Origin: a virus
Lineage: Duplodnaviria; Caudoviricetes
Direction: 5' to 3' (one strand)
IMG/VR virus record: IMGVR_UViG_3300028396_000020
Location: 1-36,380 of that record
Length of the DNA: 36,380 bases
Under the pieces are notes generated by a model. That model had not been told where the DNA came from. It did no database searches and saw only the letters and a list, made by a program, of their open reading frames with translations. Within the stretch, counting starts at the first letter, position 1. Every line of letters starts with the position of its first letter. The position numbers were made by a program, and so were the translations under genes. Positions 1-36,380 of the stretch are shown here, in pieces.

Positions 1-34
1 TAGAAACTGTATTCTATTACTTTGTTCTGCCATT

Positions 35-706
35 TTATAGCTTGCTTAACATTTTATCTAACTTATTGATTACCGTTCCATAGGTGTAATCATCGTAATC
101 ATTTAAATAACGGGTGAAGGCTCTTTGCAAAGCCCCATTAAGTCCATTCTTCCCTTTAAGGAAACCTAACCAACCCGTTTCTCTAACTCCAACTGAACTA
201 ATCTTTTTTGTAACGTGGTATGATATGTTCCAAGCAGCATAGGATGTCATCTCGCCTCCACTTATGTTACCCCCTCTATAGAACCACTGACCTGTAGGGT
301 ATCTATTCGCCTTGGCTAATACCCATCTGTATATATCGTTCTGATTAACCACATCTGGCTTACCACCTTTATCAAGGGTATCACCATACTCTGCCATATC
401 AATGCGAACAGAAACCTGTTCAATACCGATACCCAAACCTAAATAAGCATCAACCTTTATCTTTGAGGTAATGTTTTTCCCCCAAATCTTTTGACCGTCT
501 GTATTAGGCTTTATACTTTTCTCAAGTTTACCAGTAGCCTTATGAATATATGGGTTGCCGTCTATGGCAGTACCCGTAAGATTCATTTTTAATTTCTTTA
601 TAACCTTTGCTTTTGCAAGCTCCTGTTGTATGTAAAAACGCAAAGACCCTTGCTGCTGTTGTTTAGCGGCACGGGGGTTTTTCATTCTATTTACATTAAC
701 AGCCAT
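35..706 (-). CDS. Putative neck/tail-completion structural protein (allele A)
   Basis: Basic 223-aa ORF in the late operon, immediately upstream of the tape measure start once the genome is circularised. Function inferred from position. Confidence 0.5.
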   Translation of the reverse strand: MAVNVNRMKNPRAAKQQQQGSLRFYIQQELAKAKVIKKLKMNLTGTAIDGNPYIHKATGKLEKSIKPNTDGQKIWGKNITSKIKVDAYLGLGIGIEQVSVRIDMAEYGDTLDKGGKPDVVNQNDIYRWVLAKANRYPTGQWFYRGGNISGGEMTSYAAWNISYHVTKKISSVGVRETGWLGFLKGKNGLNGALQRAFTRYLNDYDDYTYGTVINKLDKMLSKL

Positions 707-1146
707 TAAATGTCAATGCCTCTCAAGTACGGGTTTCTTCCTACAACGAATGTCGCATTACTAACTGAAGCTGTTATGTTGTAGTCTTCTGAAGAGAAGC
801 CTCTCATACTAACTTCTTGGAAGCTTTGCTCACCATCAAGGTTTTGTATGAAGTAATCTTGTAACTGACCCATCACGAATAAATTCTCTTGATTAGAGTT
901 TATAAGTGACAAAGGTTGGTCTACAGCTACCTTGTCTACAATCACTATATTGAAGTTAACATCGTATATAGGATTGCCGCCATCTCTTGAGATGTTAGCA
1001 TCCTCTAATGCGATGAACAATCCTCTATGATTGATTTGTATATTCTCTAAATCGTCTAATGAGTTGAGCAGCTTAAATTCGCTAACCATAGAATGATTAG
1101 TTCCAAATTGCTCAAACAACTCGTATATAGTGGTTAAATCGTTCAC
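706..1146 (-). CDS. Putative tail terminator-like protein
   Basis: Acidic 146-aa ORF with GTG start and alternating beta-strand pattern (YDVNFNIVIVDK). Lies in the tail module and overlaps the next gene by TAATG. Confidence 0.5.
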   Translation of the reverse strand: MNDLTTIYELFEQFGTNHSMVSEFKLLNSLDDLENIQINHRGLFIALEDANISRDGGNPIYDVNFNIVIVDKVAVDQPLSLINSNQENLFVMGQLQDYFIQNLDGEQSFQEVSMRGFSSEDYNITASVSNATFVVGRNPYLRGIDI

Positions 1147-1158
1147 AGCGGTCTTTTC

Positions 1159-1169
1159 TTAATTTACAA
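1159..1169 (-). promoter_or_regulatory. Candidate late promoter TTGTAAATTAA
   Basis: Exact motif 12 nt upstream of the 1146 start; one of six exact unique copies. Confidence 0.65.
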
Positions 1170-1874
1170 TTTACGGAGTGCCTCTGATTGTCTTCTGTTC
1201 GCATCATCTATCTTATTCTTCTGCGCGAGGTATGACATTTCGGGTAGCACGCTTCCCATAGGGAGCATATATATCTCTGCATACCTTCTGATATCTTCTT
1301 GTGCTAACATTCGCACTATAGAGTACCAATACCACTGACTTTGAAAAAGCATCTCCGAAGTCTTCTCTCCTTGCTCTTCTTCCTCTTGCTCTTCGTCATC
1401 TTCTTTTAAATCGTAGAATACCCCTGCAAAGTCCTTGAACAATACCTTGTTTCTGTCCTCCAAGAATAGATTCATAGCACCATAGAGGTCTAAAGTTTCT
1501 GTATTTAGTATTTTATACTCATTGTTTTTCTCATCCTCTGGATTTTCGTTATCAAAAGCGGTGTGGTGTTTAGGACGTAGTATTAGTTTGAATATCTCTA
1601 AATCTATTTGATACTCTTGCAAACTTGTTTTACCTGTGATTATCTGCTCAATCATTATAAACTGTCCTAATACAAGGTCGTTTATGGAAGTGCATATGCT
1701 AAACCTGTCTTTCATTTCTTGCGAAATAGTATTTTTAGGCTTCAAAGGATAATCCTCTTTTATAGAACGAGATACTTTAAGCTTCTCTACGCCTCTAAAA
1801 TTATCCAAGAATGCTATGATGTCATCGGATTTCTTTAGATGCTTTATAAGCTCTATATGGTTCTTAAAATCCAT
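1164..1874 (-). CDS. Putative tail assembly chaperone
   Basis: Start reassigned to ATG 1874 (TAATG overlap with the terL stop). The DLVLGQFIMIE motif, acidic linker and WYWYSIVRMLA...YMLP tail resemble chaperones of Bacteroidota phages. Confidence 0.45.
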   Translation of the reverse strand: MDFKNHIELIKHLKKSDDIIAFLDNFRGVEKLKVSRSIKEDYPLKPKNTISQEMKDRFSICTSINDLVLGQFIMIEQIITGKTSLQEYQIDLEIFKLILRPKHHTAFDNENPEDEKNNEYKILNTETLDLYGAMNLFLEDRNKVLFKDFAGVFYDLKEDDEEQEEEEQGEKTSEMLFQSQWYWYSIVRMLAQEDIRRYAEIYMLPMGSVLPEMSYLAQKNKIDDANRRQSEALRKL

Positions 1875-3124
1875 TACAAAAACATTGTTATACCTCCGTC
1901 CTGCTCTTCGGTAGCGCAATAAGCGGCAATAGCTAAACTCATTACACAGTCATCGTGCTTACCATCGGTGTTAGAGAACTGCAAGTTTCCTGTTATTGGG
2001 TTTCTCTTACTCTTGTAATCGTACAATTCTTTTACCAATACATCGTATTCTGGTATTTTAATCTTACCATCCTCAAACAGCTTAATTAAATTCCTTATAA
2101 TCTCTGGCTTACTCTTACTTGTGGTCTGAAAGGGTATAAGTTTATACATCCTATCGTCATCCGTAATCTCATCAAAGAGTAAATCGTTGTTATTGACTTC
2201 AAAGTATGCCGCTGCGAGGTTATCAAAGTGTTTAAGGTAAAAGTCCTTAATGCGTTGTTTAAAATCCGTAGAGTCCATACCCTGTTCCTTGAAGTTGAAC
2301 CTATCAACATCTATAACCTCGTAGTCTTGAGTCATCGCAGTAAGCACAGTATAATCCTGCGCCACACCAATATCCATTCCTATGTAAAGTCTATCGTACT
2401 GCTCTGTCACCTTCTTAACAACAGCTTCCTCAATATTGGAGAATAACGCATCAGCACTCACAGGTCTACATAGAAACTCTTGGTCAAACTGTGCTTTAGT
2501 CATAGACTTCCTAATCCCTAACACTGTTTCCTCCACCTTTTGGTCATTTAAGTCAAGGTATGTTCTTTTGATGCTCTTTATCTGTCCCCAGTCCTCTTCC
2601 TGTAATCCCCTTTGATACCAGTCCCAATACCAGTTCTTACCGTTAAAAGTAGAAGACATTACTACCCTTCCGTTAGTCCTTGTAACCATAGGCAACAACA
2701 CCTCATTGATAAATGCCTCTTTGATAAAAGCACCCTCATCAATATAGATAAAATCCAATGTAGCACCACGAAGGTTATCCCCCGCTTCAGAGGAACGGAA
2801 CTTAATAAAACTACCGTTGTAGAAGTATATCTCATTGTGCTTCCTATCAAACCTTGTTATAATCTGACTAAACAAATCTTGGTGGTTACTAAACATACTC
2901 TCTATGTCCTTCATCACCTTATTGGCTTGGTCCTGTATAGGCGATACCCAGAACATCCTATGCTTATTGTTATTCAATGCCCGCATTACAGCATCGTTCA
3001 TCATCGCATAGGTCTTACCTGTCTGCCTACCCATAGCCGCTAATGTAATAAAAGGCTTATCCTCATAGATGATATTTAAGAAGTCCTTTTGAGGTTGTGT
3101 AGGGTTGTATAGCTTAATCTCCAT
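1874..3124 (-). CDS. terL: Terminase large subunit
   Basis: Walker A GRQTGKT, Walker B FIYIDE, motif III SST, nuclease motifs GMDIG..DYT and HDDCVMSLA. Confidence 0.96.
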   Translation of the reverse strand: MEIKLYNPTQPQKDFLNIIYEDKPFITLAAMGRQTGKTYAMMNDAVMRALNNNKHRMFWVSPIQDQANKVMKDIESMFSNHQDLFSQIITRFDRKHNEIYFYNGSFIKFRSSEAGDNLRGATLDFIYIDEGAFIKEAFINEVLLPMVTRTNGRVVMSSTFNGKNWYWDWYQRGLQEEDWGQIKSIKRTYLDLNDQKVEETVLGIRKSMTKAQFDQEFLCRPVSADALFSNIEEAVVKKVTEQYDRLYIGMDIGVAQDYTVLTAMTQDYEVIDVDRFNFKEQGMDSTDFKQRIKDFYLKHFDNLAAAYFEVNNNDLLFDEITDDDRMYKLIPFQTTSKSKPEIIRNLIKLFEDGKIKIPEYDVLVKELYDYKSKRNPITGNLQFSNTDGKHDDCVMSLAIAAYCATEEQDGGITMFL

Positions 3125-3573
3125 TAAATATCAATATAGTCCATATCATCATCTTCACTACTCGCCGTAAGGTCAATAGTAGCCTTGACATCTATCTTGG
3201 TCTGATGCACCTTCGTAGGTGCTTTATACCCTTGCATATCGTTGAGAATCTTTATAGCTTCCATAGCAGCTTTATCATCTCCCGCACGCAGTGCTTTGTC
3301 TCTGATATTAATCAAAGCCCTAATGTTAGAACCCTTGGCTGCTTCTATCTGCATACCCTCTGATGCTACTATCTTCATAAGCTCATTATAGAACGCTGTG
3401 CCGATAGTTCTCCTGTCTCGGTAGTAGTTCGTATACTTCATCTCGGTAGCTATCTTTGCAGCCTCCTCAAAGCCATACTTCTTTACCTTATCAATAAACT
3501 CACCCTGCATATCGGTAAGCTCTGAACCAAGCCCCCTAACTACATTACCATTACCATCTCTAACACTTGCCAT
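3124..3573 (-). CDS. Putative terminase small subunit
   Basis: 149-aa helical ORF translationally coupled directly upstream of terL. Confidence 0.6.
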   Translation of the reverse strand: MASVRDGNGNVVRGLGSELTDMQGEFIDKVKKYGFEEAAKIATEMKYTNYYRDRRTIGTAFYNELMKIVASEGMQIEAAKGSNIRALINIRDKALRAGDDKAAMEAIKILNDMQGYKAPTKVHQTKIDVKATIDLTASSEDDDMDYIDI

Positions 3574-3854
3574 TACTTCACAACTTTGTATAAGGGTATG
3601 TTATGTGCGCCCAACCTTCCCATAAACTCCAACTCACTATAGGTTGGTGCTGTCTCATCACTATGATACCATTTCCAAATAGAAGTCTTCACCCTCTGGA
3701 TGCAACTGCCACAAGCCGTCTTTGGATTCTCCTGCTTACTAAAATACTTGCTCTTACCCACCATAGAATTATAGAAGCTAAACATCTCCTTCTTTATATC
3801 ATTCTTGGGTAGACCACCACCTGCTAAAGCTAACATCAATTCTTTCTGTGTCAT
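3573..3854 (-). CDS. Hypothetical protein with CxxC (TACGSC)
   Basis: First late-operon gene; the likely start is ATG 3854 (MTQKELM) rather than TTG 3884. Confidence 0.7.
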   Translation of the reverse strand: MTQKELMLALAGGGLPKNDIKKEMFSFYNSMVGKSKYFSKQENPKTACGSCIQRVKTSIWKWYHSDETAPTYSELEFMGRLGAHNIPLYKVVK

Positions 3855-3873
3855 AACAATCTTATCGTTTACA

Positions 3874-3884
3874 CTAATATACAA
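3874..3884 (-). promoter_or_regulatory. Candidate late promoter variant TTGTATATTAG
   Basis: 9/11 match to TTGTAAATTAA at the head of the late operon. Confidence 0.4.
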
Positions 3885-3930
3885 TTAGTGAATGATATTT
3901 CAATTCATTAAGCATATTATTTTCTCACGC

Positions 3931-4014
3931 GTAGTATACTAATATATTACTTGTATATATTACTAATATATTAGTAGACCTCTAATAAAGAGGTCTACTA
4001 TATTAGTATACTAC
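3931..4014. repeat. AT-rich nested inverted repeats (origin or pac candidate)
   Basis: GTAGTATACTAATATA 3931-3946 pairs with 3999-4014; palindrome TACTAATATATTAGTA 3961-3976; 12-bp hairpin 3972-4000. Confidence 0.85.
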
Positions 4015-4421
4015 TACATATACCCATAGGATATAATGCTACCCTATGTATTGGCATAGATGTATTTCCCTTCAGCAATGGCTAATGCCTATAGCTCTTT
4101 TAAGGGTGTTTAGAAGATGTTTAAGAGCATTTCTGTATGAAGTGATACCAATGTATAGTAGAAGGTGTTTAAGTCTGTTAGAGGGGATGTAATAGATGTG
4201 AGCATATAGCAACTCCCCGCCCCCCATTTTCCCCGCAGGGAGTTAGGTGTAAGTATATACTTCCCCTTCCCTTGTCGGTCAGTCCTACCCGTACCCTTTT
4301 AATACCCCTTGAACGATTGAAACCCTCTTTTTGCGCCCCGTATTGCGTAAAGGTTGGCGGGGGGCGTAACCTCTGGCCGTTATAGCCCTATTAACTTTCC
4401 CCCTTATTAACTACAGCGCAT

Positions 4422-4450
4422 AAAAAAAGGCCGCACATTGTGCAGCCCTT
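4422..4450 (-). terminator. Rho-independent terminator of the leftward early operon
   Basis: Minus strand reads AAGGGCTGCAC-AAT-GTGCGGCC-TTTTTTT, just after the 4471 stop. Confidence 0.85.
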
Positions 4451-4470
4451 TAGTAGTTCCTCTTCTGGTT

Positions 4471-4656
4471 TTATATCCAGTTAAGCAGTCGTTTAACTTT
4501 GCTTTTATCCTCGTTGAAAATATACGTTTTTCCGTCTTTTAAGCTGCTGTAATTGTTCAGCGTTGGCAGGTATACGCGTGCCCCTGCTTTGATATAGTGC
4601 CGCCCTTTTGGGGACGTTTGCACCTTTGCCGCCTTTGTTGTGAGTGCATCAAACAT
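4471..4656 (-). CDS. Hypothetical early protein
   Basis: 61-aa ORF overlapping the upstream gene and followed by a terminator. Confidence 0.7.
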   Translation of the reverse strand: MFDALTTKAAKVQTSPKGRHYIKAGARVYLPTLNNYSSLKDGKTYIFNEDKSKVKRLLNWI

Positions 4657-5083
4657 ATAAACAAAGATTTTTGAGCTGTGTACCTGTGAGGGCTTCCACT
4701 GCTTCGCCTATTGTGGTCGCTTTAGGTGTTGATACATTGCCTAAACTTATAAGCGTTTTGTATTGCTTACGATAAAAATATGCTTTGTTCATCTCTGGCG
4801 CGTATTGGTGGCGTTCCAGTTTAATATCTATGTTTTCAGACTCTAACACGTTGTTTATATCGCTCCGCCTTTCCAGATATTCGGCCCGTGTTAATAAGCT
4901 GCGCAAATGGTCAAAAGTTTCAACGGCTTCAATACTTACCCGCTCCCAATCTTCGGGCGGTGTTTCGTTATACTTACTTTTTAAGTCTTGGTAAGCTTGT
5001 AAGCTATGGCGGCCCAATGTTAAAAGGTTGTTTTTATACGCCTCTTTTAAATTGTTTAGGGTTATTTGTTTTTTGTTTTTCAT
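4649..5083 (-). CDS. Hypothetical early protein
   Basis: 144-aa ORF in a tightly packed cluster. Confidence 0.75.
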   Translation of the reverse strand: MKNKKQITLNNLKEAYKNNLLTLGRHSLQAYQDLKSKYNETPPEDWERVSIEAVETFDHLRSLLTRAEYLERRSDINNVLESENIDIKLERHQYAPEMNKAYFYRKQYKTLISLGNVSTPKATTIGEAVEALTGTQLKNLCLYV

Positions 5084-5087
5084 CGTT

Positions 5088-5366
5088 TCAAAAGTTTAGT
5101 TTAAATACTGCGATTAAGTGCGGCTCTTCTGTTTCTTCCTCTTCTTGCAAATAGGTTGCAACGTCTTGAAGTGCTTCGTCTTCGCTCCAACTGGTAAGCA
5201 GGTGCAACCTTGCAAAATTACCCGCTTCCTCCGCGACTAAATAAGGCTCTGCGCTGTCTTGCTTGATTTCATACAGCGATTCACTGCAGTGTATAACGTG
5301 CGGGCGTTCGTGGCCTAATTTCGTCTCAATGTATAGGCTGCCGTCAAAATTTGCTTTTAGTTTCAT
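5088..5366 (-). CDS. Hypothetical acidic early protein
   Basis: 92-aa E/D-rich ORF. Confidence 0.7.
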   Translation of the reverse strand: MKLKANFDGSLYIETKLGHERPHVIHCSESLYEIKQDSAEPYLVAEEAGNFARLHLLTSWSEDEALQDVATYLQEEEETEEPHLIAVFKLNF

Positions 5367-5368
5367 TT

Positions 5369-5782
5369 TTACCCGTGTTGAGTTATTGTTTTTACTGCTT
5401 TGGCTCCCGATATATATTGCCCCACTGCGTTTAGTGCTTCTTCTATTGTTCGCATTCCTACGCCACCGCTTATACGCTCGTTAAACTCAAAACCTAAATT
5501 TGCGAGGGCTTCAGCCACTGCGCTTGATTCCTTGCAATATCCGCCACTATTTGCAGGGCTTTTCCCGCTTGAGCTGTCGTGGGTCATTGAGTGCAGCCAG
5601 ACGCACGCTGTACAGGTTCCGCCCTTTGTCCAGTAGATGCGGGTTGTTATTAACTCGCGAATTTCACCGCCTTGAATGCCCAATGTAGTTAGACCCTTTG
5701 AAAAGTGTTTCTCTTTTCGGTGGCTTGTTTTTATTGTTATCTGTGTGGCTTGGTGCTTTTTAGATACTTTGATTGTTTCCAT
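5369..5782 (-). CDS. Hypothetical early protein
   Basis: 137-aa ORF with TAAACAAATG start context and a GGYCKESSAV motif. Confidence 0.75.
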   Translation of the reverse strand: METIKVSKKHQATQITIKTSHRKEKHFSKGLTTLGIQGGEIRELITTRIYWTKGGTCTACVWLHSMTHDSSSGKSPANSGGYCKESSAVAEALANLGFEFNERISGGVGMRTIEEALNAVGQYISGAKAVKTITQHG

Positions 5783-5791
5783 TTGTTTAAA

Positions 5792-5908
5792 TTATTTCAC
5801 AAGGGCTGCAGCCGCTGTAGTTAGTAAAATTAATAATACAAGGGCTTCAATTGTGCCGCTGTTGTCATCGTTGAACCTTTCAAGGGTTTTGTAAATTGCT
5901 TTTTTCAT
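5792..5908 (-). CDS. Small single-TM peptide (38 aa, not in ORF track)
   Basis: MKKAIYKTLERFNDDNSGTIEALVLLILLTTAAAALVK; ATGA overlap with the upstream gene and fills the gap exactly. Confidence 0.65.
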   Translation of the reverse strand: MKKAIYKTLERFNDDNSGTIEALVLLILLTTAAAALVK

Positions 5909-6204
5909 TTTGTTGCTTCTAAAATTGTCAACGCTTCGCGCTGGTTTTTTAAATCTCTTTCTAAATCGTATAAATCAAGGGTCGTATACTTATCCGCTTG
6001 AAAATAGGCAAAGTGGTTAGAGGTTGTTAACTGGCGCGCGATTGTTTCGGTCGCGTGTTCAGTGTGTTCAATTCCTCTTTTAATTGAGTTAATGCGCTTT
6101 CTGCGCGTTGGGTATTCTTCAACGCTTTCAAGGTGTTGCGCTGTTGTATAAATCTCAACTTTTTCTACTGGGCTATACTGGCCAAATCCTAAATACTTTC
6201 TCAT
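5905..6204 (-). CDS. Hypothetical early protein
   Basis: 99-aa ORF with CTTAAACAATG start context. Confidence 0.75.
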   Translation of the reverse strand: MRKYLGFGQYSPVEKVEIYTTAQHLESVEEYPTRRKRINSIKRGIEHTEHATETIARQLTTSNHFAYFQADKYTTLDLYDLERDLKNQREALTILEATK

Positions 6205-6241
6205 TGTTTAAGGTATTGTGCCCCCTTGCGGGGGCTGGTTA

Positions 6242-6541
6242 TTATTTATTTTCTAAAGTTATGTTTTCAAAAAGGACTTTTTCCGTTACTTTCTTTCCAA
6301 ACATATTATATGTGTATAGGCTCATAGCTTTCCCCGTTATTTTTTCAACGTTCATTGACTCGCCCCACTTGCCTACCGAAGATATTATATATTCATCGTT
6401 TCCTATTTTTTCATCTGCTTCAATATAGCTAACGTGAAACTCAAACTTTGAACCTTTAATATAAAAGTTTAGTTTCTGGTTTGTTTTGCTTGCTGCTGCG
6501 ATTGTTTCCAATGCTTCAAAGATTTGTTTTGCGTTTTCCAT
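6242..6541 (-). CDS. Hypothetical early protein
   Basis: 99-aa ORF, first of the leftward cluster, with CTTAAAACAAATG start context. Confidence 0.75.
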   Translation of the reverse strand: MENAKQIFEALETIAAASKTNQKLNFYIKGSKFEFHVSYIEADEKIGNDEYIISSVGKWGESMNVEKITGKAMSLYTYNMFGKKVTEKVLFENITLENK

Positions 6542-7278
6542 TTGTTTTAAGTTTGCGCCCCTTTTCGGTGGCTGGTTTCTATACCTCTATTATACGACAA
6601 TTTGCCCAATAAAAAAGCAGTCCTTTATATATAAGCATAGATAAACAGGTGCTAAAGCATTGTTTTTCAGTGAGTTACAACAAATTTACACCTTTTTAAA
6701 GATTGAGTAAAAACACTTACTTTTTATTTGGTGGCTGGTACTTTTTACCTATTGAATTATTGCAAATAATAGCAAAATTGAGTATAAAAAAGATTGTTTT
6801 AAATTTGGTGGTTACAAACTCGGATAAAGACCCATTTTGACCTTTAATGTTAAGCCGCGCTATGACTGGGCTGAAGGTCATTTTCATTTATGCACTACCC
6901 TTTTATCAATTTTCACAAAATAGAACCCCTATAAACACTGGGCTAAAGGGCTGTTTTTCTTAAAGCATTAAAGGACTTTTTGGGCCTTACTTTTTGGGGT
7001 TTATTGGATTCAGACCCTCAACTTTTGCCCAAATTTTGGCGAGTGTCTCACTTGAGACGGGCCACGATTTCGGGAAAAATCGCAAAATCAAGGTCAAACC
7101 GTTACACGCGGTTGGGCGGATAAAAGGTACTCGTTTTACTTGGAAACGCGAACTCGTCAAAAAATTGGGGACTTTTTCTGTAACGGAAATCCCTGTGGAA
7201 TTGGGGCTTCCAGAATTAATGTAAAAGTTTTTTCAGTATTTATTTTGTATAAATTAGGATATTAACAAATATGTTCAT

Positions 7279-7286
7279 TACATTTG
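7279..7286 (+). promoter_or_regulatory. Bacteroidota sigma-A type -7 element TACATTTG
   Basis: Matches the TAnnTTTG consensus 30 nt upstream of the first rightward gene; TTAG lies about 21 nt upstream as a weak -33. Confidence 0.6.
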
Positions 7287-7315
7287 AAGTGTTCAATCAC
7301 TAAAACCAAAATGAT

Positions 7316-7480
7316 ATGAGAACTAAAGAGAAAGGCGCGGCATCAATTAGAATTGATTTAAGAGGTGCAACCATTACCGTGTATCACGGAAGTACCAACG
7401 AGGTCTTAAAGACCTTTACAGCTTACGAGGGAGCGTGGGAGAGTATCTGGGAAGGAATTAATAATGCTAAAGAGTTATAA
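7316..7480 (+). CDS. Hypothetical protein (54 aa, not in ORF track)
   Basis: MRTKEKGAASIRIDLRG...NNAKEL; ends 1 nt before the next ATG. Confidence 0.65.
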   Translation: MRTKEKGAASIRIDLRGATITVYHGSTNEVLKTFTAYEGAWESIWEGINNAKEL

Positions 7481-7481
7481 A

Positions 7482-7790
7482 ATGAGCAATTCAATCTATC
7501 AAGAAGGAGACAACACCGTTGTCCTTACAGACAAAGAATCATTATCGCGTATCGTGAGTGAATTAAAATCCACAGGAGTAATCTTCGGTGGTGAGTTCAC
7601 AAAGAAGGACGGAACAGTGAGTAAGTTTAATGGGAGGTTTGGTGTAGCCAAGCACGTTAAAGGAGGAGTGAACTGCAACAAGGCAGAAAATTGGACTATC
7701 TATGATATCAACCGTAAGCGTTATATGCAGATAATTCCAGACTCTGTTAAGCAGCTTAAAGCCTTTGGTCTAATCCGTAAGTTAGTTTGA
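7482..7790 (+). CDS. Sm-like/SH3 beta-barrel (WYL_2/DUF2693-like) protein
   Basis: FTKKDGTVSKFNGRFGV...IYDINRKRYMQI pattern. Confidence 0.55.
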   Translation: MSNSIYQEGDNTVVLTDKESLSRIVSELKSTGVIFGGEFTKKDGTVSKFNGRFGVAKHVKGGVNCNKAENWTIYDINRKRYMQIIPDSVKQLKAFGLIRKLV

Positions 7791-7791
7791 T

Positions 7792-8013
7792 ATGTGGACA
7801 GTAGAAGAATTTAAAAAGGTTCTAAAGTCTTGGAGGCGCAACGATGGACGTGGCGTTGTGAGCAAGGTAGATATAGCCATTGTATGCGCTTGGAACTACG
7901 ATAAGGTAGACGATAATCTATTTGCAGATATACTCGGTTACTACCTGTTAGATACAGATGCAGAGGGCGTTAAAGATTTTATTCAACAAACATTATATAA
8001 AGATGAGCGATAG
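7792..8013 (+). CDS. Hypothetical protein
   Basis: 73-aa ORF in the operon. Confidence 0.7.
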   Translation: MWTVEEFKKVLKSWRRNDGRGVVSKVDIAIVCAWNYDKVDDNLFADILGYYLLDTDAEGVKDFIQQTLYKDER

Positions 8014-8218
8014 AAGTTATTATGAAGTAGAGACAGCCGACATTTATGTAGAGGCTACCATCAAGGTAAAAATTAATATGAATGAGAGAACCAGTGTTCC
8101 ATTGAAAGACCTCGTCATAGATTACGTTTGGGACGGAGAGTTTACAGATGTTGAAGTTAAGAGCATTGACTTTGAAGAGTATACCAACGTACAGAAAGAG
8201 ATAGAAGAAATCGGATAG
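8003..8218 (+). CDS. Hypothetical acidic protein
   Basis: Likely start ATG 8003 (MSDRSYY); D/E-rich. Confidence 0.7.
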   Translation: MSDRSYYEVETADIYVEATIKVKINMNERTSVPLKDLVIDYVWDGEFTDVEVKSIDFEEYTNVQKEIEEIG

Positions 8219-8521
8219 ATGTCAGATAACCTACACAGATTATTATTTGCTAACGACCTTAAAGAGTTGGGCTATATCATTAACGAGTTTATTGAGATAG
8301 CTAAACTCTTGGAGGACAGCAGAGAGGTAGCCAAGTTGATTGGTTCATTAGATAGGTTCTATTACGCTTATGAAAGCCGCATAACGGAAATCTCTGAATT
8401 ATTGGGGAAGATAGACAAAGCGAGAGAGAAACACAGAATGGTTATCGCACAGCGTGAGGACTATAAAACAGAAGTAGAAAGATTAACCAACATATTAAAG
8501 CGTTATGAGAGTGATTTATGA
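8219..8521 (+). CDS. Hypothetical coiled-coil protein
   Basis: 100-aa helical ORF. Confidence 0.7.
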   Translation: MSDNLHRLLFANDLKELGYIINEFIEIAKLLEDSREVAKLIGSLDRFYYAYESRITEISELLGKIDKAREKHRMVIAQREDYKTEVERLTNILKRYESDL

Positions 8522-8672
8522 TACAACGGATTTAAGAGGCTTATTCGTTGATGACGACTACCAATACTATAAGTGGATAGAAGGTGGCTTAAACGCCTCC
8601 GCAGATACCTTAAATGAAATCTCTTGGGATATAATTACCCCAGATGATGAGGACTACCCACTGGGGATTTAA
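8505..8672 (+). CDS. Small acidic protein (55 aa, not in ORF track)
   Basis: MRVIYDTTDLRGLFVDDDYQYY...PDDEDYPLGI; 13 acidic versus 3 basic residues. Confidence 0.55.
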   Translation: MRVIYDTTDLRGLFVDDDYQYYKWIEGGLNASADTLNEISWDIITPDDEDYPLGI

Positions 8673-8688
8673 TTTCCTAAACACCCGT

Positions 8689-8828
8689 AGTAATATATTA
8701 CTTATATTAGTAATATATATCTATTAGAAGTAATATAATAGTAATATATAAGAATATATCTTTAAGATATATTCTATATTAGAAATATAATAGAAGAATA
8801 CTAATATACCCTACTGATATAAGGGTAT
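8689..8828. repeat. AT-rich iteron/palindrome block (replication origin candidate)
   Basis: AGTAATATA at 8689, 8709, 8729 and 8740; palindrome 8689-8702; 12-bp hairpin 8751-8775; directly upstream of a DnaA-C-like gene. Confidence 0.7.
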
Positions 8829-8845
8829 TTATACAGGAGTACGCT

Positions 8846-9370
8846 ATGAAAGAGAAAGATTTTTTAGACCTATCGCAAAAGAAGTTAGCCGCAGATGTGT
8901 GGGCTAAAATCACAAAGCATAAAAAGATACCATTGAAATCAAGAAAGCGTGAGTATGTCATACACCGACATAGCTTTTTAGTAGCGATGCGTAAATACTC
9001 TACGATGTCTCTTGATGCTATCGGAACGGTATTAGGTAAAGACCACGCCACAGTAATCCACGCTTGTAAACAACACGAGATGAATTACAAATTTGATAGG
9101 GACTACAAATCTGTGTACTATCAGATAGACAATATCGTAGCCAAGACGATGCTGCCTTATAGCTTACTGGAGGAACACACCTACGATGAGTTTATGGAGC
9201 GTAACAAGGCTGTACGGGAACGCCTTATGAAATTGGCAAGACAAAACAGAGAGTTGATAAGCACTAACAACCGATTAGCCCTTGAGAATGAATCTCTAAA
9301 GAAGCAGTCAAAGCAAGTTAATAGTGAGATTTCTGCATTAAAAACAAAAATTTCTGGTGTTGCGTGGTAG
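8846..9370 (+). CDS. DnaA C-terminal (domain IV)-like HTH protein with coiled coil
   Basis: SLDAIGTVLGKDHATVIHACK matches the DnaA domain IV signature (IG..F.RDH.TV.HA); no AAA+ domain. Confidence 0.85.
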   Translation: MKEKDFLDLSQKKLAADVWAKITKHKKIPLKSRKREYVIHRHSFLVAMRKYSTMSLDAIGTVLGKDHATVIHACKQHEMNYKFDRDYKSVYYQIDNIVAKTMLPYSLLEEHTYDEFMERNKAVRERLMKLARQNRELISTNNRLALENESLKKQSKQVNSEISALKTKISGVAW

Positions 9371-9388
9371 TTGTTATATAATTTTATC

Positions 9389-9396
9389 TATATTTG
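9389..9396 (+). promoter_or_regulatory. Bacteroidota -7 element TATATTTG
   Basis: TAnnTTTG match in the intergenic region upstream of the recombination genes. Confidence 0.55.
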
Positions 9397-9402
9397 AATA
9401 GA

Positions 9403-9493
9403 CAAAGTTGTACTTTTGTTTACATTGTTTAAGTAGGAGGGGGAGTTTTTCTATTGGTTTTGGTTTGTAAGTGCTTCGCACTGCTCCCCCTTC
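9403..9493 (+). ncRNA. Candidate structured sRNA or 5' leader
   Basis: GGAGGGGGAG (9436-9445) pairs with CTCCCCCTTC (9484-9493), enclosing a U-rich loop and an AGTGC-TTC-GCACT hairpin. Confidence 0.4.
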
Positions 9494-9525
9494 AAACAAT
9501 TTTAGTAACTAATTAAAGTTTATAT

Positions 9526-10059
9526 ATGAGTCGTTATCAGTTTAAGACCACCAACATCAAAGGAAAAGAATATGTTGAGGTCAATCAAAGAATCAAATAC
9601 TTCCGTGAAAGCGGACAATACGAAGGGTGGTCTCTGACCTCTGATGTATATCATTTAGATGAAGTATCTTGTGTAATCAAGGCTTCTGTACTCAACGATA
9701 AAGGAGATATAGTAGCCACAGGTTTTGCTCAAGAGGATAAGTCCAGTAGCTACATAAACAAAACAAGCTATGTGGAAAACTGTGAAACAAGTGCTTGGGG
9801 CCGTGCATTGGCTAATCTTGGTATTGGGATTGATACTTCTATTGCGAGTTCAAACGAGGTTTCAATGGCTATCTCAAAACAAGGAAGTAAACCTAAAGCT
9901 GCGGTTAAGGCAACTGCTAAAGTGAGTCTATTAGAACTTACTGATGAAATCAAATCAAAGATGGTTAAGGCTGTTAAAGATGGTAAGAAAGATGCAGTAG
10001 TTAAAGCACTGGATAAGTACGAGCTAACAGCAGCACAGCGTAATGAGATTCTTGCGTAA
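9526..10059 (+). CDS. Single-strand annealing protein (Rad52/Sak-like)
   Basis: IKGKEYVEV..RI and ENCETSAWGRALANLGIG motifs; adjacent to an exonuclease. Confidence 0.7.
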   Translation: MSRYQFKTTNIKGKEYVEVNQRIKYFRESGQYEGWSLTSDVYHLDEVSCVIKASVLNDKGDIVATGFAQEDKSSSYINKTSYVENCETSAWGRALANLGIGIDTSIASSNEVSMAISKQGSKPKAAVKATAKVSLLELTDEIKSKMVKAVKDGKKDAVVKALDKYELTAAQRNEILA

Positions 10060-10817
10060 TGACTGATTTAGAAAGATTCAAGGACGATGAAGCGTACTAC
10101 TCGGACAAATCTTATATGTCCAATAGTGCCTTCAAACTCCTGCGCCAATCACCAACAAAGTTCCACCTTTGGAAGCAAGGTAAGTGGAGTTACCCTTCTA
10201 CCTCATTCTTTGATGTAGGTACTGCACTACACGCTCTATTCCTTGAGGATAAAGAAGTAGCTGTACGATGGGAAGGAACTCGTAGAGGCAACGCCTATAA
10301 AGAGTTTAAGATGGAACACGAAGGCAAACTTGTGCTGCCCGAAAAGGATTATGATTTAGTCTATGGTATGTACGATAAGCTGCTTAAAGTTCCAGAGGTA
10401 AACGATATTATGGGCATAGAAGCCAAGCCCGAAGTTGCAGGTATAAAAACATTTGTAACGGAAAGCGGAAACGAGATTGCAGTAAAAGGTAAAGCTGATG
10501 CAATAGTCTTTGATGGCGAGAAGAACTATATCGTAGACCTAAAGACCACCGCTAAATCACTTGAGGATTTTAAGAAGTCAGCGAGATTTATGCTGTACAA
10601 TCAACAAGCATACCTCTACAAGACTATCTTTGGAATGGACGATTTCTATTTCCTCGTAGTGGAAAAGGTATTCCCATATGAGGTGGGTATATTTAAAGCC
10701 TCTGATGACTTCCTACACTGGGGAGAAGTAGAGTTGAATACAAGTATTAATGTTTACGAAAAAAGATTTTTAAATGAGCAATTCAGACCTTACAGCGCAA
10801 TGGTTGGAGAACTGTAA
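10059..10817 (+). CDS. RecE/exonuclease VIII-like PD-(D/E)XK nuclease (DUF3799-like)
   Basis: SNS..K.L..SP, GTALH, KGKAD, IVDLKTT and YNQQAYLY motifs. Confidence 0.85.
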   Translation: MTDLERFKDDEAYYSDKSYMSNSAFKLLRQSPTKFHLWKQGKWSYPSTSFFDVGTALHALFLEDKEVAVRWEGTRRGNAYKEFKMEHEGKLVLPEKDYDLVYGMYDKLLKVPEVNDIMGIEAKPEVAGIKTFVTESGNEIAVKGKADAIVFDGEKNYIVDLKTTAKSLEDFKKSARFMLYNQQAYLYKTIFGMDDFYFLVVEKVFPYEVGIFKASDDFLHWGEVELNTSINVYEKRFLNEQFRPYSAMVGEL

Positions 10818-11205
10818 CCACTTTGAAAAGATGGTGGTACTCAATGCAGTAGACGTAACAGGAGTAGATAAAGAGCATTTCTACACTGGTCGTAGGTTTC
10901 CTATCGTAGTGAGAACCAGAGCGTTGATAGCAAGAGTCCTCCGTGATTCACATTACACGATGAAGAACATCGCAAGTGTATTGAAGATTACAGCAGAGAT
11001 GGCAGCTAACTACTGCACGGCAAACCATAACGAGTACCTTCAAAAAAATCCAGACTATGAGGGTATGTACAATCGTTTGACAAATGCGATAGAGCAAGTC
11101 CACAGCAGCGACAATGGCGTTGAACAACGCTTATCAGATGTGGAAATTGAGATAAGTAGAATGAAACAAAGAGTAGACCACCTCTCCAAACTGGTCGTAG
11201 AGTAA
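10774..11205 (+). CDS. Second, divergent DnaA-C-like HTH protein
   Basis: RR..IVVRTRALIARVLRDSHYTMKNIASVL pattern plus C-terminal coiled coil. Confidence 0.5.
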   Translation: MSNSDLTAQWLENCNHFEKMVVLNAVDVTGVDKEHFYTGRRFPIVVRTRALIARVLRDSHYTMKNIASVLKITAEMAANYCTANHNEYLQKNPDYEGMYNRLTNAIEQVHSSDNGVEQRLSDVEIEISRMKQRVDHLSKLVVE

Positions 11206-11234
11206 TTCTTTTTATTAACTAAATATCTATTAAG

Positions 11235-11471
11235 ATGACTGAAAAGAAATTTGTAGGAAGTACGCGTGTAAAGACCACGAAGTACGGACAGATTATCAAT
11301 CTTGGGCTGAAAGCTTCAGACCTTGAAACACTAAAGGCTAACCTCAACGATAGAGGTTGGGTAAACATTGACCTCAAGTCTAAAAAAGACGGTGGTTTTT
11401 ATGCAGAGATTCCTACGATGGAGTTCAAAGGAGCTGCTGCAACTAATGCACAAGATGACGACTTGTTCTAA
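11235..11471 (+). CDS. Putative small ssDNA-binding protein
   Basis: Beta-rich 78 aa with an SSB-like acidic tail QDDDLF; in the recombination module. Confidence 0.65.
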   Translation: MTEKKFVGSTRVKTTKYGQIINLGLKASDLETLKANLNDRGWVNIDLKSKKDGGFYAEIPTMEFKGAAATNAQDDDLF

Positions 11472-11480
11472 AACGTTAAA

Positions 11481-11549
11481 GGGGAAAAGGAAATAGCTTT
11501 ACTGGGGAGTAGGTTATAAAAGGGGGGTTCAATTCCCCCCTCCCCTCCA
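11481..11549 (+). ncRNA. tRNA-like element (T-arm, acceptor stem and CCA; no canonical D arm)
   Basis: GGGGG-TTCAATT-CCCCC T-arm followed by CTCCCC-T-CCA; GGGGAG at 11504 (or GGGGA at 11481) can close an acceptor stem. Confidence 0.55.
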
Positions 11550-11561
11550 AAATCAATTACT

Positions 11562-11702
11562 ATGAATAAGATGAATCAGTTCCTACGCATAGCAAATGCG
11601 AGGTTAAGAAGGGTGTACCCTAACAAGATGCAGAGAAAGGCTTGGGCTGCTAATATGTGGCGCAGGTATGTTGAAAGGCAAAACGTAGAAAGAGACCTTT
11701 AA
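11562..11702 (+). CDS. Small basic protein (46 aa, not in ORF track)
   Basis: MNKMNQFLRIANARLRRVYPNKMQRKAWAANMWRRYVERQNVERDL. Confidence 0.65.
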   Translation: MNKMNQFLRIANARLRRVYPNKMQRKAWAANMWRRYVERQNVERDL

Positions 11703-11814
11703 AACCAAAGATGATACAGAACGATAATGTTTATTTAAACAGACTGAATGTCGCTTATTTGCGTCATTAATGAGCGTTTAAGCATATAATGATGGGTTTA
11801 TCAGTCAAATTATA

Positions 11815-11902
11815 GGCGCAAGCATATAAAAATAGGCGCATAAGTGGCGCGTAAAATGGGGATGTGGCGCATAAATGGCGCATAAAATCAAATTATGGCG
11901 CA
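11815..11902. repeat. Phased array of six GGCGC motifs
   Basis: Starts at 11815, 11835, 11846, 11866, 11877 and 11897 (spacing 20, 11, 20, 11, 20). Confidence 0.9.
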
Positions 11903-11923
11903 AACCTTTAACACCAAAGAGAG

Positions 11924-12121
11924 ATGAAAATAATAATAGGAATCATTGTAATAGCACTACTTGCAATAGGTGCTTATTGGACGGGCAAGGCTTTTACTCC
12001 CAAAGAATTTTACGAAGAAGCCGACTGCTATATATGCTATGGACTTAAGATATGGGCTTTGTTTTGGTTAATTGTGGTAGCATCTTGGGGTGTTGGTAGT
12101 TTGGTTATGCAGTTACTTTAA
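11924..12121 (+). CDS. Two-TM small membrane protein (cassette)
   Basis: Two hydrophobic segments; bounded by junction repeats. Confidence 0.75.
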   Translation: MKIIIGIIVIALLAIGAYWTGKAFTPKEFYEEADCYICYGLKIWALFWLIVVASWGVGSLVMQLL

Positions 12122-12134
12122 CAACAAACGAGAA

Positions 12135-12350
12135 ATGATTGAAGTCACACTACTAATTATCGCAATTGCATTTGTATCACTCATCGTAGTGAAGGAAATC
12201 CAAGACTATCTTTTTTGGAGGCGCATTGACAAAGCATTTGAGAATGGTTTCAAAGAGATGAATGAATTATTGAAAAAGAAACTTGAAGGAGTTGAGGATA
12301 AAGACTTTTATTCTTATTGTATGAAAACCTTAAAAACAAAAGAGAAATGA
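12135..12350 (+). CDS. Single-TM small protein (cassette), ends TLKTKEK
   Basis: Start at the ATG of junction 3; stop within junction 4. Confidence 0.75.
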   Translation: MIEVTLLIIAIAFVSLIVVKEIQDYLFWRRIDKAFENGFKEMNELLKKKLEGVEDKDFYSYCMKTLKTKEK

Positions 12351-12574
12351 AAACATTAGTTCAACTATTAAACGATGCCGTAGTAGAGGCAGATATTCGT
12401 GGACACAAAGGAAAAATCAATGTATCCCCTGCTTTTTTTGATATAAGGAATTACTCTGAAAAAGAAAAGTGTATAGGTTATTTAATCTACGCAGGTAGAT
12501 TTGGTGGCTACGAGTTACAAAGGGACTCAAGTCTACAAGGATATGGCATAACCCTTAACACCAAAGAGGGATGA
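12347..12574 (+). CDS. Small hypothetical protein (cassette), ends TLNTKEG
   Basis: ATGA overlap in junction 4; stop within junction 5. Confidence 0.75.
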   Translation: MKTLVQLLNDAVVEADIRGHKGKINVSPAFFDIRNYSEKEKCIGYLIYAGRFGGYELQRDSSLQGYGITLNTKEG

Positions 12575-12660
12575 CACTTGAGGATATTGTAGCCTGTTTA
12601 CTTGTGTTAGCTTGGAACGGCTACCTAATTTATAAATTGAGAAAGGATAATAAATTATGA
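12571..12660 (+). CDS. 29-aa single-TM peptide (not in ORF track)
   Basis: MTLEDIVACLLVLAWNGYLIYKLRKDNKL; ATGA overlaps at both ends. Confidence 0.6.
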   Translation: MTLEDIVACLLVLAWNGYLIYKLRKDNKL

Positions 12661-12830
12661 AAACAAACTACAAGTCAAAGAGAACAAGCGGAAGCAAAAG
12701 GGTAATTAGCGATATTCGCAGTTACGCAATAGCCAATGCTAAAAAGACAAAGGGCAAATCAGAGTTGTACAACCGCATAGTTCAGCTTTGCGAAAGAGAT
12801 TTAACAGAGTATGGTATTGAGTATGATTAA
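12657..12830 (+). CDS. 57-aa basic protein (not in ORF track)
   Basis: MKTNYKSKRTSGSKRVISDIRSY...EYGIEYD; coupled to its neighbours. Confidence 0.6.
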   Translation: MKTNYKSKRTSGSKRVISDIRSYAIANAKKTKGKSELYNRIVQLCERDLTEYGIEYD

Positions 12831-13020
12831 ATCTTATAACAGAAAGAGAAGACACATACGCGAGGTAGAAAAATATCTGGAGATGCTTATGTTGGATAAT
12901 GTAAACCTCTCTCTTCACGCCAGTAGATTTGGTTGGGACGATGACTTACAAAATCAATTAACCAACTCTGCCTTACTGATACGCAAGTATCAAAGAAGGT
13001 TGAGATTAATCATAATGTAA
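12823..13020 (+). CDS. Hypothetical protein
   Basis: Helical basic ORF; TAATG overlap with the next gene. Confidence 0.7.
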   Translation: MIKSYNRKRRHIREVEKYLEMLMLDNVNLSLHASRFGWDDDLQNQLTNSALLIRKYQRRLRLIIM

Positions 13021-13523
13021 TGACTTCATACGATATACCTAAATCACTAAAAGAAAAGACTTGGGAATGGTTACAAGACCATTCTATGGGACACCGATTT
13101 GATGCTAATGGCTCTAAAGCAGAGCAGTTTGTAGGTTTGTTAGGAGAGAATATGTTTCGTATCCTAAATGACTTGCCGCCAAAGTTTGAAGATGGATTTG
13201 ATGGCGGACACGACCTCATCTTTATGGGGCGTAAAGCGGATGTAAAGACAATGGGCAGACGTGTTGACCCTAAACCCCACTACGTCAACAACTTCGTTGG
13301 TTATCAAAAGGATTTTGACTGTGAACTATATATATTTTGCAGCATAAACAAGTCTACAAATACCTTCTGGATATGTGGATACACCGATAAGGAGACACTA
13401 CTTACCGAGTCCAACTTCTACGAAAAGGGAGATAAGAGATACAGAGACGATGGTAGCTACTTTATAAATAAAGCACCATTGTATGAGATTGAGAACACTA
13501 AACTAAAACCATTAATAATATGA
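13020..13523 (+). CDS. PD-(D/E)XK endonuclease-like protein
   Basis: GLLGE...GHDL...ADVKT motif arrangement. Confidence 0.65.
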   Translation: MTSYDIPKSLKEKTWEWLQDHSMGHRFDANGSKAEQFVGLLGENMFRILNDLPPKFEDGFDGGHDLIFMGRKADVKTMGRRVDPKPHYVNNFVGYQKDFDCELYIFCSINKSTNTFWICGYTDKETLLTESNFYEKGDKRYRDDGSYFINKAPLYEIENTKLKPLII

Positions 13524-13636
13524 GCGATAAATACTTTTGTGGTGGATGTGATAAACAGATACCAATAGTAATCGGATTCAATCAGTTGCATATATGTGAT
13601 TGTGGGACATTAAATAATATAGGAGATGCAGAATAA
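13520..13636 (+). CDS. 38-aa zinc-ribbon peptide (not in ORF track)
   Basis: MSDKYFCGGCDKQIPIVIGFNQLHICDCGTLNNIGDAE (CxxC...CxCG). Confidence 0.65.
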   Translation: MSDKYFCGGCDKQIPIVIGFNQLHICDCGTLNNIGDAE

Positions 13637-13943
13637 TGAAGAAGGCGATGGCCAAGTAATCTATGATTTAGGGGTTAGGCTTACTTGGAAAAAGAAGCGT
13701 GGAAACGGGTACACAAATATGTACTTCGGTACAAAGGACAGACCCTTTCAGTTTGTAACCAGAGCAAAGTCAATAGACCACATAAACAGAAATCCTATAA
13801 TGATAGCAAAGATGATGTCGTTTGTAGGAGCAACAGGTAAAAGCGTTTACGATTTTCATATCATAGAAGAGTTCTATCGTAAGGAAATAAGTAATAGCTT
13901 TTCACATAAAGAAGAAGATTACATTAAAGAATTTGGCGAATGA
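13626..13943 (+). CDS. Hypothetical protein
   Basis: 105-aa ORF coupled (ATGA) to the helicase. Confidence 0.7.
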   Translation: MQNNEEGDGQVIYDLGVRLTWKKKRGNGYTNMYFGTKDRPFQFVTRAKSIDHINRNPIMIAKMMSFVGATGKSVYDFHIIEEFYRKEISNSFSHKEEDYIKEFGE

Positions 13944-14926
13944 CAACGAGAGATTTTATCTATAGGGCTGAAGAGTTAAAAGATTCTCTAACAGAACTCC
14001 GCGAGAACGGAGTAACAAAAGGTGCTTGGACAGGGTTTAGTTCTCTGTTTGATAAGTATTCAATGAAGTTGGGTAGTACCACTTATATATATGCAGGGGC
14101 GCATCAAGGGAAGTCGCAGTTTGCATTTGAAATGATGATGAACCTATCCCAATACTCTGGTTGGAAGTGGGCTGTATACTCCCCCGAAACAGGTTCACCA
14201 ACAGAAGTATTCGCAGAGTTCCTATGGGTGTACCTGCGTAAGCCGTTCCTTGTCAATGATAAGGTTATGGCTACAGATGAAGAGAGCCAAAGGGCTATTG
14301 AGTTTATAAATGAACACTTCTATATTATAGATAGTGGTCTGCAAGACCTTACCGTAGAAGGTTTCTACAACTGTGTAACAAACATAGAAGAAGATTTTGG
14401 GGTTAAGATACAGGGCTGTCTCATAGACCCGTTTACAGAGATTAAAACAGATATAAGCGTAGGTGTTCGTGATGACATTGCTATTGGTCAAGTGCTTACA
14501 AAAGTCAGAAAGCATAGTGCGGATAACAATTACCACACACTACTTACCGTACACACTAAACACCAACAACCTAAATATCGTAGTGGTATAGCATATATAG
14601 ATAAACCTACTATGAATGATATAGCAGGTGGTATGCAATGGAGCCGTAAGGGTATGATGGTTATAAATATATGGCGATGTCCATTTGGATTAGAGGATTT
14701 AGATGGCGTACCTTATGAACCTAATCAAGTTGAGATTACAGTTGTTAAGGCTAAACCTAAAATCGTAGGTAGGTTAGGAAAGATAACAATGTACTACGAC
14801 AAGGTTAAGAATAGATACTATGAGGTTGATAAGCAGGGCAATCCTATGTACGCTTATCAGAACCCCGATTACGAACCAGAAGAAGTAGCATTGCCTACAC
14901 CTTCACAAGAGGAATTAGAATTTTGA
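13940..14926 (+). CDS. SF4 (DnaB/Twinkle-like) replicative helicase, no primase domain
   Basis: Walker A AGAHQGKS, YSPE, Walker B CLIDPF, VH.K and DIAGG motifs. Confidence 0.85.
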   Translation: MTTRDFIYRAEELKDSLTELRENGVTKGAWTGFSSLFDKYSMKLGSTTYIYAGAHQGKSQFAFEMMMNLSQYSGWKWAVYSPETGSPTEVFAEFLWVYLRKPFLVNDKVMATDEESQRAIEFINEHFYIIDSGLQDLTVEGFYNCVTNIEEDFGVKIQGCLIDPFTEIKTDISVGVRDDIAIGQVLTKVRKHSADNNYHTLLTVHTKHQQPKYRSGIAYIDKPTMNDIAGGMQWSRKGMMVINIWRCPFGLEDLDGVPYEPNQVEITVVKAKPKIVGRLGKITMYYDKVKNRYYEVDKQGNPMYAYQNPDYEPEEVALPTPSQEELEF

Positions 14927-15189
14927 AAAGTTGGTCAGAAGCATATAGAAAGAGTTGGTGCGAGATGATTCGTGCCTACCTAAAGTTTAACATAGCCTCC
15001 GCAAAGGAGGTTGAAGTTTTAGAGTGGAACAAGATGCTAATTAATGGTAAGGAGTTCAAAGTGGATGTAACGGACTACACTGGGAATTCCGAGAACTATA
15101 TATTTCTTAACCCTTCTAACGGTAGAATGGTCATTGAAACAAAGGGTATACAAAAAATTTATAAGTTTGAGGTAGAACTTACCCAATAA
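14923..15189 (+). CDS. Hypothetical protein
   Basis: 88-aa ORF with TTG start overlapping the helicase stop. Confidence 0.6.
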   Translation: MKSWSEAYRKSWCEMIRAYLKFNIASAKEVEVLEWNKMLINGKEFKVDVTDYTGNSENYIFLNPSNGRMVIETKGIQKIYKFEVELTQ

Positions 15190-15208
15190 TTAACTATATT
15201 AGTATCAA

Positions 15209-15493
15209 ATGATTAGTACAAAAGACTTAATTATAAAGACATCGCAGGAGGTAACAGACCTGCTCCTTGAGAAGAATGCTGCCTACGGGGATTCAGCCCT
15301 TTACCCCGTAGGTATCTTCTCAAAGGGAAACGCTGTGGATAGCCTATGCGCTCGTATAGACGATAAGCTTATGCGTATCAAATCAAGGGGCATTACCGAT
15401 GCCACCGAAGATACCGTGCAAGACCTAATAGGATATCTTATCCTGTTAAAGATTGCCATACACAACAATAATGAGTTTAGAAAACTACCTTGA
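15209..15493 (+). CDS. DUF1599/nucleotide-modification-associated (MazG-like helical) protein
   Basis: KNAAYGDS...RIDDKL.RI...EDTVQDLIGYLILL signature. Confidence 0.75.
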   Translation: MISTKDLIIKTSQEVTDLLLEKNAAYGDSALYPVGIFSKGNAVDSLCARIDDKLMRIKSRGITDATEDTVQDLIGYLILLKIAIHNNNEFRKLP

Positions 15494-15980
15494 TAAAAGC
15501 TTAAAGCTAAATAAAAACAGATTACAACACTCGCTAAAGATTGGTCTTGATGGCGAAGCCTTGTTCAAGGAGATAACATCGGCAATAAAATCAGAAGCCG
15601 CTGAAGATAAAAAGCATATTGACTTCCATTGGGAGGGTAAAAAAGTAGATGTAAAAGGACTCAAGAAAACCCAGAAACTTGGTTATCTACTTATAGAAAT
15701 GATTAACGTGTACGGAGGTGCAGGTTGGTGTTCAAAAGACTCTCAAGCAGAGTATATAGCCTTTCAGTTTCCAGAAAGGTTTTTAGTTTTCAATAAAAAT
15801 GTACTACGAAATAAGGTGATAAACCTTTGTGAGAAGTATACAGAGCCGTTAAGGAAAAATAGGATTCCTATAGAAGAAGGTTTGTATAAGTGGATAGGCC
15901 GCTATAATAGGCAAGATGTATTTACTTACATAAAACTCTCTGATGTAATTGATATAGTAGACTATGAAATCAAGTATTGA
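15471..15980 (+). CDS. PD-(D/E)XK endonuclease-like protein
   Basis: G.DGEALF...HIDF...VDVKG motifs; start reassigned to ATG 15471. Confidence 0.65.
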   Translation: MSLENYLDKSLKLNKNRLQHSLKIGLDGEALFKEITSAIKSEAAEDKKHIDFHWEGKKVDVKGLKKTQKLGYLLIEMINVYGGAGWCSKDSQAEYIAFQFPERFLVFNKNVLRNKVINLCEKYTEPLRKNRIPIEEGLYKWIGRYNRQDVFTYIKLSDVIDIVDYEIKY

Positions 15981-16335
15981 GATAGACCTTAACTTACCTA
16001 AACCCCCAAGCTTAAATCAGTTTTATGCTGGAAGACATTTTAGTGTTAGGCAGAAATATAAAAAACAATACTTTGAAGAACTTGATAAAGCATTTGAGGC
16101 GTATGATGAGTTTACTGCGGAAACTTTCAGCATACACGTTCTCCATAATTCTCGGTATGATACTGACAATTGCATTCTCGCTATTAAATTTACGGCTGAT
16201 TATCTCCGTCATCGCAACTGGGTTGAAGACGATAATAAAAAATACTTCAAAAAGCTTTCTATTGAGGTTCAAGAGGATTTACCAAAAGATATTTTCAAAG
16301 TAAAACTAAAACTATATGGATATAAAGAAGTGTAG
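15964..16335 (+). CDS. rusA: RusA-like Holliday junction resolvase
   Basis: PPSLN, RYDTDN, K..AD and DDN motifs. Confidence 0.75.
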   Translation: MKSSIEIDLNLPKPPSLNQFYAGRHFSVRQKYKKQYFEELDKAFEAYDEFTAETFSIHVLHNSRYDTDNCILAIKFTADYLRHRNWVEDDNKKYFKKLSIEVQEDLPKDIFKVKLKLYGYKEV

Positions 16336-16864
16336 CTCTTGCTTTATTTCAAAGCCAGTTACAGATTTCCATAAAGATAAGAAAGGAAAGTTCGGTACAA
16401 GGGCAAACTGCAAAAGCTGTAGAAATAATGATTCAGAAAGAGCAAGAAGAAGAGACTGGTATCATAAAAATAAAGAACAGCGACAAAAAAAGATTAAAGA
16501 ATATTCATTGTCTTATAATGAAAGAAGAAAAGAACTTCATAAAGAAAGACAATCTAACGATATAAACTACAGAATCAAAAGAGCCTTGCGCTCTCGGTTG
16601 TATTCTGCTATTAAAAATAATTCAAAAGAAGCATCTGCCGTAAAGGATATAGGATGCTCAATAGAATTTTTTAAGCATTATATTGAATCAAAGTTTAGTA
16701 TAAATATGACTTGGAATAATTACGGGGAATGGCACATAGACCATATTATTCCAATATCAAAATTTGATTTAAGCAAGAGAAGTGAACAGTTAAAAGCCTG
16801 CCACTACACAAACCTTCAGCCTTTGTGGGCAGAAGATAATATTAAAAAATCAAATAGGTTGTAA
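16316..16864 (+). CDS. HNH homing endonuclease with N-terminal zinc finger
   Basis: CSSC...CKSC; WHIDHIIP...HYTNLQPLW..DN..K. Confidence 0.88.
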   Translation: MDIKKCSSCFISKPVTDFHKDKKGKFGTRANCKSCRNNDSERARRRDWYHKNKEQRQKKIKEYSLSYNERRKELHKERQSNDINYRIKRALRSRLYSAIKNNSKEASAVKDIGCSIEFFKHYIESKFSINMTWNNYGEWHIDHIIPISKFDLSKRSEQLKACHYTNLQPLWAEDNIKKSNRL

Positions 16865-16876
16865 AACTGAAATGCT

Positions 16877-17080
16877 ATGGAGAAGAACTACCAGACTTGT
16901 AAATTAATTAGAAACAGGATTGACCTGTACCTCTATGAGATGGCAAAGCTGTTTACTAATATAGGTATGGACTCCACAGTAGAGGAGATTCAATCTGCCT
17001 ACAGAAGAGAAAGGGAATACATTGAACTAATAGCAGAGCTTGACCCAGAGAAAGCTGATAGGTTGCGCTCGTCATACTAA
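16877..17080 (+). CDS. Hypothetical protein
   Basis: 67-aa helical ORF. Confidence 0.7.
   Translation: MEKNYQTCKLIRNRIDLYLYEMAKLFTNIGMDSTVEEIQSAYRREREYIELIAELDPEKADRLRSSY
16897..16907 (+). promoter_or_regulatory. Candidate late promoter TTGTAAATTAA
   Basis: Exact motif in sense orientation, upstream of the sigma-like and lysis genes. Confidence 0.55.
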
Positions 17081-17081
17081 T

Positions 17082-17315
17082 ATGTTGTTTGAAGAACATT
17101 ACGAAGATTTAACAGATGCAGAAGCAAATCTCATACTTGATATATACAGAGTCATTGACGAGTTGGTATACTTCGGTGAGCCAGTCACATTGGTTAGATT
17201 GGGATTTGAGCTTGGCATAAGACCAGATGAGCTTTCTGACTATCTTGCTATTATTGTCACCATACTAAATAAAGTAGAGGAAGAGTATGCCGAGATACGA
17301 CAAGGCTCTAATTGA
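17082..17315 (+). CDS. Small acidic helical protein, possible HTH
   Basis: VTLVRLGFELGIRPDELSDYL resembles an HTH; likely start ATG 17082. Confidence 0.5.
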   Translation: MLFEEHYEDLTDAEANLILDIYRVIDELVYFGEPVTLVRLGFELGIRPDELSDYLAIIVTILNKVEEEYAEIRQGSN

Positions 17316-17691
17316 GGAGGAAGCATTTAAATCTGTAGAACAAGGATATCTAACAGAAGAACTTGGTGCGTTTATTCTACAGCGTGCTGTTGAGATTTCT
17401 GGTTCAGCTTTTGTAACCGATGGAAACAAGGAGTTGAAGCAAGCCTTAATAGATTCTGCCGTAATGCGTACTTGTGAAAAATTTCTGCATTATTATCAAA
17501 GTGGTAAATCTGCTGCAAATCTTATTATTAGTATTATATACTCAACGATGACTAATAAAATAGTTTCGTTAAACCATAGTGATGTTTATGGACACAATAT
17601 CAAAGGATATATAGTGTCTATAGAAGATGGAGAAAAGAAAATTAGATTAGTGCGCTATACAAAAGATAATTATTTAAGTGAAAAATTGTAA
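17287..17691 (+). CDS. Putative T4 gp55-like late sigma factor (sigma domain 2 only)
   Basis: LTEELGAFILQRAVEIS...LIDSAVMRTCEKFLHYYQSGKSAANLIISIIYSTMTNKI parallels the gp55-family pattern as I recall it; similarity judged by eye. Confidence 0.55.
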   Translation: MPRYDKALIEEEAFKSVEQGYLTEELGAFILQRAVEISGSAFVTDGNKELKQALIDSAVMRTCEKFLHYYQSGKSAANLIISIIYSTMTNKIVSLNHSDVYGHNIKGYIVSIEDGEKKIRLVRYTKDNYLSEKL

Positions 17692-17939
17692 TGATGGAGA
17701 TTTATAACGATTGGATTTTAGTAAGTTCTGTAGGATTGATGTTTGCATTCCTATTTATTTTTGAACCTTACGGGTGGGTAATGGAAAGAGTATTGCCGTT
17801 TAAGCCATTTAACTGCGTTCTGTGCCTCTCATTCTGGTGTAGCCTACTCTTGTATGCTTACCTTCAAGTTAATCCCTTATACGCCATTTATACATCTTTC
17901 ATAGCAGAGCTATCGTATAGAAAGTTAGTTAATGAGTAA
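17691..17939 (+). CDS. DUF1360-like membrane protein
   Basis: Hydrophobic segments around KPFNCVLCLSFW. Confidence 0.6.
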   Translation: MMEIYNDWILVSSVGLMFAFLFIFEPYGWVMERVLPFKPFNCVLCLSFWCSLLLYAYLQVNPLYAIYTSFIAELSYRKLVNE

Positions 17940-18022
17940 AGAGAAAAATGTAAATTATAACAGTGGTTGGCTCTTCCTTTATTGGGACGAGCCTCTTTTT
18001 TCTAACTCTAATATTAACGACA

Positions 18023-18178
18023 ATGCCGATACCAGTTCCGAATCTAAAGGAAACAAGACCAGAGTTCACAAATAGATGTATGAGTAACGAATCAATGATG
18101 GATGAATACCCAGAAACATCCCAGCGATTAGCAGTATGTTACACATCGTGGACATCGGAAATTAAAAAAGTAAAGTAA
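18023..18178 (+). CDS. Small conserved-type phage protein
   Basis: MPIPVPNLKETRPEF..RCM...EYP...QRLAVCY; start reassigned to ATG 18023. Confidence 0.65.
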   Translation: MPIPVPNLKETRPEFTNRCMSNESMMDEYPETSQRLAVCYTSWTSEIKKVK

Positions 18179-18555
18179 TGGAAGGATTAACAAGAGCATT
18201 CCATATGTTCTTTGAGTATAGCGAGTTTGACTCACCCGATGAAAGAGGGAGCTATACGAATATGGATGTAGCATTTCTAAACAAACTATCTAAAGCTCGT
18301 GAGCTTGCAGCTATAGGGTTTAAAATTACAAGCGGGTACAGAAGCCCTGCTCATAACGCAAAGGTAGGTGGCGTACCGTCAAGCAGCCACACAAATGGAC
18401 ACGCAGTAGATATCTACGCACCCACATCAACACAAAAATATCTAATTATTAACTCTCTTCTCCAAGTAGGGTTTAATCGCATCGGTGTAGCAAAGAACTT
18501 TATACACGTTGATGATGACCCAAGCAAAAGTGAAGATGTGATTTGGACGTATTGA
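18178..18555 (+). CDS. Endolysin, peptidase M15 family
   Basis: ITSGYRS..HN..VGG...SSH..G.AVDI...FIHVD zinc-peptidase motifs. Confidence 0.92.
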   Translation: MEGLTRAFHMFFEYSEFDSPDERGSYTNMDVAFLNKLSKARELAAIGFKITSGYRSPAHNAKVGGVPSSSHTNGHAVDIYAPTSTQKYLIINSLLQVGFNRIGVAKNFIHVDDDPSKSEDVIWTY

Positions 18556-18575
18556 ATTTTAAAGATATATATTAT

Positions 18576-18701
18576 ATGAAAAATGATTTTGATGTAAGCG
18601 ATTCGTTCGCTGACTTCGTAGACGAAATGACTAATGACGAGAAAAACAATAACGCTCAATGCTCCATTGATAATCCAGAGTGTGAAGCGTGTGGTAGCTA
18701 A
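18576..18701 (+). CDS. 41-aa acidic peptide ending CSIDNPECEACGS (not in ORF track)
   Basis: Clean ORF between endolysin and holin with an AT-rich start context. Confidence 0.75.
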   Translation: MKNDFDVSDSFADFVDEMTNDEKNNNAQCSIDNPECEACGS

Positions 18702-18703
18702 TT

Positions 18704-19069
18704 ATGGGAAATCCAATAACCAAACTATTTACAGGGGGTGCGAAGGAAGCTGTGGAAGCAGTTGCCAATGTGGTAGATAGATTTGTATCTACACCCGAAG
18801 AGAAAGAAGCTGTGCGTCAAAGCATAGAAGAAGAAATCACCAAGCGTTGGCAGGCTGATAGCCTTACCGATTCTTGGTTGAGTAAGAACGTTAGACCATT
18901 AACCCTTGCAACCGTTATGATATTTCTGGTGCTTATGACCTTCTTTGAAGGCTTTGGTATTAGTAGTGTTAACGAGAGATGGATTGGATTATGGGAGCTG
19001 GTAAGCGTAACAGTGATAGGCGGGTATTTTGCTGTTCGTTCAGTTGATAAAAGAACTAAAATAAAGTAA
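18704..19069 (+). CDS. Holin (GTA 3TM-holin-like)
   Basis: RWQAD..DSWLSKNVRPL, two TM segments and GGYF..RS.DK. Confidence 0.8.
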   Translation: MGNPITKLFTGGAKEAVEAVANVVDRFVSTPEEKEAVRQSIEEEITKRWQADSLTDSWLSKNVRPLTLATVMIFLVLMTFFEGFGISSVNERWIGLWELVSVTVIGGYFAVRSVDKRTKIK

Positions 19070-19605
19070 TGGATACAGGCTTTGTATATAAATGGTATGA
19101 CACTTCTAATGATATGTACTATATAGGCAGTCATAAAGGGAATGTTAATGACGGATATATAGGGAGCGGTACTTACTTTTTAAATGCTTATAAAAAAAGA
19201 AAAGAAAGTTTCTTTAGAGAAACACTTTATATAGGTGAGCATTACAGACTGTACGAAGAAACGATACTTGAATATCTTAACGCTCAACAAGATTGTAACT
19301 CTTATAATTTAATAAATAATGCATCAGGAGGAGGTCACTTTAAAGGAATGCGTCTTACTAAAAGACACAGACAAAATATATCAAACGCAATTAAAGGTAG
19401 CAGAAACCCAAATGCTGATGGAAGAGCAAGTATGAAACCTGTTTATTCCGAAGTAGATAATCTTTATTTTAAATCAAGGAATCACGCAGCTAAACATTAT
19501 GGTATAAGTGGTCCTTACTGTGGAAATATGATAAATGGCAAAAAGAAAAACAAATACAGCCTCAAATACATATCAAAACAAGAATACGAAAAAGAACAAA
19601 GGTAA
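19069..19605 (+). CDS. GIY-YIG (Seg-like) homing endonuclease
   Basis: GFVY...YYIGSH...GYIGSG...YNL, followed by NUMOD-like DNA-binding modules. Confidence 0.88.
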   Translation: MDTGFVYKWYDTSNDMYYIGSHKGNVNDGYIGSGTYFLNAYKKRKESFFRETLYIGEHYRLYEETILEYLNAQQDCNSYNLINNASGGGHFKGMRLTKRHRQNISNAIKGSRNPNADGRASMKPVYSEVDNLYFKSRNHAAKHYGISGPYCGNMINGKKKNKYSLKYISKQEYEKEQR

Positions 19606-19662
19606 AGTAAGTTGGTGCGAGAACGCACCTGTAGAATGTACCTGTAAGGGTGCTTGCAACAA

Positions 19663-19694
19663 GAAGGGGTAGGCGTTAGTCTACCTCTTTTTTT
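19663..19694 (+). terminator. Intrinsic terminator at the convergence of the two operons
   Basis: AGGGGTAGGC-GTTA-GTCTACCTCT-TTTTTT. Confidence 0.75.
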
Positions 19695-19842
19695 GTCGCT
19701 TATTCATAAAGTACCACTTCTGTGCAGTGTAACCTATGGATGCTAAAAGCAATAATATCTTTAGCGTGTTCTCCAAGTTGGAGAATGATATCGCCATCGT
19801 AGAGGTGTTGAGAAGTAATACTTTGATATCTGTAGTGTCCAT
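19681..19842 (-). CDS. 53-aa membrane protein, holin-like (not in ORF track)
   Basis: MDTTDIKVLLLN...KILLLLASIGYTAQKWYFMNKRQKKR; TM segment plus basic tail; TAATG coupling. Confidence 0.65.
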   Translation of the reverse strand: MDTTDIKVLLLNTSTMAISFSNLENTLKILLLLASIGYTAQKWYFMNKRQKKR

Positions 19843-20381
19843 TAGGGGTTGTAGCTTACTCCTCCGTCTTCGCAGGATTTATATATAATACCATCTTGAG
19901 GGTAGAACACATCACCTTGGTAGGTATCTTCCTCATCAAACAAGTCATTGTTACAACCATCGGCAGTAGCGATTGCTTTAATTGCCTCATTGTCAAGGAT
20001 ATAGTTAGTGATACGTTTGTTGATGTAAGATAGTTTACTATCAACAGTAGTAGATATAGTGTCAAGGATGTATTGGTCTTGCTTCTGCTCCTCCGCTTTG
20101 GTCGTTGCAGTGGCCGTTCTTAATATAGATATAGCAGCCTTTGCTGAATACATAGCTAACGTGTACTTCACCAACTTAAACAACCCTTGCTCGGAAACAT
20201 TTAATGTCTCTGCCAATACTTTAGCCTCAATGTCTTCGTATAAGCAAGTACCTAAAAGGTCTTGTATTGAGGTGAATTGCTCCAATTGGATTAATGCCAA
20301 TAAAGCACCTCTGTCCATACGCTTCGGCAAAGGGAAGTTTTGGTACAGGTAGTTATCGTCTATGAATATTACGTCAACCAT
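19842..20381 (-). CDS. Putative head-tail adaptor
   Basis: 179-aa helical ORF right after the portal; IQDLLGTCLY motif. Confidence 0.55.
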   Translation of the reverse strand: MVDVIFIDDNYLYQNFPLPKRMDRGALLALIQLEQFTSIQDLLGTCLYEDIEAKVLAETLNVSEQGLFKLVKYTLAMYSAKAAISILRTATATTKAEEQKQDQYILDTISTTVDSKLSYINKRITNYILDNEAIKAIATADGCNNDLFDEEDTYQGDVFYPQDGIIYKSCEDGGVSYNP

Positions 20382-20383
20382 TA

Positions 20384-21616
20384 TTATAAGTCTTCAGTGT
20401 TAGCACCCTTGATGCTCTCCAAGTTAATAGGCTCTTCAACAACAGCAAGGTTCATCTGGTCGTAACCCACAGTAGCAAAGATTCTATTTACAGAGTCTAA
20501 AAGAATTTCTCTATTAGGCAGCGTTTCAGTCGCTCTAAATATTTGATAAGCCGTAACAAGTTCGTTACCTGTGCCTCCCAATTTACCACTAACCATAACA
20601 CCAAATAGAGTAGGAGAAGTAACGTTGTGGGCTGTGAGTATTTTAGCATCATTAAGTTTTGATAAGACATCTACGGTCTTGTCTAAATTGGATATATCAA
20701 GTGGTTTAAAAACGGGAGCATCTTCTTCTTTCTTTACCCACGAGACAATGAAGTTATCTGCGTCTGCGCCTGTAAAGGACTCCTTGAACTTTTTATACTC
20801 CTCACGCTTCTGCTCTGCACTCATATTTCTACCAATGAAGGTAGCTAATACTTTAGGCGTAAAGCCGTTCTCGGCAGAGTTCTTAATGTGCTTACCAAAG
20901 CTGAAGTCAGATTCAATGTAGTGGAATGCAGAGATGTAGCTGGGTACACCATAATATGGGTTGCCACTATATGGGTTACCTACATAAAGTACCGCTTCAG
21001 TACCGCTCTTATCAAACTTATTAAATGCCTTAATCTTACGAGGCTCATTGTGCTGTACAGAATTAGAGCCATAGCCGAAGCTTCTACGAACGATGTAGTG
21101 TGTTACCTCACCTTTCTCATTTGGCTCTGCTACACGCACTCCTTTAGGGTCTAAAGACTTAAACTCAAGTATCTTTGTACGACCCTTGTTCCAACGCACA
21201 TAAAATGCTAATGCACCCTTATGCTCGTATTGGAATGATGCGTGGGTTAATACTTCGTATAGACCTTTGTTGTTTCCACCACAGTGGTTTACAAAAGCCT
21301 TGAGTTCTGCTTTAGCCTTGTTGCTTTTAGCAAAGTCATCAGAGTAGTCAATGTCGTTACCAACTACCATCTTTGCTTTCTTGGTTAAGATACCACTATG
21401 AACAGGTGATTGGCGTAACATCTTCTCAAGGATAACGGGGAAGTCATCGTTCACACCGAACTTAATGTAGTCACCTACTAAAGTATGTCCTAATCTGTAA
21501 CGACCATTAAGGTCTTCAATAGAGTTCTCTAACTCGTTTGTTGCAATAGAATGCTCTGTAGCTTGCACATAAGTGTTAGATGCAAAGAATTCTGATATAT
21601 TAGATAGTAGTCCCAT
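20384..21616 (-). CDS. Portal protein
   Basis: 410 aa; SPVHSGIL..K, YYGVPSY, NGF.P and ILTAHNVTSP.LFG motifs typical of Bacteroidota phage portals. Confidence 0.88.
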   Translation of the reverse strand: MGLLSNISEFFASNTYVQATEHSIATNELENSIEDLNGRYRLGHTLVGDYIKFGVNDDFPVILEKMLRQSPVHSGILTKKAKMVVGNDIDYSDDFAKSNKAKAELKAFVNHCGGNNKGLYEVLTHASFQYEHKGALAFYVRWNKGRTKILEFKSLDPKGVRVAEPNEKGEVTHYIVRRSFGYGSNSVQHNEPRKIKAFNKFDKSGTEAVLYVGNPYSGNPYYGVPSYISAFHYIESDFSFGKHIKNSAENGFTPKVLATFIGRNMSAEQKREEYKKFKESFTGADADNFIVSWVKKEEDAPVFKPLDISNLDKTVDVLSKLNDAKILTAHNVTSPTLFGVMVSGKLGGTGNELVTAYQIFRATETLPNREILLDSVNRIFATVGYDQMNLAVVEEPINLESIKGANTEDL

Positions 21617-21620
21617 TGTA

Positions 21621-21631
21621 TTAATTTACAA
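21621..21631 (-). promoter_or_regulatory. Candidate late promoter TTGTAAATTAA
   Basis: Exact motif 4 nt upstream of the portal ATG. Confidence 0.65.
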
Positions 21632-21632
21632 T

Positions 21633-21968
21633 TTATAGGTCAGTAAACCTCACGGTAGAGCCATAAATACCTGTACCTGTTTGAGTAACTGTGTAATCTT
21701 GTACCTCTGTAAGATACTTGTAGCTTTCACCACTGTTAGTTATGGTAAGCTCATACTCTCCACCCTCAAGGTCATTAGACAAAAGGTCTATGTTAATCTG
21801 AATGAAATCCTTACAGGAGTCAAGGTTGTTAAGGTCAGTAAGGTTGGTAATCGTTAGACTACCAGTACCTACCACCTTATCCAATGTAACGTCAAAACTG
21901 TTCACCGTGAAAGATGATAGCTTGACGAAAGATAGAGTATTCACTACTCCTGTCTTCAGTCTTTTCAT
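21633..21968 (-). CDS. Putative structural protein
   Basis: 111-aa beta-rich ORF upstream of the portal. Confidence 0.55.
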   Translation of the reverse strand: MKRLKTGVVNTLSFVKLSSFTVNSFDVTLDKVVGTGSLTITNLTDLNNLDSCKDFIQINIDLLSNDLEGGEYELTITNSGESYKYLTEVQDYTVTQTGTGIYGSTVRFTDL

Positions 21969-21981
21969 TAAATTATTTGGA

Positions 21982-22365
21982 TTAAATTAAATCCTCTGGC
22001 GCAGGTGGGTTGCAATACTCCGCTTCGGGGTTCGCCTCACAATACGCCTTTGCATACTCTGCTGCGTGTTTGCTTCCGAAAGTATGTATGCCTACTGGCA
22101 CAACCCAAGTCGGCACAAAGTCAGCGTGTGCTTCGTTACGCCATAGGATATCCACGCAGTAGTCCGTAGATAGTACGGCTTCGGTTACTACCTCGCCATC
22201 CTCATCAAGTACGGCTGGAGTTTCTACAACGTGTCCAAGTTCTACGACCATCACTACCTCATTGGTGTACGATTCGTTTCCTTCTTCATCGGTTTGAACG
22301 ATTAGGGCTTTTTGTGTTTCCCACGCCTCTTGTGAGGCATATACATATTTTCTGAATGTTTCCAT
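21982..22365 (-). CDS. Fibre-associated hypothetical protein
   Basis: Acidic 127-aa ORF directly after the fibre gene. Confidence 0.5.
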   Translation of the reverse strand: METFRKYVYASQEAWETQKALIVQTDEEGNESYTNEVVMVVELGHVVETPAVLDEDGEVVTEAVLSTDYCVDILWRNEAHADFVPTWVVPVGIHTFGSKHAAEYAKAYCEANPEAEYCNPPAPEDLI

Positions 22366-22366
22366 A

Positions 22367-24082
22367 TTATATAGTTGTTAGGTCAATCGCCTCTTGGTCA
22401 GTTAATCCAGTTAAGAATATCATAGCCTGTTTTATGTTGCCACTTACTTTATAAACGGAGTTGCTGTAAGACCAACCCAATGAACGGAAAGTAAATGCGG
22501 TATTTGTAGCACTTTGAGTAGTTGATAGTTTTGTTCCGTTTACAAAAGTGTCTATAAGACTACCATTTCTTTTTACCAATATCTTATAATTAGTATTCTT
22601 CACTGCGGCAAATGATGCGGATGCCATTGTAACTTGTCCATTTCCAGCCAACAAAAGTTCTGAACTTCTAACCCACCAATAACTTTGAGAGTCGGCAGCA
22701 GCACCAGCGACACCACCACCCATTATCATACCATTAGCTCCATCCTTATCAAAAGAACCTTCGTAATAAAACGTAAAATCGTCATTTGCACCGATTGCTA
22801 TCGGAGTATCAACAAGGTCATTGTTGCTACTAAAATCCGCAGCCCTACTCGCACTCGTTTCGTAGGTGGGGATGTAGGATGTTTCATAATTTGCTACTCC
22901 AATCATCGCCCCATATATATAACAATATTCACCCGCAGAGGCCGTATTAATTATAATTTCAGGCGTTCTATTCGCTGACGCTGAAACTGCTGAAGTTGCA
23001 GTAACTCTATACCATCCATTCCCTACGGGCGTGATTGTTCCAGTCCCTATTGTTTCCGTTACGGCTAAAGTGGTTAGATTATAGGTTATTAGGAAACTTG
23101 ATGCGTTAAAAGTTATTACATCAGTAGTCCCAGCCTTAACATAAAAACTTCCAGTAATAACACCCGCAGAATGTGTTGAACCTACATAGATTCTTTGATT
23201 TCCAGATACCGCAGTTATTTTTGAGGCGTTGTATAATCCTTCGGGGCTTAATGTATCAGTAGTATTTGATGATGTCGTAATGCCATCTTGTGTCCAAGAT
23301 TCAAAATATTCTGATTGTGCTATTCCATTCGTCCTACTCGGTTCAATCAAGAGACTCGGACACGATGCTCCACCGCTGTAATCCAGTCTCGGTAGGTTGT
23401 CCGTGATGCCTTTGTATACTGCCGCAGTTGTCGTTTCTATATAGTCGGTGGCTACTAAACCATATTCCAATTGTGCATCTTGGATGTAGATAGAACCGCT
23501 TGTTGCGCTTGAATCATTATCTCCTTCAGCTGGATAAATACGGAAATTAGTTAAATTTGTTGAGTCTGATTGAATAGCTAAACGATACCAACCACTCCCG
23601 ATGTCTGTTGTATAAGTTGCAATGCCAGTGTCAGAACCTATTGAACCATTGCTAATGTTTATCCAAGCATTTTCGTCTCCTGCCGAGTTATCAAATCTTA
23701 AACGAATCCAATTACTGGTATTTGCTTTAGCGTATATACTAAATGTTTTTACACCACTTGTAGTTATATTTTGGCGGATGTGTCCGTTTGCTGCCGATTT
23801 TGATAAAAGCCAAGCATCGCTTGAGCCATCGTAACCGCTTTGACCGCCTGTTACACTTGTGCTGCTTGTTGTCCAAGTAGTATCAAACGAATTTGACTGC
23901 AAGATTTGGTTGCTTCTCTCCTTCTCAATCAATCCATCACTATTCACCCTCGTTGCCGTGTCCGTACCTCTACTAAAGGTGAAATCACCAGAGCCGTCCG
24001 TAGGCTTGATGCTGTATAATTTGCCGTCTTTTACTCCCGATGGGATTAGGGCGAGGCTTGCCGAATCAAATAAAGTTGCCAT
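22367..24082 (-). CDS. Fibre/spike protein with carbohydrate-binding and ConA/LamG-like domains
   Basis: FTFSR...ATRVN..GLIE; PRLDY....CPSLLIEPSRTN; twice GWYR; TSYIPT; S/T/G-rich. Confidence 0.75.
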   Translation of the reverse strand: MATLFDSASLALIPSGVKDGKLYSIKPTDGSGDFTFSRGTDTATRVNSDGLIEKERSNQILQSNSFDTTWTTSSTSVTGGQSGYDGSSDAWLLSKSAANGHIRQNITTSGVKTFSIYAKANTSNWIRLRFDNSAGDENAWINISNGSIGSDTGIATYTTDIGSGWYRLAIQSDSTNLTNFRIYPAEGDNDSSATSGSIYIQDAQLEYGLVATDYIETTTAAVYKGITDNLPRLDYSGGASCPSLLIEPSRTNGIAQSEYFESWTQDGITTSSNTTDTLSPEGLYNASKITAVSGNQRIYVGSTHSAGVITGSFYVKAGTTDVITFNASSFLITYNLTTLAVTETIGTGTITPVGNGWYRVTATSAVSASANRTPEIIINTASAGEYCYIYGAMIGVANYETSYIPTYETSASRAADFSSNNDLVDTPIAIGANDDFTFYYEGSFDKDGANGMIMGGGVAGAAADSQSYWWVRSSELLLAGNGQVTMASASFAAVKNTNYKILVKRNGSLIDTFVNGTKLSTTQSATNTAFTFRSLGWSYSNSVYKVSGNIKQAMIFLTGLTDQEAIDLTTI

Positions 24083-24084
24083 AA

Positions 24085-24348
24085 TTATAAAAGTGCATTT
24101 ATTGCGTTAATAGTACAATTGCGGGCCTCCGTAGACCCGCCATCTGCCGTTACCCTAATAGCATAGGGTTCAAACAGTAATCTACCTGCGTCAGCTTGTG
24201 GCATAGCTTTAATAGCCTTGTTCACACACTTTGGTGACTCCACAACACCTCCATCAGATTCTACCCTAACGATAAAATCCTTGACAGAAGCAAGTAGCTT
24301 ACCAGCAGCCCTTCTTGCTATAAGAGATATGCTGTTTATTAAAATCAT
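24085..24348 (-). CDS. Small structural protein with two RVxxDGG..E...C repeats
   Basis: Paralogous to the C-terminal part of 24618-24938. Confidence 0.6.
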   Translation of the reverse strand: MILINSISLIARRAAGKLLASVKDFIVRVESDGGVVESPKCVNKAIKAMPQADAGRLLFEPYAIRVTADGGSTEARNCTINAINALL

Positions 24349-24612
24349 TTAGGAGGCCTTGTAAGCAATTACCTTACCCGAAGCAACAGCAACACTATCA
24401 AACTTACCAAAGACGATTGTGCCTTCTGTAAGAGTTACTGACGTAAGTGCATCACCTACCTGTGTGGTAGTCGTTATCACGCTATCTTCCAATGCTTGGA
24501 TAGAGCGGCAAGACTCACTTGTAGAAGCACCAGCCGCTACAACTCTAAACCCGTAGTCACCTGTTGCAGACTGATAGAAGTTTCCTTCCTTTACAATAGT
24601 TTCGTATGACAT
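24349..24612 (-). CDS. Small beta-rich structural protein
   Basis: 87 aa ending ..GKFDSVAVASGKVIAYK; in the structural module. Confidence 0.6.
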   Translation of the reverse strand: MSYETIVKEGNFYQSATGDYGFRVVAAGASTSESCRSIQALEDSVITTTTQVGDALTSVTLTEGTIVFGKFDSVAVASGKVIAYKAS

Positions 24613-24617
24613 TTTTA

Positions 24618-24938
24618 TTATTGTTTTAAATTATATAATTCTGTTATAGTACAATCTCTCGCTTCTGTATCTCCACCTGCTAATACTACACGAGCAGCGT
24701 AAGCGTCAAATAACTGACGGCCTACATTAGCTATAGGAGAATTGTTTATTTCATTTGCGACACAATCATAAGACTCTATGGTAGCACCATCCGCAAGAAC
24801 CCTTGTCCCAAAGCCTTCATATCCAGAATAAACAGAACTACCAGAGTATCCACCTCTTACATATAGGTATTTAGGCTGCACATTAACCTGCACAGCATCC
24901 TTCATATATCCCGTTCCGTTATTCAGTAAATAACCCAT
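24618..24938 (-). CDS. Small structural protein with two RVxADGG-type repeats
   Basis: Paralogous to 24085-24348. Confidence 0.6.
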   Translation of the reverse strand: MGYLLNNGTGYMKDAVQVNVQPKYLYVRGGYSGSSVYSGYEGFGTRVLADGATIESYDCVANEINNSPIANVGRQLFDAYAARVVLAGGDTEARDCTITELYNLKQ

Positions 24939-25465
24939 TAATCAAAAATGGTTTGGTCGCTGAATACCGATTTGTCATTGATTGCCAAAGAAGCAATACC
25001 ACTTTCGGTATTTAGTGTTATGTTGACGTAAGACTTCTCACCAGTACCTGTACCGCTGTTAGCCTCATAGTTCATCGTTAAGCCATCCATCCATCCACTG
25101 ATAGTCACAGTGTCGTTGTTGTGTAAGAGAACGCAGCAGATGTCCTCTCTGCGGCTCATAAGGTCTATTTGATTTACCTTATTATCTACAGCAGGAGTTT
25201 GGATAGTAATATCAGTAGCAACAACACCTAATCCATTAGAGGTGTTCTTGTTCTCTGTAAAAGTTGTAGTTCCGTCCTTTGGGTTATGCTCAAAGGATAC
25301 AGCGTTTAGTGTGTCTACTTGTGTTACCTGTGTCTCATCAAGAGGGTTAAAGGTAATAGTCAAGTCTTTTTGTAATAATAGGACAGCTTTCTTGATACCC
25401 CCTGTAACTCTTTTGTTACAATTGATATCAATATCGCTTAATAAGATGCTACAATTGAAAGCCAT
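24938..25465 (-). CDS. Tail tube-like protein (paralog 2)
   Basis: C...DI.INC...TGGIK N-terminus and SGTG.GEKS...ITL..E C-terminus shared with 25533-26069. Confidence 0.65.
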   Translation of the reverse strand: MAFNCSILLSDIDINCNKRVTGGIKKAVLLLQKDLTITFNPLDETQVTQVDTLNAVSFEHNPKDGTTTFTENKNTSNGLGVVATDITIQTPAVDNKVNQIDLMSRREDICCVLLHNNDTVTISGWMDGLTMNYEANSGTGTGEKSYVNITLNTESGIASLAINDKSVFSDQTIFD

Positions 25466-25476
25466 ATATTTTTAAA

Positions 25477-25509
25477 TAAAAAGGGGAGAGGATTGCTCCA
25501 CTCCCCCTT
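25477..25509 (-). terminator. Intrinsic terminator between the tail-tube paralogs
   Basis: Minus strand reads AAGGGGGAGTGGA-GCAA-TCCTCTCCCCTTTTTATT. Confidence 0.7.
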
Positions 25510-25512
25510 GTG

Positions 25513-25523
25513 TTAATTTACAA
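25513..25523 (-). promoter_or_regulatory. Candidate late promoter TTGTAAATTAA
   Basis: Exact intergenic motif 3 nt before the terminator stem. Confidence 0.65.
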
Positions 25524-25532
25524 GATTTGCTA

Positions 25533-26069
25533 TTATGCAGTGATGTCACCAAATAATGAATCAGTAATTGAATAAGACAATCCAGCTTCCTCACCTGTTA
25601 GAGTTAATTGGAAACGGTTCTTTTCAGAACGACCAGTTCCAGAGTTACCATCAATGGTAGAAACATATAGACCGAAATCTAAACCACATACGTGGTGAGT
25701 TCCAGCAGCAGTCTTAACGAAAGCTACTAATTCTGGTGCGCCATTAGACATTTGGTCTAAAGCAGTGATACGAGTAGCATCCATCTTTGGAAATTCTGCG
25801 GAGATAGTTGGAACAGTAGAGAAAGTTCCGTCAGCGTTAGCGGTCTTAACTTCAGAGAATACAGAGAATCCATCTTTCAAGTTGAAAGAGAATTGAACTA
25901 CATCAGAAGCAGCACCACTAACAGCAGATATTACACGAGTAGAATCATCTTTGGTAGTGATAGCAGTAAGAGCAGCAGCACGTGAAGCCACGTGAAGTTC
26001 TACAATACCACCAATACCTAAATCATCACATCCGTAATCAATATCAGCAAGAGTTACAGTACAAGCCAT
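25533..26069 (-). CDS. Major tail tube protein (paralog 1)
   Basis: 178 aa after the capsid gene; MAC....DI.YGC...IGGI and SGTGRSEKNRFQLTLTGEE motifs. Confidence 0.7.
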   Translation of the reverse strand: MACTVTLADIDYGCDDLGIGGIVELHVASRAAALTAITTKDDSTRVISAVSGAASDVVQFSFNLKDGFSVFSEVKTANADGTFSTVPTISAEFPKMDATRITALDQMSNGAPELVAFVKTAAGTHHVCGLDFGLYVSTIDGNSGTGRSEKNRFQLTLTGEEAGLSYSITDSLFGDITA

Positions 26070-26082
26070 TTTTTATAGGGTA

Positions 26083-26107
26083 TTAAAGGAAGGCCCGAAG
26101 GCCTTCC
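26083..26107 (-). terminator. UUCG-tetraloop hairpin after the capsid gene (weak terminator or stabiliser)
   Basis: Minus strand reads GGAAGGCC-TTCG-GGCCTTCC-TTTAA. Confidence 0.7.
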
Positions 26108-26123
26108 GTTATTATTTAATTAA

Positions 26124-27017
26124 TTATGCGAAGTTTTTCGCGTAGACAATCTCTTCACCTTTCAAGTAAGAGAAACCTAACTTGAACTGTCCCCAGATTT
26201 TATCAGAAGACAATTCAGCTTCGTACTTCATATCAATTGCGCGAACGTCATTGTACTCATCAGTCAACATTACGATGTTCTGTGCAGCAGCAATCATAAA
26301 TTCGTTAGCAGGCATAGATGGGAAGTGAATAACTTCCATACCGTAGTAGTTCGGTACACCACCTTCTACAACACCTTGTGGAGTAGTAGTGTAAAGACCA
26401 GCGATAGCGATTTGGTAGTGTTGCATAGCAGCAGTTCCCAAGAAGATAGCAGGTTTGAAATCACGGTCAGCGTCTCCGTAAACAGCAGCTAACATTACGT
26501 CACTCATTGTTTCGTAAGCACCTTCTAATTTGTCAAGGATGTTAGCAGAAGTTAATACAGCATCAGTGTCAAAGTCTAATACAGAAGCATCAGCAGCCAT
26601 TTCAGTAGTCAATGCAGTACCTGCAACAGTCAATGCTTTTTCAGCAGACAATTTTGCGAAGTAGTCAAATACCCAATCCTTGAACTCTGCGTCCATAGTC
26701 TCTGGGTTGTTCTGACCTTTCTTCAAAAGAAGACCACGGTAAGAAGACTCAAGAGCGTTTTTACAGTTTAAGAAAGACCACTTGTAAGTAGTTACAGTCA
26801 TTTCTTTTTCTCCGATTGTAGCAGCAGAGTTGCCGTCAAACACACAAAGGTCTGAACCGAAAGATAATGTAGCGTCAAAGATTGGTACGTTTACTTTAGC
26901 TTTAACACCATCTACAAGACGGAAACGGTTTAATACCGCTGCCGATTTTACCATAGTATCAATGAAGAGGTCTGGACGTCTGTCACCGTATGGCAAGTTT
27001 GATATTACTATACTCAT
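26124..27017 (-). CDS. Major capsid protein
   Basis: 297 aa following the protease/scaffold gene; strongly biased codon usage; followed by a hairpin. Confidence 0.8.
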   Translation of the reverse strand: MSIVISNLPYGDRRPDLFIDTMVKSAAVLNRFRLVDGVKAKVNVPIFDATLSFGSDLCVFDGNSAATIGEKEMTVTTYKWSFLNCKNALESSYRGLLLKKGQNNPETMDAEFKDWVFDYFAKLSAEKALTVAGTALTTEMAADASVLDFDTDAVLTSANILDKLEGAYETMSDVMLAAVYGDADRDFKPAIFLGTAAMQHYQIAIAGLYTTTPQGVVEGGVPNYYGMEVIHFPSMPANEFMIAAAQNIVMLTDEYNDVRAIDMKYEAELSSDKIWGQFKLGFSYLKGEEIVYAKNFA

Positions 27018-27046
27018 TTTATTTTAATTTAAGAGGATTCGTTTAA

Positions 27047-27057
27047 TTAATTTACAA
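27047..27057 (-). promoter_or_regulatory. Candidate late promoter TTGTAAATTAA
   Basis: Exact intergenic motif 29 nt upstream of the capsid ATG. Confidence 0.7.
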
Positions 27058-27060
27058 TAA

Positions 27061-28113
27061 TTACTTGCGGTTAAAGAAGTTGTTAATCATATCCACTTTT
27101 TCAGAAGTGATACCATTAAAAACTACTGTCTTGTCTTCTACTGTCTCTTGAACTTCTTCAGCCTTTTGTTCAGCAGCAAATTGCTCCTCAACTTCCAACT
27201 CGTTAGCTTCTTCTTCAGCAGTAAATTCTTCAGAGACTTCCTCGGCAACTTCTTCAGTAGCTTCGTACTTGTCATCCTTCATTTCTTCTTTCTCTTCCTC
27301 CTCTTTGTGTTCGGGAGTATGAGCCAATTCTTCCTCATCTTCTTCTACAGCAGAGTTCTCTTCTTGAGACTCACCCATAGATGCGATGTGCTTTTGAATC
27401 ATTTCAATGGCTTCCTTTAAATCAGAAACACCAGCGAACTTATCTTCAAAAGATGTCACAGCTTCAAGGAGCGAGTTGTTCTCGTTCTCCAAAGCTTCAA
27501 TTCTTGCTTCGTACTTGTTAGTCATCGTCTCAAATTGAGCCTCCAACTTACCAAGTTCTTTGCCAAAACTAAATTCGTTCATTTGTTCTTCGTTATTAAT
27601 TGTTGGTTTAATATCTGCCTTAATCTCAATAGAGAAACCATTTATCTCTCCATTTTCAATTGCAGTAAATAATTCGTCAGACTCAATCTTTGCCTTCACG
27701 AATACGGTTCCGTTTGGTAGTTTATAACCATAGTCCACAGACTTATCGTTATCACTCTCTTTAGTCCAAACTTCAAGCATCACTACATCGTCAGTATCGT
27801 TCTGATGGTTAATGCCAAATGCGTTAAATAACCCTTCTTTAGAATACTTGTACATAATCTCTTGGATTGTCTCCGCAGTGAAGCGTACATAGTAGTATCC
27901 CATTTCGGGTGAGAATCGTAGGATTTCCTTGTTAGGAATCATAATAGGTCCTACAACCTCTTTCTTCTTTTCATCAGCAAACATCTGTACCTTCTCTACT
28001 TCGTTGAAGTGGATGAAGTCTTCCTCAATAGCGGGCTTATCTACAAGAGAAATCTTGTACATCCCTTGAGCGATGTCTTCTAATGATATATCAAATAATG
28101 GTAAGTTATCCAT
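27061..28113 (-). CDS. Prohead serine protease (XkdF-like) fused to an acidic scaffold
   Basis: ISLVDKPAIEEDF, GPIMIPNK.I.R, NH, LP.GT and GFSIE motifs; E-rich coiled-coil C-terminus; start ATG 28113. Confidence 0.85.
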   Translation of the reverse strand: MDNLPLFDISLEDIAQGMYKISLVDKPAIEEDFIHFNEVEKVQMFADEKKKEVVGPIMIPNKEILRFSPEMGYYYVRFTAETIQEIMYKYSKEGLFNAFGINHQNDTDDVVMLEVWTKESDNDKSVDYGYKLPNGTVFVKAKIESDELFTAIENGEINGFSIEIKADIKPTINNEEQMNEFSFGKELGKLEAQFETMTNKYEARIEALENENNSLLEAVTSFEDKFAGVSDLKEAIEMIQKHIASMGESQEENSAVEEDEEELAHTPEHKEEEEKEEMKDDKYEATEEVAEEVSEEFTAEEEANELEVEEQFAAEQKAEEVQETVEDKTVVFNGITSEKVDMINNFFNRK

Positions 28114-28882
28114 TCTTCTTTGCTTTTTTATGCCACTTTGGTAGCAGGTCGTTATCTTGTACATACTTTGGATTAGACGGTCTTCCGTTCTTTACCAAGT
28201 ACATAAATGCGTTTAGTCGGGCAAGTCCCCATTGTGTAGCACTTGTAACCTTTGGTGAGTGTCCTGTATTGAATGCACCCATACCACGAAGTACAACACG
28301 CTTTGCAGCTCCCATACCCACTTTCTTATCGGGGTACTTCTCGTTGTAAGCGTCTACCTTATTCTTTATAGACTTAAGAACTTTTTCAGATAGCTTTCCA
28401 CCTTTTCCAACACCTTTAGGATTCTTGTTAGGAGTATCGCTTTTAGGTGCTTTGGGAGATTTCTTAATGCTTCCATCCTTTCCTTGTGTAGCATAATCAT
28501 CCTTGACTTTACGGTCACCCCACGGGACGTCAGCCACATCAACACTTGCCTTAACTGTTCCGTTTCGTATGCTTTCAGCTTTTCTAATTGCCCAGTTAAC
28601 ACCGCTTGTTCCTCCCCAACCAAGCCAAGCCACATAGCCTCTATCTTTCCAAGGCGTGTTCTTATATTTAGGGTCAATCGCAGCATTCTTTCTATGGCGA
28701 TTAAAAGCAGCCATTCTCGCAATAGTTTCATACGATAGTTTTCTTTTTGATGCTAATTGGTTTGCACGAGTCCAGCCCACAGAGGTCATTCCCTTAACTT
28801 CTTTTCCGTACTTCTTCTTCCACTCAAGAACTTTCTTGGCGTTGTTAGTAGCAGATTGTGGGTAGTCGTTGTATGTAGCCAT
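28106..28882 (-). CDS. Basic two-domain head-associated hypothetical protein
   Basis: YNDYP...GWTRANQLA...RMAAF.RH...AWLGWGG domain plus RGMGAF...QWGLARLNAF domain. Confidence 0.6.
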   Translation of the reverse strand: MATYNDYPQSATNNAKKVLEWKKKYGKEVKGMTSVGWTRANQLASKRKLSYETIARMAAFNRHRKNAAIDPKYKNTPWKDRGYVAWLGWGGTSGVNWAIRKAESIRNGTVKASVDVADVPWGDRKVKDDYATQGKDGSIKKSPKAPKSDTPNKNPKGVGKGGKLSEKVLKSIKNKVDAYNEKYPDKKVGMGAAKRVVLRGMGAFNTGHSPKVTSATQWGLARLNAFMYLVKNGRPSNPKYVQDNDLLPKWHKKAKKNG

Positions 28883-28920
28883 AAACTTTTTAAAGTGGTG
28901 GCGCAGTATAAGCCATCAAA

Positions 28921-28931
28921 TTAATTTACAA
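28921..28931 (-). promoter_or_regulatory. Candidate late promoter TTGTAAATTAA
   Basis: Exact intergenic motif at the start of the head module. Confidence 0.7.
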
Positions 28932-31646
28932 TTATTGTAATATCCCTTCTATAGTAATGTAAGCAAAATCATCGTACACTTCACCGCTTGCGCTCTTAAC
29001 GAGTATTCCACCAGAGGTTATTCTTGTAGCCGTTAAGGTCTGTAAGAAGAAGTCTAATGAAGCGAGGTTAGAGGTAGGCACAACCATATCAAACTCTATG
29101 CGAGGGTTCTCACTCTGTATAATCTTTTCAGACGTAGCAAAGATGTCATCGTAGGTATCCGTTGTATCCCCGTTTTCATCTTCAAACATAAGGCTCCACC
29201 CTGCTGTGTTATAAGGGAACAATCTTCCGTTAAATGTGTGTTGTGTAGAAACGTCTATGTATATACGCTCTGTTTCTGTAATCATCTGACCGCTTTGGTC
29301 ATTTCCTTTTAGTTTTATAAAAGGCTTTTTTAGATTACTTGCAAATAAAGGCTTGTCTAAATACGCAAATCTTAAACCTACATCTTTATTCTTTGTGAAT
29401 ATATTAGGAGTAAATCCAAGTTCTTTTTCGCTAAACGCTCCGTTCTGAAAGTTTTGGTTACTATCCATATCAGAGGCATCTGGACCACAAACAGAACGAT
29501 AGTATATAGAAGAATTGAGGTCAAACTTAATCTCTACGATACCTTCTGGATTAATCTCCTGTAGAGTAGAACCAATAGTTACACCATCGTTATTTAAATC
29601 GTCAAAGTATAAATTATAATCTTTGTTGTTTATCTCAAGTAATTTGACCTTATCTCCTCCATTACTAATCTTTATAGACTTTAAATCGTCTATTAGACTA
29701 TTTATGTTTTGGCTACCCGTTCTTACAATTGATAGGGGGTCTATGCGAAGGACGTGAGTGTGTAGCGCAGGGTCGGGGTCAGAGTCATCAAACTCATAGA
29801 ACAAACCACAGTCAAATCTTTTTAGAAGTGCTGTAAGTATTTCCGATACATTTAAAGGACAAGTTTGGTTTATAGAGTCACTAATTACAAACTCATCTGT
29901 AAGCTCATACAAAAGAGTATCAGCATTAGAATTGAACTTTATATTAAGCTCACCATAATTGTCTATTCTTGTTACAAGTTTTCTTAATTGACCTACGCTG
30001 AATAAAGCCAAGTTGAACGCATCTGCTTCAGCGGGATTGTTACCGCTATAATTTGTCGCATAATTAATTTCAAGACTACCGTCAAAAGGCTCAATAAAAT
30101 AGTTTACACCGTACCTGCTTCCGCCATTAATAAACATTTCTTGGTCTTGAGGCATATATGCCGTAAAGTCCTCAAATAACAAAGTGTCATTAAAAATAGT
30201 ACCGTGAGGAAGTATTGCGCCTGTGCCGCCTGTTGTACTATCGTCACATTCAAAATAGTCAAAAGGTGCTTGATTACTGTTTTTGTTTGAATTACCTTGC
30301 TGAACAGACATAACATTACTCATATCCAAAATCAGTTCATCGCCTTGTGAGTCCTGCAAAGCTATTTTCTTTGACATAAAACCATCCTCGTATACACCTA
30401 TGTATACTTTGAATCTCATATCAGAAGGTGAATTTATTGTAATGCCTTCAACGAGACCGTCTTCACCAGCTATAGGTATCTCTAATTTTGGTCTTTCTAT
30501 AGTCAAAGATGTTGCACCAGAGTTAAGCCTTATATCCGCATTAAAAGATACTTTAGGACAAAAGAAGCCTCGTATACCATCAAAGAAATAATCTCCTTGG
30601 TCATCTAAATCAGCAGGGTAGAAACCCATTCTTTTTTCAGCTCCCCAGTCTTGAGTGTCATATAATGGATTGCCTTCAGCATCAGTCCCGTAATTACCCG
30701 CAGTTTCCATATTGCCAAACCACTGGGTGTGTATCTGTTTTTTGTTTCCATTAAGGTCTTCACAGGAGTTTAAAGACTGATTTGTACCCGACCAAGCAGG
30801 TGCTTGTCTAACAAAGAAGTTTCTTCTGTTTACATCCTCTTTTGCAAGAAGCTGTGATGGTATAACCATATGCAACTTCTCCGCTTGGAAATCAGCAAAC
30901 GCTGGTGTAGAAGCATAGGCTCCTAACTCAAATAACTTTGAGTCTACCCGAAGTGGGAAGGCAGCAGAGCTTATGTATGCTGTTAAATATTGTAAAAATC
31001 CCTTTACAGAAAACACAGGCATAATACCTGTTCTATCAATACCTGTTCCGTACTCAAGGAACTGCCTTGCGCCATATCCGAACTTACCATCTACATCATT
31101 ACAAAAGTCAATGTATGGGAACGAGATAGGACGAGTATAGTCTGGGTTTACTCCTCTTGTTCCTGCCTCACCACCGAAAGCAACAAGCTTTTTAAAATCT
31201 TGAAAAGTATGTCGTGTTGTGTAATAGTTGTCCGTATATAGCTCACCAAGTTTGGTGTCCTTAACTTGAGCAAGATACTTTGACAAGTAGTCTTTTAGTT
31301 CTACCTCTATATAAGATTGTGCTGAATTGTATTCAAAAGAAACAACATTAAGTATACCCGCTATCTCTGTTGAGCTGCTTCCGTATACCGTAATCTTAAA
31401 GTAGAAGTCATCCTTTGGAAAGTCTAATGCAGGAGATGTTATAGGTTCAAAGTCAAACCTATTAGATGCCTTGTTGTTAGTTGTTAGCGGTATACGAAGT
31501 TTAGTGTAGAAAGGTAGCTTAACCTTATCAATCTCTACGCTGTCGTAGAAATCTAAATCATATTCCAATTGTTGCTCTGGAAACAGTTCAACATCATAAT
31601 AGCTATTGGCCAAGTTGGTCCTGCTAATCTCTAACTTAAACTCCAT
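28932..31646 (-). CDS. Large tail tip/hub structural protein
   Basis: 904-aa acidic ORF two genes downstream of the tape measure. Confidence 0.65.
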   Translation of the reverse strand: MEFKLEISRTNLANSYYDVELFPEQQLEYDLDFYDSVEIDKVKLPFYTKLRIPLTTNNKASNRFDFEPITSPALDFPKDDFYFKITVYGSSSTEIAGILNVVSFEYNSAQSYIEVELKDYLSKYLAQVKDTKLGELYTDNYYTTRHTFQDFKKLVAFGGEAGTRGVNPDYTRPISFPYIDFCNDVDGKFGYGARQFLEYGTGIDRTGIMPVFSVKGFLQYLTAYISSAAFPLRVDSKLFELGAYASTPAFADFQAEKLHMVIPSQLLAKEDVNRRNFFVRQAPAWSGTNQSLNSCEDLNGNKKQIHTQWFGNMETAGNYGTDAEGNPLYDTQDWGAEKRMGFYPADLDDQGDYFFDGIRGFFCPKVSFNADIRLNSGATSLTIERPKLEIPIAGEDGLVEGITINSPSDMRFKVYIGVYEDGFMSKKIALQDSQGDELILDMSNVMSVQQGNSNKNSNQAPFDYFECDDSTTGGTGAILPHGTIFNDTLLFEDFTAYMPQDQEMFINGGSRYGVNYFIEPFDGSLEINYATNYSGNNPAEADAFNLALFSVGQLRKLVTRIDNYGELNIKFNSNADTLLYELTDEFVISDSINQTCPLNVSEILTALLKRFDCGLFYEFDDSDPDPALHTHVLRIDPLSIVRTGSQNINSLIDDLKSIKISNGGDKVKLLEINNKDYNLYFDDLNNDGVTIGSTLQEINPEGIVEIKFDLNSSIYYRSVCGPDASDMDSNQNFQNGAFSEKELGFTPNIFTKNKDVGLRFAYLDKPLFASNLKKPFIKLKGNDQSGQMITETERIYIDVSTQHTFNGRLFPYNTAGWSLMFEDENGDTTDTYDDIFATSEKIIQSENPRIEFDMVVPTSNLASLDFFLQTLTATRITSGGILVKSASGEVYDDFAYITIEGILQ

Positions 31647-31647
31647 A

Positions 31648-32214
31648 TTAACGAGTTGCGATATTAAATTCTAATGAAGACTTAAACTTGTTGTTTAGTG
31701 TATCTAACGATATGTCCGACAATCCTACACCATACGCCTTGCTGTCACATAGGTCTGCAAAGGCAACATCGGAAGATGTTATTACAGGTGATGCTCCGCC
31801 AAAGTATGTATCTCTTTTAGTAGGTATAATTAGAGAGTAGGATATATTTGATGTGTATTGATTATAAGCCTTTGAATACAATCCGTTCTCTACATCCACA
31901 CCTATTCTATATACGCTTGTTTCGTATACATCTGTATTGTTGTATTTAAATACAGTCCCCGAAAAGTTGGTCAAATCCACAGGGTATATGTCTTTATCAA
32001 ATGTTATTTCACCTGTATTGAAATCCGTACATACACCGTAGATTGCCTTTTCATAAACATCGGTGTAAACTATCTTTACAACGTCTCTATTTCCGACAGT
32101 ACCAATAGCACCCGCTGTCGCTCTGACAACATTATCAGCAGACTTCAGAAACGCTATTCCGTTATACTGTGGGTCAGTTCCTTGTGTGAATTTTCTAAAT
32201 ACTAAATCAGCCAT
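31648..32214 (-). CDS. Putative distal tail protein
   Basis: 188-aa ORF coupled to the tape measure gene. Confidence 0.5.
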   Translation of the reverse strand: MADLVFRKFTQGTDPQYNGIAFLKSADNVVRATAGAIGTVGNRDVVKIVYTDVYEKAIYGVCTDFNTGEITFDKDIYPVDLTNFSGTVFKYNNTDVYETSVYRIGVDVENGLYSKAYNQYTSNISYSLIIPTKRDTYFGGASPVITSSDVAFADLCDSKAYGVGLSDISLDTLNNKFKSSLEFNIATR

Positions 32215-35087
32215 TATATTCTGTCGTTTCTATCTCTAATTCTACGTTCTGTAGCGTTACCACGCAAGTCTTTGTCTGCAACATAAGCTCTTACAGGCTT
32301 ACTTACGCCTATAGCTGTTGAGGTAGTAGCCTCTGCAATAGCCTTTAGGTAATCTACACTTTCATTGCTTTGGATTGACACGAGTCCACCTGTTGCGAAC
32401 TTATGTTGGCCCTGTAATGGTCTTACCTTGTAAGAATTATTTATACGCTCAAGTAAGTCTCGGTGCATATGAGAGGCTTTTTTATTTACTATAAACTCTC
32501 CACCTTCCATTTCATATCCACCTTTACCCTGTACAGAGAATGGTACACCGCCTTCAGAGTGAGAAGGTCCATTTACCATACCCCCTTCAGCAAACTTTTT
32601 AGGAACAAACTGACGCTGATTAATAGCTGCAACTTGTCCTGCATAAGATATTGCCGAAGCTCCAGATGTTATTAATGCGTTAATAGCACTTGCTGGGAAT
32701 GGCACTCCTGCAAGAACCTCATTTATGAAAGCTTGTGCAAGAGCAGCAAGATAATCAGCTTTAGCGTTATTTAAGTCTTGCTTTTTCTCTGCGTTAAAAC
32801 TTTGTCTTTCTACACTGTTCTCTTCAGCTACTTGAGCTTGTCTTAACTCTTTTTGCTTCTGTCTAAATTGAGACTCTGTAATTAATTGATTATCAAGTTG
32901 AGATTTTAATATATCTCCTTCTGTCTCGTATCTGTTTTTTATTAAATCAATTTCTGCATCTAATTCATTTTGAAGTTGCTGCAAACGCTCATCGGCTATA
33001 TTTTGATATATATCATTAGCCATATCCGCGCCTTCTTGAGCAAGTTGCTCTCCAAGTTGAAGAAGAGAATAAGCTGCTTCATCACCAAGTTTTTGAAAGA
33101 ACGTCCTTGCCTCTTCTATAGACTCTGGTGGAAATACGGGTGCCAATTGCAACGCTTCATCAGAATCCTCTAATATATCGGCAACATCTTTGGTTAGCTT
33201 TTTAGCAAATTCTTTTATGTAGCCTTTTGCTTCGCCAGTAGTGGAAAGTGAGGCCATCGCTTTATACAGGTTAGTTACAATAGCCTTTATATCAGCATCA
33301 TCAAACTGAAAATCTGCAATTTGCTGCTGAAGTGTTTCCAACTTACCTATTTCAGCAACAGTTTTTTTGTATTCATCAGAACCTTTGGTGAGTTTATCAA
33401 GGCTGTCTTTTGAAGCATCTATTTGCGTTTGAAGGTTTGCGTATTCTTCATTGGCAAGTCTGTTGGCTTCTAAAGCTTGTTTTTGATTTATTATCTCATT
33501 TTTTTTGCTTTTTAAAAGTTCTTGTCCAGCTTCTGTAACTTTTAGAATTGCTCGTTCTTGACCCGCGGAAGCAAGTAAATCATCTTTTTTTGTTCTTATA
33601 AGTTTTGCAGTTTCCTCAATAAGACCTCTATATGCTTGTTGACCTTGTTCGGTCATACCTGATATAGCATATCCATTCTTTAGTATCTGCTCATCGGAAT
33701 AAGATATCTTACCTCTGTCAATAAGTGTTTGTCTTGTTATCTTTTCAGCTTCTTTATAGATATTCTTTCCGTTTTTAACAACTTCTTTAGCGGCTGTTTC
33801 CGAACTTTCAGATATTAATTCAAAGAAGTCGTTATCTTTTAGTTGCTTGTAAGCAGCCAATTGATTTTCAACAGCTTCTGGTAATACTATTTTAAAGAAG
33901 TTGTTAAAAACAGTACCACCAATAGTGGAAGTGTCAGCGAGTTTAATTAAGAAAGCATCAAAAGCAGAATTTAATAATTTAAATTTACCCGAAAGCGTGT
34001 CTATTTGTTTTGCTGAAGCTTGCGTAGCAGCACCTAATTCACCAAATTTACCAGAATATTCCTCAAGCTTGTCAATGTTATTAATAAGCACAGTAGCTTG
34101 TGCTACCGCTGTCTTGCCAAATACCTCTGTAATCTCATTTAATGATAATTGCTCTCCTTTTAAAGATGTTAAAGTTTCCTTTAAACTCTCTCCAGATTCT
34201 CCTACCTCAAGCAAAATCTTACGAAGACCTGTACCAATACGAGATGCTTGGAAACCACTGTCTGCAAGAACACCCATTGCTGCTGCCGTTTCTTGGAATG
34301 TAATACCCAACTGCCCCGCAATAGGAGCAACATAGGCAATTGAAGTCCCAAAAGACTCAAAAGATAGTGCAGAGCCGTTAATTGCCGAGGTGAGTGTATC
34401 CGCTACAGAAGCTGCTTGTGAAGCATCAAGATTAAAAGCACGAATGGTAACACCAACTTTCTGTGCAATATCGCCAAGTCCTACGCCCAAAGCTTGTGCT
34501 GCGTTAGCTATAGCAAGCGTAGACTGTTGTATTTCTGCTGCTGAAAAACCAAGTTTACCAAGTTCTGTTTGAAGACCTGCAATTTCTACAGCCGTAAATG
34601 TCGTAGCACCTGCTACATCAAGAGTGTTTTTTCTTAAAGATTCAAGTTCAATTCCTGTAGCATTGGTAACAGCACCTACTCTGGCAGTAGCTGACTCTAA
34701 TTCTGCAAATCTCTTTACAGCACCTACTGTAAAAGTCTGTGCAAGTCTTAAAGCTCCATTAAGGAGTAAGTAACCACTATAGAAAGATATAATGGTTTTA
34801 ATATTCTTGAGCATCGTTGCTCCAAACCCTTTTGACTTCTTATTGTTGTCATCAGTGTTTTTACCGAACTTCTTTTGCTCTTTATTAGCCTCCTTTAAGT
34901 TGTCTTTGTACTTTTTAGTTTTAGCCGAAGCCTTATCTACTTCTTGCTCAAGTTTCTTTGTACTACCCGTTATTTTAGAGATAGTCTTATCAAGGTCAAT
35001 TAAACCTCCAGATACTTCTCTTACAGCTTTTGCTAATTTGCGTAGCGCATCTTGTAGAAACTGTATTCTATTACTTTGTTCTGCCAT
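32214..35087 (-). CDS. Tail tape measure protein (TP901/PhageMin_Tail type)
   Basis: TTFTAVEIA....ELGKLGFS, YVAPIA, LADSG.QAS..GTGLR; Ala-rich helical; C-terminal FAEGG..GPSH..GG. Confidence 0.93.
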   Translation of the reverse strand: MAEQSNRIQFLQDALRKLAKAVREVSGGLIDLDKTISKITGSTKKLEQEVDKASAKTKKYKDNLKEANKEQKKFGKNTDDNNKKSKGFGATMLKNIKTIISFYSGYLLLNGALRLAQTFTVGAVKRFAELESATARVGAVTNATGIELESLRKNTLDVAGATTFTAVEIAGLQTELGKLGFSAAEIQQSTLAIANAAQALGVGLGDIAQKVGVTIRAFNLDASQAASVADTLTSAINGSALSFESFGTSIAYVAPIAGQLGITFQETAAAMGVLADSGFQASRIGTGLRKILLEVGESGESLKETLTSLKGEQLSLNEITEVFGKTAVAQATVLINNIDKLEEYSGKFGELGAATQASAKQIDTLSGKFKLLNSAFDAFLIKLADTSTIGGTVFNNFFKIVLPEAVENQLAAYKQLKDNDFFELISESSETAAKEVVKNGKNIYKEAEKITRQTLIDRGKISYSDEQILKNGYAISGMTEQGQQAYRGLIEETAKLIRTKKDDLLASAGQERAILKVTEAGQELLKSKKNEIINQKQALEANRLANEEYANLQTQIDASKDSLDKLTKGSDEYKKTVAEIGKLETLQQQIADFQFDDADIKAIVTNLYKAMASLSTTGEAKGYIKEFAKKLTKDVADILEDSDEALQLAPVFPPESIEEARTFFQKLGDEAAYSLLQLGEQLAQEGADMANDIYQNIADERLQQLQNELDAEIDLIKNRYETEGDILKSQLDNQLITESQFRQKQKELRQAQVAEENSVERQSFNAEKKQDLNNAKADYLAALAQAFINEVLAGVPFPASAINALITSGASAISYAGQVAAINQRQFVPKKFAEGGMVNGPSHSEGGVPFSVQGKGGYEMEGGEFIVNKKASHMHRDLLERINNSYKVRPLQGQHKFATGGLVSIQSNESVDYLKAIAEATTSTAIGVSKPVRAYVADKDLRGNATERRIRDRNDRI

Positions 35088-35088
35088 T

Positions 35089-35760
35089 TTATAGCTTGCT
35101 TAACATTTTATCTAACTTATTGATTACCGTTCCATAGGTGTAATCATCGTAATCATTTAAATAACGGGTGAAGGCTCTTTGTAAGGCCCCGTTAAGTCCA
35201 TTCTTCCCTTTAAGGAAGCCTAACCAACCCGTTTCTCTAACTCCAACTGAACTAATCTTTTTTGTAACGTGGTATGATATGTTCCAAGCTGCGCTTGTTG
35301 TCATTTCGCCTCCACTTATGTTGCCTCCTCTATAGAACCACTGACCTGTAGGGTATCTGTTTGCCTTGGCTAATACCCATCTGTATATATCGTTCTGATT
35401 AACCACGTCTGGCTTACCACCTTTATCAAGAGTATCTCCATAAGCTTCCATATCAATTCTTGCGGAAACTTGCTCAATCCCAATACCTAAACCCAAATAA
35501 GCATCAACTTTAATTTTTGATGTTATTCTTTTGCCCCAATTTGTCTGACCGTCTTTATTAGGGGTAATACTTTTCTCTAACCTACCAGTTGCTTTGTGTA
35601 TATAAGGTTCCCCGTCTATAGCAGTACCTTTTAAGTTAGATTTTAATCTGCTTATTATCTGTGATTTATTAAGCTCTTGTTGTATGTAGAAACGCAAAGC
35701 ACCCTGCTGCTGTTGTTTAGCGGCATCGCGGTTCTTCATTCTATTTACATTAACAGCCAT
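35089..35760 (-). CDS. Putative neck/tail-completion protein (allele B)
   Basis: About 23 of 223 residues differ from 35-706 (manual count). Confidence 0.5.
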   Translation of the reverse strand: MAVNVNRMKNRDAAKQQQQGALRFYIQQELNKSQIISRLKSNLKGTAIDGEPYIHKATGRLEKSITPNKDGQTNWGKRITSKIKVDAYLGLGIGIEQVSARIDMEAYGDTLDKGGKPDVVNQNDIYRWVLAKANRYPTGQWFYRGGNISGGEMTTSAAWNISYHVTKKISSVGVRETGWLGFLKGKNGLNGALQRAFTRYLNDYDDYTYGTVINKLDKMLSKL

Positions 35761-36200
35761 TAAATGTCAATGTCTCTCAAGTACGGATTTCTTCCTACAA
35801 CGAATGTTGCGTTACTTACAGAGGCAGTGATGTTGTAGTCTTCTGAAGAGAAGCCTCTCATACTAACCTCTTGGAAGCTTTGCTCACCATCAAGGTTTTG
35901 TATGAAGTAGTCTTGTAACTGACCCATCACGAATAAGTTCTCTTGATTAGAGTTTATAAGCGACAAAGGTTGGTCTACAGCTACCTTGTCTACAATCACT
36001 ATATTGAAGTTAACATCGTATATAGGGTTGCCACCATCTCTTGAGATATTAGCATCCTCTAATGCGATGAACAATCCTCTATGATTGATTTGTATGTTCT
36101 CTAAATCGTCTAATGAGTTGAGCAGCTTAAATTCGCTAACCATAGAATGATTAGTTCCAAATTGCTCAAACAACTCGTATATAGTGGTTAAATCGTTCAC
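35760..36200 (-). CDS. Putative tail terminator-like protein (second copy)
   Basis: Identical to 706-1146 except G>D near the C-terminus. Confidence 0.5.
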   Translation of the reverse strand: MNDLTTIYELFEQFGTNHSMVSEFKLLNSLDDLENIQINHRGLFIALEDANISRDGGNPIYDVNFNIVIVDKVAVDQPLSLINSNQENLFVMGQLQDYFIQNLDGEQSFQEVSMRGFSSEDYNITASVSNATFVVGRNPYLRDIDI

Positions 36201-36380
36201 AGCGGTCTTTTCTTAATTTACAATTTACGGAGTGCCTCTGATTGTCTTCTATTCGCATCATCTATCTTATTCTTCTGCGCGAGGTATGACATTTCGGGTA
36301 GTACGCTTCCCATAGGTAGCATATATATCTCTGCATACCTTCTGATATCTTCTTGTGCTAACATTCGCACTATAGAGTAC

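Follow-up and report, generated by a model that had tools for sequence, protein, structure and literature searches.

How orphan genes come to be placed in phage genomes, by exchange at shared linkers or by random illegitimate joins, is an old question. A 36,380-nucleotide stretch of viral DNA (Caudoviricetes; IMG/VR record IMGVR_UViG_3300028396_000020, positions 1 to 36,380; hereafter, the window) raises it in a form that can be counted. Five related sequences of about 24 bases stand there at successive boundaries between short, unrelated units. A sequence-only reading had taken this region for an integron-like array of mini-cassettes that lacks an integrase. Is the shared sequence (hereafter, the joint, with its copies called junctions) a point at which genes are exchanged, and if so, what acts on it?

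The phage and its likely host

The record analyzed represents a complete virus, a phage of ~35 kb, whose ends repeat with an offset of 35,054 bases. This end overlap (1–300 versus 35,055–35,354) is just 96% identical over the first 300 bases, so the two record ends may stem from different strains. The window genes include those for a terminase, portal, tape-measure protein, primase/helicase, RusA and exonuclease VIII, and the array sits between recombination genes and the helicase. The metagenome runs that hold the window are from seawater. The starts of window genes are varied and A-rich (A at −3 in 21 of 43, where the junction has G), and a Shine-Dalgarno-like word was present at only 5 of the 43. 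When the exact motif was located in GTDB, four of the six contigs labelled Bacteroidota or other (four of seven contigs overall) belonged to Flavobacteriaceae, Flavobacteriales or Saprospiraceae bins. Together, the scarcity of Shine-Dalgarno-like starts and these bin labels suggest that the hosts of these phages are likely Flavobacteriia.

Five junctions with a common stop/start sequence

The letters and coordinates of the five junctions, all on the plus strand, were confirmed: junction 1 (11695..11714), junction 2 (11904..11927), junction 3 (12115..12138), junction 4 (12327..12350) and junction 5 (12551..12574), with spacings of 209, 211, 212, and 224 bp. Compared to the 24-base consensus, the window contains three sites with four or fewer mismatches and five sites with six or fewer, where order-4 Markov shuffles (n = 100) gave means of 0.00 and 0.21 sites, respectively. 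We built a matrix from 156 sites in loci selected by protein homology; upon scanning the genome, junction 2, which has the consensus form (44 bits), junction 5 (37 bits), junction 4 (34 bits), and the degenerate junction 3 (16 bits) were its four best sites. Junction 1 scored low (9 bits; best site outside the array: 9.7 bits) because it is four bases short. It likely arose by a join with the 3′ end of another cassette gene, known from relatives (41 aa, ending TKDDTER), and such a hybrid would account for the missing bases; in one locus (L340), the unit that follows junction 1 stands behind a different gene. The matrix signal is sharp, spanning 24–27 bases with almost no information beyond them, and 155 of the 156 sites lie on the coding strand, with no locus carrying the motif on both strands.

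The joint holds two stops, namely TAA at +5 to +7, in frame with the ATG at +20, and TGA, which overlaps that ATG as ATGA; the ATG itself is present in 289/297 junction contexts. The proposal that the junction ends the upstream gene through a TFNTKEK frame held for junctions 4 and 5, two of the five; at junctions 1 and 3 the upstream frame ends at the second stop, TAA, and junction 2 is entered by no translation, so that the window uses each stop twice. Preceding the array is a 46-aa gene (11562..11702, +), which ends at the TAA inside junction 1 and is present in many relatives with differing right neighbors. Unit 1 (11711..11903, +) consists of a 19-codon ORF and a non-coding leader. The ORF of unit 2 (65 aa with two hydrophobic stretches; 11924..12121, +) ends at the TAA of junction 3, that of unit 3 (71 aa with a hydrophobic N-terminus; 12135..12350, +) ends TLKTKEK at the TGA of junction 4, and that of unit 4 (75 aa; 12347..12574, +) ends TLNTKEG at the TGA of junction 5. 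A 29-aa ORF (12571..12660, +) follows the last junction; it is missing in one relative (L085) and replaced in another (L086). The contents had been described as one non-coding unit, two membrane proteins and one soluble protein, of which the membrane and soluble labels fit the hydrophobic stretches by eye, but unit 1 proved not to be an ordinary cassette (see below). A 38-aa Cys-rich gene (13520–13636) lies outside the array in the window, and an 81–86% identical copy stands directly behind a junction in relatives (L008, L009, L010, and L082).

Structural and transcriptional signals were absent from the junctions in every scan. A small dyad in the joint, CTTT-N6-AAAG, displayed no compensatory changes or covariation over its 4 bp and a fold of −0.5 kcal/mol, and 71-base strands around junctions 2, 4 and 5 (n = 6) folded no better than shuffles (z of 0.1–0.8 in five of the six, −0.8 in one). 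Rfam gave no match at the junctions, ARAGORN found no tRNA, and a terminator scan of the array was negative. Sigma-70-like promoters numbered 5 versus 4.7 expected, in a scan whose reach does not extend to phage-specific promoters. The Bacteroidota −7 motif, TAnnTTTG, occurs once in 11200–12900, within unit 4, and at none of the junctions. In four of four RNA libraries, contigs cover parts of units 2–4, and two of these bridge junction 4, in a type of library that may also contain DNA. No such contig extends past 12585, an absence that carries no weight as evidence.

Units are gained, lost, and replaced at the joint

It had been predicted that cassette content would vary among relatives with breakpoints inside the junction, and this was borne out: relatives that are 93–100% identical on the flanks delete, add or replace whole units at junctions, so the gene content of the region is not constant. 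In one relative (G050/L087), 98.6% identity runs to 11711 and the match resumes at 12551, with one junction kept. Another (L005) is without units 1–4; a third (L085) carries an extra 435-bp unit ahead of unit 2 and has junction 5 joined straight to the gene at 12657; a fourth (L082) has an extra 209-bp unit behind unit 4; and in a fifth (L362) the leader runs directly into junction 4 and unit 4. Unit 4, at 93–100% identity, was found with six right neighbors, and unit 2, at 100% identity, in five left contexts, each switch falling at a junction.

Quantification over 473 distinct contexts, using flank classes seen at least twice, revealed an unrelated partner across the junction in 68/73 downstream and 76/83 upstream classes, compared to 6/64 and 5/68, respectively, across 383 ordinary ATGA overlaps in homology-selected loci; that is, neighbors change in ~93% of classes at the joint versus ~8% at ordinary overlaps. 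Junctions in the homology-selected loci alone gave 16/17 and 18/20. In four seawater runs, 19 of the 24 loose contig ends listed were at junctions, mostly at junction 2. The stored loci held no change of neighbor at junction 3, behind which there was one loose contig end, and every locus that spans units 2 and 3 has them together. We conclude that the junction is a real, functional exchange point.

Exchange is not confined to the joint. Between the window and G050, more than 10 further gene-level breaks lie away from any junction, indicating that the joint is one exchange route among several, and homologues of unit 5 were also found behind an ordinary ATGA overlap. A change in cassette order, which had been expected along with the change in content, was not seen: none of seven testable ordered pairs, taken from independent array groups with overlapping pieces of one contig excluded, was reversed. 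Likewise, no duplicated cassette was present within an array among the genomes compared. The contig joins listed (contigs, not reads) included no backward joint, the single entry from 11922 to 11747 being a piece with nine mismatches from another context.

One cassette occurs in a 70-aa form (L082:10916–11148) and in two 42-aa forms (L199 and L213) that are cut at an internal junction-like sequence, which reads ETQNAKE in place of ETFNTKE. This suggests that recombination at decayed joints makes genes longer or shorter.

Unit 1 is a leader

In addition to its 19-codon ORF, unit 1 contains a conserved leader that heads arrays in many phages and is marked by a doublet, GGCGCA-N14-GGCGCA (11809..11840, +), whose copies are 20 bases apart; further GGCGC copies continue on to 11903. 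In an independent scan, a junction lay within 30 bases downstream of the doublet in 57 of 101 contexts. In 39 of the 101, mostly from phages of lower G+C, the locus had no junction, and other short recurring units follow the doublet there. Sites preceded by the leader were first in their array in 27/33 cases versus 89/231 for all others. Unit 1 is thus a leader and not cargo. The leader also contains other recurring blocks of ~10–15 bases each.

The joint is shared between phage groups and serves an open cassette pool

Extrapolating from 15 of 64 parts, we estimate that the exact motif is present in ~520 stored viral stretches. GTDB contains eight loci with the exact motif, all on MAG contigs, where the flanking-protein matches, if any, are to families common in phages; in the atlas searches, viral clusters alone gave matches. 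A blastn search of INPHARED with the array returned seven matches at chance level and tblastn with one cassette protein returned none, so no cultured phage with the motif was found in that collection. In the literature that we covered, which consisted of main texts and included few subscription journals, there was no description of the motif and no mention of TFNTKEK.

From a full reading of 13 motif-bearing records, we distinguish groups with few or no proteins of at least 100 aa in common: 35–38-kb tailed phages like the window, 27–32-kb phages, 59–67-kb phages whose terminase and portal are different, one type of 116 kb, and a fragment of a T4-like myovirus (G026) that encodes a clamp loader and a gp23-type head protein and carries at least 22 sites. 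The lineage labels behind these groups (sipho, podo60, big116, T4like, small) are informal ones derived from shared proteins and PHROG matches and do not constitute a formal taxonomy. Two of the records, G008 and G045, have 1–2 proteins of at least 100 aa in common, yet share a 233-bp junction-to-junction piece at 90.6% identity, and all eight DNA matches listed between them lie within 400 bases of a junction. More generally, DNA common to different groups concentrates at the arrays, along with some pieces that are far from junctions, such as tail-region DNA shared by the window and G012. Among 14 genomes compared, two cassette families were common to more than one lineage. The joint is therefore a single linker that crosses family boundaries between lytic-type phages, and we regard it as a new variant of linker-mediated shuffling.

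The cassettes themselves are small. The ORF downstream of a junction has a median length of 57 aa (2/289 reach 200 aa), and the median junction spacing is 217 bp. In 134 of 181 segments, a single ORF ends inside the next junction or at most 30 bases before it; in detail, the ORF stops at the TGA of the junction in 67, at its TAA in 42, at another point within it in 3 and no more than 30 bases ahead of it in 22. Of the rest, 43 end earlier and 4 read through. The 43 early ends arise in part because weaker junctions were missed. The 238 bodies form 187 families, of which 160 were seen once, indicating that the cassette pool is open. Of 122 cassette proteins, 14 had a PHROG match (108 had none) and two a Pfam match, both to NUMOD4-HNH endonucleases. 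Searches with the motif can thus reach a large set of small proteins that lack annotation and are candidates for roles in host takeover or counter-defence.

The NUMOD4-HNH genes are themselves cassettes, with the junction TAA as their stop (L173:525–1022 and L231:1432–1998). About 25 of the 122 cassette proteins fit the patterns of one mosaic family of small helical proteins (L174, L234, L101, L156 and others) without a Pfam or PHROG match, which start like MKTPMQELI and end like YYNETFNTKEK; this family may be the source of the joint.

Recombination proteins and a proposed mechanism

The sequence-only reading had placed a single-strand annealing protein, a RecE-like exonuclease and an SSB upstream of the array, and two of the three were upheld. 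A 177-aa protein (9526..10059, +) has a predicted Rad52/Mgm101-like fold (AlphaFold pLDDT 79), with Mgm101 and RAD52 as its best Foldseek matches (E of 5e-4 to 1e-2; TM about 0.3–0.4) and no match in Pfam; the fold match is modest (TM about 0.39), and the protein is a candidate single-strand annealing protein. The next gene (10059..10817, +) encodes exonuclease VIII, a RecE-like PD-(D/E)XK nuclease (phrog_412, E 8e-38; PF12684, E 2e-16). The SSB label is a tentative one: the 78-aa protein concerned (11235..11471, +) has an acidic C-terminal tail and no family match.

The claim that no integrase is present was correct for the recombinase types searched. No tyrosine recombinase (PF00589) was detected in the window or in any of 50 motif-bearing records (0/12 near-complete), in a search that detected 14 of 14 positive controls, and no resolvase (PF00239) was found in the window. 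The family of the window's annealing protein is present in 11 of the 50 motif-bearing records (4/12 near-complete; a twelfth match is weak and C-terminal), so the adjacent protein, which had been suggested as the shuffler, is not the dedicated partner of the joint. Other carriers encode Erf (G023), Sak (G028), or Sak4 (G033), each with exonuclease VIII, and no annealing protein was identified among the scanned proteins of G026, G012, and G044. The local Rad52-fold protein would accordingly be one of several candidate annealing proteins.

The length of the joint, 24–27 bases, matches the minimal pairing segment published for Redβ (23–27 bp; RecA: 31–34 bp), as given in the accessible part of PMC3945230. 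Within the joint, positions 0–4 track the upstream flank and positions 22–23 the downstream flank, while positions 8–19 are tied to neither and lack a left-right gradient. This flat linkage argues against one fixed cut and fits a core that is inherited as a block via heteroduplex; conversion among copies or repeated mutation could also produce it.

We think it probable that exchange at the joint is driven by homology and depends on general recombination proteins that the phages themselves encode. When phages co-infect a cell, or when replicating copies meet, an exonuclease would expose a single strand and a protein of the Rad52, Erf, or Sak type would anneal two joints. Exchange at one or two joints would then delete, insert or replace whole units and leave the core genes untouched. 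Anything landing behind a joint would gain an ATG and an adjacent terminating ribosome, so that its translation may be coupled to that of its neighbor, and frequent exchange together with conversion would keep the joint uniform over phage families. A bolder proposal, which we offer tentatively, is that unrelated families of marine Flavobacteriia phages have converged on, or pass round, one universal stop/start plug, long enough for annealing proteins, too short for efficient pairing by RecA and headed by the GGCGCA leader. They would in this way share an open, integrase-free library of small genes, and new genes would grow as the joint recombines with joint-like stretches within genes.

Other explanations for the joint

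Instead of being kept for exchange, the joint might be kept mainly as a control signal for translation or RNA (re-initiation, or a site of protein binding or cutting), with exchange as a by-product of its repetition. Its single orientation, its near-constant ATG with a stop in two frames, and its likeness to the start-associated sequences of cluster K mycobacteriophages, as far as the consulted part of PMC3203893 describes them, point in this direction, and if the phage families had a host in common, this would account for their sharing of the joint. However, none of the 43 other listed window genes is preceded by the motif, which is thus far from being equally frequent before core genes, the joint has G at the −3 position where 21 of those 43 starts have A, and it is equally conserved behind non-coding DNA. 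We judge this reading unlikely; it is compatible with exchange by homology, the difference lying in the target of selection. Another candidate is a sequence-specific recombinase dedicated to the joint, or a host factor, perhaps acting together with the GGCGCA leader, as in an integron whose enzyme is supplied in trans. The near-invariant core, the CTTT-N6-AAAG dyad and a conserved leader heading arrays would suit such an enzyme, but the recombinase searches (PF00589 in the window and 50 records, PF00239 in the window) were negative, the dyad has no compensatory changes, junction DNA folds no better than shuffles, no fixed crossover point is apparent, and the GTDB matches show no sign of a chromosomal array, which leaves it quite improbable.

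That TFNTKEK is a functional C-terminal peptide tag, with the DNA repeat secondary, is suggested by the 67/181 segments that end in this frame and by the small-protein family, to which ~25 of the 122 cassette proteins may be assigned, that often ends so. This reading is largely refuted, and we give it very little credence: one cassette is found with either ending (…SILNL in L174 and …SILTFKTKEK in L271), the Thr codon ACC is kept at 83–89% in the TFNTKEK frame versus 14% genome-wide, and mismatches to the joint average 1.8 where it is untranslated (n = 184), 1.4 in the TFNTKEK frame (n = 129), and 2.2 in the TAA frame (n = 70). Given the two stops, the equal conservation of untranslated copies, and the lack of a hairpin, promoter, or integrase, the joint is neither that of an integron nor a peptide tag. 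Finally, since all data are metagenomic contigs, and the match runs to within 200 bases of a contig end in 27 of 80 motif loci, the changing neighbors might be assembly chimeras formed at a short repeat. Against this, identical joins recur in independent array groups (the seven ordered pairs), the join of 11726 to 11903 is common to the separate runs X11 and X16, junction variants travel with particular flanks, and usual reads and assembly words are longer than a repeat of 24–27 bases; we consider chimeras highly improbable.

Comparison with known systems

Integrons and CALINs are made up of tandem, promoterless, single-gene cassettes of mostly unknown function, which are recombined by the tyrosine recombinase IntI at attC hairpins. 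The arrays described here are likewise tandem series of promoterless single-ORF cassettes of mostly unknown function. They differ in having no IntI, attC hairpin, or sign of reordering, and their joint is conserved in sequence and not in structure; the likeness to integrons that had been drawn did not survive, as the tests for an attC hairpin and for an integrase were both negative.

The closest known system is that of the PeSL cassettes of the T4-type phages RB49, phi1, PST, and nt-1, as presented in the accessible parts of PMC2839356 and PMC4122927. There, too, a repeated motif stands before orphan genes in hypervariable regions, the breakpoints of insertions, deletions and replacements lie in it, an integrase is lacking, and general recombination has been proposed; the authors likewise draw the comparison to integrons (PMC2839356). 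In contrast, PeSLs, as those sections portray them, are units of promoter and stem-loop that isolate transcription, whereas the joint has neither promoter nor hairpin, is confined to 24–27 bases, overlaps the coding ends, probably couples translation, and keeps one sequence across unrelated families. PeSL mini-circles have been demonstrated, according to the same sections, and the joint is known here from contigs alone. The linkers of the modular theory of Botstein and Campbell and the T-even internal-protein loci (Repoila et al., 1994; both via the accessible part of PMC2839356) resemble the joint in that flanking homology places the incoming module. Those linkers, by that account, act within one phage group, and the internal-protein elements are built on early promoters; the joint is a stop/start signal that serves an open pool.

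The start-associated sequences of cluster K mycobacteriophages (SAS/ESAS; PMC3203893, in part) are also short, asymmetric, one-orientation repeats directly before the ATG of non-structural genes. They are nearly absent from host genomes, sometimes include the upstream stop, and sometimes have a second upstream element. In the sections of PMC3203893 at hand, however, the SAS is described as 13 bases with a Shine-Dalgarno core, found in one cluster, for which a role in initiation, and not in recombination, is proposed; the consensus of the joint is without AGGAG and is spread over lineages that share few or no proteins. Rad52-like phage recombinases are the likely enzyme class, and the window and three other carriers of the joint encode a candidate annealing protein and exonuclease VIII; the part of PMC3945230 consulted treats flanking homology as incidental, whereas the joint is one standard site repeated in arrays.

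Other features of the window

AT-rich direct repeats (8691–8802 and 8846–9370) lie just 5′ of a gene whose product matches the C-terminal helix-turn-helix of DnaA (PF08299, E 5e-12); these repeats form a possible replication origin. A 30-base hairpin-like repeat is present in three copies (5705–5734, 6216–6245, and 6553–6582), which are 511 and 337 bases apart. The small genes around them are on the minus strand, and the window, G009, and G050 are not alike in this region; the three copies are possibly a second, PeSL-like array. Lastly, between the gene for the acidic-tailed protein and the 46-aa gene, we noticed a hairpin whose loop is of the tRNA T-loop type and behind which a run of pyrimidines leads to CCA (11503–11550, +). 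It gives a weak match to the tmRNA T-arm (E 0.006), relatives keep the hairpin with altered stem pairs, and RNA may be processed at this site, in front of the array.
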